Notes under the pieces: model-generated
The model's input: the letters and a program-made list of their open reading frames with translations, nothing else
What the model was told of the DNA's origin: nothing
The model's database searches: none
From: Pirellulaceae bacterium
GTDB taxonomy: Bacteria > Planctomycetota > Planctomycetia > Pirellulales > Pirellulaceae
Direction: 5' to 3'
Assembly (NCBI GenBank): GCA_041749395.1
Contig: JBGTBJ010000096.1
Coordinates: 111-64,110 of the forward strand
Length of the DNA: 64,000 nt
Shown here: positions 1 to 64,000 of the stretch, piece after piece
Numbering within the stretch: the first letter of the stretch is position 1
How the letters are laid out: the number at the start of each line of letters is the position of its first letter
Made by a program: the position numbers and the translations under genes

Positions 1-1
1 T

Positions 2-109
2 AAACCGGATTATAAAACCGGTCCGAGGATAGGGGTTGACTATGCCGGGGAGTATTGGAAAAATAAACCATGGAGATACTTTTGTTCACCCCCAACCCTT
101 ATTTCTTGA
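2..109 (+). CDS. mpg: DNA-3-methyladenine glycosylase (MPG family), C-terminal fragment, 5'-truncated by the window edge
   Basis: Not in the ORF track. Manual translation gives KPDYKTGPRIGVDYAGEYWKNKPWRYFCSPPTLIS*. GPRIGVDYAG...PWR(Y/F) is the characteristic MPG C-terminal motif. The stop overlaps the convergent ORF ending at 99. Confidence 0.75.
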   Translation, partial: KPDYKTGPRIGVDYAGEYWKNKPWRYFCSPPTLIS

Positions 110-1202
110 GCGAAGCTATCCTGAAAAGCTTGTCCACCTTAATATGCAGTGTCATTGCATTATCGAAGCGTTTCAGGTCAGTATCGTAATACCCGTCAAA
201 TCCGAAGAATAATTCGAAAAAATCACTGTGGGGAAGCCTTATATTCAATGATCCCGTTATAAGCTTCCGTTCGGGGATAACCAGGTTATCGTAACGGCCG
301 GAGACTGAACCGAAAATAAAATTGCCATCGGGAGCATAATAATCATGCGAGCTCCAGTATCCGGTTTCCAGTTTGCCTATACTGCAGGAAAAGAACAATT
401 TATGCCACCCGGCATATCCACGCCCGATGCCCGAAGGGGCATTGTCAGTAAGGCAATTTCCCATGAAAAAGATCGATTCGGCTCCGGCACTGATGTCTTT
501 CGTCCGGCTGAGGGCAACACTTACCCTGCCGCCTGCTGCAAGATTGAGATATGTCTCCACCTGTTCCGGATAATCACTTATTTGTCCTCCGAAATGCTTA
601 ATCTGCATCTGGACAGGCACTTCCAGGGTGATGAGGCCCGATATTCCGGGTGAAATATACCTGAATGATTCGCCCGCCGTAAAGATCTCCCTTTCAGCAT
701 CGCCCCTGAAAATATAGTTTTCCCATCTAAGCCATGTATCGCTGAAAATGTGCTCATTCAATGTCACAAGCTGAAGCCCGTCCTCCGAGAAAGCATTATA
801 GATCCTTTCCCTGTTGAAATGGGGATCGAAAAGTGAGTGTTCATCACTGCCCGACAATGAACCTATAGTGAAACGTGTATTATCTGAAAAATGCCAGGAG
901 GTCGAGAAAACAGGCTTGACAAGCGAGAATTTATTGGTGCCTGAATAACTCAGGAGATGAGCTCCAAGCCTTATCTCTGCTTTTCCGGAGGGCCTGTAAA
1001 CAAGCTCAGGCTCTATAAACCAGCCGATAAGCGTATAACCTTCAATTATCGGATTCGAGTATTCGTTGTTCCTTACAAAATTTGTGTTCCTGAAATTAAG
1101 AAAAAGGTCACCGTCTGATCCTGATCCGCCTGAATTAACCTGTCCGCCGACAGGCAAAACACCAAGAAAAAGAATGAGTGATGCAATTGCGCAATGTCTC
1201 AT
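99..1202 (-). CDS. Secreted or outer-membrane hypothetical protein (Bacteroidota-type)
   Basis: ORF 99..1244. The likely start is ATG at 1202 (MRHCAIASLILFLGVLPVGGQ, a signal peptide ending before Gln). Aromatic- and Gly-rich beta-strand pattern suggests a beta-barrel. Confidence 0.65.
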   Translation of the reverse strand: MRHCAIASLILFLGVLPVGGQVNSGGSGSDGDLFLNFRNTNFVRNNEYSNPIIEGYTLIGWFIEPELVYRPSGKAEIRLGAHLLSYSGTNKFSLVKPVFSTSWHFSDNTRFTIGSLSGSDEHSLFDPHFNRERIYNAFSEDGLQLVTLNEHIFSDTWLRWENYIFRGDAEREIFTAGESFRYISPGISGLITLEVPVQMQIKHFGGQISDYPEQVETYLNLAAGGRVSVALSRTKDISAGAESIFFMGNCLTDNAPSGIGRGYAGWHKLFFSCSIGKLETGYWSSHDYYAPDGNFIFGSVSGRYDNLVIPERKLITGSLNIRLPHSDFFELFFGFDGYYDTDLKRFDNAMTLHIKVDKLFRIASLKK

Positions 1203-1220
1203 AAAACAATCTATGTCAGA

Positions 1221-1228
1221 CAAAAGTA
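1221..1228 (-). promoter_or_regulatory. Possible Bacteroidota housekeeping promoter -7 element (TAnnTTTG)
   Basis: Minus strand reads TACTTTTG about 19 nt upstream of the ATG at 1202. No convincing -33 TTTG at the canonical spacing. Confidence 0.3.
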
Positions 1229-1333
1229 ACAAAATAAGTTTCAAGTTAAAATGAAGTTAAAAAGTGTATTGATTATGCGCAAGTAATATTTTTTTGCGTT
1301 CTTTGTTTCCTTGATAATCAAACAGCAACAGTC

Positions 1334-3337
1334 ATGAATTCAATCCGGGGCAATTTCCGCCGTTTAAATACAATCACCGGATGGGTTCTATTCGCAGTTT
1401 CAGCCTTCGTTTACCTGCTTACCATCGAACCAACGGTGAGTTTCTGGGATTGCGGTGAATTCATTCTATCTTCTTTCAGGCTTCAGGTGGGTCATCCTCC
1501 CGGCGCTCCCCTGTTTCTTATGATCGGCCGTATTGCCACTCTGTTCGCACTGGGCGATGTGTCGAAGGTTGCGATGATGATGAATGCACTTTCAGCAATT
1601 TGCAGCGGTTTTGCAATAATGTTCCTTTTCTGGACAATTACCCACCTTGTCAGGAAGGTTTACAGCACCGGCGATGAGACAGTATCCTCGTATATTCCTA
1701 TACTGGGAAGCGGAATAATCGGCGCCCTCGCTTACACTTTCTCAGATACTTTCTGGTTTTCGGCAGTCGAGGGTGAGCTTTATGCACTTTCATCACTCGT
1801 AACAGGACTTGTTTTCTGGGGGATGCTTAAATGGGAGGAAGAGGCTGATAAGCCCTGGTCAGGAAGATGGATAATCCTGATCGCATATATAATGGGTCTC
1901 GGGCTGGGCATTCACAGGCTTAACCTGCTGGTTCTACCGGTACTTTTCTTTGTGTTTTATTTCCGCAAATATGAAGTTACCGCAAAGGGGGTTGTAAAAA
2001 CACTGCTCCTTGCCGGATTAACCCTTTACCTGATGGTTTTCGTTCTGATTCCCGGAGTTCCGAAGGTCGCCGGATGGTTTGAACTTTTCTTTGTCAACAC
2101 CATCGGGCTGCCTTATAACAGCGGACTCCTTTTCTTCATAATTATCCTGACTGCCGCACTTGTCCTGGGCATCAGGTACTCACTTAAAAGCGGGCGGTTT
2201 ATATTGAACTATGCCATTACAGCCATCGCTGTAATAATGATCGGATATTCATCATATGCAATGATAATGATCAGGTCATCAGCCAGGCCGCCCATGAACC
2301 AGAATAATCCATCCGACATATTTTCTTTGTCGTATTACATTAATATGGAGCAATACGGAAGCTCTCCGAAGGTTTACGGGCACTATTACAGCGCTCCAAT
2401 AGTTGACGTGAAAAGCGTTGTTGCAGGATATAACAAGACAGGTGGAAAATATAAACCTTATTTCCGTCCGGAATATGAGTACAACAAGGAATTCATGACA
2501 ATCTTCCCAAGGATGTACAGCTCCGATCCTGAGCACGAGAAGGCCTATCAGTACTGGGGAAAGATTAAGGGAAGGAGGTTTTCTGTTACCTCCGGATCGG
2601 ACAAGGAGATAATTGTTTGTCCTACATTTGGCGAGAATCTCAGGTATTTTTTCAGGTATCAGACAGGGTTCATGTACCTCCGGTACTTTATGTGGAATTT
2701 TGCCGGCAGGCAGAACGACAGCCAGGGCAACGGGAACCCCATCCAGGGCAACTGGATCAGCGGGATTAATTTCATAGATGAGGCCAGGCTGGGCAGCCTC
2801 GACAATATTCCGGGCGATCTCCGGGACAATCCCGGAAGGAACACCTATTTTTTTCTTCCGCTGCTTCTGGGCATCGCCGGAATGATTTGGCAGTACAGGA
2901 AAGACAGGAAAGGTTTCTGGCTTGTTCTCTCTTTTTTCCTGATGACCGGAGTGGCAATAATATTCTATCTGAACCAGTATCCGAATCAGCCCAGGGAACG
3001 TGATTATGCATATGCCGGATCGTTTTATGCCTTTTCAGTCTGGATCGGCCTTGGATTCATGCTTGTATATGAATACATAAGAAAACTGACCGGTGAAAAG
3101 CCGGCAGCTCTAATAGTATTCATTATACTTCTTCTTGCTGTTCCTGTGCTGATGGCCGATCAGAACTGGGACGATCACGACCGTTCCGGCCGTTATACGG
3201 CACGTGATATAGGAGCCAATTATCTACTGTCGTGTGCCCCGAACAGCATTCTTTTCACATATGGCGACAATGATTCATTTCAGGTCTGGTACGTCCAGGA
3301 TGTCGAGAAGGTCAGAACCGATGTACGTGTTGGTTAA
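1334..3337 (+). CDS. DUF2723 / TMEM260-like membrane glycosyltransferase (GT-C fold), 3'-truncated at the sequence junction
   Basis: Motifs TIEPTVSFWDCGEFI, QVGHPPGAPLF, FWFSAVEGELYA, QPRERDYAYAGSF, DWDDHDRS-like NWDDHDRS and FTYGDNDSF. The ORF stops abruptly after VRTDVRV where homologues continue. Confidence 0.85.
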   Translation: MNSIRGNFRRLNTITGWVLFAVSAFVYLLTIEPTVSFWDCGEFILSSFRLQVGHPPGAPLFLMIGRIATLFALGDVSKVAMMMNALSAICSGFAIMFLFWTITHLVRKVYSTGDETVSSYIPILGSGIIGALAYTFSDTFWFSAVEGELYALSSLVTGLVFWGMLKWEEEADKPWSGRWIILIAYIMGLGLGIHRLNLLVLPVLFFVFYFRKYEVTAKGVVKTLLLAGLTLYLMVFVLIPGVPKVAGWFELFFVNTIGLPYNSGLLFFIIILTAALVLGIRYSLKSGRFILNYAITAIAVIMIGYSSYAMIMIRSSARPPMNQNNPSDIFSLSYYINMEQYGSSPKVYGHYYSAPIVDVKSVVAGYNKTGGKYKPYFRPEYEYNKEFMTIFPRMYSSDPEHEKAYQYWGKIKGRRFSVTSGSDKEIIVCPTFGENLRYFFRYQTGFMYLRYFMWNFAGRQNDSQGNGNPIQGNWISGINFIDEARLGSLDNIPGDLRDNPGRNTYFFLPLLLGIAGMIWQYRKDRKGFWLVLSFFLMTGVAIIFYLNQYPNQPRERDYAYAGSFYAFSVWIGLGFMLVYEYIRKLTGEKPAALIVFIILLLAVPVLMADQNWDDHDRSGRYTARDIGANYLLSCAPNSILFTYGDNDSFQVWYVQDVEKVRTDVRVG

Positions 3338-5053
3338 GCCTACGTTGAGGGGTGACGAGGCGCTGAGGCGAAAGTCATAGATCCCTTTCTGTTTTTCCCA
3401 GTAGTCAGGGCCAATGGACTTGGCAAAGTTGATATCGATATCCGTTGCCAGGGGAGGGTCGGTGGGGAGGCCAATGAAGTCAGCGCCTAAGACGTCGGCG
3501 AGCGCGAAGTTTTCTCGGACATCACCGAATTCGTTAAATCGCGACGTATCCAGCGAGGCAACGAGTCCACCTCCGTTGGTAACAAATTCTCTCACTGCTG
3601 TGATTTGCTGATCGCTTAGGCACGCCGCGTTGGGTAGCATGAGAACGGAATAGGGCGCCAAGTCGTCCGCATTCAGGTTCCAGTCATTCAGGACGGTGAC
3701 CGGAAGATGTTCTTCGACTGCTGCGCGAAACATACCCAACACGTTTGCCATGTAACGCTGTTCGACGAGTCCCGAAGAGCGACCATAAAAGTTCCTCGTG
3801 TTGTCGCTCATCAGTATTGCGGCCCAGGGCTCGGGCGATTTATTGATGATCCAAGGTTTGCGAGCCTGAATAGCATCCATCGTTTTGTAAAGCGAGGCTT
3901 GTAGTCGCTCGGGTTGCCCGACTGCGATACTTGGCTGGGCACCATAGGTGAGCGCCAGGAGCATCCGACGTTCAATTTCGTGGGGTGGGAAACTGTCTTT
4001 GCCGTAGGGATTTCCATGGCTCAGGATGTAGGGTTCGCTGAAGGCGACACGATGATTGGTCGTGGCCCACATATAGGCATTGGTGAAGGCAGGCAGAATC
4101 GTGGTGCCTCGGTTCGATTCATCCATCCAAAACTCTTGGTCGGGAGCATCGAGCAGCAGGTTCATTCTTGAGGGCATATTGCGGGGAATGCTTAGGAAAT
4201 GACCAAAGCGTCCTGCATTCGTGGTCCAAGTGACGAGGGCTACCTCGGGTTTGATTCCTTTCAGTCGCGTCTGCATCCGTTGAATGAGATTTTCCATGCG
4301 ACGATCCGCCCAATGTTGATAGCGACGGAATGCGGGGTCTTCCATGTCGACCGCTGGGATCTCTTGTTGTGTATCGGTGCGATACGCATCACGGCAATGT
4401 TTGCAGTAGCACACACCGCCGTAGTGCAAACCGTCGAAGCTGAACGCGTCGACTTGTGGGTATTGTTCGAGAATTTCAGCGAGGACATCGATGAAGAACT
4501 CGCCATAGGGGCCTAGCAAGCACAGCATGCCGCCGTAGGGATGTTGTTGAAGATCGACCTCTGGAATGTCTGTCGTGTTGGTGGCAATGCGTCGCCAATC
4601 CGGATGATTTGCATAGGCTTCGCCCTGTAAGCATGGCGGATAAACCGCCAAGATATGGATGCCTAATTTTTGATATTGGGCGATGTCTTCTTCGATGCGT
4701 CCCAGCGGTACGTGGGGACTGCGTCGATGAAGAAGTTTGCTGTCGTAATAGGGATAGAAGGGATCGACAAAATTCATCTCGCTGATCGTGACGCCGTGGC
4801 TGGCTGCGGCCGCACGCGCGTCGAGCCCCATTCCCGAAAGGGTATAACCACAACCGACAGTCGACCGAAGCCAGGTGGGGATACGAATAGAATAGAAGGG
4901 ATCTTTTTCGAAGGGCTCGGGTGAGATCTGCTGATCCCAGATCGTCGTTGCAGGAGCCTGGGCCAGAGCAGGAGCTTGGGCCAGAGCAGGCGAGTTGCAG
5001 AGCGAGAGGAGCGCGCCGGTCAGCCAGGCAAGACTAAATGCGAAGCGATGCAT
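3332..5053 (-). CDS. Secreted glycoside-hydrolase-like protein (GHL6-like TIM barrel plus beta-galactosidase trimerisation/GATase-like domain), 3'-truncated at the junction
   Basis: ORF 3275..5053. Signal peptide, FSFDGLHY, CYCKHC cluster, and LMLPNAACLSDQQITAVREFVTNGGGLVAS (trimerisation domain). The last ~20 codons of the ORF are antisense of the DUF2723 gene. Confidence 0.65.
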
Positions 5054-5086
5054 GGTGATCTCGTTGAGGAGCGTCGAGCCGAAAAA

Positions 5087-6502
5087 TTAAGCGAAGAGTT
5101 CGTGAATGACTTTACCCGCCGTGATTTTATGGGGGCGATTTTCACGATCGTTCAGTGTGAGATCGGTTGGGATACCCAAGGCATGAATAATGGTGGTCGC
5201 GAAATCCAAGGGGCTAACTGGATCACGTTCGGGATAGGCAGCATGTGCATCGCTGGCACCGTAGATCGCACCACCGGAAATTCCACCGCCGGCCATCAAT
5301 CCGCTGTAGCATCGGGGCCAATGTTCTCGACCCGCATTCGCTTCTGTGATTTGTGGTTTTCTGCCGAACTCGCCAACCCAGACGACCAGCGTTTCGTCCA
5401 GCATATTTCGTTCCTGCAGGTCTTCGAGCAGAGTGGCGAGTGCTTGATCGGCTGGAGGGATGAGATCGTTTTTGAGGCGATTGAAATTGTCGCCGTGCGT
5501 ATCCCAGAAATTACGACCATCGTTGTGCCAGTTGACCGTGACGAGAGGTACGCCATTCTCGACCAATCGACGTGCCATCAACACGCATTGCCCATGAATA
5601 TTGCGGCCGTAGCGGTCGCGAGTTTGATCGGTCTCGCTTGCCAGGTCAAATGCCTGACGTACGCGCGGAGATGCGAGTAATTCGAAGGCGCGTCGCTGAT
5701 GATCTTGAAGATTCTGTGATGCTTGCGCCTGATGAAGTTTTTGAGTTTGCACATCGAGAAGTTTGAGAAGTTGGAAACGCGATTCCAAGCGTGATAGAGT
5801 CATATCCTGGGGGAGGCTCAGGCCGGAGGGAGTCCAAGCCGGGTCATTGGGATCGCCCGATAACAGTAAGCCGTCGTGGCTAGGGCCCAACCATCCGCCA
5901 TGCTGGCCCGGAGCTTCACCGCCGGGTGCGGCCGGATGTAAGGCTTTCCAGGGCAAGGTTACAAAGGAGGGAAGCCCGTTGGTGGAAGGCTGCAAACGAG
6001 ACAGGAGCGCGCCGATATGGGGTGAGTCGCGATCGCTAGGGGGCGTAGCATCGCTACGAATGACGGGCGCCCACTGGCCTGTGACCGTTGCATGACCACT
6101 GGAAAGGTGCGCCGGGTCGTCATGGGCGAGCGAGCGAATGAGCGCAATTTTGTCAGTCTGTTGTGCAAGCTTCGTAAAGTGCTCGCAAATTTGAAATCCA
6201 GGGACCTTGGTGGCAATCGGTTGAAACGGGCCACGAATGGTATCCGGTGCATTGGGTTTCAAGTCGAATGTGTCGAGCTGGCTGGGTCCGCCCCACATGA
6301 ACAGGAATATACAGGCTTTCGCTTTTTTCCTCGGTGAATGCGATGCAGCTTGTTGCGAGGCCAGCAAAGTCGAGAGATTCAATGGGAGAGAGAGTCCCAA
6401 AGAACCGAGTGCACCCGCTTGCAATAGATGTCGCCGAGACATTTGCGACATCCGCTTGAACTCGTGGCATCCGTGAGGGTTCGATGTGCGGGAGCGATTC
6501 AT
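5087..6502 (-). CDS. DUF1501 domain-containing protein (Tat-type signal)
   Basis: ORF 5087..6625, likely start ATG 6502. Motifs SRRHLLQAG, KACIFLFMWGGPSQLDTFDLKP, WDTHGDNF, GEFGRKP and GREHWP are typical of planctomycete DUF1501. Confidence 0.9.
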   Translation of the reverse strand: MNRSRTSNPHGCHEFKRMSQMSRRHLLQAGALGSLGLSLPLNLSTLLASQQAASHSPRKKAKACIFLFMWGGPSQLDTFDLKPNAPDTIRGPFQPIATKVPGFQICEHFTKLAQQTDKIALIRSLAHDDPAHLSSGHATVTGQWAPVIRSDATPPSDRDSPHIGALLSRLQPSTNGLPSFVTLPWKALHPAAPGGEAPGQHGGWLGPSHDGLLLSGDPNDPAWTPSGLSLPQDMTLSRLESRFQLLKLLDVQTQKLHQAQASQNLQDHQRRAFELLASPRVRQAFDLASETDQTRDRYGRNIHGQCVLMARRLVENGVPLVTVNWHNDGRNFWDTHGDNFNRLKNDLIPPADQALATLLEDLQERNMLDETLVVWVGEFGRKPQITEANAGREHWPRCYSGLMAGGGISGGAIYGASDAHAAYPERDPVSPLDFATTIIHALGIPTDLTLNDRENRPHKITAGKVIHELFA

Positions 6503-6504
6503 AA

Positions 6505-6591
6505 GGCGGGGGAGGGCAGGAGGCAGGAGGGGAGCAGGGCAGGCAGGGCAGGTCGGTGCAGGCAAGGCAGGTCGGTGCAGGCAGGGCAGGG
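6505..6591 (+). repeat. G-rich GCAGG low-complexity tract with a 19-bp tandem duplication
   Basis: G-runs at 6508-12, 6514-16, 6529-32, 6537-39 and 6546-48. GCAGGTCGGTGCAGGCA(A/G)G occurs at 6548-6566 and 6567-6585. Confidence 0.85.
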
Positions 6592-6687
6592 TATCATTGT
6601 AGCATGGGCCATCGTTGCAGAACATTCAAGAACTCCCATGGGGGAGGGTTGCTGTTGACCTGCCTGATTTTGGGGTAAGATCTCTGC

Positions 6688-8322
6688 ATGTATCTGCTTG
6701 AAAACCCAGTGCTGCAGCGCGAATTGCTGGTCAATCTCCGGACCAAGCGTGCTTTCGTACTATTGGCCGCCTATCAATTGATTTTGGCGGCCGTGGTGTT
6801 AGTTGCCTGGCCCGATGCCGAGCGATTGGATCTAACGCAGAATCCGCCCAGTGCCAAAAGGCTGGTGAACTTGTTTTTTCTTGGCCAATATGTGTTGGCC
6901 TCTTTGATGGCGCCCAGTTTTGCCGCCGGGGCGATTTCGGGTGAGAAAGAGCGAAAGACTTACGAGATGCTGTTGGCTAGTCCGTTGCGGCCGGTCGCAA
7001 TTGTCATTGGCAAGATGGTGGCATCGCTGACGCATCTTGGGATGTTGATCTTGGCATCGCTACCGATCATCGTCCTTTGCTTGCCGCTGGGAGGTGTGAG
7101 TGTATACGAAGTTCTCGCTGCATATCTTGGCTTGATCGTTTCGGTCATCGTGTTTGGCGCCATCGGAGTTGCATGCAGCAGTTATTTCAAGCGAACGAGC
7201 GCTTCATTGGTCGTTAGCTATCTGCTGATATTACCCCTCGTTCTGGCCGCAATTTTGCTGTGGAGTTGGTTAGAGAAGGATGGTGAATTGCGATTGAAGC
7301 TGGCGCTGACAGTTGTGCCTGCCTATGGAATCGCAGCAGTCGTATTGCTGTGTGCGAATGCCGCGGCCAGGATGCTCTATCCACCTGATGTTGGCAGCGA
7401 AGGGGATGAAGTTGTTGACTTGGAGCGGGAAGCCAAAGAAGCCATTGGTCTAGTGATCCAACGCGATCAATTCCCTGATCGATTATTTGCGCCACCCAAG
7501 AAGCAAGAATTGATGAGGGATGGCAGCAACCCGGTTTATGACAAAGAGATTCACAGCGAGATTTTTAGTCAGGGAACGCTGATGTTGCGGCTGGTCATTC
7601 AAATCAGCATGCTGCTAGCAATTCCCTTGATGGCCGTGTTGCTGTTTGCCAAGCCAAGTCTTTGTGCTTGGTACGCCGTCTATGTGATTGTTTTCAATCT
7701 CTTGGTCGGCCCGGTTTTTTCGGCAGGGAGCATGACTAGCGAACGAGAGCGCGAGACCTTGGACTTGTTATTGACGACGATTATTACTCCGGGCCAAATT
7801 CTGTGGGGCAAACTCATCGTAGGTCTGCGAGTTTCCATCGTTTTAACGAGTTTTCTCTTGTGGCCGTTGCTGTTGGGCTCGTTGATGGTAAATGAATTCT
7901 GGAGTAATTGGGCCAGTATGTTAGGGATGTTCGCGATTGTGCTGATGGCCTGTGTGGTTAATTCTGTGGTTGCGCAATTCTGCAGTTCTTTTTGCAAACG
8001 CACATCCTTCAGCCTGATGGTTACTTATTTGATCCTGCTGGCGCTGTACGCCGTGCCCACCGCAGTCGTGTTGTTGCTGCAGATTTTGAACTTTGATGCC
8101 TCCACTATCGAAGGTACGCGATGGATGGGCATAGCTAGCCCATTTGTGGCGGCGTTCTCATTACCCCTGAACGCCGAATTAAGCAGCGATCCGACGCGCG
8201 CTGTGAATTTGGGGCAGCCATTGCTCGTGGCCAGTTATTTTCTCTCGAGCGGCTTGTTGGCTTTCGTCATGATTGTCGCCATGCAATGGAAGCTAGCACG
8301 GCGAGATCAGTTTGGAGAATAG
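6688..8322 (+). CDS. ABC-2 type transporter permease with an internally duplicated permease domain
   Basis: Two copies of the ABC-2 signature: ISGEKERKTYEMLLASPL..IVIGK and MTSERERETLDLLLTTII..ILWGK. Many TM helices. Confidence 0.85.
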   Translation: MYLLENPVLQRELLVNLRTKRAFVLLAAYQLILAAVVLVAWPDAERLDLTQNPPSAKRLVNLFFLGQYVLASLMAPSFAAGAISGEKERKTYEMLLASPLRPVAIVIGKMVASLTHLGMLILASLPIIVLCLPLGGVSVYEVLAAYLGLIVSVIVFGAIGVACSSYFKRTSASLVVSYLLILPLVLAAILLWSWLEKDGELRLKLALTVVPAYGIAAVVLLCANAAARMLYPPDVGSEGDEVVDLEREAKEAIGLVIQRDQFPDRLFAPPKKQELMRDGSNPVYDKEIHSEIFSQGTLMLRLVIQISMLLAIPLMAVLLFAKPSLCAWYAVYVIVFNLLVGPVFSAGSMTSERERETLDLLLTTIITPGQILWGKLIVGLRVSIVLTSFLLWPLLLGSLMVNEFWSNWASMLGMFAIVLMACVVNSVVAQFCSSFCKRTSFSLMVTYLILLALYAVPTAVVLLLQILNFDASTIEGTRWMGIASPFVAAFSLPLNAELSSDPTRAVNLGQPLLVASYFLSSGLLAFVMIVAMQWKLARRDQFGE

Positions 8323-8348
8323 TGGAGATTCTTCATCGCCGGAATATT

Positions 8349-9968
8349 CTATTTCGTGTCGGAGATGTCGAATGGAATACTCGCTTGACCGTAGGTCTTG
8401 CCGTTGACATCTTCGATGGTTACTTCCAGACGATAGCTACCCGAGGATAATTTATCGGGGAGATGGAATTCATACGGAATGAAGTAGTCTCGACGATAGT
8501 TGTTGCAGGTTTGTTGATCGGCTGGGAGTATTTGATGGGCGACGCGTTTGCCCGTGGTGTCGTAAATTTGGTACGAACCTTGGAAGTGCGTTTCGAAGCC
8601 ATCTGTTAAAGAATCGGCCACAAAGTTCTCTACTTCCATGTAGAGAATGACCAATTGGCCCGCTTGGAATCGATTGGTTGGGAAGCGTTTAATTTGGCCG
8701 TAGTCCAGTACTTCGGTACAAAAAGCCAAGTTGCGAACTTCGAGAGCACCCGCGGAAGCGGCCAAATGATTGATGGCTTGGCGAAGTTCCGGCAGGACGG
8801 CTGCCCAGCGTCGTTCACGTACTGGATGCGACTGTGGATCGAGCATTTGCCAGAGGGCGAGCATCTGATAGTTAAGGAACTCTTGCTCGGAGGTCTTCCA
8901 GTTGGCCACAGGCTGGACCGCGTTATCGGGAGAACCCGCCAGCAGTTGCAGCGTGCGAATTGCCGCGATGTCGTGGACGTTGGTATCTGGATTCGAGTTG
9001 GCGTCGAGGCGTTTTTGAACGCGGTTGATCAGTTCAGCGAGCAGTTGTTGATCGCTAGAGGACTCGAATGAATTCAAGTTGGGTGAACTACTTGCCACAG
9101 CCTGAGGATCCGTAGCCTGAGGTCCCGTAGCCTGACGATCGGCAGCCTGAGGATCGGCAGGAACCGTCGGTGTCTGCGATGCGGCTACTGGAGGAGGTGT
9201 GGAAATAACGGGTGCTGGGGATGCTGCAAGGTCAGCGGTATTCGCTGGGACGGCAATAGCCGATGATGTTGACTCGGCCGGTGCAGCAGGAATTGGCATC
9301 GTGAACGCTGGTGGTTGGCCGAGCGCAATTGTGGTAGTCGCCGGAGTCGTGCTGTCGGGCGAGGACATGCTGGCCAATTGGACTTCCGAAGATGCGCTGG
9401 ATCTTTGGGCGTTGGCTTGTTGGTTACTGGATTGTTGGTTACTGGCTTGAGCGACCGCCCCATCGCTGGTTGAATTTTGCGGTCTTCGATCGAGTGAAGG
9501 GATAGGATCTTCGTCGATGAGCGCGCTGTTGGAGAGGTCGCGATCAGGTTCGAGCTGTTTTTGGCGCTGCGACATAGCGGCCATTTGTCGTTTGGCCAGT
9601 TCACGAATTTCTGGGCTCGCCTTGGCGTAGGCTTCCTCCAGCATTCGTTCCTCTTCGCTTGAAAGTGGCGGAGAGTCATTCGCCTGATCGCCAAACGACA
9701 GCGAGACGCCGGATGAGGATTTTGCAGTGGCAGACCCATTGCTACCCCTTGTGGCTTTGGCGGAGCCATCGGCGATTTTATTGCTGGTCTGTGCGAGGCC
9801 GAGAGCGCCGCCCAGGCGAGACTGAGGTGAATCGGCACGCTTTCCATAGCTGTTGGAATTTGGCTCCATTTGCACTTGTGCATCGGAGAACGTATTTCGA
9901 CAGCCAATGGCTAAGAGCGAAATTCCGCAAAGGGTCAGCGATAGAAATGGGTTGTGTTTGCGGTGCAT
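8349..9968 (-). CDS. Hypothetical lipoprotein: long Ser/Ala/Pro/Gln-rich linker, helical domain and C-terminal Ig-like domain
   Basis: Lipobox LAIG-C at residue 23. C-terminal beta-sandwich pattern (LEVRNLAFC...GSYRLEVTIED...ASIPFDI). Confidence 0.75.
   Translation of the reverse strand: MHRKHNPFLSLTLCGISLLAIGCRNTFSDAQVQMEPNSNSYGKRADSPQSRLGGALGLAQTSNKIADGSAKATRGSNGSATAKSSSGVSLSFGDQANDSPPLSSEEERMLEEAYAKASPEIRELAKRQMAAMSQRQKQLEPDRDLSNSALIDEDPIPSLDRRPQNSTSDGAVAQASNQQSSNQQANAQRSSASSEVQLASMSSPDSTTPATTTIALGQPPAFTMPIPAAPAESTSSAIAVPANTADLAASPAPVISTPPPVAASQTPTVPADPQAADRQATGPQATDPQAVASSSPNLNSFESSSDQQLLAELINRVQKRLDANSNPDTNVHDIAAIRTLQLLAGSPDNAVQPVANWKTSEQEFLNYQMLALWQMLDPQSHPVRERRWAAVLPELRQAINHLAASAGALEVRNLAFCTEVLDYGQIKRFPTNRFQAGQLVILYMEVENFVADSLTDGFETHFQGSYQIYDTTGKRVAHQILPADQQTCNNYRRDYFIPYEFHLPDKLSSGSYRLEVTIEDVNGKTYGQASIPFDISDTK
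9099..9158. repeat. 4 x 15-bp in-frame tandem repeat (ADPQA/ADRQA/TGPQA/TDPQA)
   Basis: Units AGCCTGAGGATCCGT, AGCCTGAGGTCCCGT, AGCCTGACGATCGGC, AGCCTGAGGATCGGC. Confidence 0.85.
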
Positions 9969-10108
9969 CCTTGCCTCACGCCAAGTCGTGTAGAAATACA
10001 GACGAGACGAAGGTTAGGAAAAAACTCAAGTTCGCGGCAAGACCAGACGAGCGTGATTCCAGTCTAGAACCAAAAGAAGTGGGGCTTTGTCTAGATTAAG
10101 GGCTGAGC

Positions 10109-10141
10109 ATAGTCGCCTTTCGCGGAGCAAAAGGCAACTAT
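10109..10141. repeat. REP-like palindrome, collapsed form
   Basis: ATAGTCGCCTTTCGCGGAGCAAAAGGCAACTAT combines the left arm of the 30910 element with the right arm of its inverted copy. It lies 7 bp after the DUF11 gene stop. Confidence 0.75.
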
Positions 10142-10148
10142 TTGCTTA

Positions 10149-11579
10149 TTAGCGAACGCGGCAGCGGAAGCGAATAATTGCGGCTTCACCCACTTCGAAA
10201 TCGTCGGTGAAGTTCCAAGTGAGCTGCAGGGAACCTCCGTCGTTTTCTTGTGTGGAGAATGAGGCACCCTTCGTACAGGTCTGGCTATCCGCGATGTATT
10301 CCAGACGAGTGGTGAGGTTATCCGTCAAGACGACATTATCGATCGGACCGAGACCCGTGTTATCGACACGCAACACGAAAGTCACGATATCACCCACTTG
10401 GGCACTGTGTTGATCGGCAAGCTTGATAATGCGAAGCTTACCATTGGGTAGATCGTAGGTTGTAAATCCTTCGGCTGCGATGTCGCGAGTGGCCACGATG
10501 GCCTGGGCTTGATCCACAACGACTTGAGGCGAGTCTTTCATCGACCAAGCGATAGCAGCCGCAGCGCCCTTGGCCAGCCAAGGACGATCGTTGTCTTTCA
10601 ACACACCGTCGCTGACGATCGACAGGTTTGCCAGAGCGGCTGCTTTCTGGGCAGACATTTCCAGAGAAACCACGTTATCCACAGGAACACCCAAGTCACG
10701 AGCACGAAGGGCGTCCGGGCCTTTGGCAAATTCGCGTTGACGGGGTTCGACGGGGTTCATCACCGCGCTGCTAGGCTGAGGTGCGAAGATATCGGTAGGT
10801 CCGTCGGGACGTTCCAAGCCAATGGGTCCCTGAGCGAGCGCATCGGTAGCGATTCCGGAGACTCGTCGCACCGAGGCAAAGCGAGGCGCATAGATGCATA
10901 CTCGATTACTCTCTGTTACATGGACTCCGCCGTCGGCAGTTTCGTATTTGACGACCGTATCTTCCATGCCGAGTCCATTGAAGGAATCGTCATTGCGGAC
11001 TCGAGCTAAAGGTAACGCATCGCCACCATCGCAGAGGAACTCTTGCGGATCGAGCCCGAAGGTGGACATGGGAGGGAGTGTCGGATAGATCGGACCGCAC
11101 GAGTTACAGCAACCGGAAGTGCAACCCGAGCCATGTGGGCCTCGCGGAGGACAGCCGGTGGTGGGTGGCGCTGTGAAGCCGCGAGAAATTGCCGGCATGC
11201 CCTGCTGGGTGGGCGCGAGTCTTGGCAGGTGCCCGATGTGCGAGGCTTGTTGAACCTCGCTGTTCGTGCCCGCTGGCTGAGTCGTGCCCGCTTGCTGAGT
11301 CATGTAAGTTACCGGTGTGACATCATCCACCGGATTGCCATTCGCCACAGGTGCTGCGGGCGCGTTTGGTGCTGCGGGCGCGTTGCTGTTTAACTGCAGC
11401 GAGTTTGCCTGATTGAGGGGCATTGCCGGCAGGGCGCAACCTGAGATCGAGACGCAGGCAGCGAGTGAGACGCAGCCAATACGTGATGCACCGCTTAGCA
11501 CCATTGCCAGCGCCTTGGCAAGCGTGCATGCGGAGGCGCTCTGAAGATTTTGTTTCATGGCGAATGGCATGGTAGTCAA
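10149..11579 (-). CDS. DUF11 domain-containing lipoprotein
   Basis: Possible start 11504 (MVLSGASRIGCVSLAACVSISG-C). C-terminal DUF11 motif AQVGDIVTFVLRVDNTGLGPIDNVVLTDNLTTRLEYIADS. Cys cluster GCTSGCCNSCGP. Confidence 0.8.
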   Translation of the reverse strand: MTTMPFAMKQNLQSASACTLAKALAMVLSGASRIGCVSLAACVSISGCALPAMPLNQANSLQLNSNAPAAPNAPAAPVANGNPVDDVTPVTYMTQQAGTTQPAGTNSEVQQASHIGHLPRLAPTQQGMPAISRGFTAPPTTGCPPRGPHGSGCTSGCCNSCGPIYPTLPPMSTFGLDPQEFLCDGGDALPLARVRNDDSFNGLGMEDTVVKYETADGGVHVTESNRVCIYAPRFASVRRVSGIATDALAQGPIGLERPDGPTDIFAPQPSSAVMNPVEPRQREFAKGPDALRARDLGVPVDNVVSLEMSAQKAAALANLSIVSDGVLKDNDRPWLAKGAAAAIAWSMKDSPQVVVDQAQAIVATRDIAAEGFTTYDLPNGKLRIIKLADQHSAQVGDIVTFVLRVDNTGLGPIDNVVLTDNLTTRLEYIADSQTCTKGASFSTQENDGGSLQLTWNFTDDFEVGEAAIIRFRCRVR

Positions 11580-11594
11580 CGCTTGAAGGGCGAC

Positions 11595-12494
11595 TTAAGG
11601 GGTTAATAAGGAAGGAACGCCATCGACGGTCAGCGATGGAGTCGCGGCAGGCATCCGAGGAATTTCTAACCAAGGAGCGCTACCCAAAAGGAATTGATCG
11701 AGTTGTTGAGGGTCGCTCGGTGGAATGCGCGATCCAATGCGTAGTACGGCAACGGGGCGACCCAAGCGATCGGCTTCATGCAAGGGATCCGCATCGGAAC
11801 GCACGTCGATACTGCGCTGCGATTGGGGCGCATCTGCTAAAGGAAGCGCGGTTTGTGGATCTTCTAAGTAGATCACTCGCGTCACCAATCGACCGTCAAG
11901 TGCTTGCGCCAAGTCATCTGCATCGAGGTGAACCGGAATGGGAAAGGCAACTTCTTGTCCGGGCGGCGGATAAATGCGGTCAATCACTTCGATAGTGGGA
12001 AAGAGTTCCACACCGGGTTGATTGGGAATGTTAGTTACTTGAAAGCGATAGACGCCGCCAACCATCAGTCCAGCCGCATAGGGCTGTGATTGAGGAGGCA
12101 TAAAAGTGCCATTGGCGGCCAGCGCGATAGAAGCGCCCTGGGGTGCATGAATGCGAACAGGTTGGTAGTAGCCTTGCAGAGGACGGCGTTGCATCAAGCC
12201 AATTTGTCCCAAGGCACCAGGCGGCATATCGCCATTGACCAGGAAATGCGCGGGACGTGAAGGGGCCGTGTATTGTCCCTGGGCCTGCTTATTGAACGCA
12301 ACAACGCAAGCCATTGCAGCGAACATGGCGAACGATTCTTTCCAGCGACGGAGTGGTCGTTGCATGATGAGCCTTGAGTTGCAGAGTCGGTTCAAAGAAG
12401 CAAATAGTGAAAGCGGGAAGAAAAAACGGCCGGGATCGAATTCACTTTCGCAAAATCGTTCCCGGCCGTGGATTCGTGGTTCAGTCGAGTCCAA
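11595..12494 (-). CDS. Secreted hypothetical protein, paralogue of the adjacent 404-aa lipoprotein
   Basis: Likely start 12365 (MQRPLRRW...QAQGQ signal peptide). Shares GVEL(F/Y)PTIE...VT(R/K)VIYL(E/P)DP...DP..EADR.G...A.LRIG with ORF 12509..13723. Confidence 0.75.
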   Translation of the reverse strand: MDSTEPRIHGRERFCESEFDPGRFFFPLSLFASLNRLCNSRLIMQRPLRRWKESFAMFAAMACVVAFNKQAQGQYTAPSRPAHFLVNGDMPPGALGQIGLMQRRPLQGYYQPVRIHAPQGASIALAANGTFMPPQSQPYAAGLMVGGVYRFQVTNIPNQPGVELFPTIEVIDRIYPPPGQEVAFPIPVHLDADDLAQALDGRLVTRVIYLEDPQTALPLADAPQSQRSIDVRSDADPLHEADRLGRPVAVLRIGSRIPPSDPQQLDQFLLGSAPWLEIPRMPAATPSLTVDGVPSLLTP

Positions 12495-12508
12495 CGAGCG
12501 GAGACCGC

Positions 12509-13723
12509 TTAGTGGACTGGCTGACTCATGTGTTCGTAACCAGGTCGTCCGAGTGGAACACCGGGATGGATGTTCTGTTCGGTGATATGGACACGGCTAG
12601 CAGGTTGTGGATAGCTCATCCCTGGATTCTGGCGAACGCCAATTTTCACAGTTTCGGTTGGGCGTGGCAGATTCATTGGCGTGTGATTCTTGATCACATG
12701 CTTTTGAAGACCTGCGGGAACTCCCAACGGGATGTGTGGTGGTCCGGGAAGCCCGATGGGTGTGCCACTCATCGGCATACCATACATCGGAGCGGTCATT
12801 CCAGCGACTTGACCGGGCAGACTTGGTGGCATGCCTGCAGGTCCACCCATCATCCCAGGTCCAGGACCCATACCGCCACCGCAGATTTCGCTGCATGGTG
12901 CAAAGGGTATTGGTAAACCGGGGACAACTGGAACGCCGAAGCCACCAGCGAGACCTGGTTCGCCACCGGTTGTTCCAGACATCTCGATGTCTTTATCACC
13001 GATGCGAAGGATCGCCAGAATGGAACCGCGACGGTCCGCTTCTTCGATGGGATCGACCCCTGGTTCCAAGCGAGTGCTCACCAAAGTGTCAATTCCAGCC
13101 AAAGCAGGTCCGGCAAATTCCGGATCGGGCAGATAGATAACTTTCGTAACAAAGTTACCTGTCAGCACTTGATCAATGTCTTCGTCGGTGAAGTCGACAG
13201 GGATCGAGTTATGAGCGAGATATGCACCCGTACGAGGTGTGGCAGGTGCCAATTCAATCGTCGGGTAGAGTTCGACCCCTTCTTGACCCACGATGTCGGT
13301 CAGCTTGAGGCGATACAGGCCACCTTGCGGAAAGTTCTGGCGAGCTGGCACGACGAGCGCTTCGCTATCGAACTGGCCGGAGCCCGTCGCGTTATAGCGA
13401 ATCATCATCGATTCAGGATTTCTAAACGTTACTTGCACGGTGGGGGGAGCCGACGGCATCATTGCGCCGTAAGCACCACCATCCATGCCGCCGCCGGGAT
13501 AACCACATGGGGCGCCGCCCATGAGTCCATCTCCGACCATTCCACCGGCCATTCCTGGGCCGTAAGCAGGCGCTCCAAGGACGCCGGGGCCTGGGCCGCC
13601 GACTCCTGGACCGGGTTCCATTAATCGTTGTTCTGGTGGCAGGTTGTGGCGGACCGGCGCGCATCCGGTAGCCATGACCGTTGCCGCGACGCAGAGCAGC
13701 TTCGTGGTCAGTCGCATTGTCAT
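12509..13723 (-). CDS. Pro/Gly/Met-rich hypothetical lipoprotein
   Basis: Signal MTMRLTTKLLCVAATVMATG-C. Central globular domain paralogous to ORF 11595..12494, flanked by Gly/Pro/Met-rich arms. Confidence 0.8.
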   Translation of the reverse strand: MTMRLTTKLLCVAATVMATGCAPVRHNLPPEQRLMEPGPGVGGPGPGVLGAPAYGPGMAGGMVGDGLMGGAPCGYPGGGMDGGAYGAMMPSAPPTVQVTFRNPESMMIRYNATGSGQFDSEALVVPARQNFPQGGLYRLKLTDIVGQEGVELYPTIELAPATPRTGAYLAHNSIPVDFTDEDIDQVLTGNFVTKVIYLPDPEFAGPALAGIDTLVSTRLEPGVDPIEEADRRGSILAILRIGDKDIEMSGTTGGEPGLAGGFGVPVVPGLPIPFAPCSEICGGGMGPGPGMMGGPAGMPPSLPGQVAGMTAPMYGMPMSGTPIGLPGPPHIPLGVPAGLQKHVIKNHTPMNLPRPTETVKIGVRQNPGMSYPQPASRVHITEQNIHPGVPLGRPGYEHMSQPVH

Positions 13724-13942
13724 CCGTTCCCCCTATGGTCGCAGCCATCTATGGCAGCGGTGCGTTGGCTTTCCCGATGCAAAATCGATCGGTGGCGATT
13801 GGACCGGGCCGATTCGCCTGGACCGACCAGCGGCTCGTCCCTAGAATCCGACCCGCAGGTGCGAGAGCGTCATCTATCATCGCCACGGTCAGCATCGGCA
13901 CATCAACACGCAAATCTTTGGAAAAACCGGCATAACCGGCCT

Positions 13943-14968
13943 ATGAGTACCAAACGACACCAACCGATCAATCCCTGCCCCCGTTACAGTCTGCTGGACA
14001 GAGTGCGGAAAAAAGCACACCAAATCGTGGTTTGTGCGTTTTTGTTCAGCGCCTTGGCAACACTGCCACTTGTTTCCATTGGCTGGGATAATTCCAAGCC
14101 GGCCGCTAGTAGACATGACGCTAAGGAGGGTGGTGCTGATTCATCCTCTAGTGGTGGCGGTGTGGCGTTCGATGGGGGTAACGAGTTTGCGGCGGAGTCG
14201 ACAAGTGGCGCGAATGCCTCGGCGCGTGCGGCTCAAGTGGTAGTCAAAAAAATCATGGAGCTACTCACTTTAGGGCCTCCGTTTGAAGCAAAGCTTCGTC
14301 AGCGAGTTTGGGCAGCAGGTCGCGAAGTCGTGGAGGTGGGGCGGTACGAGCAAGCGGGGCAGGGGACAGGCTGGTTTCGGATGGAATTGCAGGTGCCCAT
14401 CGCCGATGGCAAGGGACGATGGCAGCAAACGTGCGATGGGAGGCTCGCTTGGACGCGCGAAGAATTAGCGGACGAGGTTCATTACCGTCGCGTCGATGTT
14501 GGTCGCCTGGACGAATTGTTACCCGCCAATTATCCGTCGCTCCTCGTTCCCAGGTTGCGGGTGGGGGGGCTAGCCGAAATTATGGACCGGTTGGCTGCCG
14601 AGTATCAACTGGTGCTCTCCGAGGGGCATATCGAAGACGTACCTATGTTGGTGCTGAAAGGATCGATGCGCGAGGAAGTCTTAGAAACACTTGTGCCACC
14701 TGGGGGTGGAAAAATATCGGAGTTGATACCGCAGCAAGTTCGCATTGCTATTCCTGCTGCACGTATCGACACTCCGTTGCCCACGCGAATCGAATTTTGG
14801 ACAGCAGCGGGAGGCAAGTTGATTAGTCTTTTGGAGATCTACGACATGACCAGCATTGAACCGCCGCCCATCGAGCGTTTTCGATTCGATTTTCAGTTTG
14901 AACCGGGTGGCACTGACCCGGTCATTGAAACGGAGTTGTACGTGCAGCGTTTTGGGCTAGGCTCGTAA
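13943..14968 (+). CDS. Exported hypothetical protein with possible LolA/LppX-like fold
   Basis: ORF 13628..14968, likely start ATG 13943. Hydrophobic segment IVVCAFLFSALATLPLVSIG. FEAKLRQRV...G.Y.Q...FRMEL...QQTCDGRLAWT resembles the LolA-like strand pattern. Confidence 0.55.
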   Translation: MSTKRHQPINPCPRYSLLDRVRKKAHQIVVCAFLFSALATLPLVSIGWDNSKPAASRHDAKEGGADSSSSGGGVAFDGGNEFAAESTSGANASARAAQVVVKKIMELLTLGPPFEAKLRQRVWAAGREVVEVGRYEQAGQGTGWFRMELQVPIADGKGRWQQTCDGRLAWTREELADEVHYRRVDVGRLDELLPANYPSLLVPRLRVGGLAEIMDRLAAEYQLVLSEGHIEDVPMLVLKGSMREEVLETLVPPGGGKISELIPQQVRIAIPAARIDTPLPTRIEFWTAAGGKLISLLEIYDMTSIEPPPIERFRFDFQFEPGGTDPVIETELYVQRFGLGS

Positions 14969-15011
14969 TTCCTTCTTGAACCACTACTTTTGAAAACGAG
15001 TTACCCCTTCG

Positions 15012-15944
15012 ATGGACCTGCAAGCTTGGGCCCGCCTGGTCCGAATTCCCAATGTGTTTACGGTCCTGGCCGATGTGTCTGCGGCGCACTTGTTAGTGTC
15101 GCATGGTGGGCAAGTTTGGCCGCGGTGGTTGTGTGTAGTGCTCGCCGGAGTCTGTCTTTACTGGGCGGGCATGATCTTCAATGATCTTTGGGATATTGAC
15201 CAGGATCGCCGCGAACGTCCGGGACGTCCGCTACCCAGTGGACAGATCACGATGGCAGCAGCCCGTCGCGCCGGAGTGGTGTTGTTGATCCTGGGAATAG
15301 GCTGCGCAACCCTAAGTGGTTTGATACCCGTCTCTGGAATGGCCCCGAATTATCGACCATTGATTGTTAGTTTGGTTTTGGCCGCGGCTATTTTGTTGTA
15401 TGACGGGCCACTGAAGCAAACCGCTCTGGCTCCTGCCGTCATGGGATTTTGCCGAATGCTGAGTTTTCTAATGGGCGCATCGACGGTATCGGCGGCCGAG
15501 ACAACTTTTCCGGATTACGTCTGGGCCGCCGCGTTAGGTTTTGGAATCTATGTGATGGGAGTGACGCTGGTGGCACGCCGAGAAGCGGGTGAATCGCTGC
15601 ACGGCCAGATCGCCATTGGCTTAGTTGTTTTGATTGCGGGACTGATCATGATGGCTTGGTCACCTCGCATGGCGCCTTTGGATGCAGGGATGCGTTACCA
15701 GGGAGATTGGCGATTCTCCGTCTTGATTGGGATGCTAGGAGTGACCGTGGTGGTTCGCGTTGTCCGCTTGCTGGGCGACGCTGAGCCTCGAGCGGTGCAG
15801 ATGGCGGTGAAGACGGCCCTGCTAACTTTGATTCCGTTGGCCGCCTCTTTTGCATTGCTGGGGGCGGGAACGATCTATGGCCTGGGGGTATTTTCGTTGA
15901 TTGTGCCAGCCACCCTCATCTCGGCAAAATTCCGCATGACCTAG
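15012..15944 (+). CDS. UbiA family prenyltransferase (EboC-like)
   Basis: LVRIPNVFTVLADV start, Asp-rich motif FNDLWDIDQDRRERPGRPLPSG, LLYDGPLK, and multiple TM helices. Confidence 0.88.
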   Translation: MDLQAWARLVRIPNVFTVLADVSAAHLLVSHGGQVWPRWLCVVLAGVCLYWAGMIFNDLWDIDQDRRERPGRPLPSGQITMAAARRAGVVLLILGIGCATLSGLIPVSGMAPNYRPLIVSLVLAAAILLYDGPLKQTALAPAVMGFCRMLSFLMGASTVSAAETTFPDYVWAAALGFGIYVMGVTLVARREAGESLHGQIAIGLVVLIAGLIMMAWSPRMAPLDAGMRYQGDWRFSVLIGMLGVTVVVRVVRLLGDAEPRAVQMAVKTALLTLIPLAASFALLGAGTIYGLGVFSLIVPATLISAKFRMT

Positions 15945-16159
15945 CGAGACCAGCATGTCCTGGCAAGATTCTGCAGATTTTGTCAGGTGCATGGTTTGTA
16001 GCAATGATTCAAACGCATGTAAACTTTACAAAAAGACTGGACCCTCTGGCTGGGTTGTGCATAGGATAACATGCACAAGAAAAATAATTGTAAAACTCAG
16101 CTAGAAGGGAGTGGGTTGGGTGTAGGGGGTGGTTCCATCAGGCGGTCCCATAAGACTAG

Positions 16160-16432
16160 GTGCGATTGATGTGGGAACTGTTGTCAATGCCGACAGTGCA
16201 GGCTGTACTCAGTGTACTGGTCCTATGCATCTTGATTGCAGTTGGATTTTGGCTTGTGTCAAGCTTTCGGGATCGCAACACCGATGACCGGTTCACCCCT
16301 GCAGAACTGCTGGCAAACTTCGAAGAAATGCACCGGGAAGGTGACATTAGCGGGACGGAATTCCGAACTATAAAAGCGTCGATGGCTCGGCTTCAGGAAG
16401 TTCCACGGGCTGACAAAGGCGAAGCGGGCTAG
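16160..16432 (+). CDS. Small single-pass membrane protein with SHOCT-like C-terminus
   Basis: TM helix VQAVLSVLVLCILIAVGFWLV followed by ELLANFEEMHREGDISGTEFRTIK (SHOCT-like L..L...G.I...EF...K). Confidence 0.65.
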   Translation: MRLMWELLSMPTVQAVLSVLVLCILIAVGFWLVSSFRDRNTDDRFTPAELLANFEEMHREGDISGTEFRTIKASMARLQEVPRADKGEAG

Positions 16433-16777
16433 ATAATCCGCTTGGTCTGCGTTGTGCCGAATGGAGTGGTTGTGTTGCCAATGCCTTTGATAACCCGGAA
16501 TGATAATGGAGCAATCCAAAGGCCTCTGTTAGGTCGATGATCTGCCTAGCAAAGGACCATTGGTCCAAGATTTGCCTGTTAGGAGTTCGGGTCTGGATTG
16601 ACCCTGATTAAATCTTGTCGTTCGAAACTCCTGGTCCCACCAACCCAAGAGTTTAGAAGACAGACAAGTTACTTATATTTGTACCCACGATCGGCTCGAG
16701 CTTCGCGGACACGGAAGGCCCGGATTTTGCATTCGAGTTGTGGACATCCCAGTCGCAATCACAGCAAGGAGTCGTGT

Positions 16778-18067
16778 ATGTCCTCGAAGGAAGTTACCGG
16801 TGGTCGTCGCAGTAGTGGGACGACTAAAAAGAACGCGTTCTGTTCGTTTTGTCGAAAGAGCTATCGGGATGTCGGACCCTTGGTCGAAGGACCGGGCGAC
16901 GTTTACATATGCGGTGAGTGTATCGAGCTGTGCCAATCCATCTTGGATCAGGAACAGAAGCGACGTGGGCCATCGAAAAATCTATTTGAGACGATCCCTT
17001 CGCCGCGAGAAATTGCTGCCCACTTGGATCAATATGTGATTGGTCAAGGTCTAGCCAAGCGAGTGTTAGCGGTGGCAGTTCACAACCACTACAAGCGGCT
17101 GAATTCCGAATGGAGTGGCGCAGGTGATGTAGAGATTGAGAAGAGTAACATCTTGTTGGTTGGTCCGACGGGAAGTGGCAAGACCCTGTTGGCTCGCTCG
17201 CTGGCTCGGATGTTGAATGTGCCGTTCGCTATCGGTGACGCGACCACGTTGACCGAAGCGGGTTACGTTGGTGAAGACGTCGAAAATCTGTTGCTGAAGT
17301 TGCTCCATGCGGCTGACTTCGATCTCGAAGCGGCTCAGCGCGGGATTCTTTACATCGACGAAGTTGACAAGATTGGTAAGACGAGCCAAAACGTCAGTAT
17401 CACTCGGGACGTCTCGGGTGAAGGTGTTCAGCAATCGTTGTTGAAGATGTTGGAAGGGACCGTCGCAAACGTGCCACCCCAAGGCGGCAGAAAGCATCCC
17501 GAGCAACAGTACATTCAGATGGACACTAGCAACATCCTCTTCATCTGCGGTGGCACGTTCTCCGGCATTGACGAGATTGTTCGCAAGCGACTTGGTAAGC
17601 GAATGCTCGGTTTTGCCAGTGGCGAAGGCTATCGTAATGATTCAGACGTAGCAGAGCTGATGACTCACGTCACCACCGACGATGTGTTGCAGTACGGCTT
17701 AATTCCTGAATTGGTGGGGCGATTGCCGGTGGTTAGCTACTTGCAACCGTTGGATGAAGATGGCCTCATTCGCGTATTGCGAGAACCTAAGAACGCCATC
17801 ACTAAGCAATTCGAAGCATTATTCCAAATGGAAGACTGCAAACTGGAGTTCACCGATCCAGCACTCCGCGTGATCGCTCAACGAGCGCTCGAGCGAGGTG
17901 TAGGTGCGCGTGGTTTACGCGGTATTCTCGAAGAAGTGATGTTGGACATCATGTACGATCTGCCCGACCAAGAACGTGGCAGCACCTACGTGATTGATGA
18001 AACCGTGGTCACAGGGAGTCGTCGGCTGTTTACGATGCCGCCGAAGCCCCAAACCAAGAGTGCCTAA
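16778..18067 (+). CDS. clpX: ATP-dependent Clp protease ATP-binding subunit ClpX
   Basis: ORF 16598..18067, start ATG 16778 after an AAGGAG RBS. Zn finger CSFC...CGEC, Walker [29 protein letters not shown], and LGF loop. Confidence 0.97.
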
Positions 18068-18102
18068 TGCACAAGAGTGCCTAATGGGCAGGTTTGCCTA
18101 AT
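18055..18102 (+). repeat. 17-bp-period duplication that includes the clpX stop codon
   Basis: CAAGAGTGCCTAATG at 18055 and 18072, plus a partial TGCCTAAT at 18095. Confidence 0.8.
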
Positions 18103-18140
18103 AGGTTTAGACACAACACGCTAAGATCGCTCAATATGCC

Positions 18141-18174
18141 AAGCGGGGGACAAACGTTGTCCCTCGCTTTTTTT
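18141..18174 (+). terminator. Rho-independent terminator after clpX
   Basis: GCGGGGGACAA-ACG-TTGTCCCTCGC stem followed by TTTTTTT. Confidence 0.75.
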
Positions 18175-18180
18175 AGTTGG

Positions 18181-18222
18181 CTACCAAAACACTGCTACCA
18201 AAACACTGCTAACAAAACATTG
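18181..18222. repeat. 3 x 14-bp intergenic tandem repeat
   Basis: CTACCAAAACACTG twice, then CTAACAAAACATTG. Confidence 0.85.
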
Positions 18223-18233
18223 CCACCAGCGCG

Positions 18234-21200
18234 TTAGTCTTGATGAAGCTGGGGGGGTGTTCCAGCGATCGTTGCATTCTCTTTCGCAGCGATCGAATTC
18301 TCAAGTGAAAGCAACGCAAACAAGTCAGCCATTTCGGCTCGCGTCATTTGTTGCTCCAGTCCTTCTGGCATCAGCGACTGAGGATTTTGCCGCAGCTCCT
18401 CCACGATAGCCATGGGCACGGTTTCACTCTTGCCCCCTTGGATTTTCAGGACGATGCGTTGTTCACTCTGTTCGGTGACAATGCCATTGAGTACTCGTCC
18501 ATCTTCGGTGAGGACTGTGACGCTCTTGTATGCATCGCCGATAACCAAGCTGGGGTCGAAGACGCTGATGACGAGTTGCTCGAAGCTGCCTCGTCCATTG
18601 CGTGAAATATTGGGACCCACTTCGAAACCACGGTCATGCATTTGGTGGCACTGGCCGCAGATGCGATCGAAGACGGCGATTCCTCGTTCTGCATTGCCTC
18701 GCGCGTCATCCCGTAGGTACTCGCTCATTTCCTTGACGATACGTTGGCGTTCTTTGGAATCTTCCGTGCGAACCGTTCCCCAGATTGATTGAACCAGCGA
18801 TTGAATGGACTGGGGGCGATCTTTAGCGAGTGCTCGAATTTGGTTCGGACTGACGATATCGGGCGATAGCTTTTTTCCTTGGATCTCGTTTAGCAACATC
18901 AAGGCCGTGGAATCGCGTTGGCACATTCGTTCGGCAATAGTGGCCTGTAGACTAGCTGGCAACGAGGCAATTTGTTTAGCGAGTCGCGATCGCAGCGTGT
19001 CAGAGCCCTTTTGAATAATCGTTTCCAGCAACGCATCTCGCCAGACTGAAGCAACTTCACGCTGCTGTTGAACGTCCTCCATCCATTGGGACAGTGCGTT
19101 GGCGAGTGCCAGTTCACGCGATTCCGGCGGAATGGAGGCAAGAGATTGAAGTAGTCGAATGCGCTGTGCTGGAGTTAAGGTGACGTTGTTCATCTGTTGG
19201 ATGATTTTCTCAATTGCTTGCTCGTCCCCTGTGATGCCGCGCAATTGCAGGGTCTCTAGGCTGGAAATCCCTGCAGTTGATTGCCAATCCACTAGCACTT
19301 TTCGGGCATCGCTCGCACGCAGTTCGCCCGTCTGAAACTTGCCCACAATGGCTTGGAGGATTTCGGCCGCTTGTTGAGGGCGTGTGTCGTGTAGGAGGGT
19401 CGAGATTCGCAACGCGGATCGCAGCGATTGCTCATCGGTAAGCCCTGATAAATCGGGCTGGACATCGGCCAATATTCGCGCCGCCAGGCGAGGTGCCATT
19501 TGCAACAGCAGCGAGTCGCTGCGATGGCGAGTGGGAATTAATTGCTCGAGAATCACATCCTGATCCTCAATCATCCGAGGCAGCATGTTTTGCCAAGCGA
19601 TTTTAGGAAGCAAGCCATCATCTTCGCTGTGGTCGAGCACATCGATGATCCACTGCGTGGAGGAGGTGCCTGCAATCTTTCCGGCAGCAATGGCAACCTG
19701 CAGTCGCACGCGAGGATCTGGATGTTGAGCCTGCTGGGAAATGGCTTGGATTACGCTGGGGCTGAGAACTTTGCGCGTGGCGGCAACTTGAATGGCCCAC
19801 GACACCCGTAGCGGATCATTGTCGTGGAGGAATGGCTCGAGCATCTCTGCGGTCATCTGCGGCGCATGGAACGTGGTCATCGCCAAATGCAGTGCGGAGG
19901 GGTTGGTCGATGGATCGACGTTGGATGTTTTAGCCGTTTTCAGCAAAGCCAGGAGTTGGCGGAACAGCTTTTGATTGACGGGAGAGGCAGGCTCCACCCG
20001 CAGTCGCTGAGAAAGTACCACAGCGGCACGTTGCCGGAAGAAAATATTGGGATCGGTGAGCAACGGCATGAGCGCCTCATTGTCGAGCTGTTTGAGGTCG
20101 GTCACCGCTGTCGCAGGGCGACGATCATAAACGATGCGATAGAGCCGACCGTGCCCCCGATCAACTCCCTCGGGGTCCGCCGACGCGTCTTGATAACAAT
20201 GGTAGCGATCGTACCAATCCAGCACGTAGAGGCAGCCATCGGGTCCAACTTTCTGTGCGACGGGCATGAACCAAACGTCATTAGCCGTCAGGAAATCGGG
20301 ATGGGGTGTCCCTTTATAAGTGGAACCCGCACGTTGCACCGAATCGACGTTAATGCAACCGCCATGGATGTTACCCATATACAATTTGCGACGATATTCC
20401 TCTGGGTATGCGGGGGAGTCAAAATATTCGATACCGCAGTAGGCTGCCATCTGATGATGGTAGTCGACGATGGACTCAATTTTCCAAGTGTGAGGAGGAT
20501 ACGGGCCTCCTTGCCGATGGTAATAGCCGGATTCGGTGAGGTGCCAGAGATGGTCGATAACGCAGGCGCTAATGAAGGCACTCCCTTGATCATCAAAGGC
20601 AACTCCCCATGGATTGCTGGTCCCTTCGCAGAACAATTCAAAACGCTTTGTGATCGGGTCAACGCGAAATAACGCGCAGGTGAAATCGAAGGTCTTGTCG
20701 TCTTGTTTGACCACGCTGCGATTGAAGACGCCGTTGAGTCCATAAAGATAGCCATCAGGACCCCAGGTGAGCGCGTTGGGCAATTCGTGCGTGTCATCCC
20801 GTCCGAAGCCCGTCGCCACAACAGTTTGTTGGTCGGCCCGATCATCGCCATCGGTATCTTGCAAGAAGAGCAGGTCGGGCGCATTGGCCACCCAGACTCC
20901 GCCATATCCCACCGCGATGCCTGAGGGAATATTCAGACCCTCCGCAAAAATGGTCACCTTATCGACACGGCCGTCCTGATCGGTGTCTTCAAGGATCTTA
21001 ATCCGATCTCGTCCGGGTCCTGGTTCGTGCCGAGGGTACTCGAAACTCTCCGTCACATAGATCCGTCCCGCATCGTCAAAAGCCATCGCAACAGGGTTCA
21101 ATAAGTCGGGTTCGGAGGCGACCAGCTCGACATGAAATCCCTCCGGCACCGTCATCTTTGCCAGCGCGGCCGCGGGGCTGAGCGGCGGCCCGGGCGGTTG

Positions 21201-21311
21201 AGTCTGTGTGCGGGGGATGAACTTGTCCTGGCCTGCTGCGTTGGAGAAAGCCAAAAGGCAAATGGCGAAGAAAAGCAGCGAAACGCTGGGAAATGATAGG
21301 CGAGACATCAA
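18234..21311 (-). CDS. PVC-type heme-binding CxxCH protein (membrane-bound dehydrogenase propeller, HEAT region, cytochrome c)
   Basis: N-terminal VPEGFHVELVASEPDLLNPVAMAFDDAGRIYV...DRIKILEDTDQDG, C-terminal CGQCH and SLMPEGLE. Signal peptide. Confidence 0.92.
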   Translation of the reverse strand: MMSRLSFPSVSLLFFAICLLAFSNAAGQDKFIPRTQTQPPGPPLSPAAALAKMTVPEGFHVELVASEPDLLNPVAMAFDDAGRIYVTESFEYPRHEPGPGRDRIKILEDTDQDGRVDKVTIFAEGLNIPSGIAVGYGGVWVANAPDLLFLQDTDGDDRADQQTVVATGFGRDDTHELPNALTWGPDGYLYGLNGVFNRSVVKQDDKTFDFTCALFRVDPITKRFELFCEGTSNPWGVAFDDQGSAFISACVIDHLWHLTESGYYHRQGGPYPPHTWKIESIVDYHHQMAAYCGIEYFDSPAYPEEYRRKLYMGNIHGGCINVDSVQRAGSTYKGTPHPDFLTANDVWFMPVAQKVGPDGCLYVLDWYDRYHCYQDASADPEGVDRGHGRLYRIVYDRRPATAVTDLKQLDNEALMPLLTDPNIFFRQRAAVVLSQRLRVEPASPVNQKLFRQLLALLKTAKTSNVDPSTNPSALHLAMTTFHAPQMTAEMLEPFLHDNDPLRVSWAIQVAATRKVLSPSVIQAISQQAQHPDPRVRLQVAIAAGKIAGTSSTQWIIDVLDHSEDDGLLPKIAWQNMLPRMIEDQDVILEQLIPTRHRSDSLLLQMAPRLAARILADVQPDLSGLTDEQSLRSALRISTLLHDTRPQQAAEILQAIVGKFQTGELRASDARKVLVDWQSTAGISSLETLQLRGITGDEQAIEKIIQQMNNVTLTPAQRIRLLQSLASIPPESRELALANALSQWMEDVQQQREVASVWRDALLETIIQKGSDTLRSRLAKQIASLPASLQATIAERMCQRDSTALMLLNEIQGKKLSPDIVSPNQIRALAKDRPQSIQSLVQSIWGTVRTEDSKERQRIVKEMSEYLRDDARGNAERGIAVFDRICGQCHQMHDRGFEVGPNISRNGRGSFEQLVISVFDPSLVIGDAYKSVTVLTEDGRVLNGIVTEQSEQRIVLKIQGGKSETVPMAIVEELRQNPQSLMPEGLEQQMTRAEMADLFALLSLENSIAAKENATIAGTPPQLHQD

Positions 21312-21433
21312 GAAAGCTACCTGTTAATCCGGGGAGGGATGTCGTAGGCGGGAGGGCCGGAGCAAGGGCCCCAGCATTGTACTTCAAAGAATGTACATTG
21401 AAACAATGACCTCAGCTTCGCAGATGCTTGTGC

Positions 21434-22543
21434 TCACTCCTCTGCTAACTGGCGAAGGACTTCAATCCCGCGATCGAGTGTTGCGTCGGAGGCCGCATAG
21501 CTGATTCGGAAGTGAGTATCCTGGGCGCTGAAGATACCGCCAGGAATGATCAGCAGGCCCTTTTCAATGGCTCGTTCGACAAACTGAGTGCCGGTTCCCT
21601 GAGGTGATTTTGGGAAAACGTAGAACGCGCCCCCTGGCACTGCGATGTCATAGAGGTCTTTGAGACCGTCGATCATTTTGTCTCGTTTTTGGCGGTATTG
21701 ATCGCGGTATTCGGAGAGATCGACATCGATGGCTTGCAGGCCGGCCCATTGCGCGGGTTGAGGTGCGCATACAAAGGTGTACTGCTGGATTTTGGTCATG
21801 GTATCGATGATTTCCGCCGGGCCATGCACATAGCCGACGCGCCAGCCAGTCATCGCATGGCTCTTGGAAAAACCGTCGATAACGATCGCTCGTTCGTTGT
21901 AGCGCGCCGGAGAAACGAACGGTTCATCGTATTGAAATGCGCTATAGATTTCATCGCTGACGAGAGCAATGTTGTGTTTTTCCGCTAGCTCGGCGAGCGC
22001 GCGGAGTTCATCGTTGCTGGCGACAACACCGGTTGGATTGGCGGGGCTATTAACCAGGATCATTTTGGTGCGAGGCGTAATCGCTGCGGCGACTCGATCG
22101 GGGTCGATACGAAAATCGGGATAGGTGGAAATAGGAACGCTGACACCGCCGGCTAAAGAGATCAGCGAGGGATACATGACAAAGTAGGGATCGAAGTAAA
22201 TCACTTCGTCCCCTGGGTCAACCATCGCTAACATTGCCAAGACGAGGCCGCCGCTGGTACCACTGGAAACAAAGACTTTGCGGTCTTGGTGTCCATAGGA
22301 TTGATCGAGTTCACTCTGTAGGCGTTCGCGCAGGGGGCTGATTCCCTGAGTTTGCGAGTAGCCATTGCGACCCTGTTCGATGGCCTCGCAGCAAGCTTTC
22401 CGAACGGCGGGGGGAACGTCGAAGTCGGGTTGGCCAATCGACAGATTGATGGGATCCTTTAGTTTTGCAGCCAGGTCGAAGACGCGGCGAATTCCACTGC
22501 TTTGAAAGGCGGCTGTCCGTTGGGCGATCCATGTACGATTCAT
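21434..22543 (-). CDS. PLP-dependent aminotransferase, class I/II
   Basis: ORF 21434..22603, likely start 22543. INLSIGQPDF, NSPANPTG, SDEIY and GFSKSHAMTGWRVG (PLP lysine). Confidence 0.93.
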   Translation of the reverse strand: MNRTWIAQRTAAFQSSGIRRVFDLAAKLKDPINLSIGQPDFDVPPAVRKACCEAIEQGRNGYSQTQGISPLRERLQSELDQSYGHQDRKVFVSSGTSGGLVLAMLAMVDPGDEVIYFDPYFVMYPSLISLAGGVSVPISTYPDFRIDPDRVAAAITPRTKMILVNSPANPTGVVASNDELRALAELAEKHNIALVSDEIYSAFQYDEPFVSPARYNERAIVIDGFSKSHAMTGWRVGYVHGPAEIIDTMTKIQQYTFVCAPQPAQWAGLQAIDVDLSEYRDQYRQKRDKMIDGLKDLYDIAVPGGAFYVFPKSPQGTGTQFVERAIEKGLLIIPGGIFSAQDTHFRISYAASDATLDRGIEVLRQLAEE

Positions 22544-22663
22544 AATGCAAACATGGTTAAAGTGTTGGAGATGGTCGAACGAATGAATGTGTCGAGGCCG
22601 CACGGGATACTAGCGGCAAGTGAAAGTTGTGGCAATGCGCTGATCAACAAGGACGAATGTTGA

Positions 22664-23239
22664 ATGGGACAAGTGAATCGAGTTGAGCGGGTGATCCCCA
22701 TTTGTGCTGTGTTCTCGCGCCACGCGGAGGCGGTTCCATGGGCTTTGGCGAAACTGGAAGCCATTTGGGGGCCCATGGTTGCTCAGCAGGCGGCGATCCG
22801 ATTTGAGTCGGCCGATTATTACGGACACGAAATGGGGGATGGTGTGCAAAAATGGATGTTGGCCGCCCAGTCGCCCCGAGATCCGGTGGAGTTGGCGGAC
22901 TGGAAATCGGCCACGAATCAGTGGGAAGGAGACTTTCGCGAGCAGCATCCGTATCCTCAGACGATCACGGAAGCCAGGCCCTTGAATCTGGATCCAGGAT
23001 ATATCAGCCAGGGGAAGTTGGTGCTGGCAACGGTCAAAGATCGCGACCACCGCATCTACTTGCGCGATGGCATCTTCGCCGAAGTAACTCTTCGTTATTT
23101 GCGGTCGGGTTGGACCGACAATCCGTGGACCTATCGCGATTACCGATCCGAGCTCATGAAAGAGTTTGCCAATGGGTGTCGCGAGCGGCTACGCGCTTAT
23201 TTGTTGCGTGAAGATGGATTTCGTCGCGTGCAAAAATAA
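22664..23239 (+). CDS. DUF4416 family protein
   Basis: RPLNLDPGY...KLVLATVKDRDHRIYLRDGIFAEVTL and PWTYRDYR. Confidence 0.85.
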   Translation: MGQVNRVERVIPICAVFSRHAEAVPWALAKLEAIWGPMVAQQAAIRFESADYYGHEMGDGVQKWMLAAQSPRDPVELADWKSATNQWEGDFREQHPYPQTITEARPLNLDPGYISQGKLVLATVKDRDHRIYLRDGIFAEVTLRYLRSGWTDNPWTYRDYRSELMKEFANGCRERLRAYLLREDGFRRVQK

Positions 23240-23399
23240 TAATCCCCGAGGGTGCCCTGCTCAGTCGTCGGTATTGTGAATTAGTCTATATTGAGCACGA
23301 ATTAAGGAGAGTCGTTTCCGCCCAGCAACAAAAGCTGAGTGGTGCGCAGAAAACTTGGTGGGAAGCCGTCGCAGCGTAGATCGCTTTAAAGGATGAATT

Positions 23400-24542
23400 G
23401 TGTGGGATGTGGGAGGAATGAAGTCGGAATTGCTGGTGATCATTGCGGCAGTTCCCGCAGCGTTTATTGCTTGGTTGGTGCTTTTTGGCGTGCGTCGATT
23501 TGCAGCCAAGATTGGCCTGTTGGATAAGCCGGGGCATCGAAAGGTGCATACGGTGCCGACGCCCCTGGGTGGTGGAATTGGCATCTGGGCCGGCGTCATT
23601 GCCGTCTTTGCACTAGGGACACTTTTTGTGTCGATCTGCCATGCGGATCCGCGTTGGATGGGTTATCTACCGGCCACGTTGGCCAAGCACATTCCGGGGC
23701 TTTGGTTGCGGGCAGACGAATTATGGATGTTGTTGGCAGCTGCATCGATCATGGCTGGCTTAGGATTGGTCGACGATATTCGCGGGCTGCCTTGGCAATG
23801 GCGATTGGGAGTTGAATTCGCAGTTGCTGCTGGCACGGTGTTGTGGATGGGATATCAATTCACCGCATTCATTCCTTGGCCCTGGTTAACCAGCGGGCTA
23901 TCGATTCTGTGGATCGTGGCGATGATCAATTCATTCAACATGCTCGATAATATGGATGGTTTAAGTGGTGGGGTAGCAGCGATTATTGCCGGGGTGCTGG
24001 GTTGTGTGATGTTATTGACTCCCGATCCAGGGACCGGCCAATCGCAATTGTTTGTGGCTGCATTGCTATTTATTGTCTGTGGGGCACTGAGTGGATTTTT
24101 GTGGCACAACAAACCGCCAGCTAAGATATTTATGGGAGACGCAGGAAGTTATTTCGTGGGCTTCCTGATAGCTGTGGCGACTCTTTTGGCAACATTTGCC
24201 GGGTACCAGCAGGCTCGTCCTCACGCCGTATTGGCTCCTTTGTGTGTGATGGCAGTGCCCCTTTATGACATGACCACAGTCCTGTGGATTCGCTTGCGCG
24301 AAGGACGAAGTTTGTTTGAAGGAGATAAGAGTCATTTTTCTCATCGCTTAGTCGCATTGGGCTTAAGCAAAACCCAGGCAGTGCTCACCATTCACTTGGT
24401 CACTCTGACGTGTGGAATTGCTGCACTTTTGCTGGGGCGAGTGGACATCTGGTCGGCCGGCATGGTGCTTGGCATTGTGGTCTGCATGTTGGCGTTGACA
24501 ATCATCTTAGAGTCGACAGGATGGCGGCGCGATGATTCCTAA
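23400..24542 (+). CDS. MraY/WecA family undecaprenyl-phosphate sugar-1-phosphate transferase
   Basis: DKPGHRKVHTVPTPLGGGIGI, GLVDD, NSFNMLDNMDGL, FMGDAGS and DKSHFSHRL. Confidence 0.92.
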   Translation: MWDVGGMKSELLVIIAAVPAAFIAWLVLFGVRRFAAKIGLLDKPGHRKVHTVPTPLGGGIGIWAGVIAVFALGTLFVSICHADPRWMGYLPATLAKHIPGLWLRADELWMLLAAASIMAGLGLVDDIRGLPWQWRLGVEFAVAAGTVLWMGYQFTAFIPWPWLTSGLSILWIVAMINSFNMLDNMDGLSGGVAAIIAGVLGCVMLLTPDPGTGQSQLFVAALLFIVCGALSGFLWHNKPPAKIFMGDAGSYFVGFLIAVATLLATFAGYQQARPHAVLAPLCVMAVPLYDMTTVLWIRLREGRSLFEGDKSHFSHRLVALGLSKTQAVLTIHLVTLTCGIAALLLGRVDIWSAGMVLGIVVCMLALTIILESTGWRRDDS

Positions 24543-26859
24543 TGCGTGGTTTGCAATGCTGTTGGTCGTGGTCGCCATGCGGCCTATCGATGCGGTTGAA
24601 GTGGATCGTGGCGGAGCACTTTTTTTAGTCCCTTTGGCCGTCGGCTTGTGGGTGGTCTCACGCTGGCAAACAAGTGCAAAGTCGACGCTCAAATGGGATT
24701 TGGCCGTTTGGGGACTCGTCGTGTGGGTGATTGCCTCAGCGGGATGGAATTATGGCCAAGGGAATTTTCGACAGAGCTGGAATGAAGTTTGGTGGTGGCT
24801 CACTGCGGGATGTGTGTTCACCGGAGGACTGCGAATTTTCACAAACACTAACGATAAAAAACTGGCATCCACGAATGCATGGTTGGTATTGCTTGTGGCT
24901 TTGGGCGTTGGGCAGAGTCTTTTTGCTGCGCATCAGCAGTGGATCAGCTTGCCAGCGGACCGCGCTCTGTATGAAGCCAACCCAGAGCGTTTCATGCAAC
25001 AATTGGGGCAGGTCGCGGAACTGGGTGCACCCGAGCGAGCGATCCTGGAAGGGCGGCTTTATGAGGGAGGTCCCACGGGGACTTTTGCGTTAGCCAATTC
25101 GTTAGCCGGTTACTTGATTGTCGCCATCCTCCTGGCAGCAGGGTTGTTGTGGCAGAGTTTTCGTGGCCCCATTAGTAACGTCGGTTTCGGTGCAACATGG
25201 TTTTTGCGAGTCACTGCAGGATTCGCTGTGGGAATGTGTTTGTTGGCTCTCCTCTGGACGAGCAGCAATTCAGCCAATGTAGCCTTGGTTTGTGGCCTGA
25301 TGGCGATGGCCATCGAAGTGTTGTTTGGCAATTCGATATCCGCGCGGACTCGCTGGTATGGCACCATCGCGGGTGCAGGAATTATTTCGGTCGGCATTTT
25401 TGCTGCAACGCGGATGCCTGGGTGGTGGACCATTGCACCGAGATCCTTGCAATTCCGGTTCCAGTATTGGCAAGCCACGTTGGCGATGGTGCAAGATCAT
25501 TGGTTGTGGGGAATTGGACCAGGCAATTTTCAGGATCGTTACTTGAAGTATCGATTGGATCAAGCAAGCGAGGGTATCGCCGATCCGCATAACTGGCTGA
25601 TGGAAATGCTGTCGATGTCAGGCGTGCCTGGTTTGCTAATGCTGTTGATCGTTGTTGGATTGTGCGCCAAAGCCTATTCGCAGTGGAACATGACGGGCCA
25701 GTCAGAAGTGGTCCAGCCAGTTAAGCAAAACTTGCCGCAGCCAAGTCCATTCGATGCTGAACGCTGGTGGGCAGGCAAATGGACGGTCGGCGTGGGCGCG
25801 TGGCTCGGCTGGATTGGCGTCTGGGTCGCTTGGGTTAGCGCGCAGCGAATGCCCGATTTTGATGCCACAGTATTAGCAACGATCGCCAGCACGATTGTCT
25901 GGTTTGGATTACGACGAGCTGGTTTCGGAGCGAAGAATGTGAAGCTGTATCCCGGCGGCGCGAACAGTAGCCCCATTCTCTGTGGAGCGATTGTTGCAAT
26001 AGGCATTCATCTACTGGTCTCGGGTGGACTGACGGTACCGGGGCTGGCCTTACCTACGATTGCCTTGATGGTGTTGGCAGTGAGAGAAACGCCCGCGCGC
26101 CGAGATGTGCCCGCGCGCCGAGATGTGATAGCCCAGGATTTAAGGGCAAGTCGGAGCGGCAACGGAAAGAGCTTTGACAAGAGCTTTGACAAGAGCTTTG
26201 GCGTGAGTGTCGCAGCAGCCGTAATTGTCATGGCAACTTGGTGGTGGTCGGCTTGGGTGCCGGTACGGGAAGTGGAAGCGGCTATTGAGCGTGGCGATGC
26301 AGCAGCCAGTGTGGGACGGTTTAAGCAGGCGATCGAAGAATACCGTCAGGGAGCCGAGGCGGATGCTTGGGAGCCGACACCTTGGATGCGCATTGCCGAT
26401 GCCCAATTGTGGGAACTACTGGGCGAACCGGTGAATACGGTATTGCAATCGACTCGACATCAAGCCTGGCTCGATTCCATGTCCGAGGCGATCCAGCGGA
26501 ATCCGCAGGCCCCCATGCTGGCAGTTTGGCGAGCTGAACAGCAATTAACCTATTTTCAGCGATTCGGAGACAAACGAGAGTTGGCGGAAGCTCGCGCGGA
26601 ACTCGAGCGGGTATTATTACTTTCTCCTGGAGATATACGGGCAGTCACCCAGTTGGCTGCGGTTCTACAATCCATGGGTGACATGGAGCAAGCCGATCAA
26701 CTTTGGCAGCGAGCGGACTCCTTGGTTCGACAGGGCGATCATAGGGAGCGTCGATTGGAGAGTGTGCGGGTGATCCAAGTCGCCGAGTTAGGGATTGAGG
26801 TCGCACGAGCGGGAGCGGTGAGGAAAACGGCGGCCGAAATTAGGCGAGCGGGTCGGTAG
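24532..26859 (+). CDS. O-antigen ligase (Wzy_C) family membrane protein with C-terminal TPR-like repeats
   Basis: GTFALANSLAGYL, FRFQYW..TLAMVQDHWLWGIGPGNF and DPHNWLMEMLSMSG. Helical TPR-like tail. Overlaps the upstream gene by 11 bp. Confidence 0.85.
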   Translation: MIPNAWFAMLLVVVAMRPIDAVEVDRGGALFLVPLAVGLWVVSRWQTSAKSTLKWDLAVWGLVVWVIASAGWNYGQGNFRQSWNEVWWWLTAGCVFTGGLRIFTNTNDKKLASTNAWLVLLVALGVGQSLFAAHQQWISLPADRALYEANPERFMQQLGQVAELGAPERAILEGRLYEGGPTGTFALANSLAGYLIVAILLAAGLLWQSFRGPISNVGFGATWFLRVTAGFAVGMCLLALLWTSSNSANVALVCGLMAMAIEVLFGNSISARTRWYGTIAGAGIISVGIFAATRMPGWWTIAPRSLQFRFQYWQATLAMVQDHWLWGIGPGNFQDRYLKYRLDQASEGIADPHNWLMEMLSMSGVPGLLMLLIVVGLCAKAYSQWNMTGQSEVVQPVKQNLPQPSPFDAERWWAGKWTVGVGAWLGWIGVWVAWVSAQRMPDFDATVLATIASTIVWFGLRRAGFGAKNVKLYPGGANSSPILCGAIVAIGIHLLVSGGLTVPGLALPTIALMVLAVRETPARRDVPARRDVIAQDLRASRSGNGKSFDKSFDKSFGVSVAAAVIVMATWWWSAWVPVREVEAAIERGDAAASVGRFKQAIEEYRQGAEADAWEPTPWMRIADAQLWELLGEPVNTVLQSTRHQAWLDSMSEAIQRNPQAPMLAVWRAEQQLTYFQRFGDKRELAEARAELERVLLLSPGDIRAVTQLAAVLQSMGDMEQADQLWQRADSLVRQGDHRERRLESVRVIQVAELGIEVARAGAVRKTAAEIRRAGR
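26091..26202. repeat. In-frame tandem duplications: 2 x 18 bp (PARRDV) and 3 x 12 bp (KSFD)
   Basis: GCCCGCGCGCCGAGATGT at 26091 and 26109. AAGAGCTTTGAC at 26167 and 26179, with a variant at 26191. Confidence 0.9.
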
Positions 26860-27008
26860 CGGGCCGCATGGAATAATCGACGTTCGAATGGGTTGCCCGT
26901 GTTTTCCGTTAGGACTGCCAGGGAGAGTCGCGAGGACTGAACCGCCGGTTCGTCGTGGGCGTATGGGTTTGAAGAGATTCGATTAACAGGCGGGTTGTGA
27001 TTGAGGGA

Positions 27009-28244
27009 ATGAACGTGCGAATTTCGTTTTTGTTGGTGTTTTTGTCGATCGTTACAGGTGGCGTTGTTGGTGCCACGTTGGGGTATCGTTCCTACGGTGT
27101 TCCCAAAAACGAATTTGGGCCCTATGTGCTGGACCGCTCGGCCACTTCGCAGGATGTCGATCAGTATTGGTCGGGAGACGCGCCAACCTCCGAGTCCGCC
27201 AAGGCTGAATTTGTTGATGGAACTTCCTATGATTTTGGGGTTATGCGACGCAATGCGACGTCCACGCATCAATTTGTTGTGAAGAATGTTGGTGCTGGGG
27301 AATTGACCCTCGTGGTCGCCGGTTCAACTTGCAAATGCACGGTGGGAACGTTGCAGGATTCGGGCATTGGCCCGGGGGAATCGACCGTGATCGACTTGGA
27401 ATGGTCGGCGAAAACGAACGCTCGTATGTTCAGCCAGTCGGCAACAATAAAGACGAATGACCCGACGCAAGGCGAGGTTGCCTTGATCGTCAAAGGGGCC
27501 GTTGTGGACATGGTGGCTGCCGAACCCACAGCTTGGAATCGCGGCGATATTGCAACCACGGCCTCGATCGAGCTGAAGGCCAGCTTGTATAACTACGCGA
27601 AAGAACCCATGGAAGTTGTCCAAATTCGTTGGATGGACGAGGGGTTCGAGAAACGCAGCGAAGCAAAGATTGAACGTCGTCCGATGGACCCGCAGAGGGA
27701 TGGTGTGCATGTGGACGCCAGCGAGGTGTTTGACTTATTAGTGAATATTGGTCCCGGCAGTCCTCAGGGGTTATTGCAACAGACGCTACGAATCGACTAC
27801 CGCTCCAAAGGGGACGAGGAAAATCACCCCCCACTCGAGATGGTGTTGACTGGGCGTGTCGTGGGTGCATTAAGTGTATTGGGTGGACCACGTTTGGCTG
27901 GAAACGATTCAGGTACGTACCGCTTGAACTTGGGTGAGCTGGAGTCAGGTAAGGGGGCGGAGGAAAAAATTCACATATTATTTCGCGGGCCGCTCAAGGA
28001 TGTCGCTAAATTGCGAGTAGCCAGTGCGGTTCCCGAGGTGGCTTTGGAAGCCGAGTTGGGAGAACCTCAGGATCGCGGCACTATGAAGCTCTATCCATTG
28101 GTGATCCGAGTGAAAAATTCGGCACCTGAAATGCAGTTGTCTGGATCGTCAAAGGAAGATACTGGAATCATTACTATCGAATCCGACGATGCCGAAGTTG
28201 CTCCGGTCAGGGTTGGTGTGGTATTCCGAATAAGCAAAAGTTGA
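27009..28244 (+). CDS. DUF1573 domain-containing protein (Ig-like repeats)
   Basis: ORF 26997..28244, ATG 27009 after GAGGG. YDFGVM...HQFVVKNVGAGEL...STCKCT...IGPGES is the DUF1573 motif. N-terminal TM helix. Confidence 0.85.
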   Translation: MNVRISFLLVFLSIVTGGVVGATLGYRSYGVPKNEFGPYVLDRSATSQDVDQYWSGDAPTSESAKAEFVDGTSYDFGVMRRNATSTHQFVVKNVGAGELTLVVAGSTCKCTVGTLQDSGIGPGESTVIDLEWSAKTNARMFSQSATIKTNDPTQGEVALIVKGAVVDMVAAEPTAWNRGDIATTASIELKASLYNYAKEPMEVVQIRWMDEGFEKRSEAKIERRPMDPQRDGVHVDASEVFDLLVNIGPGSPQGLLQQTLRIDYRSKGDEENHPPLEMVLTGRVVGALSVLGGPRLAGNDSGTYRLNLGELESGKGAEEKIHILFRGPLKDVAKLRVASAVPEVALEAELGEPQDRGTMKLYPLVIRVKNSAPEMQLSGSSKEDTGIITIESDDAEVAPVRVGVVFRISKS

Positions 28245-28326
28245 AGTCCGACGAAGGCAGCGCAGTCCGCTGTGCCCATAGAAGGACCGAAGGCAAACCG
28301 AACAGCAGTCCCCAATTCTTGGGTTA

Positions 28327-30255
28327 GTGAAGATGCGCATAATGGGTTGGAATATTAGTCGGCTTGTATTTGTCACGCTGGCCGCCGTTTCGGTGGGTAT
28401 AGCGGGATGCAGTTCTTCGCAATCTGACGTGCCCCCCTTGGCATCTGCAGGTCAGGAGAGCTCAAAAGCCAAGAGCGCGCCGACCGGAATCATCCTGGAT
28501 GAAGGGGCCATCAGTCCTCCGGACGTCATGGTCGATCCTGACACCGTTGCCCATTTGCAACTTGGGGAAGCTGAGTCAGGAGATGGCAGCGCTGCGGATC
28601 CGAGTTTGGAACTTGTGCCGGAGCCCCTTTCGGAAGCGGAGTTGTCTGGCGAATCGGTGGTGGCGATGGCGGTACCCGAGGGTGACGGTCCTGCGGAATT
28701 ACCAACAAACGGCGACATCCTAGTGCCGGAAGAGACAGCGACAGAGTCGATTGCTGAAACGTCATCCAATGAATCTGAACCGACTGAGATTGAACTGACC
28801 GAATCGGCACCAACAGGTGATGAGCCAACAGGTGATGAGCCTGCATCGCTATTGGGGGCTGGCTTGCAAACCGAGCCTGAGACGCATGAAGATTGGCCAG
28901 AACCCCAAGTCGTGTTGGTGATTTCTGGGCAGCAACATGGATACATCGAACCGTGTGGATGCACAGGTTTAGACCGGCAAAAAGGGGGCATGATGCGTCG
29001 CGCCACATTTTTGAAACAGCTTCGCGAGCGTGGCTGGGACGTCGTTCCTATGGATGCTGGCAATCAAGTTCGCAGAACTGGTCCCCAGGCTGCCATCAAG
29101 TTTCAAACGAGCGTCAAGGGTTTGACACAGATGGGTTATCGCGCCGTTGGTTTTGGACCCGATGATTTGCAGATGGGCGCTAGTGAGCTGTTGAGTGTAG
29201 CGGCGAGTGATGGCGACAAGGGGAGCCTTTTTGCCTCGTCGAATATTGAATTGCTAGCGCCCGACTTGGTACCGACCTTGCAACGAATTGATGCCGGGGG
29301 ACGCAAGATTGGTGTAACCACGGCACTCGATCCCACCACACTGGAATCGCCCATTGATGATGCGATCGTGATTGGTGAGCTACAAAAAATGTTGACGGGC
29401 TCTCTCCAACAGCTCAAAGATCAGGGAGCCGACTTCAATGTGTTGCTGTTGTTTGGCACTGCCGATGCTGCACGGGACATTGCCACAAAGGTTCCTGGAT
29501 TTGATCTGATAGTTGCCGCCGCCACAGTGGGCGAGCCTACCTATCAAGCCGAGTCGATTGAAGGGACGTCGAGTCGGATGATAGTGACGGGTGACAAAGG
29601 GATGTATGTCGGAGTGATTGGTTTGTTCGCGGAGGAGCCTTTTCGATATTCCCGCGTGGCCCTGACGTCGGAGTTTGAAGACGCTCCGGAAATCCAATCA
29701 TTGATGGCCGAGTATCAAGATCAATTGAAGACTCTCGACTTAAAAGGATTAAAGATTGAACCCATTGCTCATCCTAGCGGTCGTGCGTTTGTAGGTGCGA
29801 AAGTCTGTGGCGAGTGTCATACGACCGCTTATACAATTTGGGAAGGGACGCCACATGCTTTGGCGACGGAGCATCTTGTGCATCCAGGCGAGCGGAGCGA
29901 AGTCTCGCGCCATTTCGATCCAGAGTGTCTCTCCTGTCATGTGACTGGGTGGAACGCTCAGAGGTACTATCCATATACCAGTGGTTACTTGTCTTTGGAG
30001 AAGACTCCTTTGATGGTGGGCAATGGTTGCGAGAATTGCCATGGACCGGGGAAAGCCCATGCGGACGCAGAGCGCAAAGGGAGCGGGCTGACGGCTGAGG
30101 AGATCAAGTCCTTGCGAAAGGCTGTCACATTAACCATGGAAAAGGCGCGCGAGAAATGCCTAGAATGCCATGACCTCGACAATAGTCCTGATTTTCATCT
30201 TGAAGGGGCGTTTGAAGAGTATTGGAGTCAAGTGGAACATTACGGAGTGGAATGA
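28327..30255 (+). CDS. Multiheme c-type cytochrome lipoprotein (c554-like, 4 CxxCH) fused to a UshA/metallophosphoesterase-like domain
   Basis: Lipobox IAG-C, acidic linker, HGYIEPCGC..QKGGMMRR...DAGN and GPDDL. Heme motifs CGECH, CLSCH, CENCH and CLECH. Confidence 0.88.
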   Translation: MKMRIMGWNISRLVFVTLAAVSVGIAGCSSSQSDVPPLASAGQESSKAKSAPTGIILDEGAISPPDVMVDPDTVAHLQLGEAESGDGSAADPSLELVPEPLSEAELSGESVVAMAVPEGDGPAELPTNGDILVPEETATESIAETSSNESEPTEIELTESAPTGDEPTGDEPASLLGAGLQTEPETHEDWPEPQVVLVISGQQHGYIEPCGCTGLDRQKGGMMRRATFLKQLRERGWDVVPMDAGNQVRRTGPQAAIKFQTSVKGLTQMGYRAVGFGPDDLQMGASELLSVAASDGDKGSLFASSNIELLAPDLVPTLQRIDAGGRKIGVTTALDPTTLESPIDDAIVIGELQKMLTGSLQQLKDQGADFNVLLLFGTADAARDIATKVPGFDLIVAAATVGEPTYQAESIEGTSSRMIVTGDKGMYVGVIGLFAEEPFRYSRVALTSEFEDAPEIQSLMAEYQDQLKTLDLKGLKIEPIAHPSGRAFVGAKVCGECHTTAYTIWEGTPHALATEHLVHPGERSEVSRHFDPECLSCHVTGWNAQRYYPYTSGYLSLEKTPLMVGNGCENCHGPGKAHADAERKGSGLTAEEIKSLRKAVTLTMEKAREKCLECHDLDNSPDFHLEGAFEEYWSQVEHYGVE

Positions 30256-30908
30256 TGCGATCGCCCCAAGTTCGAAACGGCAACCGGTTGTTGTTCGCTA
30301 TATTGCTCGTTGGCTGGTTAGCACTTTTGCCTGCTGCGTGTGGCGCGGCCCGGGCAGGTGAATTCAATCAGGTGCTCAGCATCGGCGATACCGCACCGCA
30401 ATGGGAGGACTTACCTGGAATCGATGACCGCATGCATAGTACGGCGGAATGGGCGGACTCGGAGATTCTTGTCGTTGTGTTTACCTGTTGCAGTTGTCCC
30501 TATGCTGTGGATGCAGAAGAACGATTGGTAGCGCTCGATGCATGGCTGAAAGAACGGGGTGGCAAGTTGGTTGCTATAAACGTCAACAAGGTCAAAGCCG
30601 ATTTGATGCCCAAGATGAAAGAGCGGGCCGAGGAGCGTGGATTTGAATTCCCTTTCTTGTTTGATGAGTCACAGCAGATTGCCAAAAAATATGGCGCGAC
30701 AACGACCCCTGAGTTTTTTGTGCTCGATAAGTCGCGGCGGGTGACCTACATGGGTTCTTTAGACGATAGCCCGGACGGTAAAAAGGTCACTACGCGGTAC
30801 GTTGAAGCAGCCGTTGAAAGCCTTAGGCAGGGGAGTGTGCCTGAGAAAACGGAGACGGTGCCGATTGGTTGCCGCATTCGCTTTGAACGGGAACGGAAGG
30901 GGCGCTAA
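30252..30908 (+). CDS. Exported thioredoxin-fold redoxin (AhpC/TSA-like)
   Basis: ATG 30252 overlaps the cytochrome stop (ATGA). GDTAPQW, VVFTCCSCPY, FPFLFDESQQIAKKYGATTTPEFFV and GCRI. Confidence 0.88.
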   Translation: MMRSPQVRNGNRLLFAILLVGWLALLPAACGAARAGEFNQVLSIGDTAPQWEDLPGIDDRMHSTAEWADSEILVVVFTCCSCPYAVDAEERLVALDAWLKERGGKLVAINVNKVKADLMPKMKERAEERGFEFPFLFDESQQIAKKYGATTTPEFFVLDKSRRVTYMGSLDDSPDGKKVTTRYVEAAVESLRQGSVPEKTETVPIGCRIRFERERKGR

Positions 30909-30909
30909 A

Positions 30910-30989
30910 ATAGTCGCCTTTCGCTCCGCGAAAGTAGCGTTGGTATTCGCTGTATTTTTCGCTACTTTCGCGGAGCGAAAGGCGACTAT
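30910..30989. repeat. Perfect 30-bp inverted pair of REP-like elements with a 20-bp spacer (REPIN/BIME-like)
   Basis: ATAGTCGCCTTTCGCTCCGCGAAAGTAGCG at 30910-30939 and its exact reverse complement at 30960-30989. Each arm has an internal hairpin CTTTCGC-TCC-GCGAAAG. Confidence 0.92.
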
Positions 30990-31123
30990 CTTAATTTTGC
31001 CGCCTCGGGGCGAAATAGGCGTTGGCTTGGTTGGGTTGATTTAGGTACTTACTAGGTGGATTGCTAGAGAGGCAACGGTTCGCGCGAACCGTTGCTAAGG
31101 AAGCCTTCACCCACTTAAAACCC

Positions 31124-32908
31124 ATGTCTACAGCCCGCAGACCCCAGTTGGACGATCGCCGCCGCATGGTGATCTACAGCCAACGCTTTGCTGATGACGA
31201 GGGTGCGCAGACCAAGCGTGCCAGGGGTGTCGATCCGAGTGTTAAGGAGGCGCGTCGTCCTGTTTCGGCATATGGTTGGCGTGTACAACGGCGATTGCGT
31301 GCGCGTTGGTATGGCTTGGTGCCTGTGCGTCGACGAGCACTTTGGGCTGTGACAGCAACGCTGTTCGCCGCTGTGTTGTTACTTGCCATAGGGCATTGGG
31401 CCGCCTTGATGTGGGCGCCGATTGCTTATCGACCTGAAATCGCTCGGCCACTGCGATTGGATCGCCCCGACAGTTTTGGGACTTGGCTGGGCAGCGTCAT
31501 GTTGCTTTTTTCGGCAGGCATTTCCTTTCTTATTTATCAGCTAAGGCGATACCGAGCTGATGACTACCATGGGCATTATCGCTTGTGGCGGATCGCCATC
31601 TTGGTGTGTTTGCTCGCCAGTCTCGATAGTGTCGTTCAGTTTTCTACTATGTTGGGCGGGTTGATCGACGTTGTCTTAGCGCAGCGCGAAGTGCTTGCAG
31701 GGGCCGACTGGATGCGTTTGCTAGTTGGCATTGGGGGTGCAGCGTTTGGGCTGCGAATGATGGGCGAATTATGGCGCGATCGCTGGGCAGCCGGCACGAT
31801 GTTCGCGGCCTTTCTTTGCTTTTCCGTAGGGCCCGCACAGCGATGGCATGTCCTGGGGCTCGATTCGATACAAGCAGTATTTTGGGTTCCCATCGCCCTG
31901 CTGATGGGAAGAACATTGCTGACAGTCACTACCGTAGTCCATTTGCGAACGCTGTACCGTGAAGTCAGGAAATTTGAGGCGAGCCAGCGGGTCAGGGATC
32001 AATTGCTTGGCATGTTGCCCAAATGGCCACAGCGCAAACCGAAGAACGAAGTGGAAGAAGTTGCGGCGCCTCCAAAACGCCGCGCTCGCAAAGTGGCAGT
32101 TGTCGAAACCAAAGAAAAAGAAGACGTTGTTGAGAAGAGAGTGCCGGTGAGCAGGCCCGCAGTTAGCCAACCGACGGGCAGTAAGCAGCCCGTCATTAAG
32201 GAGTCGGTGAGTAAGGAGCCGGACAGCGAGGAAATCGCGCCGCGGCGGCGTCGGTGGCCTTTCTCGCGAACTGCCAAACCAACAGAGGAATCTGTTCCAT
32301 CGCTGAGTGAGACCGTGGAACCGAGTGCTGCGCGAGTGAAGCCTCGTGTCGATGCAGGGAGCGAAGAAAATACTGCTGCCCCTCGTCGCTGGTGGAAGTT
32401 AGGTAAGAAATCGGAAAAGGACTTAAATGGCGAGGCGAACGAAGAAGTAAAGCAAGTAAACAAAGTGCCACCTGCCACGGCCGTTGCAAATGCGAAGTCC
32501 AAAGAGCCAACGAACGCGAAGCCCAAAGAGCCAGCCGCTGCGAAGTCCAAAGAGCTGGTGGACGAAGGTGGCGAGAAGAAGCGGCGGTTTGGATTTGGCT
32601 TGGGATTGCTGAGTCGCAAGCGGACGACCGAAGATAAAGAGCAGGAAGCAGGCCAGGGAAAGAACGGGGCCGCAGCGCAAAAGCCGAGCCCTGCAGAGAA
32701 AAATGTAGCGGCGACAGCGGCGGCCGGTGTGAAACCAGCGGCCGCGCCTTCCACGACGAAATCTACGGAATCCCAACGAGAAGAGGATGAAGAGGGAGAT
32801 GACGAAGGCGAGGAAGGGGAGGACGATGGGGTTGATTGGGGTGGTATGAATAAATCCGAGCGTCGTCGCATGCGGAAGTTGATGAAGCGTCAAGGCAAGG
32901 CGGCTTGA
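31124..32908 (+). CDS. Hypothetical membrane protein with a long disordered charged C-terminal tail
   Basis: ORF 31061..32908, likely start 31124. About 7 TM helices, then a Lys/Glu/Pro/Ala-rich tail, an acidic block and the basic terminus NKSERRRMRKLMKRQGKAA. Confidence 0.75.
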   Translation: MSTARRPQLDDRRRMVIYSQRFADDEGAQTKRARGVDPSVKEARRPVSAYGWRVQRRLRARWYGLVPVRRRALWAVTATLFAAVLLLAIGHWAALMWAPIAYRPEIARPLRLDRPDSFGTWLGSVMLLFSAGISFLIYQLRRYRADDYHGHYRLWRIAILVCLLASLDSVVQFSTMLGGLIDVVLAQREVLAGADWMRLLVGIGGAAFGLRMMGELWRDRWAAGTMFAAFLCFSVGPAQRWHVLGLDSIQAVFWVPIALLMGRTLLTVTTVVHLRTLYREVRKFEASQRVRDQLLGMLPKWPQRKPKNEVEEVAAPPKRRARKVAVVETKEKEDVVEKRVPVSRPAVSQPTGSKQPVIKESVSKEPDSEEIAPRRRRWPFSRTAKPTEESVPSLSETVEPSAARVKPRVDAGSEENTAAPRRWWKLGKKSEKDLNGEANEEVKQVNKVPPATAVANAKSKEPTNAKPKEPAAAKSKELVDEGGEKKRRFGFGLGLLSRKRTTEDKEQEAGQGKNGAAAQKPSPAEKNVAATAAAGVKPAAAPSTTKSTESQREEDEEGDDEGEEGEDDGVDWGGMNKSERRRMRKLMKRQGKAA

Positions 32909-32982
32909 TTCTTTTGGCGGCAAGAGTGACAACCACTTGTTGAACTTTTCCTTCCAGACTTTCTCGCAATATTCAATCGTTC

Positions 32983-34539
32983 ATGGTCCGCACACGATTT
33001 GCTCCGAGTCCGACCGGTTATCTACACATCGGTGGAGTCCGTACGGCGTTATTCAATTGGTTGCTTGCTCGGCAGGCGGGTGGTCAATTCCTGTTGCGGA
33101 TTGACGATACCGACCAGCAGCGAAACGTGGAGGCGGCACTGCAGCCCATTCTTGATGGATTTCGTTGGTTGGGATTGGATTGGGACGAAGGTCCAGAAGT
33201 GGGTGGTCCGCACGCACCTTATTTTCAATCGCAGCGGGGAGAATATTACGCAGCCGCAGTGCATCAATTGTTGGCTAGCGGTCATGCTTATCGCGATTAC
33301 GCACGAACGGAAGAATTGCAAGAGCAACGCACGGCTGCTGAAAAAGCTGGGCTCGCGTTTGTTTACGATCGCCGATTTATGGCCGAAGATGACGCAGCTG
33401 CCGAGAAATTTGCTGCCGAGGGGCGGGCTGGTGTGGTGCGATTAAAGATGCCACGCGAAGGTGAATGTGTGATTCAGGACCACATTCGTGGCGAGGTTCG
33501 GATTGAATGGGCCAGCGAGCAAGACCATGTGATTCAGCGCGCCGACGGAACTTGCTTGTACCACCTCGCCAGCGTGGTCGATGATTACATGTATGAAATT
33601 ACGCATGTAGTTCGCGCGGAGGAGCATTTGCCAAATACACCACGGCAAATTTTCATTGCGCAGAGTTTGGGATATCCCTTGCCCGAGTATGCTCACCTAC
33701 CCTATGTGGCCGAGCCAGGGGGGACAGCCAAGTTGAGCAAACGCAAGTTAGACAAGTACCTCAAGAACAAGGATTTTGCCGCACTGCTGGCGCATGGCAA
33801 ACGCATTGCTGAGCGGAGCCAGATGCAGGTGGATCAGGAGACGTTTAATCCAGTTATTGTTGACTTTTACCGCGAGATCGGATTTTTGTCTGACGCAATT
33901 CTGAATTATCTATTGTTGCTTGGCTGGTCTTTGGATGGGTCGACGGAGCGATTTACGCGTGAAGAAATGATTGCGAATTTCTCTCTCGCTCGGGTCAATA
34001 AAGCACCGGCCAGTTTTGATACACAGAAAATGATGGCGTTTCAAACCGATCGTATGGTCGAATTGGACGTGAAGAAAAAGACCGCTATGGTCTTGCCCTA
34101 TCTACAGCGTGCTGGGTTAGTGAGCGATCCACCGCCATGCGAAGTGGCTGACAAAGTCGGCAGGATTCTGCAAGCTGTGGGGGATCGCGTCAAGGTTGCC
34201 GGAGACATCCTTGATTATGACTTCTGTTTTGTGGGAGTCGAGCAATTGCGATATGACGAGAAGTCCTTTGATAAACGAATTGCCAATGCGGAGGGGATCA
34301 AGCCGTTGCTGCAACGGTTTGCTCAACGGTTAGCACAGACGGCATCGTTTGTGGCGAGCGACTTGGATGCATTGCTGCATCAATTTTGCGAACAGGAAGG
34401 AATCCAAATAGGACAAATTATTCACGGATTGCGAGTTGCCGTGACAGGGCAGGGAGTCGGTTTTGGAATGTTTGACTCGATGGAAGTTATCGGACGAGAG
34501 GAGTGTGTGGCGCGAATTGGTCACACGATTTCGCGCTGA
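32983..34539 (+). CDS. gltX: Glutamate--tRNA ligase
   Basis: [40 protein letters not shown] and KLSKR. Confidence 0.97.
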
Positions 34540-34776
34540 TGAGTGGCCATTGGATTTGCTGAATGTCGCCCCTTGGGTGTGCGGTTTGGATACAGTTCCG
34601 TTGAGGGAATGTTGAGTTGCCGGGCGACTGGCTCTTGGTGCGGGCTCGTGGTGCGAATTGTCGCGGGTCGGTTGGGGGCGACGCCAAGGATTGAAGCGGT
34701 AGAATGACAGAGGCATCAGTGCCAGGTTGGGCTGGTGGATAGGCAATAGTTCCTGAGTTGCGGTGAAGTTGCAAGT

Positions 34777-36078
34777 ATGAAACGCTTAGCATTGATCGTC
34801 GGTATGGTAGCCAGCATTTCGACCCTGGTTGGGTGCCAGCAAGAGATTCCTGATACATTCGAGACCAACTTGGTTCAGTCGCACAAGTATGCGATGACCA
34901 AGGGGCTGCCAATGGATCAAGTGGCTAAAGACTCAAACTGGGCATTGCAGCGACTCTTTGGAACTCCGAACGAGCCAAGGATTCCAGAGGGTCTGGATGA
35001 GGAGCTGGCAAGTCTGATTTCATTGGAGCGATTGAAGCGAGCAGCCGGGCCCATCCAACCGGAGGGGAGTGAAGTCGCGGGAGGCTTATATCGACGTCAC
35101 TGTGCAACATGTCATGGAGAGAGTGGCAGCGGCCGGGGGCCAACAGGCGCGATCCTTAATCCCTATCCGCGCGATTATCGCATGGGTGTTTTTAAGTTCA
35201 AAAGCACATCGCGATCCGGTAAACCAACTCGGGATGACTTGGCCAAATTAATTCGTAACGGCATTAAGGGAACGGCCATGGTTCCGATTCCTGCGCTGAC
35301 GGATGAGGACGTTCAGTCGCTGGTCGACTATGTCATTTATCTTTCTTGGCGTGGTGAGCTGGAGCGAATTCTCATTGATACGGCAGTTATGGATTTGGAT
35401 CTTGAAGCCGATCCACCCGAGCGGTTGCTCGATACTGAGTATTCCAGTGTTACGGATGGTGAAAATGCTGAAATGTTCAAGGAGCAATGGGAATATGTCA
35501 TTGAGCCCATGGAAGAGATTGGGCTGGAATGGTTAGAAGCGAGCGACGATGTCACGGAAGTCGAGTTACCGACAGACATTCCGATGCCAAAAGATCGCGC
35601 CGCCTTTGTGGCCATGCTGGCAAGTGAAAAGGGCGCGGAATTGCAGGCTTCCGTTGACCGGGGTAGAGAATTATTCGGTAGCGAATTGGTTGGATGTGCG
35701 AAGTGCCATGGCAAAGAGGGCAAGGGAGATGGGCAGACGAACGACTTTGATGACTGGACCAAAGACTGGACTGCCAAGGTAGGGCTGGACCCCAAAGACA
35801 CCGCAGCATTGACCCCATTACTAGCGCGGGGCGCTCTACCACCGGTGAACATTCAGCCGCGAAATTTTGCTGAAGGTGTATTCCGTGGCGGTAGTGCACC
35901 GGAGGATTTATACCGTCGAATTATCAATGGAATCGCGGGAACTCCGATGCCCGCAGCCACGTTTGTCGACGGCAAATTTGAACGGGACGACGTATGGCAC
36001 TTGATCAACTTCATTCGTTCTTTGGACAAGTCCGAATTGCCGACGGAAGTGGTTGGCGAGCAGCCCGTCACGCTCTAG
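34777..36078 (+). CDS. Diheme cytochrome c lipoprotein
   Basis: Lipobox LVG-C, CATCH and CAKCH. Repeated PR(D/N)(Y/F)..GVF..G.......NGI.GT.MP/MVP motifs. Confidence 0.88.
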   Translation: MKRLALIVGMVASISTLVGCQQEIPDTFETNLVQSHKYAMTKGLPMDQVAKDSNWALQRLFGTPNEPRIPEGLDEELASLISLERLKRAAGPIQPEGSEVAGGLYRRHCATCHGESGSGRGPTGAILNPYPRDYRMGVFKFKSTSRSGKPTRDDLAKLIRNGIKGTAMVPIPALTDEDVQSLVDYVIYLSWRGELERILIDTAVMDLDLEADPPERLLDTEYSSVTDGENAEMFKEQWEYVIEPMEEIGLEWLEASDDVTEVELPTDIPMPKDRAAFVAMLASEKGAELQASVDRGRELFGSELVGCAKCHGKEGKGDGQTNDFDDWTKDWTAKVGLDPKDTAALTPLLARGALPPVNIQPRNFAEGVFRGGSAPEDLYRRIINGIAGTPMPAATFVDGKFERDDVWHLINFIRSLDKSELPTEVVGEQPVTL

Positions 36079-36085
36079 GCCCGCT

Positions 36086-36925
36086 CTAGGCAACCGGGAC
36101 GAGCAGGTTGGGCCGATAGCAAGTGGCCTGACCGACGCGGTGCGCTTTGAAGCGAGGGCCCAAGTCGTGGAGGCTCTCGCTGCAACCGACGAATAGGTAT
36201 CCGCCTGGTGCAATGCGGCTGGCGAGTCGATCGAAGACTGCTACTCTAGCATCTTTTTTGAAATAGATGGCCACGTTGCGGCAGTAGATGATTTCGAAGG
36301 GTCCTTGTGTCGGCGGGAGTTTGTGCAGGTTGTGCACGCTGAACTGAATCATTCGTTTTAGTTCGGGCCGAACTTCCCAAATGTCGCCCGAGCGAGTAAA
36401 GAATCTTTCTCGTTGGGGCGCGGCAACGCCTCGGTCCATTTCGTGAGCTGGAAATCGTCCCTCGCGCGCTTTTGCAACAGCGGCCGGTGACACATCGCTG
36501 GCCATGATTGAAATGTCCCAGCGGACAATATCGGGGAGCGATTCTAGCAAGGTCATAGCCAAGCTATAGGGTTCTTGGCCAGTGCTGCAGGCAGCCGACC
36601 AAATGCGTAGGCGAGGGCGTCCGGTTCCTGCAGCATCACGGAGGCTTGGTAGAATCTGGGACTTCAGAGCTTCGAAGGGTGATCGATCACGAAAGAAAAG
36701 CGTTTCGTTGGTTGTGAGCGCATCGACCAAACGATCGCGCAATTGCATGCGGCTCGATTTTTCGGCATCGCGAGCCAGCGTTTCGTAGTCGGGGAAACCG
36801 AATTCCTCTAATAGTGGTCGCAGTCGGCCGCGAATCATATAGAGTTTGCTCTGGTCGAGAGCTACACCGCAGAGTTCTTCGACCAGATCACAGAGACGCG
36901 TTACGGAAGGTTCTATTACAGACAT
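36086..36925 (-). CDS. cheR: Chemotaxis methyltransferase CheR
   Basis: LTTNETLFFRD, RIWSAACSTGQEPYS, IIYCRNVAIYF and GGYLFVG. Confidence 0.95.
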   Translation of the reverse strand: MSVIEPSVTRLCDLVEELCGVALDQSKLYMIRGRLRPLLEEFGFPDYETLARDAEKSSRMQLRDRLVDALTTNETLFFRDRSPFEALKSQILPSLRDAAGTGRPRLRIWSAACSTGQEPYSLAMTLLESLPDIVRWDISIMASDVSPAAVAKAREGRFPAHEMDRGVAAPQRERFFTRSGDIWEVRPELKRMIQFSVHNLHKLPPTQGPFEIIYCRNVAIYFKKDARVAVFDRLASRIAPGGYLFVGCSESLHDLGPRFKAHRVGQATCYRPNLLVPVA

Positions 36926-38106
36926 ACCATGGCACCCTGTCCCGCAATGCGCGACATGAGCGAGGGGATTTGGTGAAGGGGTTCAATACGATCGGCTAGA
37001 CCGGCATCGATCACTTGTCGAGGCATTCCAAAAACAATGCAAGAGGCTTCATCTTGGGCGATAATGCGTGCGCCGCAAGCGTGGAGTTGTCGACTGCCGG
37101 CGGTCCCATCGTTGCCCATTCCGGTCAAGACGATGGCTACACAATTTCCGCCATAGGTATCGGCGACGGAAGAGAACAGGTAATCGACGCTCGGCTTGCA
37201 AGCGCGAATGGGCGGGTCATCGGTGATTTCAATGTGACGGCAACCCGCCATGCCGGCGACTCGCATCTGAGCCCCACCGGGTGCAATATAAACGGTGCCT
37301 GGTCGAATCAATTGGCGATGCTGAGCTTCACAAACGGTGACAGCGCAGACGTCGTTAAGATCTCGCGCCAAAGATGCCGTGAAGAGTGGCGGCATATGTT
37401 GGACGATTAAGATAGGAAGAGGAAAATTGGCTGGTAGCTTTGGCAATATATCGCGTAGCGCCGAGGGGCCGCCGGTCGACACGCCAATGACGATAACATC
37501 AGCAGTCGTGCAGCGGGGTCGAGGCTTGGAGCTGACAGTGGGTGGAGGCGTTTCTATGCTGGGCGGATTGCCCAGACGCATAGAATTGTCCCGACGTGCG
37601 GCCCACGAAGGGCTGCTAGCGGTTGTATCGACGGTAGTGTTTGAGCTGCCTGATTCGGTACGACGCCTACGGCGCTTTCGAATCGCATCTATTTTCGGAA
37701 CGAGTGCTGCCAGCAATTCTCGCATATTAGACTCGGGATCATTTGCATTTGGCTTCAGGACGAAATCAAAAGCGCCCAACGAGAGTGCTTTTGTGGTCAC
37801 ATCCGCTCCACGATCAGTCTGGCCACTGACCATAATCACATCGCAATCGATGCCCCGTTCTCGAATCGCCTTCAAGACTTCCAAACCATCTTTCCCTGGC
37901 ATCTCGACATCGAGAGTCACCAGATCAGGACGATGTTCAGTAATCTTGTCAATTGCCTTTAGACCGTCGGCCGCAATATCAATCACAGTGATATTGGGCA
38001 TTTGCTTGAGGCAATCTCGAACGACTTTTCGAAAAATCAACGAGTCATCAACAACGATGCAATTAAGCGGTTGTGGAGATCGATCGTGGTTAGGCGTAAA
38101 GACCAT
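36916..38106 (-). CDS. cheB: Chemotaxis response regulator protein-glutamate methylesterase CheB
   Basis: ORF 36916..38175, likely start 38106. REC domain (VTLDVEMP). Catalytic motifs IGVSTGGP, VQHMP and LTGMGNDG. Confidence 0.95.
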   Translation of the reverse strand: MVFTPNHDRSPQPLNCIVVDDSLIFRKVVRDCLKQMPNITVIDIAADGLKAIDKITEHRPDLVTLDVEMPGKDGLEVLKAIRERGIDCDVIMVSGQTDRGADVTTKALSLGAFDFVLKPNANDPESNMRELLAALVPKIDAIRKRRRRRTESGSSNTTVDTTASSPSWAARRDNSMRLGNPPSIETPPPTVSSKPRPRCTTADVIVIGVSTGGPSALRDILPKLPANFPLPILIVQHMPPLFTASLARDLNDVCAVTVCEAQHRQLIRPGTVYIAPGGAQMRVAGMAGCRHIEITDDPPIRACKPSVDYLFSSVADTYGGNCVAIVLTGMGNDGTAGSRQLHACGARIIAQDEASCIVFGMPRQVIDAGLADRIEPLHQIPSLMSRIAGQGAMVCL

Positions 38107-38186
38107 TGAGTTTTTTTGCTGAGGCAGAACGAGTCGGGCAAGGAATAAGCGGCGAAGGGGCATAAGCCGCCACAAACACAGTGGAA

Positions 38187-40565
38187 TTAAACGGTCGCTT
38201 TGGAGTCCAGAGGATGAACTCTGAACTGACTTACGAGGCTATGCATTTCTTTTGCCAATGCACTTAGGTCTTCACCGGCAGTCCGGCTCTGATCTGCACC
38301 AGCAACTGTTTCTAGCAGTACTTCGTCAACTCGGGCCATACTTTGAGTAATTTCGCGGCTTGCCATTGCTGACTCGGAGACACCGCGAGCAACGACTTGG
38401 GCCATTTCGGAAGCGTTCACGACGTGCCCAGCGATTTGTTGGGTTGTAATGTTTTGCTCTTCCACGGCGGAAGCAATCATGCGGCTTAGTTCATTGACGC
38501 GGCTGACCACGGTACTGATTTCTTGAATCGAATGAACCGCTTGGCCAGTGCTATTTTGCATCGCTTCGATACGACCACGAATGTCGTCCGTTGCCGATGC
38601 GGTTTGCTTTGCCAATTCTTTAACTTCGGTGGCGACCACAGCGAAGCCTTTGCCAGCTTCCCCGGCACGAGCGGCCTCAATGGTTGCGTTTAGAGCGAGT
38701 AGGTTCGTTTGTTCGGCGATGTCTTGAATCACTTCAATGACTTTGCCAATTTCTTCTGCCGCTATTCCCATGTCGCCGACTTTCGCATTCGAGACTTCTG
38801 CCAGCGATGCAGCTTGACCTGCTACGTCGGCAGTACGCTCGGCGTTGTTAGCAATTTCAGCGATGGTGGCTCGCATTTCATCTACAGCCGTTGCAACGGT
38901 GCCGATGGAGTTGCTCATGTCTTCGGTGCTACGAGCGATAACTTCCATGTTGATGCTCAGTTCTTCTGCAGCACTGGAGACAGTGGCGGATTGAGCCTTC
39001 GATTTCGTGGCGCCACCGCTGAGGTGACCGGCTGCGTCGGCAAGCGAACGGCTGGCACCCGACAGCGTCACAACGTCGCCCGAGATCGAACGGACAATGT
39101 CGTGTGTGCGGCGAAGAAAGCGATTGAAGTAATTGGCCAGATCCCCAAATTCGGCCACTTGGTCTTCGTCCATTTGCTGAGTCAGGTCACCGTCACCTTC
39201 CGCAATGTTTTTCAGTGTTTTAACCGTTGCGTTGACGGGCTTCATTATTGAGTGGATGATCCACGTTGCCACAAAGAAGATAGCGATACCGGCCACAATG
39301 GCGGCGCCTACGCTGAACCCATACATTGCAGCTTGAACTCGCTTCGATCGCGCTTTCAGATCATTGACTGCGTCGAAAATGTCTTCTGTGCCAACTTCCG
39401 TAACGATTACCCATTTGAGTCTCAGCATGTCGATGGGAGCATATGCCGTGAGTACTTCCTTACCTTCATAATTCTTGGCACGAAGGCATCCAGAGCGTCC
39501 TTCGAGTGCGGCCGAAATGGCTTCGCTTTCGACTCGACCTGCTTTTCCCTTACGAAAGGACTTGACGACAGAGAATTCCTCAGCGTTATGAGCCGAATCA
39601 CTGCGGAGCAGATTGTCGGGGCCAACAACATAGGATTCGCCCGTCGCGCCCAGTCCGATGCTACGAGCCATATTCTCATTGATGCGGCTGATGGGCATTT
39701 GGTAAATCAGCACACCAACTTGTTTTCCGGCATCCACGATGGGGCTGGAGATAAAGCTGGCTGGTGCGTCATAGCTGGGCCAGTAGCTGGCAAAGTCAAC
39801 CAAGAACGTAGCACTGCTGTCAGTGGAATTTCGAGCCAGACGGAAGGCTTCGCCAATACCCGTTTGAGCGAAGGGGCCGTCGCTTAGGCTAGTACCGAAA
39901 TCAAGTTCCTTGAAGACGGAGTAGACAATTTTTCCCGACTCGCTATCCACCAAAAACACATCGTAATATCCGAACGTATCCACGAAGTTTCGCAATGTCG
40001 GATGAATCACTTTGTGAAGCGCGTCGTAGTTGGTGCCATTGTTGACACTGTCCAGTAGGTGTTTGCTTCCCAGAGGATTGGAATTCGAGCGAATGAAAGC
40101 ATGCTGTAGAGCGATACCGTCATCGGCCACTCGATCAATTCGCGAGGCTGTTTGAGGATCTGCATTCTCTGTCTGCTTTCGATACTCGGAAGCAAAGGGG
40201 CCGTCGTAATAGGCGCGGACATCAGAACGTAGCTTGGTGATATCTTCTGGGGTCAAGTTCAATTCTTCGCCATAGCTGGCAAAAGCCGAGCGGAAGTCTT
40301 GGACAGCGTCGACAACTTGACGATCATTGCTCATTGTGTGGATTTGATCAGAAATGAACTTGAAGTATTCCTGAATCGCATTCCCTTTTAGTTCCCGGAT
40401 TGCGACCAATTGAGACGAAGTATTGTCTTCGATAGCCGCGGCAGCGTCTTCAGTCAATTTTCGACATCCGGAACTGGCATTCCAAATATTGAGAGCTGAG
40501 ATTGCAACAAGTGGAACAAGACCGCAAAGGAAAAAGGCGGTTAATAAACGTCCGCGGAGTTTCAT
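38187..40565 (-). CDS. Methyl-accepting chemotaxis protein (TM-Cache-TM-HAMP-long MA domain)
   Basis: ORF 38187..40694, likely start 40565 (MKLRGRLL). Hairpin tip [27 protein letters not shown]. Periplasmic [23 protein letters not shown]. Confidence 0.95.
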
Positions 40566-40641
40566 TTTAGAGGACCGAATTAGTTGGGCACACGAAGTGA
40601 TTGAAATTGAATAAGGGAATAGCGGTCGACGGCTTTGATGG

Positions 40642-41118
40642 TTAAGCGACTTGTGACGCGTCAGTTGCTGCAGTCGCCAGCGCGTGCGAGTCAAGGATTA
40701 CAACGACTGCTTCGTCACGTAGATGGACTCCACGAACGTAGCGACGATCTACTTGGCTCAAGTTGGGTGGACGTCGGCTGATCGCATCGGGAGAAATCGC
40801 CAGGATGTCGGAGACATGATCAACCAGCACGCCAACGCGTTCGCCACCGATGTTGAGGATCAGGTTGCGGCTCGTGCGCGAGCGATCGGGTGTCGTCAAT
40901 CCGAGGAGGCAATGCAAATCGAGTACGGTAACAACGTCACCGCGTAGATTAATGACACCACGTATTGAATTGGGAGCGCCAGGAACTGGAGTGAGTTCCA
41001 GTTGGCGATTGATTTCCTGGACGTGTTCAATCTCAACCCCTAGCAAGCAATCGCCGACACCGAAGGTGACCAACTGCAGCATGCTAGGGGCATGTTGATG
41101 AGGATGGTTGTTATCCAT
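40642..41118 (-). CDS. cheW: Chemotaxis coupling protein CheW
   Basis: [40 protein letters not shown] and GVLVDHV. Confidence 0.95.
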
Positions 41119-41144
41119 AATGTTGTTCGCTTGGTAATGAGGTG

Positions 41145-44000
41145 CTAAGAGTTGTTTGATTTGGACTTGCTGGTGCCGATCAAGCGGGAGATCGAGCCTA
41201 GTAGTGCAGGCTTGTTCATTTTCACTTGATATTCGTTTACACCGACGCTGTGACCGCGTGCGATCGAAGCATCATCCGCTAGGCTCGTGAGGGCAATTAC
41301 TGGTAGCTTTTTAAAGCGTTCGTCAGCGCGGATGCGTTCTGTCAGACCGAAGCCATCAAGTCGCGGCATCTCGACGTCGGTGACAACCATGTCGATTCCC
41401 GGATTGCTTTGGAGGGCTTCCCATCCATATTCGCCATCTTCTGCTTCGAAAATTTCATAGCCCTCTTCGCGAAGGGTGCGAATCAAGAAGCTGCGAAAAA
41501 AGCCACTGTCTTCGCAAACGAGTACTTTGTTGCGATCGACGACGGGGCGTTTCTTTTTAAACTCTTCAAACCACTCAGGACGAAGGACTTCGCATAGACC
41601 GTAAAGATCTAATAAACGAGTTGTCCGTCCATCGACTACTGTCACGCCGGCAACACCCCGTTCATTACAGGCGTCTCCATCAATGTCGACGCGGCAGTGA
41701 CGAATATCTTCGAGTTGCGGAGCGATCAAGCCGATCTCGCGACCAAAGACTTGGAAGACGATAATGAATTGGCGACTACCTATTTCAGCAGGACCAACTT
41801 GAAGCGATTCCTCAATGCCAATCAGTGGCAGGGTCCCGCCGCGATATTGAAGGACTCTGCGACCACCAACGGCGTCGATTTGGTCGGCGCGAACCCGTTC
41901 GATACGACTGACAACATCCATTGAGACCGCAAAGCGATCGTTAGCCGAATGGCTAAGAAGTACCAGGCGGTGGTAATCTTCCGCTGCTTCAGCATTCGTA
42001 TCGTTTACAGTGTTTTCATCTGCTTCGTCGCTTTCGCTGGCCAACGATGCTTGGCTTGCGACGCCGGCCGCATCCAAGATCATGGCGACTCGACCATCAC
42101 CCAAGATGGTTGCGCCGGCGAGGAGTGATAGATGATTAAGATGACGTCCCAATGGTTTGACCACAATTTCTTCACTATCGAGTACTTGATCGACAGCCAA
42201 GGCAAAGCGAGTGGCACCCGACTCAATCACTACGACTTGGTCGGTATGGACCTCCGCGAGTTCTGCGTCAGTCGATTCGTGGACACCGAGAATATTGCGT
42301 AGGCGAACAAGCGGGATAAGGTTGCCGCGAAGCCGCAGCACCTCTGCGCCACTCACCCATTCGATTCGTTTTTCCTGTCCATCGGCACGGACAAGTTCGA
42401 CGATATTAGTTTGAGGCAAAGCGTAGCGGTGACCGGCCGAAGCAACGATCATGCTGGGGACGATGGCCAAGGTCAAAGGGAGCGTGATACGAATGGTGGT
42501 GCCCTTGCGGAACACCGAATCGATTTCGACGGAGCCCCCCAGTTTTTCAATATTGGTTCGCACTACATCCATGCCCACGCCCCGACCACTGACATCGGTA
42601 ATTTTTTCTGCGGTGGAGAAGCCTGGAGCGAAAATGAGGCAGAGCGATTCTCTGTTGGACATTGAATCGGCTTGTTCCGCCGTGATGACACCCTTTTCCA
42701 CTGCTTTGCGTCGCAGTGTCGCTGCATCCATTCCCGCGCCATCGTCAATAATTTCGATGACGACCTTGCCGGCTTGGTGACTGGCACGCAGGTTGACTAG
42801 GCCTTCATCCGGCTTGCCAGCGGCGCGTCGCACTTCGGGTTTTTCGATGCCATGATCGGCCGAATTGCGAATCAGGTGGGTGAGTGGATCGGCAATGGCT
42901 TCGACAATGGTTTTGTCGACTTCCACTTCGTTACCTTCCATTTCCAAGCGGACTTGTTTGCCCAGTTGGGAGGAGAGATCGCGAATAACTCGAGGGAATT
43001 TTCCAAACACATTTCCGATGGGTTGCATCCGAGTCTGCATGATGGTTTCTTGCAGTTCGGTGGTCACTTGATCGAGTCCTGCTGCGATGCTGTCCAAGGC
43101 AGCGGTGCGTGTCCGCGAGTTACCAATGGTGCGCAGCAATTGATTGCGGCTGAGTACCAGTTCGCCGGCCAAGTTCATGAGTCGATCAAGAACACGAACA
43201 CCGACGCGGATACTCGCTTCGGGAGTGGTTCGTTTCGAAGCGGCTTTGGCCGTAGCCTTGCGATGATCGTCGGCATGATCGGATTCGTGAGCCTGTTCCT
43301 GCTGGATTTCTTCGCCCACCGAGTGAACCGTCTGATCGACCGTTGTGATACAGTCGTCGGCCACTTCGATACCCGAGCGATTTTCTGTATCGAAGTCTGT
43401 CAGTGGATCATTATGAGCGGAGCAAGCCAGAGCAGCTTCCGCTTCATCGAGTCCGCTTGGATCGTCGGTTGAAAGGGGTGCTGGTGCTTTTGACTTGCGA
43501 GTGGCGGGGGTGCGAGGTTTGCGGGGTGCCTTGCCTTTCTTTTCGCTGGCTTTCGTCGGCTTGGCAGCGATGGGACCGGTTAGTACCGAAGGAGTGTTTC
43601 GAGCAGGCTTGCCCTTTGTTTCCTCTTCGAGAATCGCATCGATTCTGACAACTAGTTCCTTAACGTCTTCATCATTGCTTTCGCCAACATTTTCGTTGAG
43701 CGAGCGGAGCCGGTCGGCACCCTTGAGCAGCACATCGATATTGTAAGGATCTGGAATGATCTTATGCTCGCGGAATTTTCCGAGCACATTTTCCAAGCTG
43801 TGGGAAAGCCGATTAATGGTTTGCAAGCCCAGGAAACCGGCTGCTCCCTTGATGGAATGGATAGCGCGGAAGACCGTGTTGACCAAGTCGTCATCAAAAT
43901 CAGCGCCGAGGGCTTCGATCTGCAAGAGCTGTGCCTCGATATCAGCGAGGTGTTCGCGTGCTTCGTCGACAAACTCGATGACAAGCTGTTCTTCATCCAT
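41145..44000 (-). CDS. cheA: Chemotaxis histidine kinase CheA (Hpt, dimerisation, HATPase, two CheW-like domains, REC)
   Basis: FRAIHSIKGAAGF (Hpt His), HLIRNSADHGIE, DDGAG and SGRGVGMDVV. Two P5-like domains and C-terminal VVTDVEMPRLDG. Confidence 0.97.
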   Translation of the reverse strand: MDEEQLVIEFVDEAREHLADIEAQLLQIEALGADFDDDLVNTVFRAIHSIKGAAGFLGLQTINRLSHSLENVLGKFREHKIIPDPYNIDVLLKGADRLRSLNENVGESNDEDVKELVVRIDAILEEETKGKPARNTPSVLTGPIAAKPTKASEKKGKAPRKPRTPATRKSKAPAPLSTDDPSGLDEAEAALACSAHNDPLTDFDTENRSGIEVADDCITTVDQTVHSVGEEIQQEQAHESDHADDHRKATAKAASKRTTPEASIRVGVRVLDRLMNLAGELVLSRNQLLRTIGNSRTRTAALDSIAAGLDQVTTELQETIMQTRMQPIGNVFGKFPRVIRDLSSQLGKQVRLEMEGNEVEVDKTIVEAIADPLTHLIRNSADHGIEKPEVRRAAGKPDEGLVNLRASHQAGKVVIEIIDDGAGMDAATLRRKAVEKGVITAEQADSMSNRESLCLIFAPGFSTAEKITDVSGRGVGMDVVRTNIEKLGGSVEIDSVFRKGTTIRITLPLTLAIVPSMIVASAGHRYALPQTNIVELVRADGQEKRIEWVSGAEVLRLRGNLIPLVRLRNILGVHESTDAELAEVHTDQVVVIESGATRFALAVDQVLDSEEIVVKPLGRHLNHLSLLAGATILGDGRVAMILDAAGVASQASLASESDEADENTVNDTNAEAAEDYHRLVLLSHSANDRFAVSMDVVSRIERVRADQIDAVGGRRVLQYRGGTLPLIGIEESLQVGPAEIGSRQFIIVFQVFGREIGLIAPQLEDIRHCRVDIDGDACNERGVAGVTVVDGRTTRLLDLYGLCEVLRPEWFEEFKKKRPVVDRNKVLVCEDSGFFRSFLIRTLREEGYEIFEAEDGEYGWEALQSNPGIDMVVTDVEMPRLDGFGLTERIRADERFKKLPVIALTSLADDASIARGHSVGVNEYQVKMNKPALLGSISRLIGTSKSKSNNS

Positions 44001-44310
44001 TATGGATGCACCGATTCGATGGGGGAGTTAATGGGGATTTGCGTGCGGTAGGGGCCAGGTAGAGAGGGGCCTACTAGTAGGAAAGCCTAACTGGGAGAAA
44101 TTCAACAATACCTGACAGTACAACCCTAGGTTACGGGTTGCGTTCAGCTGGGAGTGGCAGAGGAGAAAAGCTCAAAAATTTTGGAGCTATGGATTATTTG
44201 GCTTGCGTGCGATTCGTGACCTAGTATTCCCGGTTGCCTATACACTCACTGCAATCCGTGAACGCCGACTGGAGCGAGTTGGCCGAGCGAATCAAGAGGA
44301 AGAAACGAGA

Positions 44311-44673
44311 ATGAATGTCTTGGTAGTCGATGATTCTGGCGTCATGCGCAAGATTATTGCCCGATCGCTGGCCGCGTTGGGGATAAACGACATTGAAGAG
44401 GCCGGTGATGGTCGTGAGGCCTTGGAGGTCTTTGGCGATGGAAGCGCTTTTGATTTGGTGATCACTGACTGGAATATGCCAGAAATGAATGGTTTGGAGT
44501 TGACCAAACAAATTCGTAGTGGTGGAAGCAAGGTTCCCGTGATGATGGTCACCACCGAATCAGAAAAAGAAAGCGTGTTGAAGGCCATTCAAGCTGGTGT
44601 TAATGACTACCTAGTGAAGCCCTTCGATAATGAAATGCTCAAGCTGAAACTCAATCGCTTGATCAAAGTCTGA
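44311..44673 (+). CDS. cheY: Single-domain response regulator CheY
   Basis: ORF 44203..44673, ATG 44311 after GAGGA. VLVVDDS, LVITDWNMPEMNG, MVTTE and YLVKPF. Confidence 0.92.
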   Translation: MNVLVVDDSGVMRKIIARSLAALGINDIEEAGDGREALEVFGDGSAFDLVITDWNMPEMNGLELTKQIRSGGSKVPVMMVTTESEKESVLKAIQAGVNDYLVKPFDNEMLKLKLNRLIKV

Positions 44674-44683
44674 CATCGGATCA

Positions 44684-45292
44684 TTGTCACATTCCTCAAA
44701 TTCATTACTTTCTAAGAGCGCGCATGCGTTCCCCAACAACATGCATCAATCCATCATTCAAGCTTTTATTTCCGCTACGACCGAAGTGTTTCGGACAATG
44801 GTTGGTCGTGAAGTGATCGCGGAAGCACCCTATGCAGTGTCTGCAGCCAATTGTGAAGAAGACCTTAGTGCCCTGATCGGGTTGTCCGGCGGTTTGCCCG
44901 GCACTGTGATCGTGGGCGTCGATAAATCGCTAGCGATTGATTTTACTGAAAGCGTGATTGGGCATACCACGACACAGATTGATGAAGAGGTGATTGATGC
45001 CGTGGGTGAGATCGCCAACATGATAGTGGGTGCTGCTAAGTGCAAATTGACCACCTATAAGTTGAGCATCTCTCTCCCGAGTGTCATTTGCGGTCGTGGA
45101 TTGACAGTCAATTTCCCGCGAGCGGTCAGGCCCGTTTGTATCCCTTTCCGTTGCGAAGGGAGCCGATTAACCCTGAGAATCGGCCTCTGCGACCCAGATG
45201 CCAGCACTGCGGAAGCAGAGGATTCTTTGGGCGTGCCCGTGCCGGTGTCCAACACGACGCGTGGGCCCGTTTTGGCATGTAATCAGAGGTGA
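44684..45292 (+). CDS. cheX: CheY-P phosphatase CheX
   Basis: LSALIGLSG, DAVGEIANMIVG and ISLPSVICG. Confidence 0.88.
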   Translation: MSHSSNSLLSKSAHAFPNNMHQSIIQAFISATTEVFRTMVGREVIAEAPYAVSAANCEEDLSALIGLSGGLPGTVIVGVDKSLAIDFTESVIGHTTTQIDEEVIDAVGEIANMIVGAAKCKLTTYKLSISLPSVICGRGLTVNFPRAVRPVCIPFRCEGSRLTLRIGLCDPDASTAEAEDSLGVPVPVSNTTRGPVLACNQR

Positions 45293-45426
45293 ATACCCCA
45301 GGGGGCGGTTTCCCCCTTCGACGTAGCACGTCCCGTTCGTCATAATCAGTTTGTAGCAGCAAGCTCGCACGGCTTGCCGACAATACACTCAACTGAACTG
45401 ACAACTTTGAAAAGCGGGTCGCACGG

Positions 45427-47136
45427 ATGAACGAAAATTCTTCTGCTAACAACGAACATGACGCCTTAGCAGCCAAGCAGAACTTTATTGAACAGGCAAT
45501 TGACGCCGACCTAGCCGCTGGGCGATTTTCTGCCGTAAAGACGCGGTTTCCCCCCGAACCCAATGGTTATCTGCACATTGGGCATGCGAAAAGCATCTGC
45601 TTGAATTTTGGCTTGGCCAAAACTTACGGCGGGACATGTAACTTGCGGTTTGACGATACCAATCCGACTAAAGAAGAGACGGAATACGTCGATTCAATCA
45701 TGGAGGATGTCCGCTGGCTGGGGTTCCAATGGGACAATCTCCATTATGCCAGCGATTACTTTGACCAGCTCTACGATTGGGCGGTTCAACTGATTCGTCA
45801 GGGGCAAGCCTATGTGTGTGATCTCAGTGGCGAGGATACACGCAAGTTTCGAGGCACTTTGACCGAAGCAGGGGTGAATAGCCCCTATCGAGATAGAAGC
45901 GTTGAAGAGAATCTCGACTTGTTCGCTCGTATGAAACAGGGAGAGTTTCTCGATGGAGCCCGCACATTGCGATCAAAAATCGATATGTCCGCGCCCAACA
46001 TGAACCTTCGCGACCCAGTGATGTATCGCATTCTGCATTCACATCACCACCGAACGGGCGACAAATGGTGCATTTATCCGATGTACGATTGGGCTCATGG
46101 ACAAAGCGATTCGTTGGAAGGGATTTCCTTCTCGATCTGTACTTTGGAGTTCGAAAATCATCGACCTCTGTACGATTGGTTTTGCCAGAGCCTAGCAATT
46201 TATCACCCGCGACAGATCGAATTTGCAAGACTGAATCTGACCTACACGGTGATGAGCAAACGCAAACTCCTACAACTCGTTCAAGAGAAACATGTGAACG
46301 GTTGGGATGACCCTCGCATGCCGACCATTTCCGGTCTACGGCGACGTGGCTACACGCCCGAGTCGTTGCGGAATTTTTGTGCTGATATCGGTGTGGCAAA
46401 ATTCAATAGCACGATCGATGTGATCAAGTTAGAGAATGCGATTCGAGACCATCTCAACCGTGTCGCGCCGCGTCGGATGGCGGTACTCGATCCTGTGAAA
46501 CTGACCATTACGAATTGGCCCGAGGGTCAAGTGGAAATGGTAGAGGCAGTCAATAATCCAGAGAATGAAGCAGAGGGAACACGATGGGTCCCCTTTAGCG
46601 GTTCACTTTACATCGAGCGAGAGGATTTTCGTGAAGAAGCACCGAAGAAGTTCTTTCGTTTGAAAAAAGGGGGCGACGTCCGGTTACGCGCTGCCTATGT
46701 GATCGACTGTTATGACGTGGTGAAGGATGCGGAGGGTGAAGTCGTGGAGATTCTCTGCACTTACGATCCAGAAACACGCAGCGGCAGCGGATCAAGTAGT
46801 CGCAAGGTGAAAGGAACCATTCACTGGGTCAGTTGTCCCCATGCAGTCGATGTCAACGTGCGAATTTACGATCGCCTGTTCAATGTCGAGCATCCTGATT
46901 CGGGCGCCGATGGCGGTTCTTTTCTAGACCATTTGAATCCGAATTCTGTGAGCACGGTCGCGGCAAAAGTCGAACCAGAGTTGGCTCAATTGGAAGTTGG
47001 GCAGCAAGTGCAATTTGAGCGACTGGGATATTTTGTTGTGGATCGTGATAGCACTGCCGAGTGTCGTGTTTTTAACCGGATCGTGTCCTTGCGAGATACT
47101 TGGGGTAATATGGAATCCAAAGGAAAGGTCAATTAG
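45427..47136 (+). CDS. glnS: Glutamine--tRNA ligase
   Basis: [40 protein letters not shown] and QFERLGYF. Confidence 0.97.
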
Positions 47137-47204
47137 CCGACTTGGTTGATTGCCAATCCCCGCCAGCACCTTCTCTTTCCTTCTCCTGATAGTAAAGACC
47201 CGCC

Positions 47205-47960
47205 ATGACCCAAGAAACAGTCGATGATTCCTTTCCTTCCGTTGAACCCTCTCCTACAGAAAGCACCGTTGAAGTATCGCCCGCATTCTGGTTGATCGGA
47301 TTGATATTGGCTGCGAGTGTTTCTTGGGGGATGCTCCACTATTGGCCCTTTCGATTCGAATTGCCGGCTGAGTTGATGGGAGGAACAGTGGCGAACAATC
47401 CCGAGCTCTCTGCACGCGCGGCAGAATTGGGGGCCAAGAATCTATTCAAAAATGGATTGGTCAGCTTGATCGGGGTGGCGCTGGCCTTTGGAGTGATTCC
47501 CGTGATTTGTTGTTGGGGAAAGGGGAGCGGGCGCCTGTTGCCCAGTTTGGCATTGGCGGTATTGCTGGGGATTGGCTGCGGTTTGTGCGCCAAGTATGCG
47601 GGGGATGCGGTGCGTGTTGCGTTTGCTCCTAGCGAAGCGGAAGCAGAATTGCTCGAACCGTCAATGTTGGGAGACATTTTGTCCTACGCGGCGATGAGTG
47701 CCCTGGTTGTCTTGCCAGCGGCAGCACTGTTTTTGCTCAGCGCCAGTCCCCGCAGTCGACAGAAATGGATCGCGGTACCGCTGGCTGGAGGTTTGGCGGG
47801 CGTCTTGCTACCGATCATCGTGCCATTCGCGTTTCCAACGCTAAGGACTGATACCATTCCACCAAAAGGGATGGTTTTGACAGCGCTGTGGTTGGTGATG
47901 CTGGTGGTGCTGGTGTTTGGATTAAGCGTGACCACCGGTTCCCGAGAGCGCAAAGCGTGA
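47205..47960 (+). CDS. Hypothetical multi-pass membrane protein
   Basis: 251-aa ORF with about 6-7 hydrophobic helices. No recognised motif. Confidence 0.65.
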   Translation: MTQETVDDSFPSVEPSPTESTVEVSPAFWLIGLILAASVSWGMLHYWPFRFELPAELMGGTVANNPELSARAAELGAKNLFKNGLVSLIGVALAFGVIPVICCWGKGSGRLLPSLALAVLLGIGCGLCAKYAGDAVRVAFAPSEAEAELLEPSMLGDILSYAAMSALVVLPAAALFLLSASPRSRQKWIAVPLAGGLAGVLLPIIVPFAFPTLRTDTIPPKGMVLTALWLVMLVVLVFGLSVTTGSRERKA

Positions 47961-48959
47961 GGGTGCATGTGGCCGGGAAAACCATTGTAGGATGCGGGTG
48001 TCCATCCAGTACCGTTGAGTGCCGCTTGCTAGAAAACCAACATGCCCTCCCCCGGCTGCTAAGTCGCATACCGTATTGGCGGGCCAAGTGACATTGTGGA
48101 AGCAAGTCGCTGGCACGATTGGATCGTCTTTGGCTGCCAAGACGAGGGTGGAGTAGGGATTGTCGCCAAGTTGGTGCAGGGATGACGATTGGTCGTAATA
48201 GTCAGTTGCGCTGGCAAATCCCGAAAGTGGCGCGGTGAGGCGATTATCCAGATCCCAGAGGGTCTTGGGCTGGGAGCGAAGATCGAGGGCCGCAAATGCG
48301 GCGCTCGATTGGACGCGTTGAGGAATGGATGTAAAAAGACTGCGGACAAAGTACCGATCGTAGGGGCGCATGGTCAGTCGCTGCATATTTCGAGAGCAAC
48401 GTTGCAGGTCGATGGGGGGCGCCACTGCAATGGCCGCATTAATCCGTTGCTTGGTCAGCGGTGTAGGCGTCAGTCGTCCATTACCGATTTCGCCGAGCAT
48501 TTTCAGCAATTGATTTCCACCCAACGAAATTCCCACGATCCATAGAGGGCCGGATTGGGTTCGCTCGGCTACCTCTTCCAACGCAGCCAGAATATCCGCG
48601 CTGCGACCGGCATGATTGACTCGCGTTGCCAGGTCCACTGCCGCCCCGCAACCTCGCATGTCAAGGCGAAAACATCGGACACCTCGAGCCAAAAAAGCAG
48701 CAGAAAGCCGCAGCATGTAACTGGCGCGATGAGAACCGCACAATCCGTGCACGATCATCAAAGAGGGAGAACCAGGCTGCCAACTCTCGGGGATACTATC
48801 GTGCAACATCAAGGCATCGCCATCCGCCAAGGGGACGGATGTGGGATGGGAGGGGAAGGAAATCTTGGGTGGGCGAAGCAAGGCAGTTGCTACTGTTTGC
48901 AAATGGCCTCCGCGAAGCAAAAAATGGGGTCGAAATGGCAGGGCGTCATGAGAAGACAT
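47922..48959 (-). CDS. YheT family alpha/beta hydrolase
   Basis: GGHLQT, VHGLCGS, RGCG, GISLGG nucleophile elbow, AKDDP and GGHVGF. Confidence 0.9.
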   Translation of the reverse strand: MSSHDALPFRPHFLLRGGHLQTVATALLRPPKISFPSHPTSVPLADGDALMLHDSIPESWQPGSPSLMIVHGLCGSHRASYMLRLSAAFLARGVRCFRLDMRGCGAAVDLATRVNHAGRSADILAALEEVAERTQSGPLWIVGISLGGNQLLKMLGEIGNGRLTPTPLTKQRINAAIAVAPPIDLQRCSRNMQRLTMRPYDRYFVRSLFTSIPQRVQSSAAFAALDLRSQPKTLWDLDNRLTAPLSGFASATDYYDQSSSLHQLGDNPYSTLVLAAKDDPIVPATCFHNVTWPANTVCDLAAGGGHVGFLASGTQRYWMDTRILQWFSRPHAPSRFALSGTGGHA

Positions 48960-49064
48960 GGATGAAGACCAAACGCGGGTGGCTCAAATCGGTTGTGGCG
49001 AGCATAATGCCCGCTTCCACAATGTCGATTGTCTTCATTTCACACAACCCACCTGACGAATTCC

Positions 49065-49967
49065 ATGAGTTTGCTTGTAGTCGGATCAGTCGCTTTTGAC
49101 AGTATTCATACGCCCACTGCTGAAAGAGAACGCGTATTAGGAGGATCGGCAGTCTATTTCTCCTATGCGGCTAGCTATTTTACCCCCGTCCGCTTGGTCG
49201 GAGTGGTTGGCGAGGATTGGCCAGAGCAGCACACAAAGATGTTGCAAGCTCGCCAAGTGGATACTGCCGGATTGCAAGTGGTAGCGGGCCAAAAAACTTT
49301 TTTTTGGAAGGGCAAGTACCTTCCCAATATGAACGATCGTGAAACGTTGGAAGTGGAACTGAATGTATTTGGGGATTTTGATCCGCATGTACCGGAAGCG
49401 TTTCGAGATAGTCGTTATGTCTTCTTGGCCAATGGTTCTCCAGTTGTTCAAGCCAAGGTGTTAGACCAAGTCAAGAATCCGGCATTAGTCGTTGCCGATA
49501 CGATGGATTTGTGGATTCAGACGCAGCACGCCGACTTGGTAAAGTTGCTGAAGCGAATCGATGGGTTGGTGATCAACGACAGCGAAGCCAAGTTGTTGAC
49601 CGAGGAAGAAAATCTGGTGGCTGCGGGTCAAAAAATTCGCACCATGGGTCCGCGCTTTGTGATCGTGAAGAAAGGGGAGCACGGCGCCATGTATTTTGGA
49701 GAAGATGGGGTCTTCACGTTGCCGGCCTATCCCACTGCGGTCGTGGTCGATCCAACAGGAGCGGGGGACAGTTTTGCAGGTGGGATGATGGGTTACATCG
49801 CTTCGCAAGGAAAGCATGATGTGGCCACAATCAAGCGTTCATTGGCATATGGAACTTTGGTCGCCAGCTTCAATGTCGAGGACTTTAGTTTGGAAAGGAT
49901 GCAGCGAATCGAGCGCCCACAATTGGACGATCGCTTAGCCACCTATCGCGACATGTTGACCATCTAA
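49065..49967 (+). CDS. PfkB family carbohydrate/nucleoside kinase
   Basis: ORF 49029..49967, likely start 49065. LVVGSVAFD, GGSAVYFS, VKKGEHGA and DPTGAGDSFAGG. Confidence 0.92.
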   Translation: MSLLVVGSVAFDSIHTPTAERERVLGGSAVYFSYAASYFTPVRLVGVVGEDWPEQHTKMLQARQVDTAGLQVVAGQKTFFWKGKYLPNMNDRETLEVELNVFGDFDPHVPEAFRDSRYVFLANGSPVVQAKVLDQVKNPALVVADTMDLWIQTQHADLVKLLKRIDGLVINDSEAKLLTEEENLVAAGQKIRTMGPRFVIVKKGEHGAMYFGEDGVFTLPAYPTAVVVDPTGAGDSFAGGMMGYIASQGKHDVATIKRSLAYGTLVASFNVEDFSLERMQRIERPQLDDRLATYRDMLTI

Positions 49968-49978
49968 GGTACTTCATC

Positions 49979-50554
49979 ATGCAAACGATACGCAGCTTTA
50001 TCGCCATTCCCATCAGTCCTGCAGTACAAAAGGGGATGTCGCTGATGGTGAAACGATTGGCGGGTGAACGAGATGGAATCAAATGGGTTCCCAGCGAGAG
50101 CTTGCATTTGACACTCAAATTCCTTGGCGAGGTGGACAATCGAGAAGTGCCTCGCGTGTGCGAAGTGGTGCGCCAGTGCTGCGACGGAATCGAGCCATTT
50201 ACGCTGCGATTTTCAGGCGTGGGAGCTTTTCCTCAAACTTCCAAACCGCGTGTTGTGTACGCAGGAGTCATGGAGGGAGGGGAGCCGCTTGTCGCGATTG
50301 TGAGTGGGCTAGAGAAAGAGTTAGCCACATTAAGATTCAAGCCAGAGCCACGCGATTACATACCTCATTTAACCCTCGGTCGAACCAGAGGCGGTAGCCG
50401 TCGCGGTTCGCCCGAATTGCAAGAACGCTTGGAGCGTAATGCCAATCAAGCGCTAGGGCAAATGGATGTCGACCGCGTGCAATTGGTCGCCAGCTTTTTG
50501 GATAAGGCTGGGCCCACCTATCAAGTGATGGATACCATTGACTTAGTTGGCTGA
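49979..50554 (+). CDS. thpR: RNA 2',3'-cyclic phosphodiesterase (2H phosphoesterase)
   Basis: RSFIAI start and two HxT motifs (LHLTLKFLG, PHLTLGR). Confidence 0.92.
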   Translation: MQTIRSFIAIPISPAVQKGMSLMVKRLAGERDGIKWVPSESLHLTLKFLGEVDNREVPRVCEVVRQCCDGIEPFTLRFSGVGAFPQTSKPRVVYAGVMEGGEPLVAIVSGLEKELATLRFKPEPRDYIPHLTLGRTRGGSRRGSPELQERLERNANQALGQMDVDRVQLVASFLDKAGPTYQVMDTIDLVG

Positions 50555-50570
50555 TGCACTTGCATTGATT

Positions 50571-51296
50571 TCAGCCGACAGCTGGCAAGAAAGATTTCCA
50601 GGATTCGTAGCGTGGATCCAATATCGATTGCGACAGCAGAGGGTTGAGGCGTGGTTTACACGGATTGCTGAGCAATTGCATTCTGGCTTGTTGAGGTGTG
50701 CGACCACCTTTGCGGCTGTTACAACGCAAGCAAGAACAAACAATGTTTTCCCAAGTGGTTTGGCCACCGTGAGAACGAGGCACCACGTGGTCCAGGCTCA
50801 GCTGTCCTGCGGGCTTTTCCTGTCCGCAGTATTGGCAGGTATGTTTGTCGCGCGCGAAGAGGTTTCTGCGATTGAAGCGAACGGCTGGCATAGGAATGCG
50901 ATCAAACCTCGTCAGCCGAATGATGCGGGGAGCCAATAATTCGAATCCGACCGCTTGCAGATAGTCTTCGTCCGGTTGTTTTTCCAGTGAGGTCAGTTGG
51001 CTGATTTCTTGCCAACTGGGAAAATCGTAACTGGCATAGCGGTCGTTTTCTAACGTGATGACTTCGGCACAATCGCGATAGAGCAAAGTCAAAGAGCGTC
51101 GAACAGTGACGACACGTACCGCCATATAAAAACGATTCAAAACCAGAACGCTTGAATCCAAAACGGGCGAATGGGGTGCGGCGGACACCGGTTCGCAATG
51201 GAGTGAAGCGTCGGGTTCGATAGACTGGTTGGAGGGGAAACTAGCGTTTGCCATCGTGCGGAGCGTCCTTATGGGTTTTCCCGCTGCAATCCTCAA
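50571..51296 (-). CDS. HNH endonuclease (McrA-like, stand-alone)
   Basis: VLVLNRFY, RRNLFARDKHTCQYCG, LDHVVPRSHGG and WENIVCSCLRCNSRKG. Confidence 0.9.
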   Translation of the reverse strand: MRIAAGKPIRTLRTMANASFPSNQSIEPDASLHCEPVSAAPHSPVLDSSVLVLNRFYMAVRVVTVRRSLTLLYRDCAEVITLENDRYASYDFPSWQEISQLTSLEKQPDEDYLQAVGFELLAPRIIRLTRFDRIPMPAVRFNRRNLFARDKHTCQYCGQEKPAGQLSLDHVVPRSHGGQTTWENIVCSCLRCNSRKGGRTPQQARMQLLSNPCKPRLNPLLSQSILDPRYESWKSFLPAVG

Positions 51297-51405
51297 CTGC
51301 GAATCATTCTAGCGAGGTGTGCAAGCCGGGACCAGCAACTAGGCAGTCAGGCAAGGTATAAGTTGCCAAGACTAAGGCGATAGCAACGAACTGCGGCAGC
51401 AGCGG

Positions 51406-51990
51406 TTGGTAAATTTTCGCGGTAGATTTAGCGAAGGAATGGGGATGGAAGTGGGAATTGCGGTATTGTGGGGAACAGGATTAATCGTCCTCTGTGCCTT
51501 AGCGTGGGGGTTGAACTTCATTTCGCTGCCGGGTAACTGGTTGGCGGTGGCATTAATTGGTCTTTATTTCTGGCTAGGACCAGCCGACGGGCGGGTGGCG
51601 TTGTCTTGGCCTATTCCCGTGGCGGCTTTTATGTTGGCTCTGGCGGGTGAATTGTTCGAATTTGTCGCTGCCGCCCTTGGGGCAAAGCGGGCAGGCGCCA
51701 GTCGTCGCTCGACCCTGTTTGCCGTCCTGGGTTCGCTAGTGGGAGCGATTGTGGGGGCCATTGTTGGCTTGCCCATCCCCTTTGTAGGTTCCGTGGTCGC
51801 AGCGCTGCTGTTTGGTGCAGGGGGCGCTTTAGGTGGCGCGATGTACGGCGAATGGACCGACGGAAAATCTTGGCAAGAAAGTTGGACAGTCGGGCACGCT
51901 GCCTTCTGGGGGCGACTTTTGGGAACGCTGGGCAAAGTTGCCAGCGGGGCTGTGATTGTGGTGCTCGTGCTGTGCGCCGTTTTACTGTGA
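51406..51990 (+). CDS. DUF456 family membrane protein
   Basis: LPGNWL, ELFEFVAAALGAKRAGASRRS, Gly-rich helices, GALGGAMYGE and LGTLGK. Confidence 0.85.
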   Translation: MVNFRGRFSEGMGMEVGIAVLWGTGLIVLCALAWGLNFISLPGNWLAVALIGLYFWLGPADGRVALSWPIPVAAFMLALAGELFEFVAAALGAKRAGASRRSTLFAVLGSLVGAIVGAIVGLPIPFVGSVVAALLFGAGGALGGAMYGEWTDGKSWQESWTVGHAAFWGRLLGTLGKVASGAVIVVLVLCAVLL

Positions 51991-52100
51991 ACTCGCTTCG
52001 TGTGATTTATCTTGCGGGGCGGGTGAAGTTCTCGCTAGGATGGAGAGCATAAACTTCATGCGTTGACATGAATAACTTTTCTGCTTTGAGAAACTACAGA

Positions 52101-52406
52101 ATGATCCATTACACATGCGACCGCTGTCATCGTGAAATCGATACCGAGGTCGAGGTGCGGTATGCCGTTCAAGTTGAATGCAGGGCGGTTTTTGAGTGCG
52201 GTCCGCATGGTGAGCCAAATCGAGAAGAGGATCACCTGCTGGAGCTGCACGAAGTACTTGAGCGAATGGATGACGAGCCTGAGTCTGTGCACGCGACCAA
52301 AACACAAAGTCAGCACTTTGATTTGTGTGCTGATTGCTACCAAGTCTATTCGCGAAATCCGCTCGCTCGAGAAACACCGTTGAGCATCGAGTTCAGCGAG
52401 AACTGA
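52101..52406 (+). CDS. Small putative zinc-binding protein
   Basis: ORF 52068..52406, likely ATG 52101. YTCDRC...DLCADC gives two CxxC pairs. Also DHLLELHE. Confidence 0.7.
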   Translation: MIHYTCDRCHREIDTEVEVRYAVQVECRAVFECGPHGEPNREEDHLLELHEVLERMDDEPESVHATKTQSQHFDLCADCYQVYSRNPLARETPLSIEFSEN

Positions 52407-53289
52407 TCAATTCAGTGAATGCTCGTTGGGCCGCTTGGTAATCGAGCACGGCGACGCGGACATCGACCGGTAAACGCTTTAACTCTGGGTCGCGATAGGG
52501 GTCGACTTTGGAGAAGATGGTACGAGTTAGCCAGTCTTCAGGGATGCGTGGATCCATCAGCTCTAAGCGATTGACAAATTGGTGCAACACGGTTGGCGCT
52601 GTAGAGCGGGCGATAGCTCGCGAGTGAACGTCTACTGACTCTCGCAGTTTCAGTTCCGCGTTGACCAATTGCATTGCACTTTGTTGTGCGGAAGTATCGC
52701 CACTCAAATATCCAGCGACCATCATGGGTTGATAGGCGATTTTTTTGGAGTGTCCATAAGCTGTCGCTTGCAAGTGAAACGCGCTGCCGCGCCACTCGCG
52801 GGGCGCTCGCACCAAGATTTGAAAATGAAAAGTTCCTTCCAGCGATTCACCTGATTTCGAAGTGAGTTTCAGTACTGTGGCACGTCCGCCCGAAGCTGTT
52901 CCGCTGGACAAATGGATCAACGAACTCTTGTCGGATATGTCGCTCCTGTCGGACAAGTGGCGGGCTGAACTAGCGGGATCGACAAGCGACACCGCAAGGA
53001 TTTGCAAATTGGGATCGCACAGATCAACTTCCAATTGAATCTGATCGATACGTACTGGCCGATTCCCTAGTGTGATTGCGGAGACGCTCAGCGGAATCGA
53101 CATCTGCATATTCCCCAGGGGCTCGATGGGAGCTGGAGATAGAGGGGTCGATATCGCTAAGGATGAAGCATCAAAAGAGATGCTATTCGACGCGGCATAG
53201 CCGACTGAGAATGGCAGCGAGATCGCTAGGCCGGTTAGCGCTAGTTTTAATGCGAAGAGGTGAAATTTGTGAAGTGATAGGTGGGACAT
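52393..53289 (-). CDS. Secreted hypothetical protein
   Basis: 298-aa ORF with a signal peptide ending ..VGYAA. No recognised family. Confidence 0.6.
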   Translation of the reverse strand: MSHLSLHKFHLFALKLALTGLAISLPFSVGYAASNSISFDASSLAISTPLSPAPIEPLGNMQMSIPLSVSAITLGNRPVRIDQIQLEVDLCDPNLQILAVSLVDPASSARHLSDRSDISDKSSLIHLSSGTASGGRATVLKLTSKSGESLEGTFHFQILVRAPREWRGSAFHLQATAYGHSKKIAYQPMMVAGYLSGDTSAQQSAMQLVNAELKLRESVDVHSRAIARSTAPTVLHQFVNRLELMDPRIPEDWLTRTIFSKVDPYRDPELKRLPVDVRVAVLDYQAAQRAFTELISSR

Positions 53290-53487
53290 GGTGGTTCTCC
53301 TTTCCGTGACCCGAGGACATCCGTTTCAGGCAGTGCTGACGATCCTGTCATGAGGGCCCTCCATCCCGGGAAGGCGAAGCAACACGATTACCGCGAAAGT
53401 CGATCGCCCCGTGCATGCATCCATTCCATCGTAGGGAGCAGTGCAGCAAAGGCAAGGAAGGGGAGGGGGCAGCATGGGCGTATTGAC

Positions 53488-54063
53488 TTAGCTGTGCATG
53501 CGGGGCAAGTGCGACCCTTCGGCTATGATTTCCGCTTCGGCTGCGGAGAGGATCTCGAGTCGTTGCCGCACGACATCTCGCGGTGCAAAGTGTTCCGCCA
53601 GTCGCGTGTAAGTAGAATGGTGGCGAGCCTCGCTTTCGAATAAGTTTGCATAGAACTCCGCCAAATCCGAATCGGCTACATGTTGGCTCAGCAAGCGAAA
53701 ACGTTCGCAGCTTCGCGCTTCAATCAATCCTGCGATCAGTAACCGATCGATGGCCCGATCGGGTTCCGAAGGACGCACGAGTCCATTGAGTCGTCGACCG
53801 TACGGACCTGGTTGGAGGCGACGAAAGACGATGCCCCTTTTGTCCAGATGATCAACGACCAAGTGAAAGTGCTCCAATTCCTCAAGCACAATAGTGGACA
53901 TTTCTTTAGCTAGTTCTCGGTTTTCTGCGTAGGCATTGAGTAAATTCAGCGCGACGGTAGCTGCTTTGCGTTCGCAGTGGGCGTGATCGATGAGAATCTC
54001 GTCGAGATGGCCTTGGACATGTTTCAGCCAGCGGGTATCGGACTGAGATTGCAAGTGAAGCAC
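53488..54063 (-). CDS. miaE: tRNA-(ms2io6A37) hydroxylase MiaE
   Basis: ORF 53488..54165, likely GTG start 54063 (MLHLQSQSDTRW). Di-iron motifs DHAHCERKAA, EELEHF, LIEARSCERF and SEARHH. Confidence 0.93.
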   Translation of the reverse strand: MLHLQSQSDTRWLKHVQGHLDEILIDHAHCERKAATVALNLLNAYAENRELAKEMSTIVLEELEHFHLVVDHLDKRGIVFRRLQPGPYGRRLNGLVRPSEPDRAIDRLLIAGLIEARSCERFRLLSQHVADSDLAEFYANLFESEARHHSTYTRLAEHFAPRDVVRQRLEILSAAEAEIIAEGSHLPRMHS

Positions 54064-54158
54064 AGGAAAAACCGAGTAGGGAATGGAACTGATGAATGGC
54101 GGTTGCTGGAAATCTTGATTGTGGTGAGAATCTAGCTTTTGGCTAGATGGAGAGATAA

Positions 54159-55139
54159 ATGGCATTTTGGCGAACGAAGAAAAATCAAGAAGATCCCACT
54201 CCGTCCGGAACGCCCGCGGATTCGGGTGGTGGGTTATTTGCCAGGCTGCGACGAGGACTGGAGAAGACTGGTCGAGTTTTGAACACCGATATCCGGGATT
54301 TGTTCAAAGCGGAAGGTCGCTTGGTCGACGATGAGTTGCTCGAAGAAATCTTTGCCAAGCTAGTAACCACCGATATGGGCGTCGGTCCTGCCAAGCGAAT
54401 TCGCGAGCGAATCGCGACGGAGTTTCGTGGTCGAGTCGTGCAGATGGAAGAGTGCATGCAGACTATCCGAGACGAGATCCGCGACATGTTGCGGCAAGAA
54501 GACGCCGATATTCGTTGGGCCGAGAGTGGGACCACCGTGATCCTTGTTGTGGGTGTGAATGGTAGTGGGAAGACAACTTCGATTGCCAAGCTGGCCAACC
54601 GTTTTCACAAGGACGGTCGCCGAGTGATCTTAGGTGCGGGTGATACGTTTCGCGCAGCGGCCGTGGAGCAATTAACCGTTTGGGCAGGTCGAATAGGTTG
54701 TGAGATTGTTACGGGCAAGCCGGAAGCAGACCCTGCGAGCGTCGCCTTTGCGACAGTGGAACGCGCCACGGCTGAACGGTTTGATGTTGCCGTGATTGAT
54801 ACGGCTGGGCGATTGCAGACGCAAAAGCACTTGATGCAACAATTGGATAAGATTCGACGCGTAGTCGGAAAATCCATTCCGAATGCACCGCACGAAGTGT
54901 TGTTGGTACTCGATGCGACCGCCGGCCAGAATGCAATTAGCCAAGCGCGAGGGTTTAGCGAGGTTGCGGGTTGCACTGGAATCGTGCTTGCCAAGCTGGA
55001 TGGTTCTGCAAAGGGTGGAGTCGTCATACCGATTCGCGAACAATTTGCGTTGCCAGTTAAGTACGTTGGGCTCGGTGAAGCATTGGACGATCTAGCACCG
55101 TTTGATGCGGACAGTTTTGTCGACGCACTCTTTCGTTAA
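54159..55139 (+). CDS. ftsY: Signal recognition particle receptor FtsY (short, no acidic A domain)
   Basis: GVNGSGKTTSIAKLA, DTFRAAAVEQL, DTAGRLQT and KLDGSAKGG. Confidence 0.96.
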   Translation: MAFWRTKKNQEDPTPSGTPADSGGGLFARLRRGLEKTGRVLNTDIRDLFKAEGRLVDDELLEEIFAKLVTTDMGVGPAKRIRERIATEFRGRVVQMEECMQTIRDEIRDMLRQEDADIRWAESGTTVILVVGVNGSGKTTSIAKLANRFHKDGRRVILGAGDTFRAAAVEQLTVWAGRIGCEIVTGKPEADPASVAFATVERATAERFDVAVIDTAGRLQTQKHLMQQLDKIRRVVGKSIPNAPHEVLLVLDATAGQNAISQARGFSEVAGCTGIVLAKLDGSAKGGVVIPIREQFALPVKYVGLGEALDDLAPFDADSFVDALFR

Positions 55140-55156
55140 GAACATGAGATAGTTGC

Positions 55157-55191
55157 AAATAGTCGCCTTTCGCTCCGCGAAAGTAGCGTTG
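55157..55191. repeat. Single REP-like element
   Basis: AAATAGTCGCCTTTCGCTCCGCGAAAGTAGCGTTG is identical over 35 bp to 30908-30942. It lies 17 bp after the ftsY stop. Confidence 0.9.
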
Positions 55192-55575
55192 AATAATAAG
55201 CTGAGATATGAGGTCAATACTTGCCTATCAGCCGGAGCACGATTGGAGTTCTTGGAGCGAGACGGCTTTTTTCATGTTTGTTACAGGCGATGAGTCAGGT
55301 GGAGAGTGGTGGACAGGGTCCGTGGTGCAATGAATCTTCCATTCCCATTGGGCGGGTGCGTCTTGTTGGGATAGCTTTGCTGACCGGCAAAGTTTACCAG
55401 GCTTGGGTGTTTTCTCTGAAAAACCTTTGGTTTGGTATGATGGGCAAGTTCAATTCTGGTCGCTTAAAAAGTCGATAGCAGAAGTGGTTCGAGCGAAGAA
55501 CGACGTTCTGGCTCGTGTAACCGATCCTGCGTGCAACGCGGATCTACCGGCCCCAAGGATTGGAATTAAAAATCT

Positions 55576-56985
55576 ATGAAAGTCAGCAAACTTGCATGGC
55601 TGGCCGCAGCGGCGATCGGAATGTCCTCCGGCGTAGCTCAAGCTCAGCAATACGGCACCTACTCCGGTGTTTATCAAACTCAATATCAAGGTCAGCGTCA
55701 GGCAACTGTCAACCAAGTCTCGTGCAATGAGAGTGGTTGTGCGGCAGCCTCGTGTGACTGTGGCGAACCTGCATGCGGCTGCGAAGCTGTGGCTGATCCA
55801 GCGTGCGGATGCGAAGTCGCTTGTGATCCAGGATGCGATTCGGGATGCGACAGCTTGGGATTGGGATTGAATCTCAACCCCGCTGGCTGTTGCGACCTGG
55901 GCGACCCCTACGAATTATTCGGCGAATATTGCGGAATCAAAGTCGGCGGTTGGGGCCAAATTGGTTACCACAGCTTTGACGGTGGCCGACGCTTCAATAA
56001 TCACGCTGACCGCGTCAACCTGCACCAAGGTTGGTTGTATGCAGAGAAGGCGATCGACACCAGTTGCGGTTTCGACATCGGTGGTCGCGTTGACTACATT
56101 TACGGTGTTGACGCCCAAGATACACAAGCCTTCGGTATCGCCAATAATCACTGGGATAACCAGTGGGACAACGGTATCTATGGCCATGCACTGCCTCAAG
56201 CCTACGCCGAAGTTGGTTATGGTGACTTGTCAGTCAAGATTGGTCACTTCTTCACGCTGATCGGTTATGAAGTGGTTCCAGCTACTGGAAACTTCTTCTA
56301 CAGCCACGCTTATACGATGTACAACAGCGAGCCGTTTACTCATACCGGCTTCTTGGCAAAGTACAACGCCAGCGATGATCTGACCCTTTACGGTGGCTAC
56401 ACCTTGGGTTGGGACAGTGGTTTTGAAGACAATGGCGACAGCTTCCTCGGTGGCATTAGCTATCAGGTCAATGACGACTTCAACATGACCTACGCATTAG
56501 TCGCTGGTCGTTTTGGTGACGGCGTGGCCACTGCTGCCGGTGGATCGTTGGACGAGCGTGGTTACATGCACAGCTTGATCTTGAACACTGCATTGACCGA
56601 TAAGACTACCTACATCTTCCAAACCGACTATTTGGATACCGAAGATGCCAATGGTGGCGTGGCTCGTAACACGTTCGATATCAATCAGTACTTGTTGTAC
56701 AACATCAGCGATTGCTGGGCGTTGGGTACACGGGCTGAATGGTACAACGTCAACACCAACAGCCAGCTATTCAATGCTGCTCCAACATCCGGCAACACGG
56801 ACGTTTATGCATTGACCGCTGGTGTGAATTATCGTCCTCATGCCAACGTCTTGATCCGTCCTGAAGTTCGCTGGGATTGGATTAAGGAAGACCGTGCTTC
56901 GCTCAATGCAGCCGGTTTGACGTTCAACGAGAACAACGATCCATCGCAAACGACGTTCGGTATCGACACGATCATTACGTTCTAA
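55576..56985 (+). CDS. Outer-membrane beta-barrel porin (BBP2/DUF1597-like) with a Cys-rich N-terminal segment
   Basis: Signal peptide ..GVAQA. Motifs LHQGWLYAEK, GGRVDYIYG.D, LPQAY.EV.Y, GHFFTLIGYEVVPA.GNFFYSH.Y and EPFTHTG. Terminal Phe. Confidence 0.85.
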   Translation: MKVSKLAWLAAAAIGMSSGVAQAQQYGTYSGVYQTQYQGQRQATVNQVSCNESGCAAASCDCGEPACGCEAVADPACGCEVACDPGCDSGCDSLGLGLNLNPAGCCDLGDPYELFGEYCGIKVGGWGQIGYHSFDGGRRFNNHADRVNLHQGWLYAEKAIDTSCGFDIGGRVDYIYGVDAQDTQAFGIANNHWDNQWDNGIYGHALPQAYAEVGYGDLSVKIGHFFTLIGYEVVPATGNFFYSHAYTMYNSEPFTHTGFLAKYNASDDLTLYGGYTLGWDSGFEDNGDSFLGGISYQVNDDFNMTYALVAGRFGDGVATAAGGSLDERGYMHSLILNTALTDKTTYIFQTDYLDTEDANGGVARNTFDINQYLLYNISDCWALGTRAEWYNVNTNSQLFNAAPTSGNTDVYALTAGVNYRPHANVLIRPEVRWDWIKEDRASLNAAGLTFNENNDPSQTTFGIDTIITF

Positions 56986-57076
56986 TGTGAGGCACTGCTT
57001 CGGAGGAGTTTGCCAGGCGGGGTCGGTCGAACTCGGACAGCCGAGGCACGCAGTTTAACGTGAGCAATCGCCATAG

Positions 57077-57113
57077 GCGTCGCCAAGAATCGCATTCTTG
57101 GCGACGCTTTTTT
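57077..57113 (+). terminator. Rho-independent terminator after the porin gene
   Basis: Perfect 14-bp stem GCGTCGCCAAGAAT-CGC-ATTCTTGGCGACGC followed by TTTTTT. Confidence 0.9.
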
Positions 57114-57498
57114 CATTGCAGACAGCCCATTTCTCTTGCTGCCAATCTCTTGGGCAGTTCACGGTTGTCTCTTGCCTACATGTTAGGCATTTCTCAGTGG
57201 AACCAGCTCATTCAACGGCCTTCCGAAAAACAAAGCAATTTTTTTAAGTCTTTGATATCAAAGCACTTGCGCCGGCAAGGATGGTGTTGCGTTCGATCGT
57301 CGGCGCAGCTCGTGCATGTAACGCACCGACACTAAAGAGCTTGCGTAAAAGTCCGCCTTCGATCACCAGATTGAGGTGAAATTGGCCCGGGCAGGTGTCG
57401 AGGTGGCTTGTGCGCTTAGTTGCCCGAATGTATTGAGCACCACAGGCGTGTTGGTGCAGGGATTTCGCGGAACATTCTGCACGAGAGAAACGATTTAA

Positions 57499-59025
57499 AT
57501 GATTCAGATTTTGAAAGGTCCTTGGTTCACAGTAGCACTCCTTGTGGGGTTGTTGGGGGTTGGCCTGTCACTCGCGTCGGTCGCTTCCGCGCAGGAAGCG
57601 GATGCAGCAGTAATGGAATCCGCGGAATCGGCCGGCGCGGGTGACACGGCTCCAACACCAGCAGTGGAGAGCGAAGAAGCCCCCACAGTTGCAGACATCG
57701 TCAACATTGCTGATGTCGATCCAGCACAGGCAACGAATTACACGATCAATACGATGATCATGTTTATTTGTGCGGTGCTCGTGATTTTCATGCAGGCTGG
57801 TTTCGCGATGGTCGAAGTCGGCTTGAATGCAGCGAAAAACACGGTCAACATTTTGGCCAAAAACGTGATGGACTTAGCAGTGGGTGTGCTGCTGTTTCTG
57901 TTCGTCGGCTTCAATTTGATGTATCCGGGCAGCTGGGTTGTCGAAGGCTATATTGGCTCACCTGCACCATTTGTCTCTCGGGATGCTCAAGTCGATAGCA
58001 ACGGTAATTTCACTTCGCAACCACTTCGCGATGACGATGGGAATTTGAAGTACAGTTCGTCTGCCGACTTCTTGTTCCAAGTAGCGTTCGCGGCAACAGC
58101 AGCGACGATTGTTTCAGGTGCGGTCGCTGGGCGTATGAAGTTTGGTGCCTATCTGGTCTACAGTGCTTTGCTCACTGGTTTGATCTATCCCATCAGCGGT
58201 AGTTGGAAATGGGGTGGAGGATTCTTGCAGGAAGCTGGTTTTGCAGATTTCGCAGGATCGGTTGTCGTTCACGCAGTCGGTGGGTTTGCCGGCCTTGCTG
58301 GTGCGATGTTGTTGGGCCCACGACTGGGACGCTTCACAGCAGATGGCAAGGGTGTGCCTCTCCCTGGCCACAATATCACTTTCGCGGCCTTGGGCGTATT
58401 TATCCTGTGGGTTGGGTGGTACGGCTTCAATCCCGGTAGTCAGTTGACCTATGCTGGTGTAGCGAATGCTGAAATCACCACCTACATCGCTGTAACGACC
58501 ACGATTGCTGGCGCTGCAGGTGCGGTCTCTGCGATGGTGATTGCCTGGGTTATGTTTGGCAAGCCTGATTTGACGATGGCCCTCAACGGTGTCTTGGGTG
58601 GGCTAGTTGGTATCACTGCAAATTGCGATCAGGTGTCCCAGGTCAGTGCACTGATCATTGGTGGTGTAGCGGGTGTGCTCGTAGTACTTGGCATCGTAAT
58701 GTTGGACAAGGTCCGCATCGACGATCCAGTAGGCGCGTTTCCTGTGCACGGCGTGTGCGGAGTTTGGGGTGGTCTTGCCACCGGAATCTTCGGTGCAAAC
58801 ATTCCAGACGGCTTGACACGAGGTGGCTACATTCTGGTTCAATCCTACAGTACTGGCATCATTGTCGCGTGGGCCTTCGGAACCATGTTCGCCCTGTTCT
58901 CGGTGCTCAAGGTCCTCGGTTTACTGCGAGTAAGTGCAGAGGAAGAAACGGCAGGCTTGGATATCTCTGAGCACGGCATGCACGCATATCCAAGTGATGC
59001 ACTGGCGGGTCAAGCAGTCCATTAG
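57499..59025 (+). CDS. amtB: Ammonium transporter (Amt family)
   Basis: FMQAGFAMVEVG, FQVAFAATAATIVSGAVAGR, twin-His motifs DFAGSVVVH and DDPVGAFPVHG, GWYGFNPGS and GLDISEHG. Cleavable N-terminal signal. Confidence 0.96.
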   Translation: MIQILKGPWFTVALLVGLLGVGLSLASVASAQEADAAVMESAESAGAGDTAPTPAVESEEAPTVADIVNIADVDPAQATNYTINTMIMFICAVLVIFMQAGFAMVEVGLNAAKNTVNILAKNVMDLAVGVLLFLFVGFNLMYPGSWVVEGYIGSPAPFVSRDAQVDSNGNFTSQPLRDDDGNLKYSSSADFLFQVAFAATAATIVSGAVAGRMKFGAYLVYSALLTGLIYPISGSWKWGGGFLQEAGFADFAGSVVVHAVGGFAGLAGAMLLGPRLGRFTADGKGVPLPGHNITFAALGVFILWVGWYGFNPGSQLTYAGVANAEITTYIAVTTTIAGAAGAVSAMVIAWVMFGKPDLTMALNGVLGGLVGITANCDQVSQVSALIIGGVAGVLVVLGIVMLDKVRIDDPVGAFPVHGVCGVWGGLATGIFGANIPDGLTRGGYILVQSYSTGIIVAWAFGTMFALFSVLKVLGLLRVSAEEETAGLDISEHGMHAYPSDALAGQAVH

Positions 59026-59085
59026 TCGTTAACAGTATAGAAGCAACTTCTCGGCTCTTGCCTGGGCCAGAAGAATCCCCAATGG

Positions 59086-59116
59086 TCTGAGCGGGTGTCC
59101 GCCTCACCCGCTCAGA
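59086..59116 (+). terminator. Strong stem-loop downstream of amt
   Basis: Perfect 12-bp stem TCTGAGCGGGTG-TCCGCCT-CACCCGCTCAGA. A T-run follows at 59123-27. Confidence 0.7.
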
Positions 59117-59170
59117 TCGGGGTTTTTCAAAGAGAAGTTACCAGAGGCGTGATCTTCGATTTTTATTCTG

Positions 59171-59209
59171 CCCGCTGCTGAGGACCTCCACCCTTGGCAG
59201 CGGGTTTTT
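59171..59209 (+). terminator. Second terminator-like hairpin 70 nt upstream of the PII gene
   Basis: CCCGCTGC(TGAGG)...(CCTTG)GCAGCGGG followed by TTTTT. Confidence 0.55.
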
Positions 59210-59279
59210 GTTTACACTCTCGGCATCACGAAGGACGTTTTGACTACCGTTATCATTCCTGTACAAAAAAACACAAACA

Positions 59280-59627
59280 ATGAAGTTGATTATTGCCATC
59301 ATCCAGCCCGACAAATTGGAAGCGGTCAAAGAAGCGCTCAGTGAGGTCGAAGTGGTTCGACTTACCGTGATGGATTGTCAGGGTTTTGGCCGTCAAAAGG
59401 GACAGACGGGCGTGTATCGCGGTCATGAGTTCAGCGTGAACTTGCTGCGCAAAGTCCAACTTCAGATCGCTGTGAATGATGACTTTGTCAAGCCAACGGT
59501 AGATGCGATCCTCAAGGGAGGAAGAACGGGCGACAAAGGGCAAATCGGTGACGGCAAGATCTTCGTCCTCCCGATGGATGATTGCATTCGCATCCGTACC
59601 GGTGAACGGGGAAGTGAAGCGATCTAA
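59280..59627 (+). CDS. glnK: PII family nitrogen regulatory protein (GlnB/GlnK-like)
   Basis: GFGRQKG, YRG, K58 and GDGKIFV...IRIRTGERG. Directly downstream of amt. Confidence 0.93.
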   Translation: MKLIIAIIQPDKLEAVKEALSEVEVVRLTVMDCQGFGRQKGQTGVYRGHEFSVNLLRKVQLQIAVNDDFVKPTVDAILKGGRTGDKGQIGDGKIFVLPMDDCIRIRTGERGSEAI

Positions 59628-59664
59628 GTTGACCTTTGCATGATGCCGACTGCATCGGTGCCGA

Positions 59665-60249
59665 CTAGAGCACGCCCTTTGTACTGGGGATGCCAGTCGT
59701 GCGAGCATCGCTTTCACAGGCCATTCGAATGGCGCGTGCCGTGCCTTTGAAAATTGCTTCAGAGATGTGGTGCGCATTGCGGCCGTAGTGCATCAGCACA
59801 TGTAAATTACACCTCGCGTTGGCTGCAAAAGACTGCCAGAAATGTTCGACGAGTTCTGTATCAAAGGTACCAATCTTTGGCGAACCAAATTCTGCGCGGA
59901 ATTCAAATGCGTATCGACCGCCAAGATCGACTGCGACGGTGACAAGTACTTCATCCATGGGTAAGCAGAAATGACCATAGCGATGAATGCCCGCTCGGTC
60001 GCCAAGTGCCTCGTCAACCGCTTGGCCCATGGTGATTCCAACATCTTCGGTCGTGTGATGGTCGTCGACATGCAAATCGCCCACAGCCTTGATATCAAGA
60101 TCGATGAGCGAGTGTTTCGCAAACAGATCGAGCATATGGTCAAAGAAACCGATGCCTGTTTTCCGCTCCCCTTGGCCTGAGCCGTCAAGGTCTAGGCTAA
60201 GATGAATATCGGTTTCGCCCGTTCTGCGGTGAAGTTTGGCCGTGCGCAT
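59665..60249 (-). CDS. hisB: Imidazoleglycerol-phosphate dehydratase
   Basis: ORF 59665..60348, start ATG 60249. [37 protein letters not shown] and PSTKG. Confidence 0.96.
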
Positions 60250-60271
60250 TGATGTAGAAGTCTGAGTCAGG

Positions 60272-61381
60272 TTAGAGCTTGGATGGTAGTAGGTCGAACA
60301 AGGCGGCGATTTCTTCTGGGGTACCAACGCTGATACGTAGGCCATCACCCCAATCGGGAAAATCCATATAACGAACCAGGATGCGGTTGCGTTTCAGTTC
60401 TTCATAGAGTTCGCGATGCGACTGATGCGGATGGGTGCACCAGACAAAATTGGCTTGGGAGGGCGTTACCGTGAATCCTAATTGCGTTAGCTGCGATTCC
60501 ATTTGTTGTCGCGTGTGGCAAATTTTCTGGCAGGTCTCATGCAGCCAAGTTGTCGATTGAATGGCCGCGGTGGCACCGGCAATGGAGAGCGCGTCACAGT
60601 TGTAGCTGTCCTTAATCTTTCCTAATTCGGAGATTAGGTGGGGTTGGGCAACGACAAATCCAAAACGAAGGCCAGCCAGAGAGTAGGCCTTGCTGAGCGT
60701 GCGGGTTACTAGGATTTTGTCGCTTTGTAGAACGAGGTCCAAGCAGTTTGTGTCGGCAAAGTCTGCATACGCCTCGTCGACTACCAGTGGGCAGGGAAGC
60801 GATTCGGCGAGGCGAGCCACTTCGATTGGCGAGAGTACTGTGCCACTGGGGCTGTTGGGATTGGGCAGAAAGGCTAGTCGAAGTCGGTCCTCTCCAGTGG
60901 AAAAAGCGTGCGGCAATTTCCATTGGTCATCGAAGTGAACTTGCTCCCATGTGGCACCCTGAATATCGGCGAGTGTGCGATACAAGATGTAGCTAGGGTA
61001 GGGTAACCTCAAGTGTTGTCCTTCACCGACCATCGCGCGGACCAAGATGGTGAGTATTTCGTCGCTGCCATTGCCAGCTAGAATCCACTCGGGACCAGGA
61101 AGTCCCAGAGTTTGGGCTGCATGTTTGCGGAATTGGCTAGCAGTGGGGTCTGGATATTTTTGCAGTCCCGATCGTGCCGCCCCAACGATCGCATCCGTCA
61201 CTGCTTGAGGTGGTGGATAGGGATTCTCGTTGGTATTGAGCTTGATAAAGGTATCTCCCTGAGGTTGCTCGCCAGGAACATACGGCTTCATGTAAGCCAA
61301 AGTGGGTCGAAACGGGAGCGGCCGAGTTGTCACGATGCGGTGTGTCAATGGTAACGAGCGAAAATCAGGGTGAAAGAACAA
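60272..61381 (-). CDS. hisC: Histidinol-phosphate aminotransferase
   Basis: Likely GTG start near 61333. [34 protein letters not shown] and [15 protein letters not shown]. Confidence 0.95.
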
Positions 61382-61424
61382 ACAGCAATGCTGGACTTAA
61401 TTTTTTAGGTCGGGTAAACGGTTG

Positions 61425-62798
61425 TTAATCGTCCGCCTTGCAGCGCAATTGGACACTGTTGGCATGGGCGGAAAGCCCTTCTTTTTCAGCGAGGGTTAAC
61501 ACGTCGGGGGCAATGGCGGAAAGGGAATGAGCGTCAAACTGAATCAGGCTGCTGCTGCGAAGAAAATGATTGCAGCTCAAACCGGATGCCCAACGTGCGG
61601 TGCTGCCGGTGGGCAGCACATGGCTGGGGCCCGCTGCGTAATCGCCCAGGGCAACCGGCGTGTAATGACCTAAGAAGGTTGCGCCGGCATTGCGAATTTT
61701 CAGTGCCAGCGAATGGGGATCGACCGTCTGAATGTGCAGATGTTCGGGCGCGAATTGATCGGTGATCTCAATAGCTTGAGCGGCATCATTGACCAGGATC
61801 AATGCGCTGAAAGCCTGTAGAGAATCGAGCGTTAGTTCGGCACGTTGAAGTTGGGCCACTTGTCTGACAAGTTGCTCATAGACCGCGTCGATCAACTCCG
61901 GTCGCCAAGTAATCAGGATCGCCGAGCCAGGAGAGTGTTCGGCCTGCGACAACATGTCGGCAGCCACGAAATCGGCGCGGGCCGTTTCGTCGGCGATGAC
62001 GATGACTTCGCTGGGACCAGCGATTGAGTCGATATCGACTTGGCCGTAGACATGCTTTTTTGCCAGTGCAACAAACAAGTTGCCAGGTCCAACGATTTTG
62101 TCGACTGCGGGCAAGCAATCGCAACCATAAGCCATTGCGGCAACTGCATGGGCTCCACCGATTCGATATACCTCTTGTACGCCCAGTTCGTGACACGTGG
62201 CCAGCATGTCTCGGTTATAGGATCCGAATGGCGTTGGCGGCGCGACGACGGCGATCTGTTCGACTCCAGCGACTTGAGCAGGCACGACGGTCATCAACAC
62301 GGTTGACGGATAGGCCGCCGCGCCCCCAGGAACGCAAACTCCGACGCGACGCAGCGGCAGATAGCGTTGGGTCAGGGAGACACCGGGCTGCGGTTGAATA
62401 GTGACGTCACGGTGCCGAATGGCGAGCTGGAAAGTAGCAATATTGTCGCGAATGCGGCGGACGCTTGCCAAAAAGTTTGGCTCGGCTGCTGCATGGGCGG
62501 CTATCAAGTCCGCTTCGGGGACTCGCAGTTGGCTCGCCGTCAAGTCCGCACCATCCAATGATTTTCCATAACGTAACAGTGCGGCTGTTCCTTCCGCTGC
62601 GATATCGTGACAGATTCGATCGACCACCTGGACGGGCGACAGGGGTTCGCCGAAGACTTCCTCCGTCAGTTGGCGGCCGCGGGGACTGACTACGTTTCCT
62701 TGGGGGCTGAGCTTACTTCGCAGCGCATCTAGTAAAGCGAACGCATCACCGGAGCGGGCATCGAGGCGAGTGATTTGGAGGGGGGGTGAGGTGGACAT
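61425..62798 (-). CDS. hisD: Histidinol dehydrogenase
   Basis: ORF 61425..62828, likely start 62798. VPGGAAAYPST, KIVGPGNLFV, IDSIAGPSE, QAEH, APEHL and DYAAGPSHVLPT. Confidence 0.96.
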   Translation of the reverse strand: MSTSPPLQITRLDARSGDAFALLDALRSKLSPQGNVVSPRGRQLTEEVFGEPLSPVQVVDRICHDIAAEGTAALLRYGKSLDGADLTASQLRVPEADLIAAHAAAEPNFLASVRRIRDNIATFQLAIRHRDVTIQPQPGVSLTQRYLPLRRVGVCVPGGAAAYPSTVLMTVVPAQVAGVEQIAVVAPPTPFGSYNRDMLATCHELGVQEVYRIGGAHAVAAMAYGCDCLPAVDKIVGPGNLFVALAKKHVYGQVDIDSIAGPSEVIVIADETARADFVAADMLSQAEHSPGSAILITWRPELIDAVYEQLVRQVAQLQRAELTLDSLQAFSALILVNDAAQAIEITDQFAPEHLHIQTVDPHSLALKIRNAGATFLGHYTPVALGDYAAGPSHVLPTGSTARWASGLSCNHFLRSSSLIQFDAHSLSAIAPDVLTLAEKEGLSAHANSVQLRCKADD

Positions 62799-63037
62799 AA
62801 GAACCGCGGTCGCGCGAGGAGTGGCCAAAGCAATTTCATCATAAGTGATCAGGCATCATAGGTAATGGGCCTGAGTTGGAAACCATCCCCAGCGGCGATG
62901 TTCGGCAAGGCACTCGGCGGGTTACACTAATGAAACACTACTGGGGATTGTTCGCTACCCAGCACAGTACAAAACGGGCGGTAAATTCGTTGACCGTCTC
63001 GGATGTCATCGCAGCATGAAGGAATAGGGGCCCTGGT

Positions 63038-64000
63038 ATGACCACCTGGAATCGCCGCAGGTTCGTTCAAACATCCATGTTGGGGCTGGCGACAGCCGGT
63101 ATGGGATTGTCGTGGGAGGATGTGTGTGCAGAACCTTTGGCTGACGAGGGGCTCGTCTCCTACTTAAAGCGGCTCCGAAGCGATGCGGATGGCGGAGTTG
63201 GCAGTGGTGCGGACAACGGTTTTGATCTGAACCTTTATCGACAGCTCATCGGTCATGCCAACGAGTTTAAAGAAGGAGACGCCAGCCTTGGGGTGGCTGC
63301 ACCGAATCCAGCGGCTCGTCAGCGGGCGCGACAGTTGTTGTCAAATACTTTGATTGCAGACTTGGATGCGCACCCAATCTTTGAAGATCAATTAACCAAC
63401 TTGATTGACGAGTGGATTGATCAGGAGCAACGTGCAATAGCGGCCAGGTTGACTTTGGGCGAATTGAAATTGTTTCTATTAATGGAGACGGAAGATCGTA
63501 TCAAAGAGCTTGCCAAAGGATTGTCTTCGTTTGTTATTGGTTGTGTCGTGAAGCTGATGTCAAACGATGAGCTCGTTGCCGTCGGTGGAAAAGTATTCCA
63601 TCCGATGCCCGGTTCGCGATTGGGAGCCAAGGGATATTTGGGAGCTCGTGTTCAACCCAATTCGCCCACCGATCATGTTGATGATATCCGTTGGCAGGTT
63701 CTGGATGCATGGAGCTACGGAGTTGGCGATATGTTGCTGGGCACGAATCCCGTGTCAAGCGATCCGCAATCGGTAGTATCGATCGAGCAAACGTTGCAGG
63801 ACTTGCTGGTTACTTTCGGTTTAGAGCGAACCCTGCCCCACTGTGTGCTTGCTCATATCGACGTGCAAGCAGAGGCCGAGCGATTGGTGCCTGGATGTAC
63901 GCGTTTGTGGTTTCAGAGCATTGCCGGATGCGATAGCGCAAATAAGACATTTGATATCAGCATCGAGAAGATGATCGCGCATGCGGAACGACGCGATGGC
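63038..64000 (+). CDS. eutB: Ethanolamine ammonia-lyase large-subunit (EutB)-like protein with a twin-arginine signal peptide, runs off the window
   Basis: Not in the ORF track because it has no stop codon in the window. Manual translation from ATG 63038 stays open for 321 codons: MTTWNRRRFVQTSMLGLATAG...ANEFKEGD..LGVAA...VKLMSNDEL...RVQPNSPTD...YGVGD.LLGTNPVS...CVLAHIDVQ...WFQSIAG. Confidence 0.85.
   Translation, partial: MTTWNRRRFVQTSMLGLATAGMGLSWEDVCAEPLADEGLVSYLKRLRSDADGGVGSGADNGFDLNLYRQLIGHANEFKEGDASLGVAAPNPAARQRARQLLSNTLIADLDAHPIFEDQLTNLIDEWIDQEQRAIAARLTLGELKLFLLMETEDRIKELAKGLSSFVIGCVVKLMSNDELVAVGGKVFHPMPGSRLGAKGYLGARVQPNSPTDHVDDIRWQVLDAWSYGVGDMLLGTNPVSSDPQSVVSIEQTLQDLLVTFGLERTLPHCVLAHIDVQAEAERLVPGCTRLWFQSIAGCDSANKTFDISIEKMIAHAERRDG

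Follow-up and report, generated by a model that had tools for sequence, protein, structure and literature searches.

The last 963 bases of the analysed window, a stretch of 64,000 nucleotides from a Pirellulaceae bacterium, contain the 5′ part of a gene for a predicted stand-alone, single-chain ethanolamine ammonia-lyase (EAL). The protein would be loaded with adenosylcobalamin (AdoCbl) in the cytoplasm and exported by the twin-arginine (Tat) pathway, a reading that we regard as reasonably probable. Judged by each feature tested on the part that is present, the window protein belongs to the EAL family. Export, cofactor loading before export, the substrate and the physiological role are what we infer for it.

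An open reading frame of 321 codons on the plus strand starts with ATG at 63038 and is still open at position 64000, where it is cut by the window end. Only for this reason is the gene absent from the mechanical ORF list. An earlier note had described it as a missed ORF with EutB motifs, and it is indeed real: the Pfam family PF06751 (EutB) matches with an E-value of 3e-65 and all quoted motifs were found, namely NRRRFVQ (residues 5–11), NEFKEGD (75–81), RVQPNSPTD (204–212), YGVGD (227–231), GTNP (235–238), CVLAH (269–273), FQSIAG (292–297) and the VCA/E site (29–32). The described arrangement of the leader, with NRRRFVQ, a hydrophobic region and VCA/E ahead of the EutB motifs, is present in this order. 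An in-frame TGA at 63017–63019 lies six codons 5′ of the ATG, so that no start further upstream is possible. Downstream starts at the ATG codons 14 or 22 were rejected as well, as they would delete a motif which is invariant among the orthologues. The start must precede the arginine pair, and the objection that the true start might lie downstream of it does not apply. Since the window holds only the first 321 residues, the fusion to EutC and the residues E287, D362 and M392 (E. coli numbering) were deduced from orthologues. By orthology, the part of the gene past 64000 would encode the remainder of EutB, followed by a linker and EutC; a hot-spring metagenome contig extends 1214 nt beyond this position. 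Table 1 lists the features of the region.

Table 1 Features of the eutBC-like gene and its upstream region (window positions)
Feature	Position	Strand	Basis and remarks
Divergent intergenic region between hisD (minus strand) and the eutBC-like ORF	62829..63037	.	ORF list; hisD by Pfam
Candidate ribosome-binding site AGGAA	63020..63024	+	13 nt 5′ of the ATG; read from the sequence; weak evidence
5′ part (321 codons) of a fused ethanolamine ammonia-lyase gene, Tat signal and EutB domain	63038..64000	+	Homology, orthologues
Predicted Tat signal peptide, residues 1–31 (MTTWNRRRFVQTSMLGLATAGMGLSWEDVCA)	63038..63130	+	Motif, conservation; reads MTTWNRRRFVQTSMLGLATAGMGLSWEDVCA / EP
Twin-arginine core R6-R7-R8-F9	63053..63064	+	N-R-R-R-F-V-Q versus consensus S/T-R-R-x-F-L-K
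h-region, 18 uncharged residues (FVQTSMLGLATAGMGLSW)	63062..63115	+	Moderate hydrophobicity; best 12-residue window mean Kyte-Doolittle 1.34
V-C-A/E, likely signal peptidase I site	63122..63133	+	By inspection; mature start would be E32
12-residue Gly/Asp-rich insertion (DADGGVGSGADN)	63182..63217	+	Only in the window's lineage; just before the GFD...ANEFKEGD block; alignment
EutB-homologous region, residues 65–321, corresponding to E. coli EutB 15–263	63230..64000	+	N-terminal helices and first part of the TIM barrel
R204 and Q206, corresponding to E. coli EutB Arg160 and Gln162, substrate-binding	63647..63655	+	Alignment
N237, corresponding to E. coli EutB Asn193, substrate-binding	63746..63748	+	Alignment

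The PF06751 match reaches 221 bits (cutoff 25) and connects residues 67–317 with positions 6–259 of the 435 profile positions. NCBIfam NF011649 matches with an E-value of 2e-83 and 280.7 bits against a cutoff of 554, with only 57% of this profile lying inside the window. The PDB entries 2qez and 3abo match the ORF at about 1e-32. Residue 65 of the query aligns with residue 15 of E. coli EutB, and thus the protein has an N-terminal extension of about 50 amino acids. At the level of sequence the ORF is a EutB homologue, far above chance.

Arg160, Gln162, Asn193, Glu287, Asp362 and Met392 of E. coli EutB are the residues which we take to hold the substrate in structure 3ABO; their roles reportedly go back to work of Shibata in 2010 and Mori in 2014. 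When the complete orthologues were aligned with E. coli EutB and EutC, all six proved invariant (66 of 66). The role of Arg160 in EutB is also cited in PMC10440813. From the sequence NSPTD in place of NHPTD the earlier note had concluded that the substrate may differ. This conclusion loses its ground, as the same loop varies among proven EALs (NDTRD in E. coli, NHPTD in Listeria) and the substrate contacts are invariant. Nevertheless, a protein exported as proposed might act on another vicinal amino alcohol or a head-group derivative, such as 2-amino-1-propanol or phospho- or glycero-linked ethanolamine, instead of free ethanolamine. The clade is distant from characterised EALs, with about 32% identity to E. 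coli EutB and a Pfam EutB score of 445 bits for the orthologue P0121 (profile positions 6–434 of 435) compared to 683 bits for a canonical fusion. It has motifs of its own (QPNSPTD, RCCLED), and near D362 it carries S and L where E. coli has Y365 and N367. However, the six conserved contacts, the variable loop of proven EALs and a neighbourhood in which no gene points to a different substrate make this reading rather unlikely.

The first homologue search yielded 276 relatives with 47–63% identity, and among the matches listed all were under 560 amino acids. Recoding was considered for such seemingly partial homologues of 340–560 amino acids on megabase contigs and was rejected, as they result from long-read frameshifts, each at a different position. 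A second search with a complete orthologue as query gave 5128 clusters (90% identity) at E ≤ 1e-20, with a typical length of about 766 amino acids. These proteins carry both PF06751 and PF05985 (EutC), although their source name is only 'ethanolamine ammonia-lyase subunit EutB'. Among loci whose contig spans the whole gene, minus four frameshifted long-read assemblies, the ORF comprises 756–944 codons from stop to stop or 750–894 amino acids from the chosen start, typically about 766.

Whether a EutC is fused or adjacent had been raised as a check, and in every complete orthologue EutC is part of the same ORF as EutB. The EutC core motifs DVQxVISDGL, GRV and GERPG are retained in the orthologues. 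The N-terminus of E. coli EutC (its first approximately 90 residues) includes a microcompartment-targeting peptide. It has no counterpart in the fusion; in its place stands a conserved linker of about 50 amino acids (GDPxWVY..KGDxR....RGVxIAxGxG..WDL). An AlphaFold2 model of P0121 had a mean pLDDT of 90.4 and a pTM of 0.88. Only residues 1–31, equivalent to the leader of the window protein, fell below 50, and this segment is the sole low-confidence, disordered part of the model. In a Foldseek comparison the model matched 3abo_A with a target-normalised TM-score of 0.89 (rmsd 2.3 Å) and 3abo_B/D with 0.67–0.71, while diol and glycerol dehydratases followed far behind. According to the model, the cofactor-binding architecture appears to be intact in the single chain.

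The leader of the window protein has the layout of a Tat signal, with a basic n-region containing N-R-R-R-F-V-Q within the first 35 residues, followed after the arginines by 18 uncharged residues (at least 13 are expected) and a site of the A-x-A type, V-C-A/E. The profile TIGR01409 aligned to residues 4–25; the score of 15.2 bits falls slightly short of the 16.7 cutoff (E = 0.02). For comparison across species, a GTDB scan with one genome per species and two clade-specific peptide patterns was used. At least 565 GTDB species have a confirmed relative carrying the signature motifs of the clade. The best-matching 80 loci of these were kept and, together with two metagenome loci, form the set of 82 loci.

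The alternative mentioned in the earlier note, that the RR leader is absent in orthologues, is not what the alignments show: 78 of the 82 loci, from several phyla, have the RR motif 60–70 residues ahead of the conserved ANxFKEGD block. One of the other four is cut at a contig end and three are Myxococcota genes without any signal. In the relatives from the first search, too, nearly all with an intact N-terminus show xRRxF(L) and then a hydrophobic stretch. Within the first 35 residues or so, alignments of 67 and 77 sequences show conservation in three columns alone, R6 (invariant), R7 and F9 (≥90%). Counted by motif position, the first residue is R in 71 of 71 orthologues and the second is R in 68 or K in 3; after a variable residue follows F in 55 or L in 11. 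A TATFIND-like rule (RR or RK, then at least 13 uncharged residues) is passed by 71 of 77 orthologues and by 13% of 599 flanking ORFs; the six failing orthologues have 10–12 uncharged residues. With a strict RRx[FLVIM] rule the numbers are 67 of 76 orthologues and 4.3% of the flanking ORFs. The short Tat HMMs PF10518 (TAT_signal) and TIGR01409 detected 23 and 24 of 77 orthologues, respectively, with a best E-value of 4.9e-6, and other orthologue leaders match the Tat leaders of FtsP or formate dehydrogenase.

An independent line of evidence comes from the cleavage site. In Bacteroidota (L063, L075, L078, L081, P0241, P0093, P0044; e.g. ...LLLFNGC, ...LLFKGC) and in Myxococcota (L026, L052, L072, L076; ...ALALASC) a lipobox cysteine directly follows the Tat motif, and in the latter group a proline-rich tether often comes next. 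A leader whose type of cleavage differs between phyla, with RR and the h-region retained, behaves, as far as can be read from the sequences, like a working export signal. The leader of the window protein is thus probably a Tat-type signal peptide, beyond what chance would give, and export is predicted. Some Bacteroidota leaders have R-K or R-E in place of R-R, and the relative P0244 has a hydrophobic anchor without RR. Therefore, the export route may be Sec in some lineages.

A cytoplasmic enzyme whose N-terminal extension tethers it to the membrane, tags it for assembly or directs it to a compartment could be envisaged instead, and we consider this decidedly unlikely. It would fit with a leader that is just under the TIGR01409 cutoff in the window protein, with short Tat HMMs that pick up only about 30% of the orthologue leaders, with an export that is predicted from sequence, and with the absence of ATP-dependent repair outside the cytoplasm. 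It would leave unexplained, however, that conservation at the N-terminus is confined to RRxF and an uncharged stretch, which is the hallmark of signal peptides, and that a lipobox cysteine occurs at the right distance in two phyla. Encapsulation peptides of bacterial microcompartments (BMC) are amphipathic helices, and shell genes were found in none of the 82 loci or the window. Moreover, the signal-less Myxococcota paralogues lack the entire segment and do not retain a degenerate copy of it.

In a neighbor-joining distance tree, which carries no support values, these three paralogues fall inside the Tat-bearing group. This is weak evidence that the signal-less state arose by duplication and loss of the signal and is not ancestral. 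An exhaustive search among cluster representatives returned 631 at E ≤ 1e-3. Fusions with the linker and QPNSPTD, but without a leader, occur in bacteria (P0255, P0356, P0370; L047, L065, L074) and in eukaryote-like sequences (P0252 with two C2 domains, P0256, P0262, P0276). EutB–EutC fusions of the canonical type (P0307, P0334, P0343, P0350) contain no comparable spacer and no Tat leader; in P0307 the EutC match starts about 20 residues after the end of the EutB match. Canonical EutB representatives of 445–466 amino acids align from their own residues 8–20 and thus have no leader.

A few divergent Tat-bearing relatives have damaged active sites: P0268 shows Q162R and has lost N193, and P0084 and P0089 carry N164T and M392V. 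Such proteins, together with the awkwardness of unrepaired radical chemistry in an oxidising compartment, would be in line with an exported non-lyase, that is an EAL-derived periplasmic protein which binds or scavenges corrinoids. Within the clade of the window protein, however, the six substrate residues and the motifs ETGQG and FQSIAG are invariant, which is hard to explain without catalysis, and a pure binder would not need Tat. We therefore hold this alternative to be highly improbable.

In the window the gene is oriented divergently from hisD-hisC-hisB, and a unit of a BBP2 porin gene, amt and glnB lies beyond. A functional link to the nearby amt-PII genes, as had been proposed, finds no backing: hisBCD intervene on the opposite strand, and a homologue of Amt/PII was present within 10 kb of the gene in 0 of 82 related loci. 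The same holds for the HisD of the window (0 of 82 loci within 10 kb). An Rfam scan of positions 62600–63300 gave 0 matches, cobalamin riboswitches included, and a riboswitch or other RNA element upstream of the gene was discarded as a candidate. A promoter scan of the intergenic region returned only one weak site on the minus strand.

A search for EutA and BMC genes had also been proposed, and none were found near the gene in the 82 loci and the window. With 15 E. coli Eut proteins (EutA, H, G, J, E, N, M, D, T, Q, P, S, R, K, L) as queries, tblastn gave no match at 1e-4 in these sequences. BMC and EutA families were not among the 25 most frequent Pfam families of 125 flanking genes, and no Pfam family occurred more than six times among these immediate neighbours. 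BLAST clustering of 666 flanking ORFs recovered only DUF1501, sulfatase(-like) and PSCyt proteins and no conserved operon partner. The DUF1501, sulfatase and PSCyt families are hyper-abundant in planctomycetes, and conserved operon partners were dismissed, as the flanks show such generic families only. Comparing the neighbours of the signal-less Myxococcota paralogues with those of the lipoprotein paralogues was uninformative. The gene for the Tat-bearing fusion, Tat-EutBC, is a self-contained, stand-alone unit. Judging from these searches, it is outside the microcompartment-associated eut system.

The proposed protein would consist of a Tat signal peptide, the EutB catalytic barrel, the conserved linker of about 50 amino acids and the cobalamin-binding EutC domain, in this order. 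The fused alpha-beta unit would fold in the cytoplasm and take up AdoCbl there, and Tat would carry the folded unit across the inner membrane. A fusion suits a Tat passenger because one signal carries the complete cofactor-binding unit. The window protein and most Planctomycetota versions would be released by signal peptidase I, and those of Bacteroidota and Myxococcota would be held by a lipid anchor. In the periplasm, the usual radical 1,2-elimination would turn ethanolamine into acetaldehyde and ammonium, with no transporter, microcompartment or reactivase dedicated to the exported lyase. Its role would most likely be the scavenging of nitrogen (and carbon) from the ethanolamine of phospholipid head groups.

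Some difficulties of this scheme have to be considered. Characterised EAL forms an alpha6-beta6 complex of about 500 kDa, which exceeds what Tat can transport; the complex would need to be assembled after export, unless the fused form is a smaller oligomer. AdoCbl enzymes are occasionally inactivated, and their repair by EutA and adenosyltransferase uses ATP. As the periplasm contains no ATP, the exported enzyme would stay active for a limited time or need exchange of its cofactor. Export of the lyase had further been viewed as an alternative to the microcompartment, keeping acetaldehyde outside the cytoplasm. This argument is weak, because acetaldehyde passes membranes freely.

Compared with known systems, Tat-EutBC has the EutB TIM barrel and the EutC domain (PF06751, PF05985) in common with EutB/EutC of E. 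coli and Salmonella (3ABO) and with EutB of Listeria (2QEZ). Its orthologues share the six substrate-binding residues with E. coli EutBC, and the model superimposes on 3abo_A (target-normalised TM-score 0.89) and on 3abo_B/D (about 0.7). It differs from E. coli EutBC in sequence (about 32% identity), in the fusion of the subunits by a linker and in the N-terminal Tat signal. In contrast to eutBC of E. coli and Salmonella, its gene stands alone, without eutA, shell genes, eutH, eutE and eutT. Other EutB–EutC fusions combine the same two domains in one chain but, unlike Tat-EutBC, lack a Tat leader.

Reductive dehalogenases (RdhA/PceA) are cobalamin enzymes for which folding and cofactor loading take place in the cytoplasm, before Tat carries them to the outer side of the inner membrane. 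They offer a precedent for a Tat-exported corrinoid enzyme, to our knowledge the only one, without being homologous to Tat-EutBC. Their corrinoid is a redox cofactor acting together with Fe–S clusters and not an AdoCbl radical initiator as in EAL. Methylamine dehydrogenase and the copper amine oxidase TynA split amines in the periplasm into aldehyde and ammonium, which is followed by uptake or oxidation. The likeness to these enzymes is a physiological one: folds and cofactors (TTQ, TPQ/Cu) are unrelated, and their reactions are oxidative, whereas EAL catalyses a redox-neutral radical elimination. By analogy, we propose that Tat-EutBC resembles EutBC in its chemistry and the periplasmic amine-deaminating enzymes in its physiology.

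Full-text literature searches returned no report of an exported EAL. Every characterised AdoCbl-dependent eliminase or mutase that we know of is active in the cytoplasm, inside a microcompartment or in mitochondria, with ATP-driven reactivation and re-adenosylation at hand. There is about an even chance that Tat-EutBC is the first AdoCbl-dependent radical enzyme to work outside the cytoplasm, carried by Tat with coenzyme B12 bound, periplasmic or lipid-anchored, operating with neither an ATP-dependent reactivase nor an adenosyltransferase, and present in more than 500 species. The carriers belong to Planctomycetota, Verrucomicrobiota, Bacteroidota, Myxococcota and other phyla; those in culture include Tautonia sociabilis GM2012, Archangium violaceum Cb vi76, Pyxidicoccus xibeiensis and a Gimesia strain.

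If this is true, cells deliberately export B12 and harvest nitrogen from ethanolamine without an ethanolamine transporter or a microcompartment. A widespread exported form would raise the questions of how a radical B12 enzyme survives without repair in an oxidising compartment and whether Tat export could be a sink for B12. Ethanolamine is abundant from phospholipid turnover, and the way in which environmental bacteria whose periplasmic metabolism is large draw nitrogen from it would likewise come into view. The fused single chain would also be a convenient minimal EAL for biochemistry.

The protein encoded by the gene under study carries a Gly/Asp-rich insertion of 12 residues (DADGGVGSGADN) within its mature N-terminus, which was found in none of 14 aligned homologues. 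In the fused EutB-EutC relative P0244 the N-terminus lacks a twin arginine and forms a strongly hydrophobic anchor (MIFRSHVLIRALLLSAITALVIFIY); this protein may represent a variant that is membrane-anchored or of Sec type. Among the Tat-bearing fused relatives, P0268, P0084 and P0089 have changed active-site positions (E. coli EutB numbering). P0268 shows Q162R, lacks the N193 motif and has a lipobox beside the Tat signal, while both P0084 and P0089 carry N164T and M392V. All three proteins are possibly diverged or non-catalytic paralogues.

In Myxococcota (Archangium, Myxococcaceae) the fused gene occurs in two kinds, one encoding a Tat-lipoprotein and the other a wholly signal-less protein (see table). 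The signal-less kind is nested within the Tat clade in a distance tree. The linker-bearing fused type also has eukaryote-like members. In one of them, P0252 (1110 aa), EutB-EutC is preceded by two C2 domains, as confirmed with Pfam. The others (P0256, P0262, P0263, P0270, P0273, P0276, P0281) contain Asn-rich or low-complexity inserts by composition, which suggests a protist or fungal origin.

On metagenome contigs of great length (long-read), frameshifts interrupt many of the homologues, resulting in truncated or split gene calls. The frameshift site differs each time. The breaks are errors of assembly and do not reflect recoding. The 3′ part of the window is present at low depth (about 3-7x) in a single metagenome study of hot springs, where four runs (X1-X4) contain it. 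The contigs in these runs are fragmented, and one extends 1214 nt past the window end. A further gene-carrying contig, L054, derives from a MAG labelled 'Candidatus Kuenenia stuttgartiensis'. The tree places it closest to L045, a generic Planctomycetota MAG, and for this reason the contig may be mis-binned.

Features of the window, related loci and homologous proteins
Feature	Sequence	Positions
Porin gene, amt and glnB	window	55576-59627
hisC-like/hisB-like overlap	window	60272-60348
GTG start of hisB-like ORF	window	60348
Part present in X1-X4	window	62000-64000
Gly/Asp-rich insertion	window	63182-63217
Frameshifted locus	L001	9400-9600
Frameshifted locus	L002	9548-9641
Frameshifted loci	L014, L044	
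Frameshifted proteins	P0003, P0005, P0018, P0021, P0078, P0079, P0099, P0103	
Tat-lipoprotein kind, Myxococcota	L026, L052, L072, L076	
Signal-less kind, Myxococcota	L047, L065, L074	

Elsewhere in the window, the ORF list shows a 77-nt overlap between the hisC-like (aminotransferase) ORF and the hisB-like one, which is probably not genuine and reflects a hisB start called too far 5′. Immediately 5′ of amt and glnB (PII), and in the same orientation, lies a gene for a BBP2/OmpL-like beta-barrel porin with a Cys-rich N-terminal region; porin, ammonium transporter and PII apparently form one unit.
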